A stretch of 64,000 nt of DNA, taken from NCBI GenBank assembly GCA_003693705.1, contig RBZT01000419.1:126923-190922 (forward strand), given 5' to 3'. This DNA is from Polymyxa betae A26-41 (Eukaryota > Protista > Endomyxa: Phytomyxea). Every line of letters starts with the position of its first letter. Position 1 is the first letter of the stretch. The translations under genes and the position numbers were made by a program. The notes beneath the pieces were generated by a model, which was given only the letters and a program-made list of their open reading frames with translations, ran no database searches and was not told where the DNA came from. Below, piece by piece: positions 1 to 64,000 of the stretch.

Positions 1-310
1 AATTTGATTATTGATTGCCGACAGGTCCATCGAAAGTAATACTGCTGATTTTGTTAACAATTTTTTTCAATGAACATGACTCAACATTTTAAGCTAGAAA
101 ACAGAACAACCTGCTCGCAGTGCATCGAAAATTTGCAATTTTTGCAGGGATTTCACCGTATTTATACTCATCAGTCATAACTACAATCTTTGGTTCTGCA
201 ACATGGAATAGCATAAAAACTGCAAAAGTGCAATTAAAAGGTGCGTGCTGCAACATGGTAATATAACGAGTCAGTTTATACTGTAATTTCATTTTTTATT
301 ATTTCTGAAC

Positions 311-781
311 ATGGGTCTCTCTGCCACCAGCCCGACATTGTCTCCGCAAGACGGCTGCTTCTACACACATGTTGAACAGCGTGCTTGTGAACCTGACGAG
401 CATGGCCGAATGCGTTGTCGTCAAGTCAGGAAGATCCTGAGGAAATGCCCCGGATTCCCGATCGAGGAACTAGAAAGCGATCCGCATGTAGGAGTGCTGC
501 GATCGTCTCCCGAAGTTCGAACGGAGCTTGACCTTTTCGATACTATGCGACAAATGATCGATATGTTTGACGATGACAGCATTTCATCACATCCATTTTA
601 TTCTGGAGAGCCAAATCAAAGAAGTCCCGAGCATCAAACGAGGTCTCCATTTGACCTATTTGGGCGCCACAGATTTAATAACTCGCCAGGTTCCCAAGAT
701 CCAAATGTTTTTCATGAAAGGCGTCCTCCTCAACAATGGAGGACTTACAGCGAATATCAGTCACAGACTCACGAAATTTAA
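311..781 (+). CDS. Fra a 1 / Mal d 1-associated protein (FaAP/MdAP)-like small Cys protein, intronless
   Basis: 156-aa ORF with four Cys (C-x9-C-x9-C-x9-C) ending ILRKCPGFPIEELES. This resembles the plant MdAP/FaAP core as recalled (C..C..CEKTEEILRNCVGRPxEVLQS), followed by an F/D-rich helix and a disordered tail. Confidence 0.55.
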   Translation: MGLSATSPTLSPQDGCFYTHVEQRACEPDEHGRMRCRQVRKILRKCPGFPIEELESDPHVGVLRSSPEVRTELDLFDTMRQMIDMFDDDSISSHPFYSGEPNQRSPEHQTRSPFDLFGRHRFNNSPGSQDPNVFHERRPPQQWRTYSEYQSQTHEI

Positions 782-975
782 TTTCTAAATTTATTTTTAG
801 CCCGTTTTCTCACATATTGATCATTTTTCATATGATGTCGACCAGCAGAGAGGATTTTCGAATGTTTCAATTTTCAGATTTTATCCTTGCTACGAATTGG
901 CGGGGCACATTCAACTGTACCACACGACCCTTTTGATTTAATGCTAGATTCGTCTCGCTTGACAGCTTAATCTGA

Positions 976-2473
976 ATGTTGCAGACCCCGGATGGCGACG
1001 GTCGCCAAAGCCATCCGGTGCCGTCTAAACGATATAAATATTTTGTTCACAAAACGAAGCATGGTTCGATGCCTGACATATGGACGAAACCGGTTGTTCA
1101 TAGAGCAGATCGGGTCTCCCTTCCCGATGATCCACAGCTGAGGCGTCTGCAAATTATAGTGCGATTTCAGAGCATCGCTCTCACTCTTCAACGGCATCAT
1201 TGTCAAAACGGCAGCGATCAGCCGCCATTGCAATTAATGACCGCATTGATGCAGAAAATTCAGGTCCAACGTGATAACATACGACTAAATAGCTATCATT
1301 GGGCCAGGAATTTTCGCTTCGCATTGTTCAAATGCATGAACGATTCGAAATCTTCGAGACTGGCAGCTTTCCTCAACATAATAGTTTCTGCAGCAACGTA
1401 TGCTGATATGATAGTTCCATATTTTTGTAAATTTAAAGCTTTTATATTTTAGGTTGATTTCAGTATCTGTAACTTGTGCTGAAACAGCGATGAACTCAAA
1501 GGATGGACTTCTGCTCGCTGAATTAATCTGCACATTGGTGTTCACTTGTGAATTCCTAGCAAGATTTCTCGCCTGTGCAACATTCAGAGAATTCTTAACC
1601 TGGCTGACGTTTATCGATGTCATCACTATTGGGCCATCATATATCGAATTCCTTTTGCCGCTTTTGGTGAGCAAAGCGTATATTTAGTATTATCTGTTTC
1701 AGCTAAGTTGTCAATGCAGATAAAAGACAATCAGATCGTGACATCAGCAGAGTTTCGAGTATTACGTGCCGTTCGAGTCTTAAGGATTCTTAAGATCGCT
1801 CGCCATTTAAGCTGGGTCCCAATGGTAAAAGAAGTGTTCCATGAGTCCTGGTTACCATTGGCTATGATGGGCTTCATCGTTGGTATCATCCTAGTGGTAC
1901 TTTCTAGCATAATGTATTTTATCGAAAAAGATACTCCTGATAGGTGATGGTGCACATTGATTTATTTACTTTGTTTTTAATGATCGCATCTAGTTTGTTC
2001 ATCAGTATTCCGACATCAATGTACTGGTGTATGATAACCTTAACGACAGTTGGTTATGGAGACATTGTACCTGTAACGCTGTTAGGGAAATTTTTTGCTG
2101 CCTGCACCAGTATTATTGGTATTTTGCTGCTCGCCATTCCCATATCCATTGTCTCCGACTCATTCTCAACATTATATTCAAGAAGACAGGATTTATGCGC
2201 TTTTGTCGAGACGTAAGGAACTCCCATCTCATGTTGTCAATTTGGTTCAGTCTATTCAGATATCGGAGGAGGAACGAGTCTGTCCAAAGACACATTTCTC
2301 ACGAAGATAGGCTAGAATGGGTTATCCATATCGCTCATGAGATGACATCGTTCTCTGTCATCCACAAAATGAATCAGCAGATGCAACTAGATGATGTCGA
2401 CGCCGACATCAGCATCCGGAAATTCTTTGCTAAATCTTTGGCCGAGGATGGCGATTTGGTTGTTACCAGATAA
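976..2473 (+). CDS. Voltage-gated K+ channel (6TM Kv-type), multi-exon
   Basis: S4 FRVLRAVRVLRILKIARH; pore SIPTSMYWCMITLTTVGYGDIVP; S6 LAIPISIV. Exons are joined by GT-AG introns. Start is uncertain. Confidence 0.93.
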
Positions 2474-2670
2474 GGCCATCAGCGTAGGAGTCTTTGCTGT
2501 CAGAAATTTAACGATCTGCTGGCCAGCAATTTAGTATTGCATAGCCGTAATACATAAACAGGGTTGCGCTCCTCAGTGTAGGGACCTTAATGTTAACAAA
2601 CTAAGATCATTTCGAAACTGTCTTAACAACAAACTAGTCGGCCGTTGCTGGGAAGTGCAGACGGCGGCGG

Positions 2671-5372
2671 ATGAGTGGCAATGGATCGACGTTCAAAGTA
2701 GCGCTCGAACCTTGCGATGATATCCTTATGTCAATGGATTCGCCAAATCATATGTCGGCAAAAGCCGGAGATATCGGCGCTTTCGGCGAGCCATCATCGG
2801 ATGTCAAAATGTCACAGATGTCTTCTGATGATGATCGGGATCAGTGGTGGGAAGTCCACGATTGGGACGGTGGTCATGAATCTGTGAAATTGCTGAGGGG
2901 TGAAGTGGCTGTCATGCGGGTTGACAATGTCCATCTCATTCTGGATTCCTCTTTGCCATTGCTAATGGCTCCGTCTGGGACTTTTGAAATGACAACGTAC
3001 CGCCTTCGCTTTCTGCCTAAAGACAAGCACTGCGAAGTTGGTAGAATTCTTTCAGATTTCCCTTATATTTTTGCTGGTTGTGACCATCAAATGAAGTGGA
3101 TTATGTTGAACTTTGCCGCTTTTAGGCCAGTGGAGTTTCTGCTGCGTTATGCTCCGCTCCTCTTGCGATGGTTGAACGTATTGAAAAGATTGAAGGCAGA
3201 TGGGACCGTTCAAATTCAATTGAAATTCACACGAGAGATTACAGATTCTTGAGGTATAACCTTTAAGAAGTAATTGCGTTTTAATGAAGTTTTTGTTAGG
3301 CTCGAATTTCCGCGGGGCGAATCGATGCTCGAGAGGGCATATCAGTGTCTGGTAGGATACGTTTTTCCACAAAAGATCGATTTCGTAAGCTACAGTCTGG
3401 AATGGGCGGGTGTTTTGGACTTAAAGCTAGATAGCTGTTTGGATTTTTCTATTGCAGCCGCAAAACGTCATCAATTCCGTCGCACTTGGACGGATGGGCT
3501 CTGGTTTGTTGTTATACTTGTCAGTTTGGTAAATTTAATCTTCTAGCAGTACGATGGCTTAAAGGAACTTCTTCGACTTGGGATACCATCCGAGTTACTT
3601 CGAATTACTTCTGTTAACAAACAATTCGGTTTGAACGTTTTTCTTCTGAAAGTTGTTCTTAATCTCGTTATATTCAGAAGTCTGTGATTCATATCCGAGT
3701 CTGGTTGCAGTCCCAGCTTTCGTTTCAGATTTTGATATTAAGAAAGGTGCATTTGTTTTTTATGCTTTACAAGTTCAGCTCAACAATTACATGCAGTTGC
3801 TGCTTTTCGCAAAAGGGGAAGGTTTCCTATTCTCTCTTGGAAGCATCCCACAAGTAACGCCTCAATATGGCGATGTAGGTATGAACAATACACAGTCGGT
3901 TCCTCAGTACTGCTCAACTTTTTTCAGTCAGCCTAGGGTTGGCTGGAATCAGTCACGGTCTTCGTACGATGAAGGGTAAGTGTAAGCAAAACACTTTATT
4001 AACCTTGCCCTAACTTCATGTCGAGCTAGAATGTTAAGTGCGATTTTACGAACCAATCCGGGGCAAGAAAGCCTCCCCATTTTTGACTGCAGGCCAAAAA
4101 TGAACGCTGTCGGAAATAAATTGGCTGGGGCCGGTTTCGAGTTATCAGAATTTTATCCAGATTGTATTACAATAGCGTTGTCCTATTTTTGACTCTAAAA
4201 ATGGTTAGGCTCCCTTACCTTTTTGAATATACAAAACATCCACTCCGTTCGAGATAGTGCTCAGAAGCTCGCCAAACTTTGCCGTTATGAAGGAACTGCA
4301 AGCAGTATGAATACGTCTCAGTTCATGAGTCGATTGGATGCATCGGCCTGGCTATCACATCAATCAGATTTAGTTCGTGCCGTCCTAGCCGGAGTCCAAT
4401 GTTTAAACGAGTATGCCTTTTCGATATTGACACCAGTTGTCTAATTGCCCGAAGCCATCAGCAAACGGTTTTGATTCATTGCTCTGACGGTTGGGATCGG
4501 ACAACACAGATAAGCTCATTGATCATGCTTTGCCTCGATCCTTTTTATCGCACCTACGAAGGGTTTATGATTTTGATCGAAAAGGAATGGCTTGCATGTG
4601 GACATAAATTCGCAGAACGGATCGGGATGGATGCAGATCACTCAAATTCGCAGCGCGCTCCTGTCTTTCTCCAATTTATTGAGACGACTTGGTAAAATTA
4701 GAGATCAATTTGCTTCTATTATTCTGATAACCGAATAATAGGCAACTATGTGTACAATTTCCTACAGAGTTTGAATTCAACACGAAGTATCTTTTGAGCT
4801 TAATGGATCACGTATGGTCCGGGAGATTCGGAACATTTTTTTGCAATTCTATTCGAGAGAGAATACAGTGCTGTTTGCGACAGCGAACCGTTTCTCTATG
4901 GACGTATATGCGTTCTCCAGAGTCTCGAATGTTATTCACAAACCCGCTTTATGAGGGCGCCGACCATGTGATTTATCCCAGTGCCAGTACATCCAAAATA
5001 AGGCTGTGGGAAGAGTTCTGGTTACGATCTGGCTTAGTTGAATATCCTAGGCCTCTTCGGCTGGACGCATTGCCGCCAAGAGCAGCACATCCTGTTTCGA
5101 CATCCACCGAGATGTTGTATCAGTCCACGATATGGAGGTTAAAACAACAAATTCAACATCTGAACCAGATTTGCAAAGACTTGCGTTCTGATACAGAGAC
5201 CGTTGTCGATGATAATGTTGAGGATATATGTGAACAAGCCGATGACAGTGGCTCTCAGCAAACGCAAACCAGACTAGAGCGAGAGATACCCCAATTGGAT
5301 CGTTTTAATGCGAAAAATACCATGATAGATTTAAGACAACCTTCTATTAATGCACCCATACAAGAAATTTAA
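2671..5372 (+). CDS. Myotubularin-related phosphoinositide 3-phosphatase (PH-GRAM + catalytic domain + coiled coil)
   Basis: Intact catalytic motif [10 protein letters not shown], plus [35 protein letters not shown] and IWRCSQPRVG across spliced exons. Confidence 0.95.
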
Positions 5373-5452
5373 CTTTATCTTTATAGTGTAACAATCAAAT
5401 ATACTGAGATAGCCCCTTACTTATACAGTTATAATAAACGCCTTGAATGATA

Positions 5453-7299
5453 TTAAGATGAAGGTATCGGAGCAGCAAATTTCGCTTTGAGCTCATCAAG
5501 ACCGGCAGCTGTTGATTGTGACAGCTTTTGGAATGCCAATGCCATAACCAGCAAGCCTCGTGCGCGCTGTCGCCTCAACTCGATAGAAACGGACGAATCG
5601 GAAAAAATTTTCTCGCAAACCGCCCTCAAAGTCGCCTCAACATCCAGAACGGTAACATTCCAACTAATGAATTTAGATAAATTATGTGCCAACAACAACG
5701 ATTGCTTATGGTACATTGTCTCAAGAACGGCGTCAACATTGCCAACAGGAAATGGCACTGATTCAGTTTCTAGTTCAGGAACCTGGCCATTTGATGCTAA
5801 TTCCGCTTCGATGTGCTTCCTTTTCTTCTCCTCCTTTTCCTGAGCCTTTTTGGCCGCCTAAACTAAACGTTAGCAACAGCGACCTTGAAAGGAAGAGGAT
5901 AATGCCTTGTACGCTTTTGCAGCAGAGCTTAACAATCGGAATTTGGTAGCAATAACATGAGCAGACTTTTTGATCCGATTAACACCCATCCCAGCAGAAA
6001 CGTTGTGATGGAATCCCAGAAAATTCAAAGCTTGTTCTTCATAGACGTACCCTAAAACCCCTAATCTATAATAAGTTCTATAATGAATATCCTTCTAAAG
6101 AGATTACCAAGTAGAGTACCACCAAATGCAGAATTAGAAAGCTCCTTCGCCTCGACCTCAATCGCAGTTTGAAAGGCAATATGATCATCGCTTGTATCAG
6201 AGATGAACGCTTCTAGCTTGGCAGACAAATTCAACGCGCATTGGACTTCGCGTCGAAGCTGTCGATCTTTCGATTGAGCTTGGCCAAACGCACGCTCTAG
6301 CACTTCCTCTTGCTCATCTTCGTTAGCTTCGGGGTTTACAGTGTTAAGCACATTTTGCATTTGCATCACACGCAACTCTCCAATATACTCCTCGAATCGC
6401 TGAGATCCAAATACCAGCTCGAACAGCTGAGCGCTATCAAGCAGATTCTGCTGTTCCACACCAGCTTTACCGTTGAGATCATATGAGGCGCGAAGACTTT
6501 CATCGGAGAGAATTTGGTAGGCTGCACCTAATTTCTGAAACTTTTCAGAGGCTTTCTCGTCATCGGGATTCTTATCAGGGTGCAACTGAATAGCCTTCAA
6601 ACGGTAGGCTTTCTTTATGTCTTGCTGAGATGCATTCGGAGGTACACTCAGTTCATCATACAGTGAAGTATCAACAACAGTTCGAGATGTGGTAACATCA
6701 GGGTTGTGGTTCTGCAGAACCCGGGCAGCTTCTTCAGGTAGACTATAATAATACCATTCTCGTGATTCAGGATTCCAAACTTGATCACGCATGCCGCTTT
6801 TTATGGCGTTTGGTGTTTCATAAATCCCCCTTCCAACTTGGAACACACCGGTTGCTGCACCAGCTACAGTCAGAGCGACACCGCTTACAGCACCAGCCAA
6901 CAAGCCTATAATAATGTTGGAATAATCGGTTTAGACCGGATAGAAAGTGTTCACCTTTGGAAAACCCCTTAACACCATCCTCTTTAGCACCTTGGATGGG
7001 CAAAGCAACCATTGCAGCGAGACCTCCGGCTAAACCCTGATACAGCAGCATTACAAATGATATCAGTCTCGAATCTGATAAACAGGTACCCGCCCAATGT
7101 TTTTCAGTCCGCTTGATAAACCAGCAATAGCATGCTTGGGTCGCCTGACCGAGAACAAATCGAATTTCTCTGCTGGCTCACCCTGCTGATTGCCAGAGCC
7201 AGTAGTGGGGACTAAGCTATTGGCTTGGGACGGTTCCGGATGGCAATCAAGCTGAACGGCGGGCCCTGACGCCGGCGATGGATGCGAAGGGGCCGCCAT
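5453..7299 (-). CDS. DnaJ/Hsp40 co-chaperone with C-terminal DnaJ-X domain
   Basis: J domain IKKAYRLKAIQLHPDKNPD...FQKLGAAYQILSD; FGSQRFEEYIGEL; X-domain LDVEATLRAVCEKIFSD..RRQRARGL. An alternative start at 7356 is possible. Confidence 0.9.
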
Positions 7300-7622
7300 G
7301 TGAGATTTCTGGGAACGCTTTTTTAATGAAAAGAAGCGCAGTGAAGGACGGGACATGTAACAGATAGATAAATATGATGGATAGATTGCAGGTCAGCGAG
7401 TAATTTCTGGCCTTTCTAATCAATTATTTCTGATTGTGATTCAATAAATAACGGCCAGATTAGAACTTGAAGATTAGTTTATGAAATGATGGGTCTGACT
7501 CTGTCGGGTCTAACTAACAACCACGGTCCCTTGGTCGGGCTCTTTCTCCGCACTTCTTTTTCAAACAATCTTGCTTCAAGACAGCTATTTAGTTCTTATA
7601 TTGATTATTTGCAATGTCAAGA

Positions 7623-7693
7623 TCGTATTGAGATGCGCGTCTGTTGGTGAATCATGCTCGTATTGAGATGTGTTCTTTTTGGCGAATCATGCT
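7623..7693. repeat. Imperfect 35-bp direct tandem duplication in the divergent intergenic region
   Basis: TCGTATTGAGATGCGCGTCTGTTGGTGAATCATGC followed by TCGTATTGAGATGTGTTCTTTTTGGCGAATCATGC. Confidence 0.8.
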
Positions 7694-8156
7694 GCCAAGG
7701 TCTCATGTAAAATATGAATTGTCACTTTACGCTATTATGCTAAAGTTATTCATTAATAATGATTCATGGAGTTAGTCGTGATATCCGTTTCTGTCAACGT
7801 CAATAAAATGTGACTTCATCTTCTTCTTTCTCGTTGTACAAAGTGATAAACACTGACCTTGCCTTACGAATCGAAGATCAGGTAATTGATGAGTTCGGTT
7901 TAGATTGTCTACATTCTTCGTTCTTAGTAGCGGTTTGACTCTGTCTCTCAGCAAGGATGGCCTTGCGGGCGAATAGCTAGACATTCCCCAAAATTGATGG
8001 TTGGATCAGGAATGGTACCTGTTAGTGAACTATTACGTTGTAATACTTACCATATTGACAGAACGATTGTCCATCTGTAAGCTCATTCTTTACATGCAAT
8101 TCACATAGAAGTAACAACTACTGACCATATTTGAAACCATACCCATTCTGCGACAA

Positions 8157-11100
8157 ATGGATGATCACCGTCCAAATTCAAAGAGATCGAGCAGCAGCCG
8201 GTATAAAGTTGATCAAGGTCCAAATTGCTGGGCCATCTGTCACCCCATACATGATTGCTGATATTGCTGTTTATAGCATCATCATCAAGTGCTACACAAC
8301 ATGATGGTGATTTAGGTGGTAGTGATGGTAATGAACCTGTTATAATGATACCACAACCTGATGAGAGTATCTCTGATACTGATAATGTAAGTCCAACTGA
8401 TAACATTCGATTAAAGACAGTCTCAATATTGTATTAGTCGAGCAAGAGAGCACCAGGCTCTGGTAATAGACAGCAAATTTTAAGTCGTTCTAGCAGTGAT
8501 GGAGATCTCCTTCATGACTTACCTAATCGTCCCGATACAAATGATGATTCACCAATGCCAAAACGCAAGAAGCCCAAGGTTATTGAACTATCTGTTTGTT
8601 TATGTAACCAGACACCTAGAACATATTTTGTAGGGAGCTACAACTGAGCTATCTAAGAAGGAGCTGGCTTTGAGAAAGAAGAAAAGCAAGAAGAATCCCC
8701 AGATTCAACGTCGTGATTCACTTGATCTATTAGATCCTGAGGTTGATGTTATACCTGGTATGACAGAAGCTGAAGCTACTGCTAATAGATCTGGAGGTAT
8801 TACTATCATCTGTAACATGATATATATGTAGTAATATGTTACATTAGATTGGGTTATTGACCCAGATTCACCATTTGTTACATATTGGTTAGCAATCGTC
8901 TATATCATTACTGTCTATAATGTCGTTGTTATTCCCTTCCGAATGTCATTCGGGTCAGTACGCTTCCGAGTAGTTTCGAGCAAATGCCAATTTTGTGTGG
9001 CAGATTGTTGAATAATACCATCGGATTCTGGTTCTTATTCGATTTATTCACGGATCTGTTCTTTCTTGCTGATATCTACATCCATCATCATCTAGGTGTC
9101 TATGTTAAAGGCAGGAAAGTTCTTAATCTGAAGACCATTGCTGCACGATATCGATCTAGTTGGGGCCTGCCCATTGATATATGTGCTTCAATGCCCTTGG
9201 ATCTTATTCAGGTTCTCAATTATATGAGCATCTCCGTCAGATCTTTGTACTAACATATACTCCCTCGATTATTACAGATTCCAGCACGACAAATATTACC
9301 AGCAGCTAGATTACCACGATTACTTCGAGCTATTCACATTTTGGGTCTGTTGCCAAGCTGATATTTTTCGCTTTTTTGTCTGTTACAAATTTCGGATCGC
9401 ACTTCTAATATTATTACGTTGCATGGAAAGGCGCTGATTGTACAATCTGTCGTTACAGAAGTAATTAATTCGATTGAGAATCAGCCCGGTGTTAATATCG
9501 TTTATGTTCGACTGATAAAACTGGCCATGTTCACTATGTTCATTAATCATTTCGCTGCCTGTGCTTGGTATGCTTCAGGTCAGATCTCAGCTATTCACTA
9601 TAATAGTGATATTCGGGACTAAAATTCTACCACATCTCTTTAGGATATGGACTGGGATCTTTTGGATCCTGGATGTTATCAAAATCAATCCAGGATTTGA
9701 CTACAATTCAGCAATATATTCGTGCTGTATATTGGGCTATGACTCAGATGATAGGCCGTGGCATTGCTTACCCACTAGCACAAACTGAATATGAGGTATC
9801 AAACACATAATTATCACAATAATGTCTTCCTGCCTTGTTTCGGGGTTGTTTAGGTTTTAGGGTTTTCGGGTCCGATTTATATAGAAATTGACTCATATAT
9901 GTTGATTTAGTCGTTCCTGGTTTTATTCTACATCATAATATCAGCTCTATTTTATATATATGTTATGGCTGTAGCCATATCATTAGTTGAGAGCTCCAAT
10001 ACAGTCCAATCTGGATTTCAGGTGACGCTCAAATCATTAGGTTTACAAATAGCCATTAACTGCTTGTTTATCGTGTAGACCCATGTCCGATACATCATGA
10101 CATTTCTACGTGATCAGGGTCTGCCTACCCAACTACAACAAGCTCTTCAGGAATATTTCTCTTATGTTTGGCAATCGCAGCGTGGTAATGATGCCCGCGC
10201 CGTCATGCAACTATTACCATCATCGATATCTCAGGATATTCAGGTGATATTGGATGGCAGGCTGGTGATATCTTATAACTAATGCTCGTAGATGTTCTTG
10301 GTTAAGGGGATTGTTATACGATGTCGAATGTTTAGCCAGATAGATCAATCTGCTCTAATTGCTGTTGTTAATATGTTAATACCACGTGTATGTGCACCTG
10401 GTGAATATATTGTACATGCAGGTCACTAATCTTATTACTGCTCTTCTACTTCTATCTGTTAATACTCATGTCTATTTTTTAGGGATTCTGCAAGCATCCA
10501 TGTTCTTTATTCAACAAGGAGAGCTGGAAGTATTAAGTACTAAATATAGAAAATCTGGAGAGCCAAGTATTGAGCAGGTACCTATTTGATGACATCGTAA
10601 ACCCTAACTGATCTTATATAGGTGATTAGTTCATTAGTAACAGGTGATGCATTTGGTGAGATGCAAGTGTTTCTTGAGATTCCAGCACCAACATCAATAC
10701 GTGCCAAGACGTTCTGTCAGCTGTATGAATTCAATCGAGATCATCTTAAGACCTTAATCGATGTATATCCTGCTGATGCTCAACTACGTATGTTTATATA
10801 TACAGGGAGCAGTACTCCCCATCTCATTTTATCTAACTGTCAATTACAGTTGTCAAGACGGCCAAGCAGATGCGAAATCTAACTGATGACGACGAAAGTA
10901 CACATCCGACTGCCAGCGTGACAACCGTTAAGAAACAGACTCCTACCACACCGACTAGCGCCGGTGTATGTTAATTCATGCTATTAAAACACATATCTAA
11001 CTGGTATATTAGGCAGGACGTAAAGATGATGGAACTATGGCTGGTACACCTGTATGGGCACATGACGATAATAGTGCTGTTAAAGATGATGACGATGATC

Positions 11101-14100
11101 TTGAGAAAGGTTTACATAGAATGGGATCTTCACCTTCTGCCAGGTATCTCTTCTCCATTCCATCTTGCAATTCATGTTTTCTCTTTGTCTGCATTCTGTG
11201 CCATGTACTGTTTCCTGCAAGCAACGTTATTATAACATGATCAATACAGGAAGCCATCTGATGCTACCACATCGCAATATGTTGGTAGCCGTAAAAGTAG
11301 CCAATCATCACGTAGATCAGTGTTACTTCTGAATACATCAGGTATTAGTGTGGATCTGTCTCTGATCTTTATTTCTATCGTTATTCATAACTGAATTCAA
11401 ACAGGGGATGAACTAGCAGCTCACTTTGTTACTAACTGGGAGCGCTGCCTCATTCTGGTCGTACTCTACGACTTTATAGTTATACCAATACGTGCTGGTG
11501 TGTTACCTTTAACAAAGCAGAACTCGTGGCCTTATCTACTATGTGATGCGATTGCTGACACATTCCTACTAGCAGATATTGTACTCAGGTATCGGTATGC
11601 GGTTCAGTTCACAGGTAACATTACCAACAACAATGCACACTTGTACTGGCTGATGGGTAGTATCATAGATAAACCGCTGCTTGGTAAAGATCGATCAATA
11701 GATTTAATGACAGTGGCCCGATCACGTTATATACGTCGTTATCTGCCTATATATGGACTTTCATCATTCCCTCTAGATTGGACTTTAGTATCTGTTGTTA
11801 GCTCTGGCATTCATCTCAATCTCATACTACGTCTTGTTCGATTCTTTCGTCTAGGTATGCTTATGCTATATACAGAGATATTACCATTGTCATGTTCATG
11901 TTGTATGCAGGGACTGTACAGGAGATTTTATTCCGAAATCAACGCAATCTGAAATCTAATGCTAGGCTAATGTTTATATCAACCTTATTACAGTTTGGAT
12001 TAATATCACATGTACTTATCATATTACATATGTCAACATATGGATCAACATCTAATTCTTTCACTCTAAACTATACCAACTCTCTCATACTTATGATTAA
12101 CTCATTAACCGGTCTAGGACGTACTGGACTAGAACCTATCACTGAGTCACAAATGGTAACTAGACCCCTTACGTTACTACTGCTCGAACATATTCGCTGG
12201 TTGTAACATTTGCATTATAGGTGACAGCGATATTAACATATCTATGTGGTGTATGGATGATGGCTATGTGTATTGGATCATTAGCAGCATATATTACAGA
12301 ACGTAATTCACTGGAAGGTCGCTTCTCACGTAACATGATCGCCGCACAGCGTTTCCTCGACTTTTGCAATGCTCCGGAAGTAATATAAAGGCATTTATAT
12401 CTGTCAGACGTTACATCTCTAATACCTCTCAGGATATACAAGCACGTACCCGGGTATATTTTGAATCAATGTGGTCGACAATGCGAGGTGTTGTTCCACA
12501 AGAAGCCCTGTCTGCGTTACCGTCTTCGTTACGGACCAAGATCATGATCGAGCTATGTCGTAACGTGATCAAGAACATGCCCATATTCCAAGGTGTTTCA
12601 CATAGATTTGTATATGATTTGGTTCCGAATCTCGAATATGAAGTGAGCTCTCCATTCGTTGGTAACATCACTGGGTAACATTTCTATAACAGGTATTCCC
12701 AGCTGGTGAATACATATTTAGACGTGGTCAGATGCAGAATGGCAAAATGTACTTTGTTACACGAGGTGTATTATCTATCATTTTGGATGAGACTATATCT
12801 ACAAAACCCTTCAAGGTTCGCGCTTATATCTTTGTTGCCGTTTTCCATCGTATCAACCGAATATATAACTCAATCAGGTGATCGGAACCGGGTCGTTCTT
12901 TGGTGAGTGTGCGCTTCTAACGAACTCACAATTACGTCGGTCTTCAATTAAGACCGAGACATCTTGCCATTTGTTATCAATTATACGACCACGTTTAATG
13001 CAGATGTTTACGTAGGAATGTTAGGGTTTAGGGTTTTAAAGATTTAACTTTCATGATAGACTGTATCCAGTGTTCGGCGACCGAATGCGAGCTATGGCTG
13101 CTCAACGTGTCAAACGTCTGGATAAGACCCAGCAGAATATGCAGCAAATCTTACAAGAGGTGACAATAACAGCTGGAAATACTGGCCCAATCAGTTTTCC
13201 AATAATGCTGCTGTGGTCAGGTTATGGCAAAAATTGAGGAGTCAAAACTGATCGCCAACCGGACCTATAACTTTATTATGTATGAGGCATGCTTTGTTGG
13301 AAATGAACTCGTCAATTGGATCATCACCAAGGGTAAAACAGCATAAACCGCAACGATTTGTCACCCTTAAGCAATTGTTTCAGGTTATGCAGATAATCGT
13401 GAAGATGCCATGGCAATATGTGTGGCGCTTCTCGAAAAAGGTCTTCCCAATTATAACCTGAGACCGAATTTTTTTATGGTTTTTGTGTTGTTGAGTATTG
13501 GGCAACGGTATGGACATGTTGATTGAGATTATCTAGGGATGATAAGGTCAGTGGAACATGGCCATGAGGCCAACGACGAGGAGCCAGAACGTTTTATCGA
13601 CGGTCTACATTTCTATCGTCTGGGCGCCTATGTCGATAAGATCGCCGTTAATGATCTGATTCTGATCCATCTTAGCCAAATGGTACATGAAGACACAGAC
13701 CTGATCACTGACCTCAGACATCGTCTCGTTGCCGACCGCTCCTTTCAGGTATAGGCATCCCCCTTCAGATGATTCAGCCCTTGATCATCGCATTTATGTA
13801 TACTTAATACTTAACTCACTATTCTGGTTGCAATTAGATGGAAGCCAATTTGATAAGCGCCCGTGCTCTCATGCATTTCCTGTTGAATACAAGCAATGTA
13901 GCAGCGGATCCCATTGAAATGGCAAACGCTGAATCTCGAGCCGAACAACTGGCTCAACGCCTGATTGACGCCAGCGTCCTGCAGAACATCAATCATTTTG
14001 AACGTTTTGAAAACAATGGCGCCGATTTCTATCGTTTACGTGCGTTGAATCCATCTGATCCACAGAATTCCGGTGGGGGCGATTTCTGGTCCAGTCCATT

Positions 14101-14624
14101 CTATCAAGCTGATGGAACTTTTTGATACAGGACCGGCAGCGACAGCGGTTATGCTGAGTGGGAAGACGCCGGCTTTCAGCGGGACTTTGCTCATTCGATC
14201 CACATACACGTTCTTGACGTATTTCGGGATCATCTCTACCAGCTATCCATCTACTATCTATCTGTATGCCTCAAAGCGTTCCGACCGTCCGGTTAGGATT
14301 CTGCAGACCAATTCCAGGAATATTACAGTTTCCAGAATAGAATTTTCTAATGCCGAACCCAAGTGAGCCTCGTGGTAATCGAAAAGATTGAAATCTGACT
14401 TAGTGGGTAGATTAAGCTGTATACATCTATCTGTGGTGGAGGCGCCCGAGAAAAACATGATTGTATCGACTGATAAACGTTGTGAGCGCGACCTGGTGTT
14501 CTGTTTTGATCGACAGAATACGTACCAATCGCTGTTGGAGATTTTGAAGGCGCAGGGATACACACAGAAGATTCGAGCATTGTTGGCCACACCGTGGTCT
14601 ACTGCCAGGGTCTCCAAATCATGA
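8157..14624 (+). CDS. Two-repeat cyclic-nucleotide-binding-domain ion channel (2x [6TM + C-linker + CNBD]) with C-terminal DEP-DEP-PH; many exons
   Basis: Repeat I: S2 LFFLADIY, S3 ASMPLDL, S4 ARLPRLLR, pore YWAMTQMIGRGIAYP, C-linker LPTQLQQALQEYFSYVW, CNBD FGEMQVF. Repeat II: FLLADIVLR, SSFPLDW, LRLVRFFRL, pore NSLTGLGRTGLEP, LPSSLRTKIM, CNBD FGECALLTNSQLRRSS. These are followed by DEP (NRTYNFIMYEACFVGNELVNWI..NREDAMAICVALLEKG..FYRL), a second DEP (..LAQRLIDASVL..FYRL) and a PH-like domain. Confidence 0.85.
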
Positions 14625-14777
14625 TAGACGATATATATCGGGCAGATCCTAGACGCATACAATCCAGTAGCCAGCTTCAACCAATCTGGTCCAGAACATT
14701 CTACAGAACAACGGGATAATTCAGAGCCATTGCATAAATGTGCCTATTCATAGAATATGGATAATAATAGTAAACAG

Positions 14778-17700
14778 TTAGGAGTCGTGGGATAAATCCG
14801 AATCCGATGATGATCCCGATTCTGCTACCAGGGATCTCATGATCTTGTTACGGCCGCTTTCCAAAGATTCAAAAACCATAGTAGCATCGGCCAGAACATT
14901 CTCGAAAGGGTATGAAACGTATTTGCCCCACGCCGGATATTTACACCATTCTTTGTATGGAAATTTCGGAGAGGAAATTCCATGCAGAATGCGGGCGACC
15001 TGGAGATCATTAGATTTTGCAATGGCATCTATCAAAATGGCGGACCTGTCGCGCCGTCGATATTTTTTTTTGCCAATGTAAAAGAAGGACCTTGATATCG
15101 CCAATGAGATGTTCAGGACGATCCCGTTGTTGACAGAGAGAGTTGATACTCTCATAATCAGGCAATAGCGCCTCGGCTTCAGCGATTAACTGCTCGTCGC
15201 TGTCGCACACGAAGTACGCCGATATCATCTGCTGCAAACGCGGTTGGCATTCTGTTAAGGCGAAATGAGATTACAGTTCACAAGGCAAAGTTGAGCACCA
15301 ATTGAACTTAGAAGAGCATTCAGTCAAGGCATTTACCTGGATTTACATCCAAACATCTCTCGGTGGCGACCGATTTCAGAATTTGCGAAACAATATTCAC
15401 TTTCCGAAATGTACAGGATTCGTGCCGACTGCAAATAATGATGATAAATTGACAACAAAGACGACGGCATTTACCGACAGAACTCCAACAAATGGGTACA
15501 CAAAGCCTTGGTATCATCAGGACGCCTCAGGACCTCAATACAAAAACTCAAATCCTAATGAGCAGCGTTAAACGTCTTCACATAGTGACGTTTCAAGTCC
15601 AATGACCTTCCACAAAACGGAGATCTGTCCAAGGCTCTTGAGCGTCAATATTGTTCGCTGAACGTCAGCCACAGAAACGTTAACAGCGTTGGCCACTTTG
15701 ACTATGTTCACCTGATTAGACAAAACATTCAATGGATGAATATATTCGTCAATACGGAAACATATCCGTTCTCTCCACAAAAATGAATGTAAGAGAGAAG
15801 GAGAAAACGTAAATACAACGCATAATTGCTTTTAGGGTTAATTTAGACCCCTTTCTTGATTGTAAGAACCAAAAAACGCTGATAAGCGTCTGAAAATAAA
15901 GAGATAAGATAGTCGTGAAACGCCTACAGAGAATGCCCCAGAATATGATCGACTCTGATTGATGATCTCAGCCAGAACTGGGTCGGCACTGGCCAATTGC
16001 TGTTCGGGGGTTCGCAGGAACCGGATCGTACAAGTATTGTGCATCATAGGCAGGGCACGAATATATCCAGTGCTGAGACCTGATTCAGCACTCAAGCCTG
16101 ATCACAATCAAGACCGCCCCACCCAGTTTCGAACTCAAGAAATGTCAGAAAGGTTTCGACGACCTCCTCGCGAAGGTCGTATGCCTGCACCTGCTTGGTG
16201 CATGATAATGATACGAAATAGTGCTCTCCATATTCGTCATAATCATCGAATAGCGAACGTAGAAATGTTGAAACCTTAAATTAATGGCATCAACAGTTTG
16301 CGAAATCAGTAGATCGACTGACCTGGATATCGTCAGTTCCGTTCGAGAATGCCAACGACCGAAATCGATCTGCATCGTCTTCATCGTAAAATACGTGACA
16401 GAAGGCAGGCAGTCCATCACGGCCAGCACGACCGATTTCCTGTTTCAATATCAGCAAGATAAAAATCCTCCGAATTTTAATCCAACTTGAACGTAATGCT
16501 CCATCGACTGAGGGGTATTGAAGTGGATTACAGCCCTGACGTCGCTTTTATCCAAACCCATTCCTGTTGTGATTCAGTTACACCATGTTGCAGATTGAGA
16601 TTGCAATCGCTTACCGAAGGCAATCGTGGCGCAAATGATTCGGGTCTAACAAACCGATCTCAAAAATGAAGCAATGAAAAAGCAATTGATATCTGACCTC
16701 GTTCGACATAAACTGTTCTTGAATAGTTCGTCGGGTTTTAGCATCTTTACCGGCATGATAGCTGACAGCGTCGATACCTTGCGCACGCAAACGGAACATC
16801 ACCTACGACATGCTGATTGTTGGAATCTGAGCGCTAGCAAATCGAGAACTGGTCGCTGACTTCATCTGCTGTTCGCTGTTGATGAACGTAAATGATAATA
16901 GACGACAGGTCCCGAAATCGCTCCGAGTTTAAAAGATGAACTAATGCCGCGAATCTGCAGCACCTCGGTCAAAGAACGATAGTCAATCAGAACGCTGCAT
17001 TCATTGTGCAACCTGTCATTTTCTCTTGAAACCGTTAAAAGCAGGTTGTCACGGCGAACATCGGCCAGTATGACATCCCCAACGTCCAGCGACAGTTTAC
17101 AACAGCTGCGTTATCTTTGATTTTCCGCGATAGAAATCAACGGCTGAGCATACGTACACAGAATTTAGAGTCTGTTTGGTGGCGGTGGCTGTCAGGGCCA
17201 GTATGCATTCAACACCAAGCTGATTTCGAAGGATGGTCCCGACTCGAACGAAAGCAGGCCGGAAGTTGTGCGACCTACAGAATCTCTGTCGGCAAATGAT
17301 TGGCAGCAACCTGGGATAGAACTACCATTGTGATACCTGCACATCACATTAGAAATCGATTCAAAAAATGGTGATTCACAAAATCAGATAATCACAAAAT
17401 CAAATTGATGATTTTCGGAATTCCCCACATATATTTCAGGAAAATCCCTGTTTTTTATATGCAAACTTGGATTGGGATGAGGTCCCAGATTATAAATTGG
17501 CATAAAACAAAAATAACAGAGTCAAAAACGCCAAAAAAAACAGGGCATGTTTATCGTACACAATGAGCTTCATCGATGCAAGCAAATGAAACAGAGGATG
17601 GTGGCAGCGACCTGCAATAATCATGATTAACATCATGAAATAACGACGAGTTTCAGCCCACACACTGAATAACACGTTGGAATCCAGCTGTCTGCAAACG

Positions 17701-19662
17701 CTCCGGTGACAGAAACAAAACCTTGATTTGCCCCGATCGAATTTTTTTTATAAGTTCATGCACTTGTCCTACTGTCTCATTGCTAGACCATATCGCACCT
17801 GAATCATCGAATAAATTCGTTTAAAGCTACAAAAATAGCCAGAACTGCATCTTCAGAATATGATTTTTGCACGGTTGTCATCTTACCCGGAATACAAGCA
17901 GGTAAATGTTGAAGTTGGTCTTTCATTAGGGATAGGAGAGGTGTAATAACAAGACAAAGACCTGGTAATAAATAGGCTGGCATCTGATAGAGCAAGGACT
18001 TCCCCGCTCCGGTTGGTAGAACTGAAAATACAATCATGACGACGGCATTGAATACAAAAAAGACGACCAGCAAATGTTGATTCTCGTCGCATGAGACGTT
18101 CGATGACTTCAAATTGATTTGAACGAAACGATGCGAAACCGAATACATTCGACAGAACCGTCATAGCGAGGTCGCGATTGAATATGCCGCTGAAGTGAGT
18201 CACTGTGGAATACGATGTACTCGATGTTTTCGGTTCCTAAACGCTCACGATCAGAAGTCAAAATATAAACTAAGAAGAAATGTACTTCAAGGCGTCGGCG
18301 TTTGAAATCGGGATGGCATTCTTGGGCATCGTCATCGAATTGGCCAACGGCATTCGATCTAGAATGAGCTGTTAATTGGAAACCATTCGAAAAGTATTTG
18401 CATTCTGACTGATTGTTCTGTAGCTGAACAAGAAGCAAGTCATCTTCAAGCAGTTCGGTGTAGAGAGCGGCATTATGTTCCTAATATTAAGCAATTCACG
18501 TCAGGCTCAGGTGGGCGTGCTGGACCACATCACAGACCTCAATCCGCTTCTTCTTCATTTCAAGCGCGAACATCTGGACAACATGGATCAAAAGAGGATG
18601 ACTATCTCGTAAAACCCTTCCGAACCTTTGCTGATTTCCACCTGGATTTCCGTGATGATTTGCCTTTGGATTTCCAGTCGTGCTTTAGGTCGTATTTGAC
18701 AAAATTATTGGTCAATGTGAGTCGTTCCTGCGACAATGTTAACAAACTGGGATGTTACGTTCTCGTTTAGCCAATCAACTGACAGCTGCCACTCGACGTG
18801 ATGAACGAATTTTCTGATCGGGTTCGGGCAACGGGACGAGCACAGATTTAACTGGGTCGGAGCCGGAGCTTTCTGGCACGAAAACTTCGACAGCGGCGGC
18901 AGCCAGGTATTTCTGGGCCAGTTCGCCCAGATCAAGCGATTGCTGTGCAGTTCCAGCGAAGGGAAGTTGTTCCACTTCAAGAACAGTGTCTTCATCAGAT
19001 CCGGGCAGCTCAATATTCGAGGCCATCCTTGAAATCGTGGTTAATGGCGAAATTAAGCTCTACAGATTAATTTGAGATTGTCTGAAGGTTCGGGTTCAAT
19101 CCAAACCTCGGTCCGAGACAAAGTCGAAGCGCGACGAAAGCGTATCGTTGATGGAGGTTTCGGCTGTGAAGCGTCATCAGTTGACAATGACGGAGGTGAG
19201 TTCTCATTTGAGATGCGCGACGTTTCCATGCATGGCGTCTCCATATTGGATGTTGCTGAATCTGAATGCAACGTTCGTTCCGACAAGTTCTGGTTCGAAG
19301 CGGCAGGGTCGGCGGACGATGAGGTCGATGGAATTGGGATAGTCTGGTTCAGAAAACTGAACCCCTTACGAATACGATCGAGATGATGCTTGGAAACGGA
19401 TCCCTTCGAAATACTCTGTGAACGATTTAGAGTCGATAAAGGTTTATTTGAAGGCGCCGTCGCTTTCTTGAGATTTTCATATTTCCGGTACAGTTTCGCT
19501 GTAATGAATCAGCGCAAGATTGTGTGGCATTGAGTACTCCAAACCAATTGGATGCAAAGCGATATCGGCGGGGATCGGGCGGCGGCCATGCTCAGAAAAG
19601 AACGCCGATTCCCAGAGTTTCAACTCGTGTCTAAGGGCGGATTGCTTTTCATCGGCCTGCAT
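14778..19662 (-). CDS. RECQL4: RecQ4-type ATP-dependent DNA helicase with Sld2-like N-terminus
   Basis: N-terminal [20 protein letters not shown] (Sld2/RECQL4 N domain); [15 protein letters not shown]; IDEAHC-VSQW-SHNFRP; ALTATAT; YHAG; GRSGRD; C-terminal [18 protein letters not shown]. Confidence 0.92.
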
Positions 19663-20224
19663 GTATGGCTGGACTGTTCCGTTCAATGGCAGTGTTATTG
19701 ATTATGAAGAGTATTATAGATGAGTAATTAGTATAGTAATAAGACTGTATAAATGATGATGACGTATCCCGCAACTTCATCAACGTAGAGCAGCCCTCAT
19801 ACTATACTACTCCATCATGGGTCCATTTCAACCTCTTTACCTTGTTGTATAGCTGACCATCACCTGTCCTTATGATCTGGCATTGAACTTTTTTCGAACC
19901 ATTCAAGTTGCTGTGAGGCCAGATCAAATTATCGTGGTGTTCGGTCAAAATGTTGTTTCAAGATCTATTGGCTACACATCGATTCAATTAATATTGCTTG
20001 ACTGACATTCTTCCACGTTATTCCAATCATAAGCAGTATACATGTGACTAGTAAGGTTGATATACATGTTTATTTGAGATCTGCAATCCCTAATGGAAAA
20101 TATCGCATACAATAGATTAATTTAGTTCTTACTTCCTGAGTTCGCAGAACCCTACAGTAGAAGCTGAAAGATCTACCAAAAACTGGCAAAGGCGAGCGAA
20201 ATGACCAAAGTCTTTTATGGAATT

Positions 20225-21896
20225 TTAAGCTACAGCACTTGTCGAAACATCAAGGATTGGACACTGCAGCAAATCGGGATCGAATCGAATCGTGGCAGGC
20301 ATACCTACATGATCATATCAATGCTAGTTTCCATTAAGTAGTCACTAATTCTGACCAATTGACCGATAGCGCTTAACATGAGCCAGGATTGTTTTGATTT
20401 CTATAATAATCATCAGATTATCAAGGATGCTCGATAATAGTCATAGATACCTTTATCTGGAGAATCCAAAGCCGATACGTGCTTCTGACAAGTAATCAGA
20501 TCAGAGCTTGTCGCCAAAGTCGTGGCCAGATCTTCACGGATCAAACGGCAGAGATTTTCAAACGAATCTGGAGATCTCAGGGTAATTGACACCATGTAGG
20601 TAAAAGGCTCATTGCAGGCAGGTTTCTGCTCTATCATCGATCTTAAGCCTAAGCAAACGTTTTAGTCCTGTGTGATTACAAATTTTGCAGCCGTACATGA
20701 GAGGTTTTCGCCTCCTAATAACGCCACCGGAATTGCTGAAGCGCAGCATCCAGCACGATGGACTAAAGATTCCAATGCAGATCGACATTGTGGATTGGCG
20801 CAAGCGTTAGCCCTCCGGCATGGTTGCAATGTGGCGTAGTTATCGAATGTGGCGTCGGGAATGTTGCTGATGTTGTTCGATTTCATCAAATCATCAACAA
20901 CGCGATTGATACAAGCATTGCCATTGCCGTCATCATAACACGCCCTGATAATCAGACAGAATTAGATAGGTTAGGATATTGAGATGGTATATACCGTAAT
21001 AGCAAATCAGAATCAGATTTGACCCCTTGAAGGCGATCCAGTGACAACTTTTTGGCGACAGATCGCTGATAGCATGGCTCACAGATACGTTTTGGTAGCG
21101 GTTCGTGACTCTGGATGCAGTATTTGTCATTGATCTATTCAAAACGATAATGAGCATAGGTTGTATGCAAAATAATCAAGATGATGCCGACCTTGTTACA
21201 CTGAGTCTTAGCATAGATTTCTGGATGGTTGGAGCTGCCATTTCTCAATGACATTCGCCCAAAACTCTTTTAGAAAGAATTAGAAACATATTAGTGACAT
21301 GAGACATAATGATGAACCTTCTTGACGCAGGAAGTACAAGCAAGGTTTCGAAACTCAGCCTGATCAGAATTTATTAACATCATATCGTTGACGAGAGCTG
21401 CTTGAGCATCACAAGATTCAATAGTCTCAGGACATGCCATTTGGGTTGTGTACAAGATTTGATTTACGGTCTGAATGGCTCCCGCTCGAAGTCTGTCATC
21501 TGGCTTGCAAGCCAAGGCAACATTTCGGATTGGAGCTCGTAGCGTCTCACGACAACCAAGCCGATCTTGGCAAAAAAACTGATTCGAAGAAGTTTGTGTT
21601 GACATTGAGACATTTCCTGAATAATCATCAAACAATGAAATATCCTGTGCTGTAACGTATTTACCAAGGCATGAGCGTGCCATTGTCAGAAGAACATTGA
21701 CCTGATCAGCACAGGTGGAGTTTTCAGTTGGGAACACGAACTGGTCCAATGCTAGTTTCTGGCGCTGAATAGCAGGGATTTGTTCGGGTTTTAGTACAGC
21801 GATCACTTGTGGCGGTTGCTGTGCATTTTTGGGAACTGTGTTAGCCGATGTGATGGCCAGAATATAGACAATGAACTTGAGAGATTGGTTCAGCAT
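20225..21896 (-). CDS. Predicted secreted cysteine-rich protein of unknown function, multi-exon
   Basis: Signal-peptide-like N-terminus MLNQSLKFIVYILAITSA. Cys-rich helical segments (CADQ..SCLG..FCQDRLGC..LAC..MAC..SC..ACTSC; QPCRRANACANPQC..GCC). The last exon GMPATIRFDPDLLQCPILDVSTSAVA* has no TM or GPI tail. Confidence 0.7.
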
Positions 21897-22399
21897 CTTG
21901 TGATTTGTGATCGTGTTCCAACTGGCAACCCGTTTCTCGTCTGACGGAACATGATGTGAATCATGATGAAATGAAATCTGGATTGTTGAATCGCTAACCC
22001 AAGGTGACTCACGTCTCATTCCTTATCCTTGGTATAAATCAGCTGAGAGTCAGTTGAAGGAGTGCATCAAGATTCTGATCTCCATGCGATACAACTGTAT
22101 GGCGTCCCATAAACTATGATAAATATGTTGTAGAAAGTTCCCTTCCGGTACACCATACTGATGCATATTCAGGCTAATTGGGCAAGGCTGCCTTAAATAA
22201 GACAGCGAGACACCTTCGGCAAGTTTCGCAGTAAACCGTTAACATGATGTATGTCTCATTACTGCTCTGTAGAGGCTTGAAACACTGAAAAAATTTCAAG
22301 GTGAAGTTAATGGGTTTTTCAATAGAGCAGAAAACGGATCTCTTAGATCGAATTCTAGAGATAAATATATATTATGAATTTGTTACAGCTTTCATTGCT

Positions 22400-23251
22400 T
22401 TAAACTTTGCCAAAGACTGTAATCATGGCAAAGCAGGTGTACAGTAAAAATGTTGGATATGCGATTAGCCAACGCTGTTCTTGCATTTTAAAAACCAATT
22501 CAATAAACCGAACCGCAGACCATGTACACCAAGATATAGTAGCGAAAGCGATCCCAAGCCCGACTTGACCAGATAGATCAAAACCGACGGAAATCAATGC
22601 CAGCAATACAATAGGTAGCAAACAGTAACCCAGAATGCTCATAATGCGATGGAAATCGAGATCGTTTTCGCACATTAGATTCAAGACTGTGTAAATACCG
22701 ATGCATCCAACGATTCCGAATCCATAAATATAGCCAAAGTAAAGTTTTCCAGACTAGGATAAATATGAATGATCTGAGGATAAGCAGCAAATAGATTACC
22801 AGCAGAAGAAAGGCCCCAAGTAGGATGCAATAAACTAGTGGACCTGCAAGATCGCCTTCTTCCATTGACTTTGAATCGATTTTTATTGGTACCAAGACAT
22901 ATTTAGTTTTACTCCAAATGTCGTTGAAATCAATTCCTAATTCTGGCGACACGACAAATGAGTATAGCGCTCACCTGGAAAGTTATAAAACGAAAAATAT
23001 GTCGTCATCAATTGCCCAAAATCGTCATAAAAGAGAATTGACCACTGAACGTTGTGCATACCTTCTAGAAGCGGTGGTTCGGTAAATTCGTCAAACTCTG
23101 TGCCACCCGGGCTGAATGCCGCTCTAGCATTGGCCGCCATAGGCCTCATCTGGCCCGAAATAGAGCCATGCATTGAAGAATGATCGGCCTGATACCTAGC
23201 AGCACCTTGATAGAACTGCAAGGTGTCATTCTGCTCAGATTTTGGCAGCAT
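22400..23251 (-). CDS. YIP1: Yip1/YIPF5-family Golgi/ER membrane protein
   Basis: EPPLLEELGIDF, DLAGPLVYCILLG, SILGYCLLPIV and QRWLIAYPTFLLY motifs. Confidence 0.93.
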
Positions 23252-23788
23252 TGCTTTTAATGTCTGAAGAAATTTGCGAATACTGCACAAAGGACTTGAA
23301 ACCTACGCAATAATTAACAGTATAAACTCGACTGTCGACTCCATATCCCTATCTTACTGTACAAGGAATCATTCTATTACAATTTGCAAGCGATCAGACT
23401 AGTGTTAGTGCTGGAATTTTATCTTTTGAGAATCTCTTTTGCAAAGTGCAGTAGGTGCCAGAATCAATGCGTTTTATCAAAAGCAGATCGTTGCCATCAA
23501 TCTTGACTAAGAAATCAGAGCTAGCAGTTAGCACCAGCAGTAATATGAAAATTGGAGAAGTTTCAACCTCACAAGTGATGTCCTGGAATGAATTCGTTCC
23601 GACTTGTCTGCTGAATTATTCGGCCAGTGTTACTCTATCTAACGTTCAGGCATTTTTAAATGCTCGTACTTGCAATTGCTCTCCCAAATAGTCGTTAGAA
23701 ATCTATTACTCTATTCAAGTCTATTCAGTGTAAAGTTGGATCAATCTACGATCAAATCGCTCTACAGTCGTCACAGAATCTTGGATTC

Positions 23789-26109
23789 ATGTCTTCGCTG
23801 GAGTTATCAGCTGTTATCGGATTCGCTGGTGATGTTAATTCTGGTCTACTATTACAAGATGATGACGAGCATTTGATCTATCCTTTGGGCTCTAATGTTG
23901 TCATTAAGAATCTCCTAAAGAATACTCAGAGATTCTTAAACAAAGATGGACATGATCATGCTGTATCATGCTTATCAATGTCACATGATGGCACAATGTT
24001 AGCTACAGGACAGATAACACATATGGGATTTCCAGCTGTAGCAATAATATGGCATCTACCTACTGGTCATATTCGTCAGAAATTATCTCTTCATAAGGGG
24101 AAAATTCAAGCCTTGGCATTCTCTCATGATGATCGATATTTGGCCACATTGGGTGGTGAAGATGATAACAAATTAGTAATCTGGTCTGTTGAGACTGGAG
24201 ATCCAGGCAAGTTTCTCTCATTCTGTTCTCAATAATCGTTAATGATTATTGAGAAATAGTTTGTGGTGCACCTGCTTCCAATGATACAGCTCTAAGCGTG
24301 AAATTTTTCAATACTCAGCTACGCTTAATCACAGCTGGCAAATATAATCTTCGAATATGGGATTTCGATCTGGCTAATAGAAAAATTCGCCCAACTGATT
24401 GTCGTCTTGGGTCCATTAAGCGAGTAGCCAATGTAGTTCAGATCGATGCAAGTGATCAGTTTATTTATGTCGGGACAAGCTCTGGAGATTTACTTCGCGT
24501 TAATGTTAAAGTATAATGCAATTATCATGAATGCAGGTTTCTGGTGTGCTCATTGTTTATACTGTAGGCACATCTGTTTAAAGATGCAGGACCGAGAAAG
24601 AAACCAATGGCTAATGGAATCCGAATTGTAACTCTTATTGATAATGGTGATGTTCTAATTGGTGCTGGAGATGGTACTGTTGCTTTATTACGTGCGTCTG
24701 ATCTATCAATTATAAGATCACATCAATTTGATGGAGCTATATCCAGTATCACATTGAACAAAGCTCGTGTATAATATTCTAATCATTATGGTTGGGATAG
24801 ATCTAATCTATGGTTTAGGATCATTTCTTTGTTGGAACTACAAAGTCAAATATCCATCTAGTTCATTTACAATCGTTTGATAATGAGCTACGTTCAACAT
24901 GTCATTTCGGTCGAATTAATGATGTCTGCTTTCCAGATGGATATTCCGAGTTATTCGTCACAGTATGGATTTCGTATTTTACACGAAAATAATTCCTGAA
25001 CAGCCTGCAGGCATCTGTTAATGATATTCGTGTATGGAATGCTCGACTTCGAAATGAATTATTACGAATTCATATCAAAGGATTAGAATCACTCTGTGTC
25101 ACATTAACTAGAGATGGGAAATCAATTATCAGTGGATGGAATGATGGGAAGATTCGGGCATTCCGACCTCAATCAGGAAAGTTAATGTATATTATTCATG
25201 ATGCACATGAAGATGGTGTAACTGCTATTACAACAACAAGTGATGGTAAACGTATTATTAGTGGTGGTGGTGATGGTCGTGTTCGTGTATGGGCCATTGG
25301 TATATCATAATATTATTTACTTAATCATTACTCAATCATAATATCAGGTGAACATAGACATGTAATGGTTGCAAGTCTTAAAGAGCATAAAGCTAAAGTA
25401 ACATTCATACGAGTTAAGAGCGATGATACTGAATGTGTATCATCGTCCTTTGATGGTTCATGCATTGTTTGGGATTTAGTTAGCTATTTACGTCTTAATG
25501 CCATGTTTGCATCAACACAGTTTAATGCAATTATTTACCATCCTGATGATAGTCAGTTGTTAACAACCGGAACTGACAGAAAGGTTTTTAGAAGTTTTCA
25601 CTCAATGATTTGTGCTGACTTTAATATATGAAGATTACTTATTGGGATGCCGTTGATGGTAATGCTATTCGGATTGTAGATGGCTCAAACGCAGGCGAAA
25701 TTACCTCATTGGATGTCTCTGCTGATGGAGAGATGTTCATTACAGGCAGTGCTGATAAACTTGTTAAGGTTATTTATTACATGCTATTGCCAATTTAATT
25801 CAACTGAATACTGTCTAGCTATGGGGATATGATGAAGGACATTGCTACTTTTATGGTCTTGGCCATAGTGGTGCTATTAAACGTGTTGCTATTTCACCTG
25901 ATCAGAAATCTATTGTTTCTGTTGGAGAAGAAGGTGCTGTCTTCGTCTGGAATATGCCAGCTGCAGGATTCTTGAAGATTCCGACCCTTGAAGGATTATC
26001 AAATCCAACAGCTGTTGAATCACTGACTTCTAAGCAAATTCCTAAATCTGCTCAATCAGCTCCAGGTGCTACTACTGCTGCTACTGCTCTCCATCCTACT
26101 CATTTATAA
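23789..26109 (+). CDS. CFAP52: Cilia- and flagella-associated protein 52 (WDR16), WD40
   Basis: N-terminus LELSAVIGFAGDVNSGL...LIYPLGSNVVIK; LSLHKGKIQALAFS; SLKEHKAKVT; HPDDSQLLTTGTDRK|ITYWD. Confidence 0.93.
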
Positions 26110-26420
26110 CACATCACAATCTTCTATCTGTTCTTAATATTTGTAAGAAACCATTGTGAAGATGCCATGATTGCACAAATAAAGTTCAAGCATTGAATAA
26201 CACCCGTTGGAGGTCAAACAGGTTTGATGCCTCTCGAGATTCTATCGTTTGATATTTCATTTTAACTTATCTTTGGAAGACTATTACCTATTTTGTATTC
26301 GTACTTGGAAAGATATCGCATTGTTGTAGTTGTTGTAATGTGATTAATAATGATGATAGACAGATTGGTTTATTATTAGAGAAATAGTTCAGATAGCTGG
26401 TACAGTCATATTGGTTTAAT

Positions 26421-26825
26421 ATGAAGATCCATAGCCATGTTCGTGATAAACAAATTACAATTGAATGTGGTCCTGGAACACAATCAATCAAATGGCTGAG
26501 TATTGGACCTTCCTCCTGGGATTCTTTTCTCATCTCTCATGTGAACAGGCGATGTCAGTGTCTGTCGTTATGATAACAATCTGGGCATCAGTTTAGGAGT
26601 GCCTCAAGCTGTGATTAATGACGCCCGCCAGCGTCTTAACATGAACGACTCGATCATCTCTTGCTTAAATGATGGTGCCAATGTCTGGATCCAGCTCTGT
26701 AATCGTGATAATACATCTATTCAATTGCAATAACAATCGAAATCCTATCAATACTAGTACTTGGTATAAGTAGTGAGTTGGCAAGGAAAGGATTCGATGA
26801 GTCTCGATTAGTGAATAACAGGTAA
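26421..26825 (+). CDS. Small stand-alone Par3/HAL N-terminal (beta-grasp) domain protein, about 3 exons
   Basis: The spliced product MKIHSHVRDKQITIECGPGTQSIKWLSDVSVCRYD...LNMNDSIISCLNDGANVWIQL resembles the histidase N-terminus (VHVRGEWLAVPC..TVGWLG.EAVRRY). It is missing from the ORF track because the exons are short. Confidence 0.6.
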
Positions 26826-27157
26826 TCGCCTCATGCTCTAAGTTTCAAACCCTATCCAACAGTATAATCAATGTTAATGATCTCACGATGGTATAACTGC
26901 TGCCATAATGGACAATCATGAACTGCCTGAATATCGCCTTCCTGTATAGCTAAAGGATCAATTAGGACTTTGAAGAAAACCAGTTTAAATAAGATACCGA
27001 TAACGATAATGTGAGAATGTCCAACAATGAATATCAACAGGTCGTTGAGTAATTTCTAATCGTCTGCTAGCAAGTTAATGTCAATGTTGATCCTCATCAC
27101 GTCGAAAACATATCCCTACTCAAGTTTGTATTCAATAATCGAGACCGATAAAACTAT

Positions 27158-27467
27158 ACTTCGTTGCTCATGGTTAAAATGGTTATTCGGTGCTTTAAGG
27201 AAAAATCAGCCGTTTGCTGCATACAAAATTGCAGCTTGTCAAAACCTGTCTTCGAGTTTGACACTTTCATGAAAATTGTACGTATCTTGGAATGTATCCT
27301 GGTTCTGAAAGCACTTCGTTGCTCATGGTTAAAATGGTTATTCGGTGCTTTAAGGAAAAATCAGCCGTTTGCTGCATACAAAATTGCAGCTTGTCAAAAC
27401 CTGTCTTCGAGTTTGACACTTTCATGAAAATTGTACGTATCTTGGAATGTATCCTAGTTCTGAAAGC
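27158..27467. repeat. Near-perfect tandem duplication, 2 x 155 bp
   Basis: Units 27158-27312 and 27313-27467. One visible difference (CCTGGTTC vs CCTAGTTC). Confidence 0.95.
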
Positions 27468-27641
27468 ATATTTTGGCTCTGATTAACACGGTTGCAATAA
27501 TACGTGTCTTTCACACATTGTATTACGATAGAACCCTGCTGGAACATACAGAAAAACAGATATCATTTAGGCAGTGGAAAACCCCAGTTGAAGTATTATA
27601 TTATCGAATAAATGCATTTAAAGAGATTATTAAATGATGAA

Positions 27642-27791
27642 TGATTGTTAGGCTATCCTTCATTGGTGATTGTTAGGCTATCCTTCATTGGTGATTGTTA
27701 GGCTATCCTTCATTGGTGATTGTTAGGCTATCCTTCATTGGTGATTGTTAGGCTATCCTTCATTGGTGATTGTTAGGCTATCCTTCATTGG
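27642..27791. repeat. Perfect minisatellite, 6 x 25 bp (TGATTGTTAGGCTATCCTTCATTGG)
   Basis: Six identical units. The last unit overlaps the stop codon of the minus-strand helicase gene (27785-27787). Confidence 0.97.
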
Positions 27792-30700
27792 CTATACTTG
27801 TGGACTTTTAGAGCGGCAACAAGCGTCTGAGGATCAATGCCAAGATCGATGAGCTCTTTCTCACAATCTTTAAGAGTTTGGGGTAGCTGTGAATAAGCCA
27901 AACTGTGCAGAACAGACACTATCTGCTCATGAATCCACCGACGATGTGAATCTCTCCAAACTTCAACGCTGACATAAACATTTGCAGTTGGGTTGAACTT
28001 GCAGCTAGCAACATGAACATGAGCGTCGTCGCCACAATCGTGCAGGCAAAAGGCGCAGAACCGACATGGGCAGTTGTGACAGGTCAACGCTGCACAACCA
28101 TCGAAATCGATGAAGGCGGCGTGACAGCGAGGACAGGCTGGTGTTAAGAACTCGATGATCTTGCGACGAACTAGAACCGGAGCCTCTTCAGCTCGACGTT
28201 TAATCTCCAACTCAAGTCGAGCAGGGAAGTTCTGCTCGAATTCCTCGTTGATAGTCTTCTCCAGGACCTTCTCCTTTGACTTCATATATTGCTCAAATAC
28301 AGGTGCCGATACCCATTTAGCGATAGTGGCGTCACTGAAGGCAGGTGATACACATTCGGCAGCGCGAGTGTATGGGCAGATGATCATGCCGCCATGCAGA
28401 GACAGGATGCGAAGATCGCCATCAGATTCATGGATGACCAGCTGACTGAAACAATCTCGACAGAAGAAATGGAGCTGATCGGGCCGGGAGTCGATTGATG
28501 GGCAAGCAACACAATCGGAACGTTTGTAGTCCTCAAAGCAGATGCCGCACGTGACATTCATGGACATATTACGAAGATCTTCAGCAAGGCGAAGAGTCTC
28601 GCGAATACGAGCTGCTTCTTTATCGCGATCAGCCTCAAGGGTAGCGACTTCCTCCAGAGCCACTTCTTGAGAATGCTGAATGATGGCTTCATGGGCGGCC
28701 TTTAACGTTGCTGATGTTCGCTGTGCCTCTTTAACTAATCTGTCGATGCGAGCTTGCTCATCAAGGCGGCGCCTTTCAGCGTCTTCGTGGCATTTGCGGA
28801 TCTCGCAAGCGACGTCGGAAGCAATTTTTTGGCAAGTCTGAAGAGCGTCCAGCTCGGCCTTCTTTTTGTCAGCCATCGCCTTGTGAAGAAGCACATCGGC
28901 ATTCTGCTCGGTTTTTTTGATAGCCATATCGCTGGCAAGACGGGCATTCTCCATCTCGATATCTAACAGCTTCTTGGCCTGCACCTCCATCATGGCAGCA
29001 AATTTGTTGACCTTCTCCGTTTCGATCTGCAAAAGAGAACGTTTACGATTGGCTTCGATCTCGCAATTGAAACATTTCGCTTCGTAGATGGGAACGTAGC
29101 ACTTTCGAACGATTTGCATGTTGCATTCCGAACAGATATCAACAACTTGCTGGCGACATTTCGGTATTCTGCTTTCTTCACGACATGGCCGCATAATCTT
29201 GTGCCCATCAGGGCATTTATCAGGAAATCGCACAGAGCATTTCGCATGCGGGATGATGGCTGGATCGTGACAGGGTGATTGACATCTATGACCACATGGA
29301 AGCTCTGCTTCACATAAGGTGGAACAACCACCATGAGGAGTCAATGTCACGAAATCAACATGATCGCGAACCAACATCTCAATATCGTGTCGAGGACAGA
29401 CTGCTGGAATACCATCGGTTACACGGAATGATTCGAGGACTTTCTCCCAAACAGGACAGGCGTCTGCAAGACAGCTTCGATTACCGAACAGAATCAAGCC
29501 ATGTCGTGATCTTGTCAATAAGACATTGATACGTTCCGGCTGTTTCAGGAAACCAATGCGTCCATTTGGGTTATTTCGAACCAATGATACTAAGATGATG
29601 TCTGCTTGCTGACCCTGAAAGTTATCAACTGTTGATACACGAATCGAACAATGACTTTCAGTACGTCTGGGCGATCTAGTCGTCATCGGTGCATTCGAGT
29701 CGAAATAAACTTCATCTAGAGCGCTCTGGTCGGACTCGCCCAAAATTACTTCAATCTTGGCACGACTGAGGACTTCGCGAATCTCTAACAGCTGTCCGAG
29801 ATAAGGAGTGAGGATGACAATTTGGTCAGTTCGATAGCCTTGCTGGCAGAGGTAAAGCGCTGTACCCACCAAAAGCTTAGCCTCAAGAGGGTTGATCTTT
29901 GATGTTGATGTCACCAGACGACTGTTAGTTGAGAGTGTCTTTTCGGTCCGTTCTAGACCAAGATGATTCACGAAGATCAAGTCGTTTTTCAATCCTTTTA
30001 GGTGTGGGTAGCCCAATACTGATGCTCCATCAAGCAGGTCGTGATAAGTGATGCGGCGAATCACCGCCGAGATTTCTGGGCGCATACGATGCTGCGTTCG
30101 AAGAGTGACGAACGGATGACCGTTTATAATGAGCCGCTCGAAGGTTGATCGATTCAGATCGAGACCATTTTCAGATTCGACCGACAATCGGTGATTGTTG
30201 ATTTTTGGTCGGAGCTGCATATGATCACCAATCATGACGACTTTTTCTGTAAAAACATTGATAGAACCGAGGACATTGGCGTCGAGTAATTCGGCAGCTT
30301 CCTCCACTATCATCACATCGCATTTGACATCGTTTAATAGGGCACGATACTTAGCAGCACCCGTTGCTGTGCAACCGATAACTTTAGCCTTCATCAAGAT
30401 CGGTAATTCGTTCTTTTGGTTAATGGAAAGGCGTTCCTCAAGGAGCTGTTTGTACTGAACGAATTTTGAGGCAAGAATAGTCATCTGTTCAGCGCGGATC
30501 TCTTCCTGCCATGTCTTAAGTAATGCTAATCGCTCCTGATGGTTCAATGTCCAAAGGAAATACTTCTGCCGGGATGGATGACTCGTTGCATGACCTAATC
30601 GCCAATTCCGCCATAGATCAGCTGAAGAGCGAATAACTTGACCATCATAGGCCAACTCCAACGAATCATCACCGAAATCCTCAAGATCGAATTGTGAAGA

Positions 30701-32654
30701 CATTTCAGGATCTAAATGAGCACCAAAGAAAGGCCAATCGATGATAGGGCGTGAGACGACGGCTGTCAGTTCTTCAATATCGTTCTCGAGTTCTTTTAGC
30801 AATTGGTAAACATCGTGTAACCTGCCGCGGTAATGACCTTCCAGGGTTGGTGGACGTGAACGCCCATTTCGATGGCTGAGAACGTACTTTGATAGACGAT
30901 CGCTGCAGCAGCGGCCGCCAATCCGAACAATATCGGTTAAACCCGCATCCAAAAGAGCCTCCAGGAATTGATCTAATTGATGATTCGTATAACAGACGCA
31001 GAGAATTCGGGTGAAAGGCTTCTTCGACAAGGCCAATGCAATCAGAACACCGATGAGGGTTTTACCAGTTCCAGGCGGACCCTAAAGACAGATTTCAGGT
31101 CGATAAATGAGAAATGCAATATTCTCTCGTTACCTGAATTAATGCAAGTTTTTCATTGTTGTCAACACCGAAAGCAAAAGCACGTCGTTGCGCTTCATCA
31201 AGTGAAACCGCTTTCTCAAAAGTTTCTTCACCGAACTCTTTCAAAGCAGAATACATCGAATCGTCATCAATAGCGACAGAAGATGGATCGAACTTGGACG
31301 GGATTACCAGATGTTGATAGAACGGGAAATCCGACGAGCACTGAAGCGCTTCGAGAGCCGGTTTATAAGAGAAGAAATTGAAGCAGCCTTGGAGAAGTTC
31401 GAACTCATCGATGGAAGATTGAATATCAGCAAGGAGCTTAAACGACTTCTCATTCTCTACGGCGATTCCAACGACATAGCGTTTCTCAGCCGCTTCGTCA
31501 ATGTTGTAATCGCCGTCATCGCCTTGGCGATCATTCCAGTCGTAATTACGATCAGAAGCAAATTGGCGATGGATAACTTCGCCAAATACAATTGGATGGC
31601 GATCTTTGGCGATACAGACTAAAGATCCGATCGACAACCATCGTGATTTGCGCCAGAATTCCTTTTTATGCAAAGGTGACATTCTCTGGACAGCCACAGG
31701 AGCATCGAATGAGAGAATTGCACATGGCTGAGGACGAAGTTCGAATTCTTCGACACAGACGTTAGAGAAGACAATGGGGCATGGTTTGGCGAGATTATCA
31801 CGAAGCATGCTGACCATATCTTCACGAAGCAAACGGAAAGAACGATCAACCATACGCAAAGCAGGTTCGTCAAGAAGGAATCCATCTTCGCCATTCGCCA
31901 TTGGCAAAAACGTATTATCGGAGCTTTTGGATAGGTCGATTTCATCAGGGATGGGTGTGATCTGTATCCGTTTGAAATCGTAAAAATCATTGGCATGGCG
32001 CCCACCAGGTTGGTTTTCGATGGCACATAGTGATAAATCATTGGAGTCGCTTTCGCCTGGTTTGCGTTGAATGAGTGTAGAGATACGCTCGGCTCTGCTA
32101 ACGCCTTGAAGAAGAAGGGACTCTACCAGACTCTGCAGATGGTTCCAATTATCGGACATCTCACTTCTGACAACATCCAGATAGACGGAGCATAATAAGA
32201 ATAGAACTAAAGATTCGGTATCTTCCAACTTTCTAACACTAAGAACCTCTAGTAATCGCTGCATGAGGAACGGTACCGCCCAAATAGCGTTAAGAAGTGC
32301 TTGCAAAGAGGTCCGAGCAGCTGGATCATAACGAGCTGGAGTGTTAACGATTGATCTTAAAATCGGCATGACAAGCGTATTGACGATTTCGATATTATCG
32401 TTGGTGAATAGATTGACCTGACTAATCATGAGTATCTGCCGTAGGCGCTGCATGCCGAACTGGGAAGGCGAAACCAGTCGCCAGATGACTTCTAATGGTT
32501 CGATCTCACTCATACAGACTAAGGCATTCACGAACCGGACAGCACACTGATAACCACCCAGATCGGCATGCGGATTCGTCATCAGTTTCTCTAACATCGG
32601 TCGATCTAATGCCAAAGGTCGACGTGCCCGATGGGCAGCTAAATTCGAGTTCAT
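27785..32654 (-). CDS. ZNFX1-type UPF1-like SF1 RNA helicase with NF-X1-like Zn knuckles, coiled coil and C-terminal RING1 + RBR-type Rcat
   Basis: ZNFX1-family signature PGGRHANDFYDFKRIQITPIPDEI and DRSFRLLREDM. Walker A IQ|GPPGTGKT is joined by a 52-nt intron (31082-31133). Also CYTNHQLDQFLE, IVEEAAE, IGDHMQLRP, QHRMRPEIS, TPYLGQ, TVDNFQG and RINVLLTRSRHGL. C-terminus CGIC..HFFCRDC..CP..C, then CPRC..FDGCAALTC..FCAFC..H. A small upstream exon near 32737-32834 is possible. Confidence 0.92.
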
Positions 32655-33543
32655 CGAAGGCCATCCACATTCGCCCGATTTCTGCTTCTGTGCATCTCGC
32701 CTACCTAGATATGGATGAACGTGAGCAATTACTTACAAAGTGAATACGTGCAACGAACCAGAATGTTTGGACCAAGAAGAGCGAGAAATGGATGGATTAG
32801 GGATCCAGTTATGATTCTGACTGGCAGCCCTCATCTGTTTTGCGAGAAACAATCTGTTGAAGCTCGCTAATGTATGCTATAGCACACTAGATGTGCAGAG
32901 GTAATGATTATCATAACAATGGGACAGGTCAAAAGAAGGACACTATAACGGAGAACGGCGTAGCCTCCTTCAATGTCACACGGACTGCGTAGACGCAACT
33001 TGATACTGGCCTCTGTATCATTTCATGGAAACAAAGTACAAACTGTATCGCACTAAGTTTAAGAAGTGATATTCTGTGCGTGTGTGCGGCCAGGCCATTT
33101 AATTAACGTATTATTACAGGGTATCAAATGATATAGTCAGCAGTACGTGAGTTTGACAGGGATGTCGTTCTGTGCAGTAAAACTTGGCAGTAAACCAATA
33201 TTATTAAGCACGACACCCGTCTATAGACAATGATTAAAATGACACGATATGCAATCTGAGATCATGTTTTGGTCACGATTATTCATTATCAAAAATGAAC
33301 ATACACCGGGAACCCAATTACGGAAAATAGACTCATAGAAGCTGCGTTTACTCTAGTTAATGCTATGCGACGAGGTTCTTCCTTCCTGCATTAAACAATG
33401 CTCACGATGATGCTATATTTCCACAGCGTCAGAAAAAACTCTTGCTGTAGAGAGAAATATAATGGTGGAAGGATCGAGTCGATCAGAGTACATGTATGTA
33501 ATAATCAAGGATCAGTTAGACGGCGACCATATCAATCCAAATC

Positions 33544-36500
33544 ATGTCTCATGCCATGTTTGATCGGAAATGGCAGTCTGCAATGGAACAGCTTTCTGAT
33601 TTAGTTTATGTTGAGAATCCTGATGGCACTTGGGACGAGACCGGCGCTCCGATCACAAATCCAAATCTATCTCAGCCTGGATCATCAGCCCCGAATGTCG
33701 TCACGAGAGAATTTGCGTTTCGACATTTTGCCATTCTTTATATTCGATATGCGCAAGTGTATAAAGATTTGCAATTAGCATATGATCAAATCGTAGGATT
33801 AACATATGCACTTAAATATAAACTTTTGAAACTCCAGAATTTAAGGTGCATCCTCAAAAGAGACGAGATATTCGAATTGCTCTTGATGCTGCTATGACTC
33901 GACTTTTACAGGTGGCTTAATACTGCAGAGATTGCACATTTAACCTTATAACAGAAATAGGTTAAGAGTCAGTTATCAGGATTTAACTTAGCTGCACCTG
34001 GAAGTGATTATGTCAATCTGAACGCCCTCGTAGAGGAGCTCAAGATGACCCCATACGATCTCGAATTACCAACACCATTGTTCTTTCGTGAATTGGAGCC
34101 TTCATCCCAGTCCGCTCAGTGCAGATGTAAATAACTCTAATTGATACTGAGATCTTATTATGATATGATTTGGTTATAGCATTACTGGCTGCATCTCTTG
34201 AGCAATATGGTCTATCAAGTACTGCTGAAGAAGTCACATCTCCCATCGAGGTTCTCTCTCTCTTCTTCAACTTTGCTAACATTTGATGAAATTTAATAGA
34301 TCACATTGCCAACAATGACGCTAGACGACGCTATTCGAATAATACAAAAGAACGAGCGTGGACGTCAAGGTCTGGCCCGAGGTCGAATGCTTAAAGCGTT
34401 AGCTTTGGAGCACAAGAAGCGACGTGCTGTGCAAACTGGAGATATTGATCCGGTTGGTTTCGATAGCTTATTAAGATGGTTTCACTCATATCATGAACAG
34501 GTATCAGCTGTATTAACATTGCAGCGGTGGTTTCGAGGAATGCTGGCCCGAATTCGAGCCAGATCTGAAAATAGTCGCGAGCTGAAATTCTTAAAAATGG
34601 TTCCGAATAATGGGAGCAGTCATGGTATCGTATTAGATCAGAATTCGGCCATAGAACACCATCAAACTCTACGAGCTGTTCGTGATGTTCATGAAACTCG
34701 AGTTCAGCTCAGACGTGATTATGAGCTTGAATATCTCGATCAAATCGAACAGACTAAGAAAACAGGCACGTGATCGGTCTGGAAAGCTCAAACATTTGTT
34801 TGATTCAAATTTAGTCGAATCTGTACGAGGACCTCAGTTCCGAGAAAAAATGTGGATCGAACGTTATGAATGGTGGATTGAGCAAAAGGAGAAGCTGGGC
34901 GTCGAGCATGAGAACTTTGATGAATTTTACGCCATGAAGAACCCACCAGCTGCTCCAGAAAATGTTGATCCTGAAGAGGAACAGGTGACGAAGATGATTC
35001 AGCTCTGGCTGTAGCCTAATTATAGTCTGTGTTAGGCTGACTCCAAAAGAGGAGGAAAAGGCAAAAAGGAGAAGGATGGCAAGAAAGGTGCAAAGAAAGA
35101 CGGGAAGAAGGGCAAGAAAGGTGAAAGTGAATCAGGAGGCAGCGATGATTCTCTGCCATATTCAGTTCTGATTGGACCAACGCCTACGATTGGAGATTTA
35201 TATCGTTGCGTTAAGAGATACACCGATTTTTGGGCAAAACTTGATGAATCGAAAAATTTCAAACAGGCAGCAGATCCCGATATCACAGCTGAGAAGGTCG
35301 AACGCCTCATACGTATGGATGGTTATTTATACGTTTTTAGGTGACACCTGAAATTGTAGAAAAGATCAGAAGAAATGTGGATACAGAGCTCATTGCTGTG
35401 TTAGATAATCTGAAACTTCAGGTTCCGAATCCGATTTCATGAGGCTTTTGTATAATATCTTTTAGGTTCAAATGAGGCTAGAAGAAGAAAATGCTAAAAG
35501 TGGAAAAAAGGGCAAAAAAGGAGCAAAAGGAAAAGCAGGCAAATCCAAGGTTGAAACGGCTCCTGAGTCAACCTGAATTTATCTAAAGAAGTAGTTTAGG
35601 CAAGTAAGAAAGGCGGTAAGGGCAAGAAAGGTGACACAACAGCCAAACTGAAGAAATGCTGTGATGGAGAGAAAGCTCTGGGTGATATGACATTAGCTCA
35701 ATGTATTGATGAACTTGTTCGACTTGGAATCGCCCAAATGTTGCCTGAAAACACCAAAACAATTCAAGATTTCGTTGGAGATTACAACTATCTTGGTGAT
35801 CAATATTGAAGTAATGGAATGGATCTATTTCCTGACTTGTTGATAGGAGCTGAATATGAAAATGCTGGGATCTCACCTGATCCATCATTTGCACAAATAA
35901 GATCTTTAGTGACCGAATCGCTTATTATACCTCTTGGTAGTCCTTGTGTTAAACAGAACTCACCAATGTCATTCATATCTCTTCAATGTGTCTTCATTTG
36001 CTGAATGCTAAATTAGATGCAATGCTGCATTGTTCTATGGGCCTGAAGGATCTGGAAAGACCATGCTGTCAAAGGTTTGTGAACTTTTTCCAGCTTCCCA
36101 CAAACGAAAGTTAAAATTGCTGTATGCAGGCTGTTGCCTGGCATACCAATTCATTGTGGTTGGATTTGTCACCAAAAACGCTCGATAAAAAGCTGGGCAG
36201 CACTAAACAGGAAATTGGCCGATTGGTTCATATGCTGTTTCATGTTGCCAAACAATCAGCTCCATCTGTGATCTATATTGATCAAGTCAGTATCAAAAGA
36301 GGTCATTGAAGCTATCATCTTGATCGTAGATTTAGATAGAGCAAATGTTTACTGCTGTGTCAAAGAAGAAATCTAGCAGCGCCAATGCTGGGAAGTTGGA
36401 AACACCTGGTGCTGAAGAGATTATCAAAATTAAGAAAGAGTTTCTAGCACATCGCGATGGTTTGACAGAATCAGACCGGATTCTGATCATAGGTCGGTTT

Positions 36501-37193
36501 TGGCTAAAAAATTAGTTTTGAAATGTTTAGCAATGTGCAGGAAACAGTTCGAATCCGTTCGGCGATAATGTAGATCAAGCGGAAATGAAATCCTTCTTCA
36601 AAGAAAAAGGGAAAATGATATTTACACCATTTCCTGATTATGGAACAAGATTTCGTCTCTGGAAAACATTTATTCTAAAGGTTTGAATGTTGCGCTTGTG
36701 ACCAAATTCTATATATGAAGTTCGATCATAACAGGCTGGAGTCAATATATTTGCTTTAACACAAACTAAGACCAGATTCGATCTTGGAACTTTGGTTTAT
36801 GTATCACATGGATATAGCGCTGGAAGCATTCAAGCTGCTGTTCAGTCCGTTTTATCAACTAGACGAGTTGCCAAAGTAGATCCCTTCGTATATTCTCACA
36901 ACTTTAGATTTACTAATTCACTATTAGCTGGACGAGAAATGTAAATCGACGATAACGATAGACGAGTTTATCACTGCTCTGTCCAAGATGCCTTATACTT
37001 ACAAAGATCAGCACGGAAATTTTAAGGATTTCACTGAGGTGCAATAATTTGCTTGCTGATGGACTTTACTCTTATCATGTTATTGCAGGATATCACAGGT
37101 GTGAAGCAGCGCAAGGCCCTAGCAGCAGCTAGCGCTGCTGCCGAAGAAAAGGCAGCCAGTGAATCCAAAGATTCCAAAAAGAAAAAGAAATGA
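33544..37193 (+). CDS. IQCA1: IQ motif and AAA domain protein (dynein regulatory complex subunit 11)
   Basis: LYIRYAQVYKDLQLAYDQI|VHPQKRRDIR; IQKNERGRQG; IQ motif LQRWFRGMLAR; Lys-rich inserts; Walker A LFYGPEGSGKT; FPDYGTR. Confidence 0.92.
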
Positions 37194-37436
37194 GTTAAAT
37201 GAAGGGATAGTCTCATTGTATACTTTAGCAGATTCTTGCATTGAACGGCAGAATTCTTCCAATAATCACATATTTGTTCTAAAATCAATCGAAATTCTGA
37301 CTAGCCATACGCCCAGTTGTACAGAGATCAGCCAGAGAGGGCTTTAGACTTATGGAAGATGCAAGCAAGGAATCGATCCAAGCTGATAACGAATATACTA
37401 CAAGAATATGAAATGTGAGTAGATGGTTTTTATTAT

Positions 37437-39723
37437 TCAGAGATCAATTATTTGAAGATATCCATCAGTAGTTGCACATATAATAGTTCTATTGGTAGTC
37501 CATGACAATTTCAATATACCACTATTATGAACTCGAATCTTTCTCAGTAATCGACCTGATGATATTCGGAAGATGGAGATACAATTATCAAAGGATCCTG
37601 TAGCCACCATTGATTCATCTGGCGATATCTGCAGAGTTCGAATCCATTCTCTACTCTTCAGATCACGTTCTGATTGACCATTGACCATGTTCCAGACCTA
37701 TAGTTAGGGTTTACAAGAACAGCCTCTCATTGGTTCCTATTTCCAACCTTTACAGTTTGATCCTTGGAGCATGTTATTAGCAAGGCTTGTGATGGGCATG
37801 TAGCCAGATCCAGGATGAAATCTTTATGTGAATGTATGGTGTGTTTAATCTGAGCTGTTGATGTGTTTGTTAGAACCCAGATATGAACCTGTCTCATAAA
37901 TCAGAACATGTTATTGACAAGATGAAGAATGTGCAGAACTTTGTTATCTAGACCACCAGTAACAACTTGATGTCCATAATTACTAAATGCTACACATTTC
38001 ACCCATCCTTGATGTCCATGTAATACATGGGTACATTTACCAGTTCGGGTCTCCCAGATACGAACTGTACAATCCATGCTGGCAGAAGCTAAACGTCGGA
38101 AATCATTGCTAATAGCACCATGAAGGATGGCGTCATGATGTCCTGTTAGAACAGCCTCACACATTGCTGTTCGACTATTCCAGATCCTTGCGAATCGTCA
38201 TATTTCTATGCAAGCGAATATGATGGTATTGGACGAACCTGAGTGTTCCATCGAAGCTTGTAGAATAGATATGAAGATCATATTGTGAGAATGAGCACCA
38301 TGTTATACATGATTTATGTCCAACTAATTGTCCATGACATGATCCTGTCTTTGTATCCCAAATACGACATAATCCATCAGCACCTCCAGTTACTATATAA
38401 TCACTATTTAATTGACCACATCCGATGGCTTTAATTCCTCCATCATGAGCTGCTATACGAGATGGTAATACAAGGATATCAAGACCAGCTAGAATATCAT
38501 CTGATCAATCGCTTACAATGCTGAAAAACAGGGTCCAGATCAGAGTCTACCTAGCAACGATGTTTTACGAATTAATTGTCGAGCTGGTTGCCAGTATGGA
38601 CCTCGGGCAATTCCAACAAACGACAATGAGAAGATGTTGTCTTTGACGAACGAGGTACAGACAGAACCAAACAATTGATCAAGTAATGGAAGCCCTAATC
38701 TAACTAGTTGTGATGACATATTGATCATAGCTGCCATAGCACTTGCATATACTCTACACATTCAATTAATCAATGAATTGTATCAACCAGGATAATCATG
38801 ACCTTGACTGTTCCATTAATTCAGATATAGCTAAAGCAACTAATTGACATTGACTTGCTAATAAATACAAATCCATGATATCAGAAGCTCCAGATATGCA
38901 GAGACGAAACTGTTCCAGCCATTCCATCAACTGATTTACTGAATATGTCTCAGTTGTTGCTCGCTTCTAGAATATCATTAGCGGTCTGTCTCTGCTTTGT
39001 TAGCAGCGAGCTACAGACCTCCGACTCAGAAAATGGATCTATTGCAACTGGTGCACGAAGTGCTTCAACTGGATCAGATATTCCTCCAGGTTTAGCATTC
39101 TACAAGATTGTTAAATCGATCAGAATTTAACAATAATAACAGAGTAGCACCTCTTGATCATCACCAATAATTTCATCATATTCTACACTAAAACCATAAT
39201 CTTCACTTTCATTTTCATTGAAATTTCGGAGCACTTTTTCCAACATCTCCAAATGATGTTTGTTTTTCAAATTCAGATTTGGCACCTTCTTCCGCTTCTC
39301 AATAAATGTTTCTTGTAAGGCAAATGCTGGCTTTAACTGTCGAAAAATTTGCATATGCAGCTTGGCACTGCTCCCTAAGATCTTTCGACCAAGTTTCGCT
39401 TCGTCGCTCAATGACAATTTCAATACGGTTTGGGTGGCACCTTGAGTACTTCGTTTAATTCCCTCAACAAACTCAATCAAGTCATCTTCTAAGAGATCAA
39501 CTTTACTGCATGCATAGCTATTCGGACGAGGAGTCGACCACAGAAATCTTCCTCGCCTATCTTCGGGTCCGGGTACTCGACGAAATATTTGTTGTAAGAA
39601 ACTTGAACCTGTGACCTCGCCTAAAGCACGAAGTTGTGCCAGAAGTCCAAACAGATATCTTGATCTAACAGCACCTTCTAAGGCACGCTGGCGACGCTGT
39701 AATAGACGACGACGTACTGCCAT
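37437..39723 (-). CDS. WD40-repeat protein with a long uncharacterised N-terminal region, multi-exon
   Basis: WD repeats LTGHHDAILHGAISND..LASASMDCTVRIWE, GHQGWVKCVAFS and ATGSFDNCISIF. In-frame GT-AG splicing links the 39127-39723 ORF through 38540-39100 to the WD exons. Confidence 0.7.
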
Positions 39724-39806
39724 CAAGATATTTGGGATTAAAGATCTAGGTAGTATATAATGGTTTAATAATCAGATCGGGTAGATCAATGTTGCTATCA
39801 TGAATA

Positions 39807-40928
39807 TTACGATGGCTTGGAAGGATGCAACTTGTACCGTTGTGCAATCAATAGAAATAGAGCAGTGAATAATAAAACCCCAGAAACCAAGACATATATC
39901 CAGGCTATGATACTATTCTTAGCACCCATCCAAGACACGGTTGATAATACAATCCATTTCTGTCCATCCGCTATAGGATGAATGAAATTATTGTCAATGA
40001 TAAAAGTTATATTATCTCCAGTTTGCAAGGAAACGTTCAATAACTAAAGATACATTTGATTGATACACTGAGTATGACAACGACTGAATCCATCCAATAC
40101 CTTATAAAGCTTTCGGAATGTGGAATGAGCAGCTGGTTTCATCCAGTTTTGGATGAGAGGGTCTTTTAATAGGGGCAACGAGATGGTCTCATTATCTCTC
40201 CTTATTTGTCGAGTTTCCTTTATGGACAAACGGCGGATACTGTACTGTGCAAACTTGAAATCAAGAATCAAATAGATTAAGGTAAAATACCTTGTCCATT
40301 TCATTGTCCCAGATAAGAGGTCCAATCCAATAGGAAGATCCAACAATAAATCCAGTATCTGATCTTGATACACTCAGATTGAATTGATCATTGAAGAATG
40401 AATAAGGTAATAGACCACATGGATAGGGAACCAAACCATCAACTGGAGATCTCGAAAATTTTCCACCGCATGTTGACGGATCATATGATGTCTACATCCA
40501 TGTTTTAGACAATCGATTCTGTTAAGAATCTGACAGAGCTCTGACCTGCTCATCAGACTGAACTTGTGATGTACTATAAGCACTTGAATATGCCCTTGTG
40601 TTCTGATTAAAATCTGTTAACCTATAGTACAACGCGATCGGACTCGGCATTGGTTTGTTTACAGTTTGAGATAAGACGCAAGATGCTTCTGAGCATTTGT
40701 CATCATATCGAATCATGATCTAGGTATATCCAGTGAAGATCATAAAGCATATTAGAAAATTACTACCTCTACAATACGACCAGATTCAATAAATATAATA
40801 GTAGCAATAGCAGCGCATATTAAGCTAAATATCAGCAACGTGGCACTCAGCGTCCGAACCGTAAATTTCGGTTGCCAATCGCTGAGAAGCCAAATAACAA
40901 TTGGCTGATTGATATGATGGGATTGCAT
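39807..40928 (-). CDS. CDC50/LEM3 family P4-ATPase (flippase) beta subunit
   Basis: WQPKFT + TM1; PIALYYRLTDFNQNTRAY; PCGLLPYSFFND; WMKPAAHSTFRKLY; STVSWMGAKN + TM2. Start is uncertain. Confidence 0.88.
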
Positions 40929-41326
40929 GGAATCAGCATGAGTTTGCAGGTGGGCTGGGCCGGTGGCCTGCCCGTTCGGATTTTCAGTGGGCGCCGTTGC
41001 GAATTGGATGAATGGCGTCGGCCGATAATGTTGGATGTCACGGTGAGTGTGGTGAAGATCACGAATGTCTATCTAACTGCCCTTCACAATATGAAATGAA
41101 AGCGTGATATAGACATGCCCCTCACACATCATCATTGATACATTTATATAATGTTACATTCTCTATCAATATATAACATGCAAGATGACGAGTGTTGTCG
41201 TATAACGGAGTAGTTTAGTAAAGCCTTATTAGGCTATTACGCAGTATCTGATAATGCGTCTATCACATTATTGTCATCCAATACTCTCTTCTTCCTTACC
41301 TACACCTTCAGTAATCGTCATATCCA

Positions 41327-41919
41327 ATGTCAGATCAGACCGACTTTTATCTACGTTATTAGTATGGCAGCGCTCAATTCCTGCTTGAAGACATGCTGAA
41401 CTTGTTCATAGTGTGGGTCATAAAGGCAAGTTTGGCCACGAATTTCTGGAATTTGAATTCGGTTCTGATGGCAAGCTGCGATATGCCAATAATTCCAATT
41501 ATAAGAATGATCGTATGATTCGTAAAGAAGGTATGATACATCGATTACTTTCTGTCTGCTCCTCATGTTTACTGTTCAGTTTATGTATCACCCAGTGTTC
41601 TGAAAGAATTAGCCCGAATCGTTGACAGCTCGGAGATCATGAAGTAAGTGACCACTTTTTTCACACAATACAGAGTGTAAGACTTTACAGAGAAGATGAT
41701 TCTAAATGGCCAGTTCCTGATCGTGTCGGTTCCCAGCAGCTGGAAATCGTCATGAATAACGAACATATCTCATTTGAGACAGCCAAAATTGGATCATTGA
41801 TGGATGTTGAAAAATGCAAAGATCCAGAAGGATTCAAGGCGTTCTATTTCTTAGTCCAAGATCTGAAATGTTTAGTATTCTCTCTGGTTGGTTTACATTT
41901 CAAGATTAAACCCATCTAA
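41327..41919 (+). CDS. MAGOH: Mago nashi, exon-junction complex core subunit
   Basis: [11 protein letters not shown]|[17 protein letters not shown]...[12 protein letters not shown]...[19 protein letters not shown]; three introns. Confidence 0.98.
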
Positions 41920-42182
41920 TATACTAACTGTTTGTATGTTATATAAAGTTCTCTATCATATTCTCTCTCAATTATTCGCTTGTAATCTGCCAATATCTGA
42001 TCTCTTCTCTACAAACATTAATTAATGTAGTCTCACATGAACTATACAGATATGATAACTGTATTTTACTTACTTATAACATTGTTCGATAAACATGCTC
42101 TTATCAAGTATAGAGGACGGCGCGTGCTTCACTAATACCAGCAGGTTAGTGATGTAGATAATCTTATAGCAATCCTGATTCT

Positions 42183-43473
42183 ATGAGAAGGTTCGATTTC
42201 ATTTCGATTATCGGTTCAGGATCCTATGGTCAAGTACTGAAATGTCGAAATAAAGAGACAGGTCAGATTGTGGCTATAAAACGTATTCGGCAGAACGGAC
42301 GAGATCGACGAACACGACAAATAATCGCTGCTGAAGTACAACATGTTTATGAGATCAACTGATTAAATGAGCTTGATATTATAGATACGAACATTGAGAT
42401 CAATAGCTCATAAAAATATCATCAAACTCTTAGATGTATTCCAATCACAACATCATATATCTCTCGTATTTCCATATATATCATGTGATCTATTGAATTA
42501 TCTGCAAAAGTATCCCCAAGGTTTACCACCAAATCAGGTAAAAATGTACATTGACGATATTGTCATAATTTGATGTGTTGCTTCAAGGTCGAGCATTATA
42601 TATTTCAGATCTGTGAAGCTGTTGCCTACTGTCATTCAAAGAACATTCTCCATCGAGATATCAAACTGGAGAATCTACTTGTGGATAATGATCATGGGCT
42701 AAATCCCGTCTTGAAACTCTGCGATTTTGGTTTCGCCAGGTCCTTTCTATAATCGCCTTTTAGAGTAGCAAATATTGATGAATGTACAGAAGATTGAATT
42801 CAGTTGATGATGATCTGACAAGTTATGTAGCCACACGATGGTATAGAGCTCCTGAACTGTTATTGAGAAGTCGGCATTATTCTGCAGCTATTGATGTATT
42901 TGCTATCGGATGTATTCTGGTGGAATTAGCTACTGGACAGCCACTGTTTCCTGGACAAAATGATATCCATCAACTGTATTAAAATCTGCATTTTATTGGT
43001 TTACGATAAACTGAAATTTGAACAGATATCTGCTAAGGAAACATCTGGGACCTTTCACAGCTTCACAATGTGCTCAGCTACAACAGAATCCCGATCTAAT
43101 CGCCTTTATTGATAATGATATGAAGTCTGTTGCACTAAATGATTATTTGAATGGAATATTACCACCATTAGCTATATCATTTATTAATTCAGTTGTGACT
43201 ATGGATCCAGAACTTCGTTTGACATCATCACAATGCTTACAACATCCATATTTCAACCAGATCCGATCTCGATCTCATTCATCATCACAATCTGTAGTAT
43301 TAATTCGACCACCTGAAATCTATAATGGCCCTACTGTTAACTCCACAACCAAGTTCGCTTATCACATTAAGAAACCATTTCTCAAACATGTTCACAACAA
43401 ATCAACAGGAAAGTTGCCTGAACTGAAACAACAACGAACTGATTTGGGAAATGTACGAGTGATATCCAGATGA
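42183..43473 (+). CDS. CMGC Ser/Thr kinase, CDKL-like
   Basis: [24 protein letters not shown]; [12 protein letters not shown]; [10 protein letters not shown]; [16 protein letters not shown]; GQPLFPG. Confidence 0.9.
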
Positions 43474-43557
43474 TATGGTAATATATGTCCATGAGTTTCC
43501 AGATGATCATCTAGATTGTATAGATATCATATTAATAAATATATAAGCAGAGGCGAT

Positions 43558-44463
43558 TCAGAAATCGAGCCATTGTGTGTAATATTGACAAGATGTTGGT
43601 GAGATCTGCCCATTTTGTACACAAGCATGTGATACAACACAGACTGAACATGGTACATGGGCGTACGAAGTCGTCGCCGGGCCAGTACGGGACAATCGGT
43701 ACAGCTGTTCATCACGTTTGCGTTTAGTGCCAGAAGATGAGAATGTAGCGCCATGGCTGAGATCTGGAACTTTCTCTATAGTAAGATCATAAAGTAATGA
43801 ATTAATAACCTGTTGGACATCATTGCTTTCTAGTTGTACATTGGAGATTTTAGATGAAGAGATGAAATCACCGATCTCATCAGCACTAGCAGCGTCATGT
43901 TTCTCAATATATTTCAGACATGCCCGTCTGAGAATTTTCACGAATTCATCATCAAGATCAGCACCGAATGATAATGCACCTCCAGTAAGATCTCGACATG
44001 GTTCCACATCAAACTTCAGATACACCTTACGATTGTTTTGAACCGATTTAATCTCTTTGACAAGTCGTTTCTGGATTAAAGCCTTGATTATCTTGGCTAC
44101 GGCAGGCTGATTTAAGCCAGATTTCGCTCGAAGATCTCGAATCCATATCCCACGATCATGAGACTGCTCAATAAGTCGATAGATAAGAACACCTTCGTGA
44201 TCTAAACCGCTGAATTTCTCGGCCATCTCAACTGAGATGACTTTGTAGAGAATTTCGGTACCTTGCTGAAGCAATACAAGACGTCCACGGCCGAGCAGAG
44301 AATTGATGAGTTCAGCTCGCGTCTCTATTGGAATATTCTCCAGACGTGATTGTAAGACAGAATCTGGCAATCCATCTGGATGTTCTTCACATAATCGAAG
44401 GAATTTGTTCTCTGCCTTAGTGAGCAATGTCTGAGCTACCGATCTATTATCATTGCTGCTCAT
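43558..44463 (-). CDS. POLR3F: RNA polymerase III subunit RPC6/C34, intronless
   Basis: IYRLIEQSHDRGIWIRDLR; LVKEIKSVQNNRKVY; LTGG; C-terminal Fe-S motif PCSVCVVSHAC...ISPTSCQYYTQWLDF. Confidence 0.96.
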   Translation of the reverse strand: MSSNDNRSVAQTLLTKAENKFLRLCEEHPDGLPDSVLQSRLENIPIETRAELINSLLGRGRLVLLQQGTEILYKVISVEMAEKFSGLDHEGVLIYRLIEQSHDRGIWIRDLRAKSGLNQPAVAKIIKALIQKRLVKEIKSVQNNRKVYLKFDVEPCRDLTGGALSFGADLDDEFVKILRRACLKYIEKHDAASADEIGDFISSSKISNVQLESNDVQQVINSLLYDLTIEKVPDLSHGATFSSSGTKRKRDEQLYRLSRTGPATTSYAHVPCSVCVVSHACVQNGQISPTSCQYYTQWLDF

Positions 44464-44811
44464 AGTCAATAATCAGGATGTGATTCAGTACTAACAACGG
44501 ACTCCGTCACGGCCTTCAATAATACAATAAAAATTTCATCAAATTAGATAAATTATGTTCACAGATCATGATTTCCAGTAATTATATTGAAATTGAACTA
44601 TCAGATAACTCGTGGTTATTGTAAACCATGTTTTTGTGGAATATTTCAGTTCTGATTTACTAAGGACGGTTTGTATTTTAGACAATCGCAACTAACTGTA
44701 CTTGAATGAGCATGTTCCAGATCGAGTGGTAGTATATGCTGATGTCATTGATATTGTAATCTTTTACTTCTAATCAAAGTACTATTGATTTAGTGGAATT
44801 TATATACGGAG

Positions 44812-45231
44812 GTGTTTGATCAAATGATGGCGAGCCGGACCTCGTCTAGTCGGACCAACCGAGGTGTATTTACTGGCATTCGAGCTCTGGGTCAATGTCA
44901 GGGTAGATTAGGTTTAGATGCTAAGCCAAGGAAGTGGACCAAGAAGCCGAAACAGGTCAGCACCATGGTCTTGATGAGATGGCAGCCAGAGACCGAGCAG
45001 CAGGAGCCTCAAGGTCAACAACGATGGCATCGTCTGAATCGGCCTTTGCAGCCGGCATCCTCAAGACCAAGTCGGCAACCGAGAAGTCCCGAAAGAAGTG
45101 ATCAGGGCCTGGTTATTGATAGCGATGTAAATCAAGACGAGCCTCCTAATCAAGAACTAATTGCATTGGAGACTGATGTACCTATATCAACACCATTTAC
45201 TGCTATTACTGATAATAGCACTGTATCTTGA
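44812..45231 (+). CDS. Hypothetical low-complexity protein (may not be a real gene)
   Basis: 139-aa ORF, basic then acidic and likely disordered, with no recognisable motif. Confidence 0.25.
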   Translation: MFDQMMASRTSSSRTNRGVFTGIRALGQCQGRLGLDAKPRKWTKKPKQVSTMVLMRWQPETEQQEPQGQQRWHRLNRPLQPASSRPSRQPRSPERSDQGLVIDSDVNQDEPPNQELIALETDVPISTPFTAITDNSTVS

Positions 45232-46320
45232 CATAACAACAATCAAATTTAATATATATTCATATACAACACTTCTTGTAAAACATAATCAATTTTCAGT
45301 TAGAAGCTGTTTAAGCGACGCCGCATGATGATAGATTGATGAAGACGACCTTCAACATGATCTTTGAATGAGACAAACACATTTTGAGGATATTGTCATA
45401 CGAGAATGATGCCTAAATTGCATAATAATGTGTTCAATTAAAGGCACAAAAAATATTTGTAACATGTTGAATATGTAGGACATGATGCATTCCTCTCTGC
45501 TCAACATTTTTATAGTTAAGGTGATCTTCATTCATAAGCATCGTCATGGCTGAGGTGCGGTCTCGGCTGGCTTCTATCCATGGCATATGCAGACTGATTA
45601 TCAACCACCTAGCTACGTTGGCAGTCCTAGTTTATGGATTCGTAGGTACCCGTCAATGGCAAATTTGAATACGAATCTTAGCTGAGACCGAATTTTCAGC
45701 GGCGTCAATATTTTGTGCCATTTTACCAATAGTGTTGCTTGTATCTTGGATGCTGTCTACATTGTGGAGAAGGCCGAAGAAATGGAATGCTTCTTCTAAA
45801 GTGTCAATATGGCATCGAATGTCGACAAGTAATGCCAATTCGAGCATGTGCCTGAGAGATTATCTACAGTTCCCTTTCCATTATTACTCCAAAGTATCTG
45901 AAATGATCTGGTAAGAGCAATGATTTATTAAACTTTCCAGGTTCAAAAAATTCTCGTACAAAATGCTTTCCACAGGCGGAGTCCATTGGCTGCTAATCAT
46001 AAACGTGTTCGATTCGCGCTGGAAAGGAATGAATTCTGGGCAGATAGAGACAGATCTCCCTCTGTCGCCAGCAGTACAAGTGATATCAGCTATAACAGTG
46101 ATGATGATTGGGCTTTATCTAATTCAAATCTCCCTCTTTCCTTTTTTTAAAAGATATTCTAAAATCATCTATTTATCAATATATTCACCGATAGCTTCAA
46201 ACCAAATTATGAAAGAAACTTAGCTATTAGTCACATGGAGAAACAGTTTTTTATAACTTATGTAGGTCTATAGACTACTAGTTAGATTATATATAGTTGT
46301 TGATGATAGTTAAGTATATA

Positions 46321-47610
46321 TCAGTAAGGGACACCAAGCGAAACTGTTATAAGAGACTCCAAGAATGAATCAAGGCAATATTTTCTGATTGCCTCCATAA
46401 ACAAGATCATGGTGAATGCAACAGGCAAAGGTTTGATATCCAGTTGAAAAATAGGACACATCATTATCGTAACCACAATAGCGAAGAATCCAGTCAGCGT
46501 GGCTGAAGCGAGACCCACCACCGATGCCTCGGGAATTGATATCAGCAATCCATACCAGAGAAAGTCGAACATTCTCATCTCAATATCACCTGCCTGAATT
46601 TTCCAAACATTCAGCCAAGAGCGAAAAAAGAAACAAGAGATACCTGATATGAAAGACGAGGGATCCATTCAGCAGGGACAGATAAAACAGGGCGATCATG
46701 CTGAGGATCGACATGACGATTATCATCCTCTAAATCAGATCAATGAATTTGAAGCACAAAAGAGAAACTTATCCCAACCATGTTGGATGTGCATAAGGGG
46801 GTTATGCAACTCCAAATCGAGGCCCTCAGGATGATCTTCATTCCTTCTGTACACGAGCAATGGAACAATAACATTGCGTTGCCGAGAAAACTGAGCATAT
46901 AGATCGAAAAAAATAGGAACCGTTAATAGAATGATAATCAATGCCGAGTTTAAGGTGAGTAGCACCACAATTGCCATCATACAGTTCAAAGAAAACTTTA
47001 TGGAAGTGAGAAACTGACATAACAAACTAAGTACATACCATACTGAATCTTCGAAGATTGGGTGGTACACCACGAAAATACAGCCCTACGATGTTCAGAG
47101 CGGCGAAATTATAGGATATAATCCCCAAAGAAATCAGATCGAAGACGGCACCAAGACGTTCAATAATCAGGCTCAAGGAGACAATGGCCCCGAAAACAAA
47201 AATCATGAAAAAATCCACAACCAGAATCTTTCGAAACAGACTCAGGCATTGCTCTCTAACGGAATATAAGAACGAGAATGAAACACAGACTAGACCTGGA
47301 TAGGACTCACCTATATCTGCGAAGACAAATGTGGACAATACAGAACGTTGCAAAGAAGCAGATGGCTAATATAAGAAGCTGTTGGGTCTCAACTGAATCA
47401 TCTCGTGATTGTGATAAGGAGGCAGCTGTGGTTTGTGTTGATGTGATTTCCGAAACGATAACTAAGAAATTCGTTATAAAGCAGATGGGAAACAGAAGGT
47501 ATTACCGTTGAGAGTTCTTGCAAAGTACGACAAAATTGTCATCATCGCTGCGATCGGATAGAGGACCATAAAGGCATTGCTCCAGAGTGCAATGCAGGTC
47601 TCAAGTAAAA
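46321..47610 (-). CDS. Divergent presenilin-like (A22A) polytopic membrane protein
   Basis: TM1 AFMVLYPIAAMMTIL; TM2 ..HICLRRYR; TM4 FDLISLGIISYNFAALNIVGLYFRGVPPNLRR (cf. [31 protein letters not shown]); TM6 PIFFDLYA; TM7 IEMRMFDFLWYGLL; TM9 KPLPVA. The start codon is unresolved. Confidence 0.75.
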
Positions 47611-47804
47611 CCTGAGGTCATCCAATCACCAATGAGCACAGAAATAACAAAATATAAAGGATACTTGGCCTTCAGGTCCCTTCACAATGCTTTCTTGATC
47701 GGCCCATATTCGCAGATTGCTCGCATGACGAGCGACTAAAATACTGCAACGTCAACCAATCTTCATCAGCTATGTAAGCTCGAAGCCAACAAAAATAGAG
47801 CTAT

Positions 47805-49236
47805 CTACCGCTTAAAGTCACTTAATGCTGGATCTATTAAACATTCATTCAGACTAGGCTCAGCCAATCTTTCATATTTAAGAGATTGATGAAGATTTTT
47901 GCGGTCCAACAACTAAGAAGCTTGTTAAAGTGTTGATCACCCCGTAATCTTTAACAAACCTCGCCCGGAACCCTATCTGGGTCGTTGAGAAAATTGTGAA
48001 CTGCTTCCGGATCCGATGAAGTCCAGTTCTTAACATTTCTTAATAATTTGCGGTCATGACAAACTCGACAATGCATGATATCAGCCATTGAAAAGGCAGC
48101 GAAAATCCCCGAACAGTTAGAACATTGACCGAAATCTCCTACAGCCCGGCTTAAAATGTCATCATTAAAAAGCAAAAGGGAGTAATACCGCCAATAAGGT
48201 TCTCTTCAAGGTCTGAATGTGTTACGCACGAATAAAGGACACGTGCTGGAAGGTTCCCATGAACATTCAAATTCAAGTTCCTGTATGAGGTTACAGATCC
48301 AAACCAGAATAAACAATAAGCCTACGACATACGAGTAAATTATATGTCCAGAGATGGGACCCCAACAAGCCCTCGCGTGAAAATTAGATTCCTGAGCCAG
48401 TCGACATGGGTATGGGTTCCCATTTTCGTCTAATCCAGTCACTGAGGACCATTGTAATTGCAGTAGACCCTAAAAATAATGAGCAAAAACATTCCAATGC
48501 AGTACAAGCGTTGCAACAAACAAGGTCTAAATGGGCTTTGATCTCTCTCAGCCTTTTAACAATCTCTCGAACTGCAGATACAGGGTAGCACCCATATAAT
48601 TCCAGCATTTTCAGTCGATCTAACTTGAGGACTAAATCCTGCAAAGAAAGAAAATTGTCGGGCCTCTCTAATGAGAGCTGCCTGCATCGAAGCAGACTAA
48701 GATTATTTAACTGGCGACACGAGGATGTTATAGAGCGTAAACAAGATATATCCAAAGCACGACAATCGTCCAATCGAAGGGTCCGCAACAAGGAAAATCG
48801 GCGATTCGCAATTAACTGGCTAAGAAGGCATGGGCTGACTAAATCCCATTTTAGAACCAATAGAAAGATTAACTGGGTGGAAAATGGGACCTTTATATCG
48901 GAATCCATACAGATCAAGTTTGTTCCACATATAGGGGGAATATATTACATTTTTCCAAGAAGATCGTACTTGGCAAACACGGGACAATTCAAACACTTCC
49001 AGAAAGGAAAAGATCTATCCACAGTTACATTTAGACCGAAATCAATGACAAAGCAGACTGACATGCCAAAATATATCCTCAGGAAGAGCTGATTGGAAGC
49101 CGAGCGAGATATAAAGCCCATGTTCGAAATCATCAATAGGAACGACACAAGTGCCCATCTGGGTGTCCTGAGGGTTCATTGAGAGTAGATAGGTTGATTC
49201 TGGATGATTTCGATCTACTGAATGACGGCTGCCCAT
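47805..49236 (-). CDS. F-box / leucine-rich-repeat protein
   Basis: F-box SALPEDIFWH|IFSFLEVFELSRVCQ; LRRs LRTLRLDDCRAL, CRQLNNLSLLRCRQL and LKMLELYGC; Cys-rich C-terminal part. Confidence 0.8.
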
Positions 49237-49458
49237 GCAAAACCCAGATAGACAATAAGATTAGATGTGGCATGCAGGCGCAGTGCAGTAGTGGGTCTCT
49301 TATCAGTTCAAAAGTGGGTTGCAGACTTGCTGTCCGTGAATCTACAGTATTCTAACTATAAACGTTCGAGTAACTATTTACGGGCAGATATAAGTATTGT
49401 GACAAGCGTCTGCTGGATACAAAAAATACTTTTTTAGGGAAATATATATGTATGAATG

Positions 49459-51528
49459 TCATTGGGGCAAAGCCATACATTGAAGTAGGGGCACGACATT
49501 GCCCACAGCATCTTCTACTCTGAATCTGGCCTCAAAGACATCAACTTCGATGTCAGCACAAAGTACAGTAATGTCTTCATCGTATTCATCGCTTGATGAA
49601 CAAATTTGTCGTGCAATTTCGATGCTGGAAGATATAATCAACTTGGATTTTTGTTGGAAAATAATGAGAAATCTTCTCAAAACACTCGCAAAACCCAGAG
49701 CACTTTTAGAATCGACATTCAGTTGCTGTACAGAGTGCAACAAAAAATGAATAGTCCTTGCAGCCAAAATGGCAGCTGTCCTTCTGCAATATACTTGGAT
49801 CTGATCGAATAGGGCAAACATATCAGGCTGTGGGTTGTTTTGAGCATAAACCTTGAGAACAACAACGTGCCAATTTAGAACTTCTCCTATTAACTTTTCG
49901 ATATTGGAGACCATAGAACAACTGATGGCCTGTTTACTTTCACCTTGACGAATTATAGTGCCGATCTCATCAACTGTATCTAATAAACTGGAATCGTAAA
50001 GAGCAACATTTCTTTCAAGATAAATCGATCTTTCACGGCCAATTTGTTCCAGCTGGTCAGCTACTTCAGCACCACCGTAAAGATTAAATAAGGCATCGAA
50101 ATCAGCTGATGAACATTCTTCTTCAGAATCAGGAAGTCGGGGATAACTGGCAAAAAACTGGGTCATTTCAGCACAAGGATGGTGTTCGACATCCTCTGGA
50201 TGCTGACTTGGTCTTAGGGTCATTTCTTCTTGATGAAAGATCTCGACTTCAGAGTCGTCTCCCTCTTCTGGAGATTCTCTATCAGATGCAGACAGCATTT
50301 GTGCAGACGAAAACATTTCATTGAGTGTATGCGGCGATGAAGGAGGAGAAAGCGAAACAGGTTTTCTTCCAGGTAAATCGTTGAATACAGATTCTTGTGG
50401 TACGCTGATGTTCGGTACGATACTTTTGGCTTTATCAAGCACTTCTGAAGTTAAGACACCACTAGCCTGCAACAACTCTTGGCCTGATTGAGCTGCTGTA
50501 ATTCGAACACCCTCGAATACATCCTGAAGCCAGCCTGTACTCACATTCTCATTCCGCGTTGAAGACGGGGACAAAACCGGTGACAATCTGTTGCTATAGC
50601 TGCTATGAAAAGACTTATTGGAAGGCGGATGTTTCTCGTCAGCCTCCCATTCATCATTCCAGGACGCTGAGTCCATTGGAATATGGGGGATTTGATGTAG
50701 TGTACCGGGCGCACTCGGGTGGAAAGCAGCTGGCGAGGAGGATCTGGACACAGAATGAGAGAGAACATGTGGTAAAATTTGGCCTGTATGTGGGCTATGC
50801 ATTTGTGATGATTGCGAGTCAAAAGATTGAACTTGAACAGAGTTTGATGGGATTTTGGTACTTTGAGCCTGGGTATGATGATCTTGAAACAATTCAAAGA
50901 AATCTTGTTCAGTACGAAACGAAGTTTGCGGCGAGCTGACAGGAGCATCTGCAGATGAATTAGATAGCACGCCTGGCTTTTTCACAAGAGCCTCAGTGGC
51001 AACTTGAATCAGCTCACGTCCTGACTGACCAGCTGAGGCTTTCACGTTTTCCAAAACAGATCCAAGCGATTCAAACCATTTAGATCTCGATCCGCTACGA
51101 GTCCTATTCCTATTAGGAGAAAGCTGCTGACTTTCAGAGAGCTGTAGAGAAGCCTGTTGCCCTTGCTGACCATCTTCGGGCATTAGGATAAGATCAGCAG
51201 CCGATGAGGTAACCTTAGCAGCGAACGAACCCCAACCCCATCCTTCCGATAATGTATCATCTGGAGATAAAACCCTATGGTCTGTAATGCGGGATTCAAG
51301 GGATGATACAGACTTAGCATTATCCACAAATAAATTCAAAGCTGCAGAATGTGGGATATCTGATATAGGACTAGGCAATTCAATAGATGGCAAATCGGGT
51401 GGATTTGCATCAGAGCCAAGCTCTTCCAAATTGACGTATTCAGTTCGAGGGTCAGGGACAGGTTCAGACACAGCCTTAATCTCTTCAGCTTCTTGATCAC
51501 TCCAGAAATCGTCATCCCAATTGGACAT
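49459..51528 (-). CDS. FAM114-like protein, intronless, long disordered N-terminus
   Basis: WGWGSFAAKVTSSA motif and FDALFNLYGGAEVADQLEQI. These resemble recalled FAM114A / plant homologue motifs (WGxWG..., FD..F.IYGG.E.LE.LE.L). Confidence 0.6.
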   Translation of the reverse strand: MSNWDDDFWSDQEAEEIKAVSEPVPDPRTEYVNLEELGSDANPPDLPSIELPSPISDIPHSAALNLFVDNAKSVSSLESRITDHRVLSPDDTLSEGWGWGSFAAKVTSSAADLILMPEDGQQGQQASLQLSESQQLSPNRNRTRSGSRSKWFESLGSVLENVKASAGQSGRELIQVATEALVKKPGVLSNSSADAPVSSPQTSFRTEQDFFELFQDHHTQAQSTKIPSNSVQVQSFDSQSSQMHSPHTGQILPHVLSHSVSRSSSPAAFHPSAPGTLHQIPHIPMDSASWNDEWEADEKHPPSNKSFHSSYSNRLSPVLSPSSTRNENVSTGWLQDVFEGVRITAAQSGQELLQASGVLTSEVLDKAKSIVPNISVPQESVFNDLPGRKPVSLSPPSSPHTLNEMFSSAQMLSASDRESPEEGDDSEVEIFHQEEMTLRPSQHPEDVEHHPCAEMTQFFASYPRLPDSEEECSSADFDALFNLYGGAEVADQLEQIGRERSIYLERNVALYDSSLLDTVDEIGTIIRQGESKQAISCSMVSNIEKLIGEVLNWHVVVLKVYAQNNPQPDMFALFDQIQVYCRRTAAILAARTIHFLLHSVQQLNVDSKSALGFASVLRRFLIIFQQKSKLIISSSIEIARQICSSSDEYDEDITVLCADIEVDVFEARFRVEDAVGNVVPLLQCMALPQ

Positions 51529-52072
51529 AGTATATAGCGTAATCCAATCCAATCAGTGGCGAAATGTTCTAATCGAGCACAAAAACGAAAAATGGGCTCT
51601 TTCCTGTACAGGCGTCAGCAAAGCATGATGAGCCAGAAACAATAAGCAGATGTGATTCACCAAATGCTGTTTGTGAGAAGGGTGGGCTGCGCAAACCTGT
51701 AGTATTGCAAATGCAGTGCCTTGCTGAATAATCATTATCAGCGATTTACGATTTACGTCGAATTGAATTCATACCAATTCAGTTACTAATACCAACATTT
51801 TTTCGAGTTTCAAAATCTTACGTTTAATTCTGTTTTTATCGTATGTTTGCCTAAGTAATTCAAGAGTTCCGTCGTTCTTATCAGAGAACGGCTGGCTAAT
51901 CCATGTGATAATCTTGCGAATGAGGATAATGATCCGGATTGCAATTAAACAAATGGGTATGCATTTGTAATTATTGCAATTATGTGGACTTAGTGATTCT
52001 AAGGAGAACTAACATGATAATCATCGCTCTTATTTTTCAATGTGATTTTGGATTGCGCCTGTTCATATACAT

Positions 52073-53815
52073 ATGTTAACCTGGCTTTCTCTTCTAATAG
52101 GTCAACAGATCCTATCCCGATCTGCTACATTCGTCCTCAATGTCGCCATTACTCGTTATCTCAAAGTCGAGCAGTTTGGTGCCACAATGATTTTGTCTCT
52201 TCTTGAATCCACTGTTTGTACTTATTCGATTATATTCGGATCCCTCTGATTTAGGATGCAAAGGTGCTTTTTATCTGTAGAGAGCCGCTTCGTCGTATTG
52301 TGATTCGTAGCGGAACGCCTGAACATGTCCAATCTTGTATCAATTCTGCATGGATGATATCTCTACCAGGTTCGCTCTTATTCACAATAACTATTCTTTA
52401 TTATCGGTCAGCTGACCTCACTAATGATATGTTTTCTTGTCTCGTGCTGTACTGTCTGGGGATTATTGTCGACTTGATGACAGAACCCTTTTATTTGAGT
52501 ACAACTGCCTCTGGCCGTATTCCATCCCGAGTTGCAATTGAATCTCTTAGTGGCATATTGAGGATTGTAATTACTTTCATATTACTGATGCCTCCACTAT
52601 CCTTTGGCTTATCTGCATATGCATGGGCTCTATTAGGCTATGCTATCGCTAAATTAATGTTGTTTTCAATGGATTTTCGAAAATGGTCGTCTGCACTACC
52701 ACTACCTGTTCGCTTAAAAAGTGGGTTGTGGATTGAAAGATCAGCATCAGACCTTGGAGGCAAATTTGCTTTGCAATCAATCGAGAAATATCTCCTGACG
52801 GAAGGCGAGAGCCTTGCATTGGTCATGATTGGCAGAGATTTGCATGCGCAAGGTCATTAATTGCTGCCAGGAAATCAGTTCTAATCCAAACACAGGCGTT
52901 TATGCAATGGTTCAGAATTTAGGTTCCTTAATTGCAAGGTTCATATTTCAGCCGGTAGAAGAGATAGCATCGCTCTATTTTTCTTCCAAGGTTTGAGGCC
53001 ATGAATATTTTAACAATGTTGTTTTAAAATATCAGAAATAGGATCATAAATCCATTTCTGAACTTCACTCTGCAATCTCAACCTTGATGAAACTCATGCT
53101 TTTAATTGGTCTTCTGGGAATTTCATTCGGCCCGTTCTATTCGTTCTCGGCTATTCACTTACTGTATGGATCAGCATGGAGTTTGAAAACCGATGTAGCA
53201 TATGTCTTATCGCTCTACTGCTTCTACGTTCTCTTCATGGCTCTCAACGGAGTTACTGAAGCATTCCTATTATCAACTATATCCTCCGATCAGTTAAACA
53301 CGTATAATTTGGTTCTAATTCCTTTCTCTTGTAGGTTTTTGCTATTCTAATTTTCGAAAGACTGAAATGTAATTATCGGTAGTGCTTCATGTACTTTTAT
53401 CTTCCTTACTTGTTCCTTTTGGCAACCAGGGATTGATTTTTGCAAATTGCGTCTCCATGGCACTTCGCACAACATATAGTTTTTATTTTATGACTAATTA
53501 TTTCAACACGAGTTGGAAAGATCTGCTCTGGGCAAATTTACCTCATAAAATGGTCGTTTCGGTGCTTGTGCTAACCTCTTTTTTGCTGAACAGAAGCCAG
53601 ATCTTTTTACAGGTACGTTGCTTAAAACCAAACTATTGCTATTGATAATCTATTGCAAGATTTGCACGGAACCCTCTCATACGTCGCTCGCCGCACACGC
53701 CTTAATCGGATGTTTTTGCTTGGTCATTCTATGTTTAACCATTTTCATCTATGAGAAACAGTTTCTTATAGATCTTATTGGTCTCGTGAGAGAAAGAAAA
53801 TTGGCAACTGAGTAA
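52073..53815 (+). CDS. RFT1: RFT1 oligosaccharide translocation protein
   Basis: QILSRSATFVLN; LLESTV|LFICREPLRR; QSIEKYLLTEGE; VQNLGSLIARFIFQPVEE; FMALNGVTEAF; GLIFANCVSMALR. Confidence 0.95.
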
Positions 53816-53865
53816 ATCCATAATAATCAAAAGATTGTAAATATCGTGTCAACTTTTCAAAATAA

Positions 53866-55088
53866 ATGAGCAACACGGAGACCTTTGAGGTTACAGACTT
53901 GCAGTCCGTGCCGGTGTTAAATATCGTCTTTGTTTCAAGTCTCTTTACTTCTCTATCCATCCATGATCTTGCAGCAAACCTTTCATCTTATCTAATGTTC
54001 TTAATTCCATCGATTCAGTATCAGGACCTAGCATTCAATTTCACATATTTACGGCAGCAAATCGTCTCCACTGGACATGCGGTCACTCACGTAATTCTAT
54101 ACTTTTGAGTTTGCTGTCAAATTAATTTGTATCTGCAGAATTTGGCACCATATGGTGCTCAAATTAAGCAGTTTTTGGATGAATATGCAGTTCCCTTATT
54201 CCAATTTAATGCTGATTCTCAGACTTTCGGTCTGTTAGCTGCTATTGCTGTGGGATTAATTCTTGCAGCAACATCTAGACGGTTGGCATCGCGTCGAAAT
54301 CGTCACCAAGGTGATAAGAATGCTGTGTTGGAAGAAACAAAACCCTCGGTGTGCAGCGATTCAGATATCTTAAAAACCCTATGCAATGAAATATGCCATC
54401 TACCTGCTGTGAAGGTTAAATACCGTTTTCAGAAATGTCGGCTTCCTTATTAACCATCCTGAACTAGCATGATAGGAAGCTCTCTAGTATACTTACTCAG
54501 GCAATTTTGTCTTTCAAGTCAGCTAGAAATGAGCCCGAGATGGAAGCTCGGAAAGAACAGTTCGGCAAGATCTCTGAAAGGCATGAAAAAATGGAATATG
54601 TTATTACTCAGTCTGTTAAAGGTATGATACATTTCAAAAGTATTTTTGTAATCGATTGATCATCTTCAAAGAGATTGAGTTCTTAAACTCCGAGGTTGCA
54701 AGGTTGATGTCGGATCTGGAATCCTTAGAAGCATTGAGGGACGAAAATACGAAACTTCGTCGTAAATGCAATCAGTTGTTAGGTGAAGTTGCTGAACTAA
54801 GGAAAAAGTTAGCAACAGCATCTCAGATCGTCAGTAATGAGGATGAAATCAGGGATCTGGAATTTCAGTTACTGTAAGTTTCTGGGTTATCATCCTGTTC
54901 CCATATCTAACAACTGATTTCCTAGCTATGGCAATACTGAAAAAGACAAGTTGATAGCATCGCTGCAAAAAGAATTATCTGAAAAGGACAAGATTTTACG
55001 AGACGGTGCGGTTAGAAGCGGATCGTCTGCTGAGGAGTCCATAAACAAATGGCTGTTTGAGGATTGTGATACAGAATACGCGTTGTGA
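53866..55088 (+). CDS. Hypothetical single-pass membrane protein with coiled coil, multi-exon
   Basis: TM FGLLAAIAVGLILAA followed by a basic patch; heptad-rich EIEFLNSEVARLMSDLESLEALRDENTKLRRKCNQLLGEVAELRKKL; spliceable frame ending at TGA 55086-55088. Confidence 0.6.
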
Positions 55089-55260
55089 TTGTTTCATCGA
55101 ATAAATATGAATATGCTGAGCTGAGCGCCTTGCTAAAACTCTATGCACAATGACAGATTTATGTAAAAAATTGTGCGACTGCAGGAGGAGTGGTTGTTAC
55201 ATGATTTTGCTGTCTGTGTCTAATATTATTGCAGACTGAGGGACACCATCATATATCTCT

Positions 55261-55944
55261 ATGTCGTTCTCTCTCGCCGATAGCACGTTCGGCGCTGCAT
55301 CAGGGCCTGAGCCCACCTTCTCCGAGCGCTTGCTTGGCGAACTTTCCAGAAAGTTCCAGAGGTATTCTCTTCACAATTCTGCCCTTTACCGCTTCTTAAA
55401 ATGATGAAGGTATTTGGACGCGTCGGTTCCACATACAGGTGCTCGATGGATAACGTTTGCAGTCTGTTTCTTTACCATTGCTGCTCGTATCTTCTTTCTG
55501 CAGGGATTTTACATTGTTGCATATGCATACGGAATTTACCTCCTACATCTGTTTATCGGGTTTCTGTCACCTCAAGATGATCCAGATTTAGATTCCGATG
55601 GACTAGCTCTACCAACCTGGGACACAGATGAATTCAAACCTTTCGTAAGGCGTCTACCTGAATTCAAATTCTGGTACGCAGCGTTCAAAGCTTCGGTTCT
55701 TTCGCTGTTATGTACATTCTTCACTTTCTGTGATATTGTAAGCGGTTTTTGCTGAGGTTTTGCTGGATTATTTCTAACTCTTTCGTAGCCGGTGTTCTGG
55801 CCGATCCTGTTAATGTATTTTATCGCATTGGTGTTTCTTACAATGAAAAGGCAAATTAAGCATATGATTAAGCACAAGTATGTGCCTTTTTCTATCGGCA
55901 AGAAAAAATTTGGAACTTCCCAGTCTCGAAGTGGATCCCGATAA
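55261..55944 (+). CDS. RER1: RER1 ER-retrieval receptor
   Basis: [28 protein letters not shown]; [17 protein letters not shown]; [11 protein letters not shown]; [17 protein letters not shown]. Confidence 0.97.
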
Positions 55945-56151
55945 TTTCTTATTCGTAATAAAAATAACTCCAACGATGTCAATAAAGACGTTTTTATTAC
56001 ATTGTCTAGCACTCCTGAACTGACGAAATTGCATCTGTTGACATGTCCTGGATGAAGTCATGTTGTTGACATCGATGTTCGGCTTGTATCACAAGCTAGA
56101 AGCCATCCGTAGTTTTCTGAACAGTTAATGGCCATTCCTAATGATGTTCAG

Positions 56152-56661
56152 TAGGGGGTATCAAAGTTAGGTTAAGAATCGATTCTCCGGGGGTCGGCGG
56201 GATAATCGATTCTCCGGGAGGGGGTATCAAAGTTGAACAGTTGGAATGGCCGTTTTTCCTTCTAACAAGTCAAAATTTCAAGTATTTCGATGCAATAAAC
56301 CATTGCAAGAAATTCCTTCTTGCTGGAACGGCGACTTTCATCGTTACCGTCATCTGCATTATAGGTCGTAAAATTGGGCATTGTCTTAGCAGAAGGGCGG
56401 CGTGCAGGCGTACGCGTCTGGGGTGCAGGCGTCCTCATTCGTTTTTTGAAAACTGTTATGCAGAACAGAGAAAATTATTTATTCCAAGTCGAGGGGTGAT
56501 TTAATACGACGAATTATAACACGCAAAATTAGCTCCGTGATTCTCCCGTGATAATCGATTCTCCCGTAAGAATCAGGAAAATCGACGATTCTCGTTTAAT
56601 AATCCACCCCCGGAGAATCGATTCTTAAAATGCGTGAAGATCCTAACTTTAATACCACCTT
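56152..56661. mobile_element. MITE-like non-autonomous DNA transposon (~510 bp)
   Basis: Imperfect terminal inverted repeats AGGGGGTATCAAAGTTAGG ... CCTAACTTTAATACCACCT. Inner inverted pair TTAAGAATCGATTCTCCGGGGGT / ACCCCCGGAGAATCGATTCTTAA. Repeated AATCGATTCTCC motifs and an internal second copy of the left TIR (~56220). No clean TSD. Confidence 0.8.
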
Positions 56662-57351
56662 AGTAAAAGCCAGAACCAGAACGCATCATTATTGGTAGGC
56701 AGTTCCGTTCGGTGTACAGAATCTTGATTCGAATATTTGCCGATAGCTGACCATATGATTGTTAATTTTTAATGCCATGAAATCGATCATAAAACAAGGA
56801 CATTTTGACAATAATTGCCCATGCGATCCAGGTATTCCCCAGGACCCAGGTCCAATACTGGTCCAGTTACAACTTTCGGACGAACAGCAGAGACAGCAGC
56901 CAAATAGATTGGCATATCAATTACTCAACATATAATGGCATATAATAAGCTTTGGGAGGGATAATCAAATCAATATTCCACATTAGCAAAGAGCAGAGAA
57001 ACCCTGGGAAAAGATTTCATTTGATAACTGCAACCACACTACCAAAATCGTACCTACCTTACCGAACGAGCTCTATTTGAGCATGATCGAACGACATCGA
57101 TTGTGCAGGCCAATACAAACGGCTGCGATAAGATTTGATGAGCGATATACTAGCAACCAGCTAACTTAGGGACTGTTGTAGAAGAATAGTTGCAGCAAAG
57201 AGTCCCAAGACCCAAATTGCCTGCAGACAGAGAGATAATTAGTACATAAATATGTTTCATGTGTACATACATCTGTAACATGTTATTATTATGTAAATTG
57301 TATTACTAATAGACAGACAACAACCACATGGGGATTCCATTTTCAGTATTT

Positions 57352-57839
57352 TCAGCTCCGATCAATCTCAACTTGAATCATCTCGTTATTGTCGGTGCCA
57401 GATCCTGGAACCGGTGAAACTTTTTCCAGATCGATATGTTCCCTTTCGTCTCGACTTATTTCTCCTCTCCTGCTCTCTCCATCACGCTGATGTTGCCGTT
57501 CGATGCCGATTTGTATCATTCTGAAATCAGTATGATTTAGTTTTAAATAATGAAAGAAGAAATAATATCGACCGTTCTTCTTCCTCGATTTCACTCATAT
57601 GTCGTTCATATGCATCAAGAACATACTGATAGCGAGAACTGGTGATACCCAGAAAATCAGCTGCTGTCTCACCGATATAATCGACAGCTGCAAAGCAGGC
57701 TAATGTAAGGTCATGCAATTAGACAGGATAATGTGCTGCTATTGACCAGACCGGTTAAAAAGGCAGTGGCTGCCTTAACGCCATAGCTGAAATACGATTC
57801 CTGCTCTTGTTCCGGTGACGTCTGACCTTCAGTCTGCAT
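57352..57839 (-). CDS. FAM177-like small protein, 3 exons
   Basis: VDYIGETAADFLGITSSRYQYVLDAYER matches the recalled FAM177 core (CDFLGEKIASVLGISTPKYQYAIDEYYR). Confidence 0.75.
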
Positions 57840-58163
57840 CAGCTTAATGGAAATGATGTGAGGAATTGATCGCTGCCCGGCATTGCTAATGTCTCAGGCA
57901 GCGCCCAGATGTACAGTATTTTGTGATTCTTGTCACTCATGCCCAGCTTGATCACACGGTTTCATCGATAAAAGTACCATTCTTTTGGGTTGTTACAACG
58001 ACTTCAGACTTTCCGGAGCAGTCATCAGGAAAATGGAGCTTATTTATGCTGTTTTTAAAGACAGAGGTCCTAATCTTGATGACAAGTGACAACTGAAGCT
58101 TTCAAATTGTCGGAGAGTTGGGCGGAACCTGGAGTCTTATCATTCTTGAGTAATATAATAATT

Positions 58164-59429
58164 TTACTTTAATATAAGTGAACTATTTTCAGACATGTGC
58201 ATATGTCTTCTGAGATTCAATACGCGATTAGTAAATGTACTTTGAGGAGATCCTAAAAATAAATCTGATCTTGCACAGATCTGTTGCTCAATAGCAGCTC
58301 TCATATTCTCGCTGTTCTTGCAAGGGGCAATTCTTTCGTGATCACATCCGATTTCTATATTAATGTTAATGCCAGATCGCAATTGTTCTAATTCTACATT
58401 AGCAGCATCGGTTATGATTATGACATGATGAGCAGAAGAGCTATTGATCAAATCATTTGCAGATTGAATATATGTTGATAATGGGATCAGGCTAAGATCT
58501 GTTCTTCGAATGTGCATACAGAGAACTGGTTTAAGACGATCGGATATGACGGTACTAGCGATAGATTCAATATGGAGACTTGGTGGTAGATCTGGAGCTG
58601 ATAAAGCATTGCAATGGAACATGGCATCTCCTGTCATGAGAATTAGTTTATCGTTTAGCGATGTCACTGTAGGAACCGGGTCAAATCCAGCTTCTACAAT
58701 ATGGTGATGATGCTCTAGAGGAAACTTTCCGCATGAGCCATTGCCTGGGAAATTGAACTCGGCGTGATTTACTTTAGTTGTGACAAGAGGGATTGAATCA
58801 TTGGTGATAGAAGCAATATAAGGTGTTAGAGACCACGGTAGAAGATAGCAATCGGTTGACCAAGAATTAGGATCTCGCAGTTGCCATGGAGCATCGTTTA
58901 TGCTCTCATCACATTGATTTCGAGCATTTACCAAAGTGCCATTATATATATATTCGAGGACATCTGGATCTGGTTCTCCATAATTAAATCCACGAATAAG
59001 GCAGGGACGCTGTGCAGGGTTCAACTGCGAGCTGATAGCATTAATATTTAGAAGTTGCAACCATGATAAGCTAAAGTGATTATCTCCTAAAACAGTTGAT
59101 GGGGGATAAACCAGAACTTTTCGCCCTGTTAGTTGGGATAATTTTATAGCATAACCTAGCATGACAAGATTATTTGATAGTCGGCCATACCCAGAATAAG
59201 CTATATATTTGTCAGCTGGTGATAAGCCAAACTGATGAGAATCTTGTACAATACGCAGAGGCTTATGTTCATGATCCATATTATGATGATGATCTTCATG
59301 CTTGGGTTGATTTTGAATGAGTAAAATAATGGAGGACGAATATGGGTCGATATTAACAATAGACGTAATAAGAGCTAAGACAAGGACCAGCGAGATAACT
59401 AAGGTGGTAACCGTAGATGAGAGCTTCAT
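58164..59429 (-). CDS. GDP-fucose O-fucosyltransferase-family type II membrane glycosyltransferase, intronless
   Basis: N-terminal signal anchor; GYGRLSNNL; CMHIRRTD; IITD; IEQQICARSDLFLGSPQSTFT. Confidence 0.85.
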   Translation of the reverse strand: MKLSSTVTTLVISLVLVLALITSIVNIDPYSSSIILLIQNQPKHEDHHHNMDHEHKPLRIVQDSHQFGLSPADKYIAYSGYGRLSNNLVMLGYAIKLSQLTGRKVLVYPPSTVLGDNHFSLSWLQLLNINAISSQLNPAQRPCLIRGFNYGEPDPDVLEYIYNGTLVNARNQCDESINDAPWQLRDPNSWSTDCYLLPWSLTPYIASITNDSIPLVTTKVNHAEFNFPGNGSCGKFPLEHHHHIVEAGFDPVPTVTSLNDKLILMTGDAMFHCNALSAPDLPPSLHIESIASTVISDRLKPVLCMHIRRTDLSLIPLSTYIQSANDLINSSSAHHVIIITDAANVELEQLRSGININIEIGCDHERIAPCKNSENMRAAIEQQICARSDLFLGSPQSTFTNRVLNLRRHMHMSENSSLILK

Positions 59430-59567
59430 CAGCAATAAAGCAAGTGGTGAAATGATAGGAAGAGAGGTGAAGATTTGGGGATATTTTCACCTTAGTTTAT
59501 ATCCATGTTAATATACCTACAACGTACAGTATCAGAGATAAGAAAAACGAAATTTGTGACATAGGGC

Positions 59568-59938
59568 GATAGGGAACCCACTTCTCACTTATCTCCTTCA
59601 TATATGTATATTGTATGGGTGATAAGGAGCTCATGTCTCACTTATCTCCTATATTTATGAGCTCATTTCTCACTTATCTCCTTCATAATGTATGGTTGAT
59701 AGGGAGCTCATTTCCCACTTATCTCCTTCATATATGTATGGATGATAGAGCTCATTTCTCACTTATCTCCTTCATATATGTATATTGTATGGGTGATAAG
59801 GAGCTCATTTCTCACTTATCTCCTATATTTATGAGCTCATTTCTCACTTATCCCCTTCATATATGTATACATGATAGGAAGCTCATTTCTCACTTATCTC
59901 CTCCATATATGTATGGATGATAGGGAGCTCATTCTCTC
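59568..59938. repeat. Higher-order minisatellite: 8 full + 1 partial copies of GAGCTCATTTCTCACTTATCTCCT with related variable linkers
   Basis: Linker order long/short/medium/medium occurs twice, i.e. a ~174-bp four-unit block is duplicated. Confidence 0.92.
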
Positions 59939-60327
59939 TTGTCTGCTTCCATCATAAAAAACATCTTCATCTATGCATACTATTGTCAGTTTCCCGTAAG
60001 ATCGCCCAAATGATCATCTGCAGAGCGCTTCAAATTCGGCAAACAAATAGGAAGCTGCATTCTGAGTAGTGAAAGCTTCCACCTGCACAGCATACTCGTT
60101 CAATTATAGAACTAGTATAGAGAAGTAATTGGAACTGAAGTAAAATTCTTTTAAATCAATATCATAACAGTTCAATGCTGATACATCCTAGCGCCTGCTT
60201 TTTTAATGCCAGGTACTGTATCTCAGAATTTTATGCAGTAGTGCTGATTAAGTGCTGATATCTGAGAATTATAGAAGAGAAGTTAACCAGATCGACTAAA
60301 TCGTACCATAAGCAAAGGTCCAGAACT

Positions 60328-62770
60328 ATGCTGTCATCTGACGACAACGAACATAAACCAATAGAATCCGAAGTTGCATTTCTGCAAAGGGCTATCGATG
60401 ATCGGATAATACTTTCTGTTCGTGATCTGGAAGTAGTCAAGAATGAAATGAGAAATCGAATCCAAGAATACCGGAAAAAACTAGTTAAAGTGAAATCGTT
60501 TGGCTGAATTATAATGCAACTAAGTATTTTAAATGGGTTGTTCAGCAAACAGACTTGATCGGCAAATTACAAAATGAGAACAAGAAGTTGCAAGGTCTAG
60601 TTCAAGAATTAACAGAAGCCAAGAATACACCAGCTATGAACGATACGTATGCAGTATTGAAATTACTACCTGCATTAAATCAAGACCAAACTACACCTGA
60701 CGTTGAGGGCGAAAGAAGACGAGCTGAATTAAGTATGCACACATATGAATAAGGTCATAATGATAAGTGCCTACTGAATTAATCACTGTAGGGAAGGAGC
60801 TTCTAGCTGGCTTAGAACTAATTGCAGAAGATGATGACGTCCAACTTAATGATGATGCAGGCAGACACACAAATGAATCTTTAATCAACAGAATTGTTGC
60901 TCGAGTTAATGTCATCATCGACTTGCTGGATCCATTTCGTCGTGATCTTAGGTCGTCTTGTATTTAAATTGGACTCATGTCTGAACTGAGTATGTATGCA
61001 GCTTTGTATGGTCACGATATGGATCAGGAGTCAGCTCAGTCTTCAGTCTGCTGAAATCGGCATGTCTAACTTGCCTGATCTATATGATTATCTGGGGATC
61101 AATTCTGATTAAGATCCGGTTGGAGCAGAGATCTAGCGATCTATTGGACTTGGTGAGTTGCTTGCATGCTTGCATGTATGATGTAATATAATGATATTTA
61201 GAGTGGAGTATTGCCTAGCTGGACTCTATATAGTCATTATCCAGTATCTAGTGCTGTTATCTACACTGCTTCTCTCATACTCTGTATGATTATTTCTACT
61301 ATAGCGGCTTTATATAAGACCATATCTGATCATAAGAATAGCATTGAGCAGCAGTTCACTGAAACCAAACATCACCAGTTCACATCGGCATTAGCATCGC
61401 TGTGGGATTACACAATCAAAGACCAGGCACATGCAAATGATAAGAGGCACAGTGTAGCAGCTCAACTCAGCCAGCTATTAACTGATGATCAACTACAGCA
61501 GAATATTAGATCAAGGACTACACGAGACATTATCATACTCTGGTCACGACGTTTTACTGGTCTACTTATCAATCTGCTATGTCTGTTTGGGTCCTGGGTT
61601 GCTATCATCTACCTTACTGTACAGAAAGATGATCTATTCCCGACGCTTCCTGCTTCAGTATGAATTCAGATATCAGCCGTTAAACCCAGATACAAACTCC
61701 TCTCTTTAGATTCAATCGCTTGCTGCTCCAATCGCCACAAGTATCATTGGAACTCTCTTACCTACCATTACATTTGCTTTAACAGAGTTTGAACGTTGGG
61801 ATGATCCTGGCACACTAGTCAGACATCAGGTACTACTAAGTTCTTGGTTTTTTAAGTTTGTCCATATCATTCAGATTGCAACCAGATTTGGAGACTATAC
61901 GCAGGAAGACAATTGAATATTCTAATCAATGTGATCTCCTACTTCTCAATGGCTAAGCAGAAAGCTGTTATTGATATTTTAAAAAATCCAGCTACTTTTG
62001 ATAGTAAATTTCAATGTGGTACCGATGCAGCTGGAGCAGGCATGTTTTATCTGATTCTATCCGAATTTTTCGTCAGTAAATCCGTAATGCTGTTGATGTA
62101 TATCGGTGGTAAACTATTTGATCTGAAGCAATCTCCATATAGTATCAGTGAAAGCATAATTGAGATTCTATATTTCCAGTCATTAATCTGGGTCTCTCTG
62201 CCCTTATATCCAGCTGGCTCTGTTATATCAGTAGCTTTTCTTTTTGCTAACTTCAAGTTTGAAAGGATTAAGCTGACACTGTTTCGGGTATTTTCGTCTT
62301 ATCGAGCTGATACAGAAGATTGACATTGTTTCTCGTAGGCGCCTCCAACCGAAATTTCGTCATCTACCAATAGCACGTCACGATTTTTGAATTTAATCAA
62401 TAATATTACATTGATGTCATGCTTGTTTTCACATATCTATTTTTTAAATACACCATGGACATGCTCGGAAGCTGGTCCATATCAGGATACCAGAGATAAT
62501 ATTCCTATCAATTCCTTATCACAATATGCTTCTGCTTCTGTTATTTTAACCCTCATTTACAATGTCATTACTGCAGGGCTCCTGTATCTTGTTATTGCAA
62601 TCATCCTCCTAGTTCTTTGGAGATTATCTCAGATCAGGCTGGCTACAGTTGAATTAGTTCTGAATATTAGCAGATTGCAACACGCACGAGATATCAATAA
62701 TCTACTGGCTGAGATTGACAAGAAGAATAAGATTATTGCTGCCCAGAAAAGGGCGGCAAGTATTGGATAA
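60328..62770 (+). CDS. Transmembrane channel-like (TMC) family protein, multi-exon
   Basis: N-terminal coiled coil; RYGSGVSSVFSLLK (cf. FGSGVASYF); SLWDY; TEFERWDDP..IWRLY; CGTDAAGAGMFYLILSEF; YSISESIIEILYFQSLIWVSLPLYP (TMC domain). Confidence 0.82.
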
Positions 62771-63141
62771 TAATACAGTATGCTACTGTAGCCTCTCTGA
62801 TCTCTTATTCACTGATCAAGATAGAGTTTCAAGGGTATCGGTTGTATGGCCTATAGCTGATTTTCTCTATAATTTTGCTGTGTTATTAATTAATACAAGA
62901 GTGTACTTTGACACTACTCAGCAGGCCTGGTCAAATTTGGTAAATAACAGGGTACAAAAAATTATATACCTATTAAAAAAAGTAAGAGCAACTCCACCGC
63001 TGGAGGCTACGGTAATTTTCGCGATTACAGTGCGGGCAGTCTTAAACCGACAACTTGTCTCAATTTTATTTTGAAAAAGAGGCTGCGCCAGAGGCCGCGC
63101 CGCTATCAATCACTCCGTATTATTGTTCATCCAGTATTTTT

Positions 63142-64000
63142 TCAGCGGTGTGAGCGGTACTTCTTTAACCTGCGCCGGTGTCAGTCGAACATCTCCCTCT
63201 TTCAAACGATAGGCGTCAATGTAGCGCTCTGATTTGCGAGCAAACCGGCGGATGCTGGATATGGACACTGTAATTAAAGCCAATGGCACCATTGTCNNNN
63301 NNNNNNNNNNNNNNNNNNNNNNNNNNNNNNNNNNNNNNNNNNNNNNNNNNNNNNNNNNNNNNNNNNNNNNNNNNNNNNNNNNNNNNNNNNNNNNNNNNNN
63401 NNNNNNNNNNNNNNNNNNNNNNNNNNNNNNNNNNNNNNNNNNNNNNNNNNNNNNNNNNNNNNNNNNNNNNNNNNTACCATAATCTGCACGACACGAGTCC
63501 CATCAGGAGCCTCAAACCAGCCATCCCGGAGTTTGCAAACATTTTTCCCTCCGTCTTTGAGATTGAGTCGGCTCGCAACCAGGGCGTTTTCAGCCATTGC
63601 ATGGTGGTTTGATGAATTATCATAAGCCACCAATGCAATGCACCCGGGATGGAGAATTTCGAATATTTTCAGCATCTTCATTGTTTGCTGAGCAAGATGC
63701 TCATTCGTAAAATATCCGTCTTTGTTTGCTCCTGGGTACATTATTACCGTGGAGTCCAATGGAATCTCCGGATTAAGCTCTGCAATTTCCTTAGGAAGAC
63801 GTAACAGTCCATGACACTGACAGAGAAAAGCAGAAACCATAATTGAAGCACCAGGTCCCTTCGGCCGGATCTCTTTTCTTGTTTTCTCTTGCCAGATTCG
63901 CCGAGAACCATCATGGGCCTGAAATATACACTCGTCCTGAGTAACGAGAACAACTTTACTCTCTTCAAGACATAATTCAGGCTGAATACAGGTTTCCATC
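63142..64000 (-). mobile_element. Degenerate DDE transposase (IS630/Tc1-like family common in fungi and protists), runs off the window
   Basis: VLVTQDECIFQAHDG, PKGPGASIMVSAFLC, DGYFTNEHL, AYDNSSNHH and IRRFARKSERYIDAY. The conserved end KKYRSHR* lies in a shifted frame. An N gap interrupts the ORF. Confidence 0.8.
63297..63474. other. Assembly gap (N run)
   Basis: Run of n bases inside the transposase. Confidence 0.99.

Follow-up and report, generated by a model that had tools for sequence, protein, structure and literature searches.

On the minus strand of the window, a 64,000-nucleotide stretch of the Polymyxa betae A26-41 genome, positions 32834-27785 encode in three exons a protein of 1647 aa that couples a ZNFX1-subfamily helicase to a C-terminal RING1-helix-Rcat cassette (Table 1). 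On the evidence of its predicted architecture, there is about an even chance that this protein is a two-step ubiquitin ligase, gated by RNA and working by cysteine relay, with foreign-RNA defence as its likely role.

The initial annotation had named a helicase, knuckles, a coiled coil, RING1 and an Rcat-like domain in this order and all were found at the positions given there, while the start of the reading frame moved from 32654 to 32834 because the 54-nt intron, supported by spliced contigs and the resulting 1647-aa frame, adds an upstream exon. The 52-nt intron is skipped in contigs of all three non-source sequencing runs compared, which come from three studies, and the 54-nt intron in those of two of the three; none of the runs with spliced contigs is recorded as RNA, so the skipped introns themselves imply that the contigs derive from cDNA, and the 52-nt intron is retained in DNA run X2. 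A single 5064-base contig covers 27762-32931 in spliced form from helicase through ligase, thus placing the fusion in one molecule and extending the transcript on the exon 1 side to at least 32931. Two raw RNA runs yielded 0 reads from the gene with 6% scanned, a sample too small for a test. A chimera of assembly or gene model was rejected on the grounds that a single exon encodes both the helicase core and the ligase, that the spliced contig spans both and that Spongospora carries the same fusion; a pseudogene was likewise rejected, as the frame is open and spliced, the motifs are intact, and zinc ligands and catalytic Cys are unchanged between strains. The excess of silent changes among the strain differences is weak and non-significant (8 of 20 codons, p 0.06).

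Table 1. Features of the helicase-ligase gene, in coordinates of the window
Feature	Coordinates	Strand	Remarks
Exon 1, coding part	32759..32834	-	ATG at 32834; spliced contigs, in-frame 1647-aa ORF
Intron, 54-nt GT..AG	32705..32758	-	Skipped in contigs of runs X3 and X6; ends read in sequence
Exon 2	31134..32704	-	N-terminal helical region and 1B region of helicase
Intron, 52-nt GT..AG	31082..31133	-	Splits Walker A between Q and GPPGTGKT; skipped in X3, X6 and X12
Exon 3, coding part, 1098 aa	27785..31081	-	Helicase core, knuckles, coiled coil, entire ligase cassette
SF1 helicase core, ZNFX1 type	29507..31136	-	Walker A, Walker B EEAAE (30304-30290), motifs V and VI intact
Acidic stretch in 1C insertion	30656..30715	-	Net charge -8 in 20 aa
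Cys/His zinc-knuckle region, about two to three NF-X1-like units	29060..29398	-	One weak zf-NF-X1 match, E 0.058
Coiled-coil-like stalk, 166 residues	28565..29062	-	No Pro/Gly; from composition only
RBR-type RING1	28352..28549	-	C1394, C1397, C1409, H1420, C1423, C1426, C1451, C1459
E/R/K-rich long helix in the IBR's place	28145..28303	-	AF2 helix 99-152, mean pLDDT 94.9
Rcat (RING2)	28001..28135	-	Predicted catalytic Cys1545 at 28096-28094; invariant DCG-x-DAH-x-H-V-x-x-C tail
C-terminal helices after Rcat	27788..27970	-	RNF216-like; 7m4m 634-772, Z 6.4 (middling; such Z can be common), rmsd 4.6, 110 aligned

The helicase half is complete, as first proposed. Its core matches AAA_11 (E 5e-19) and AAA_12 (E 4e-39) in Pfam, and among solved structures human ZNFX1 (PDB 9q9z, E 3.6e-75) exceeds UPF1 (E 1.6e-31) by 44 orders of magnitude; together with the intact motifs and a deviant EEAA Walker B identical to that of ZNFX1, this assigns it at the sequence level to the ZNFX1-type UPF1-like SF1 helicases, and identity as UPF1 or aquarius was discarded. 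The Spongospora counterpart shares 47% identity over the helicase, with the architecture intact in both. Upstream, the exon 2 product aligns with the Spongospora orthologue at 34% identity over 518 columns and matches human ZNFX1 weakly (E 0.021) and the Pfam ZNFX1 family below its cut-off (E 0.02); a direct comparison of this N-terminal helical region with the human ARM domain gave no match, and its position suggests that it is likely ARM-like. The core further retains a 1C insertion whose acidic stretch recurs, at similar distance, in Spongospora and fungal relatives: it is a candidate RNA-mimic plug, its equivalence to the human plug helix (828-836) being proposed rather than aligned.

The segment between helicase and ligase is also as the initial annotation described it, with a short Cys/His region compatible with the two or three NF-X1-like knuckles and a Pro/Gly-free stretch matching the coiled coil of about 170 aa. 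A long NF-X1 zinc-finger stalk is absent: alignment to an RZ-type diatom protein stops after about two knuckles, and a single C-x-H-x-C unit is found here vs. 4 in that protein and 4-11 in the wider comparison. That the NF-X1 stalk required by human ZNFX1 is largely missing is an observation that counts against an RNA-gated ligase, as does a 1C insertion shorter than the human one.

In the models, the C-terminus runs from a RING1 of the RBR type through a long charged helix to an Rcat with trailing helices, and the best structural matches are without exception RBRs (HHARI, RNF216, HOIL-1). The initial annotation had named an ordinary RZ/NF-X1 finger as a finding that would overturn it; searched against Pfam, five C-terminal pieces matched no RZ profile even at E<=10, and in light of the RBR-type fold that identity was rejected. 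RING1 aligns (VIA-align) with the RING1 domains of RNF144A (Z 9.4), parkin (Z 8.6), ARIH2, HOIP and HOIL-1 at Z 9.4-7.3 over 89-96 residues, and is of the RBR type with extension helices. The fold and place assigned earlier to its CGIC-led motif thus hold, and the third zinc ligand is corrected to C1409, the second of two nearby Cys; at the first, 128/136 relatives have Gly. Zn loop II is long and the linchpin Arg absent, as across the family (loop II of more than 2 residues in 124/130 relatives, linchpin Arg in only 4/130), a combination expected where RING1 relays ubiquitin and does not itself activate directly.

We next consider the space between the two zinc domains, using the 149 best rows of cassette relatives (one of 150, P0006, was a repeat-rich false match and was removed). 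The initial estimate of some 60 helical residues was right in kind and imprecise in length: 72 residues separate the last RING1 ligand from the first Rcat Cys, 54 of them in a straight predicted helix that holds the two domains far apart in the AF2 model. The predicted lack of an IBR is borne out by the continuity of this helix, by the absence of any Cys or His between C1459 and C1532, and by two full RING1-IBR-Rcat proteins that carry the same Rcat as their third domain (E 1e-52 and 3e-42), which leaves the IBR as the absent domain. Relatives keep a RING1-Rcat spacing of 74-108 residues in 144 rows. We know of no solved structure or assay of an IBR-less RBR, which weighs against a relay ligase, as do the distance imposed by the straight helix, the middling RNF216 match and a Pfam IBR_1 score on the C-terminus of 18.1 bits vs. 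a cut-off of 27.

The Rcat-like domain with its Gly-Cys and no following His is equally as first read. The Gly-Cys aligns with that of HHARI RING2, the Cys lies outside the zinc-ligand pattern and is kept in 147/149 rows, and Rcat plus helices come closest to RNF216. The missing His is no peculiarity of this gene: Ala at +2 in 144/149 rows (His in 1/148) makes it, by sequence, a trait of the family. The Cys-His-Glu/Gln triad, common though not universal in RBRs, thus lacks its +2 His here, as in RNF216, an active RBR (PMC7458406), and in HOIL-1, which is active and uses a distal His; the predicted tail of the present Rcat offers the conserved C1565, H1570 and H1572. The same features bear on the improbable reading that there is no cysteine relay at all, RING1 being ordinary or the whole unit serving only ubiquitin or E2 binding and the second domain having an IBR-like fold, structural or ubiquitin-binding: this domain sits at the IBR's place after a long helical separation, it has no +2 His, and an IBR resembles an Rcat both in fold and in how it binds ubiquitin, but the near-invariant Cys, the occurrence of this very Rcat behind a separate IBR in full RBRs, and the RING1 lacking a linchpin and having a long loop II all argue for a relay.

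The cassette belongs to a family of about 2,400 clusters, large in protists; a search with the protein's C-terminal 271 aa gives 1,195 clusters at E<=1e-10, beyond chance. To our knowledge, neither an IBR-less RING1-Rcat family nor its fusion to ZNFX1 has been described, though mention in a domain survey may have escaped us. Word-index searches recovered just 3 and 9 relatives of the cassette; viral and prokaryote contigs, scanned with single proteins by a method that finds close relatives only, yielded none, and 9 distant SF1 helicases from a metagenome scan (22-43% identity) were not used, nor was a single-sequence fold of the Rcat half (pLDDT 40). A homodimer prediction of the cassette scored 0.45 vs. 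0.35 for the control, which speaks neither for nor against dimerisation. The commonest partner of the cassette is a protein kinase (46 of the 95 relatives scanned) and not an RNA sensor (12/95), a distribution that counts against the RNA-gated reading. It is also found at the C-terminus of many unrelated carriers, with at most 120 residues after DAHxH in 113/131 proteins. This, the dominance of kinases, and the K48 chains by which the RZ module turns over human ZNFX1 would suit a portable self-ubiquitination tag that limits the life span of its carrier independently of RNA. We consider such a tag quite unlikely: self-tagging by human ZNFX1 is stimulated by RNA and required to restrict viruses, so that the two readings are not exclusive, and the helicase fusions retain a rigid coiled coil as the stalk that links helicase to ligase.

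The nearest relatives of the helicase are fungal and protist ZNFX1-like proteins at 36-40% identity with CbxX/SpoVK-type AAA+, PARP or RZ tails, and the cassette is found on only 2 of the nearest 120. Exchangeable effector tails are a pattern of sensor-effector defence proteins. Among the 149 best cassette relatives, 12 are helicase fusions, with carriers including Spongospora, Rhodelphis and the choanoflagellate Salpingoeca, and S. rosetta holds a complete copy (PTSG_05285). The effector swap proposed initially thus stands insofar as tails are exchanged on one helicase subfamily, but not as an event of a single protist lineage: given these carriers and the AAA+, PARP and RZ tails of the sister helicases, the sequences identify a recurring swap and not a one-off. 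In a cassette tree of 39 rows, the helicase-fused copies as one clade gave p-AU 0.053; in direction, either gain of the cassette or its replacement by other tails may have occurred.

An RNA-gated ligase could also hold a housekeeping post in RNA surveillance or small-RNA silencing, akin to Hrr1, nematode ZNFX-1 or UPF1, rather than an antiviral one. HRR1, like ZNFX1 of C. elegans, functions in RNAi, and the gene lies among housekeeping genes, is expressed in three studies, and keeps its architecture in Spongospora at the helicase divergence given above. Conversely, neither RdRP nor Dicer can be recognised in Plasmodiophora brassicae (PMC13547706), a member of the class to which the nearest named relative belongs, which weakens a role as RdRP partner, if indirectly, as this is another species; repeated swaps among AAA+, PARP, RZ and cassette tails would moreover be unusual for a housekeeping factor, and we regard this alternative as unlikely.

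For the preferred RNA-gated defence ligase, we propose that, on the model of human ZNFX1, ssRNA would displace the acidic plug from the helicase groove and so set off ATP turnover together with clustering. RING1 would then bind E2~ubiquitin in an open state, and Cys1545 would accept the ubiquitin, the pre-Rcat helix gripping the donor ubiquitin and one of C1565, H1570 and H1572, not needed for zinc, acting as base. Because a helix of about 80 Å replaces the IBR, transfer would need a hinge in that helix or a second protomer on the RNA. Loss of the IBR removes the ubiquitin-binding allosteric site of RBRs, and control would thus come from the fused sensor, which is the helicase in this protein and a kinase in numerous relatives. 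Ubiquitin would end up on the protein itself, on its neighbours or on RNA, and RNA-bound targets are likely to receive it as they do from antiviral human ZNFX1. More speculatively, and rather doubtfully, the whole two-domain branch, thousands strong in protists and algae, could be a portable immune effector of unicellular hosts that dropped the ubiquitin-sensing IBR and parts RING1 from the catalytic Cys by a rigid helix so as to fire only upon sensor clustering, and that on ZNFX1-type helicases would rebuild the RNA-ubiquitinating split-site logic of human ZNFX1 from unrelated parts. As three zinc domains are the hallmark of RBR ligases, with the IBR part of the allosteric switch, a natural IBR-less family would reveal the minimal RBR machine and an alternative mode of gating, and the helicase would stand as a sensor with exchangeable effectors (E3, PARP, AAA+) across eukaryotes.

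Comparison with known systems places the protein between several of them. Human ZNFX1 (9q9z) shares the SF1 helicase with EEAA Walker B, the 1C insertion, the knuckles that follow the core, and at the C-terminus an E3 made of two parts, in which an E2-binding RING-like domain is paired with a separate catalytic Cys; it is an RNA-activated E3 whose RING-like and RZ-cysteine pair has been described as RBR-like, possibly acting in trans. It differs in having a 1C insertion about 120 residues longer, twelve zinc fingers rather than two or three and a coiled coil, and Z-RING/Miz plus RZ where RBR RING1 plus Rcat is found here, so that an RNA-sensing helicase joined to a two-step E3 appears as a design reached with different parts. 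The fungal and protist ZNFX1-like helicases end in other effectors, although those with AAA+ and PARP tails have the same short knuckle and coiled-coil stalk. With the RBRs RNF216 (7m4m, 8eb0), HOIL-1 (8eaz), HHARI (5udh) and RNF144A (RING1, 1wim) the cassette shares the RING1 fold, the helix-Rcat unit and the Gly-Cys active-site position, and with RNF216 also the C-terminal helices; full RBRs have an IBR and a RING1-IBR allosteric ubiquitin site where a charged helix of near-constant length is found here, and the DCG-x-DAH-x-H tail with its spare conserved Cys/His is unlike those compared. Finally, the Plant I/Helicase RBR subfamily (Marin 2010, PMC2904391) likewise fuses an RNA helicase to an RBR, but there a DEAD/DEAH SF2 helicase carries a complete RING-IBR-RING, whereas here the helicase is SF1 and the IBR is gone; a DEAH-type full RBR recovered in our searches (P0281) has the same Rcat subtype.

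On the minus strand we find a single gene at this locus, built from two stop-to-stop frames (see table). The intron between them is absent from contigs of X3, X6 and X12, sequencing runs from three studies whose kind is not on record, and is retained in the DNA run X2; with its start at 32834, the longest frame encodes 1647 residues. The X12 copy departs from the window gene in 20 codons, with 8 silent and 12 non-silent changes (pN/pS 0.44, p 0.06); the zinc ligands and the putative catalytic Cys are untouched. The closest named relative, Spongospora subterranea P0004, has the same architecture (identity 47% in the helicase and 46% in the C-terminal ligase cassette), and the neighboring genes in the window are ordinary by Pfam: Rpc34, Rft1, DnaJ, WD40, myotubularin and an IQ protein.

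Features of the locus and other frames in the window
Feature	Position	Strand	Size	Remarks
Frame	31095-32732	minus		stop-to-stop, helicase-ligase gene
Frame	27785-31081	minus		stop-to-stop, helicase-ligase gene
Intron		minus	52 nt	GT..AG; joins the two frames, splits Walker A
Intron	32758-32705	minus	54 nt	absent from X3 and X6 contigs
Spliced X3 contig	27762-32931		5064 bases	
Repeat array	27642-27791		25-bp unit	six perfect copies; starts in the gene's last codons, provides its stop codon; collapsed in assemblies
Frame	63274-63999	minus		open, enters N gap; no Pfam match; presumably resembles DDE-type transposase
Frame	49459-51552	minus	697 aa	Ser/Pro-rich, internal repeat, helical C-terminus; no Pfam match
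Frame	21291-22022	minus	243 aa	hydrophobic leader, Cys-rich body; no Pfam match; possibly a small secreted protein

The helicase half passes both Pfam AAA_11 and AAA_12 and, among solved structures, matches human ZNFX1 best (E 3.6e-75) with UPF1 behind (1.6e-31), confirming the complete ZNFX1-family helicase of the initial annotation. Its Walker B motif, EEAAE, is the deviant form given for ZNFX1 (bioRxiv 10.1101/2025.10.14.682297, in part), where an acidic plug helix within the 1C insertion is also described; the 1C insertion of the gene product holds an acidic stretch (net -8 in 20 residues), present also in Spongospora and fungal relatives, that could not be aligned with the human plug helix. 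Downstream of the core lie about two to three NF-X1-like knuckles and a coiled-coil-like stretch of 166 residues, close to the two or three knuckles and ~170 residues first read.

An AlphaFold2 model of the 271-residue cassette, built from 91 sequences (pLDDT 94.9, pTM 0.73), comprises in order a RING, short helices, a single helix of 54 residues, another zinc domain and helices at the C-terminus. Foldseek places HHARI, RNF216 and HOIL-1 on top (best E 2.8e-4). In VIA-align the leading hits are RING1 domains of RBR ligases, RNF144A (Z 9.4, rmsd 3.2, 94 aligned) ahead of parkin (Z 8.6), and the second half pairs with RNF216 634-772 at a middling score (Z 6.4, rmsd 4.6, 110 aligned). In the ESM Atlas two eukaryotic clusters score 0.95 and clusters of RBR proteins 0.92. 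The top-ranked RBR folds bear out the proposed RING1 plus Rcat/RING2-like domain. The proposed lack of an IBR likewise holds: in two relatives with a full RING1-IBR-Rcat, P0001 (Pfam IBR E 6e-9) and the DEAH-type helicase fusion P0281, matches to the cassette profile lie at zinc domain three, with E 1e-52 and 3e-42, and barely touch the IBR, so that, judged from these alignments, Rcat is the domain kept and IBR the one lost. Behind its full RBR, P0281 has a second, tandem helix-Rcat-helices unit; its label gives an insect assembly as the source, which a passenger organism or transfer may explain. RING1 ligand 7 and Rcat are 74-108 residues apart (median 85, 144 rows), the corresponding span in P0001 being about 111 by manual count, and a predicted extra charged helix (38% E/R/K) stands in place of the IBR.

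Searches with the cassette gave 2,433 representatives at E<=0.001, of which 1,195 pass 1e-10, counts that include full RBRs matching through Rcat alone and some false hits; the best 150 were inspected, one false hit was removed and the query was aligned with the other 149. The Gly-Cys cysteine is conserved in 147 of 149 filled rows and 144 have Ala at +2, so the reported GC without its following His is correct but is a family-wide trait rather than an oddity of this gene. RNF216, too, is active without the His (PMC7458406, in part), and HOIL-1 employs a distal one (10.1101/2022.11.13.516300; PMC9834252, both in part). C1565, H1570, H1572 and C1576 are conserved in 139, 147, 144 and 147 rows, respectively, and since the second site takes four zinc ligands, we infer that one or two of them are spare. 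The second zinc loop of RING1 canonically spans two residues; 124 of 130 relatives have a longer one, and Arg occupies the linchpin position in 4 of 130. Twenty-two residues upstream of Rcat, 57% of 134 rows have S/T/D/N, a possible helix cap or hinge; the gene product has a proline nearby, and the AlphaFold2 model nonetheless shows an unbroken helix.

Among the 95 longer of the 149 best relatives, scanned with Pfam, a protein kinase accompanies the cassette in 46 (some adding ankyrin, LRR, MATH or ubiquitin domains), an SF1 helicase in 12 and a U-box in 2. Few carriers have names; those of kinase fusions are Chromera, Bigelowiella (by JGI code), Paulinella and Polykrikos. The suggested helicase fusion thus exists but is not confined to one protist, as Spongospora, Rhodelphis marinus and Salpingoeca rosetta carry it. 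The commonest form has the kinase directly before the cassette (P0015, P0017, P0055, P0072 and others), itself preceded by ankyrin, LRR, MATH or ubiquitin domains, and looks like a receptor-kinase-E3 family of algae and protists. A second cassette-bearing helicase lineage (P0037, P0049, P0280, P0282, P0152) has an additional domain ahead of RING1, with PF26600/PF26601 precomputed on three members.

Only 2 of the 120 helicases nearest to P0004, a list weighted to fungi, bear the cassette; about 97 (manual count) combine PF17866 with CbxX/SpoVK-type AAA+ names, three have PF00644, which we take to be PARP, and one an RZ-type name. Most (P0161-P0277) belong to a large family of fungal proteins of about 2,300 residues with CbxX/SpoVK-type AAA+ tails. 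The protist ZNFX1-like helicases P0181, P0216 and P0250, with one or two terminal PARP-like domains, are candidate RNA-gated ADP-ribosyltransferases, a sister design. In helicase trees of 37 rows, and of 28 without four cassette bearers on long branches, one near-copy and four rows from fungi, cassette bearers intermix with AAA+, PARP and zinc-finger-array/RZ forms, the labels of P0231 and P0254 (AAA+ domain start only) and of P0249 and P0160 (zinc-finger array, no RZ match listed) being assigned manually. A single clade of the 12 cassette-bearing helicases fails the AU test (p-AU 8e-97; LG+G4, quick search), four further fusions lie on a separate helicase branch, and the cassette's own tree speaks neither for nor against one clade (p 0.053). 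This interleaving argues that helicase tails were exchanged repeatedly. Of the E3-effector swap originally envisaged on one RNA sensor the exchange therefore stands, while its independence is one of two histories that fit the trees, several cassette gains or an early cassette later replaced, with the RZ type thinly sampled.

We propose that RNA binding would free the plug and cluster the protein, that RING1 would keep E2~Ub in an open state, that the helix preceding Rcat would bind the donor ubiquitin, as it does in HOIL-1 and RNF216, and that Cys1545 would receive it via a hinge or from another protomer, with a spare His as base. Usual RBRs are activated by ubiquitin at a RING1-IBR site (PMC9834252, in part) that the cassette is missing, and the fused sensor is thus likely its switch. 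Effector swapping, together with Plasmodiophora brassicae being without RdRP and Dicer (PMC13547706, in part), favors defence over silencing as the putative role.

Among the literature listings and abstracts searched, we found no description of the IBR-less cassette or its helicase fusion. Human ZNFX1 is presented as RBR-like, with action in trans a possibility (bioRxiv 10.1101/2025.10.14.682297, in part), so that exchanging RZ for the cassette would be functionally conservative. Where human ZNFX1 has a long zinc-finger stalk, Z-RING/Miz and RZ (10.1101/2025.09.05.674436; PMC13710534, both in part), the gene product has short knuckles, the coiled-coil-like stretch and the cassette. It is not a canonical ZNFX1, and it falls outside the RBR family as defined by three domains (PMC2904391, in part), yet by analogy it most plausibly works like both.
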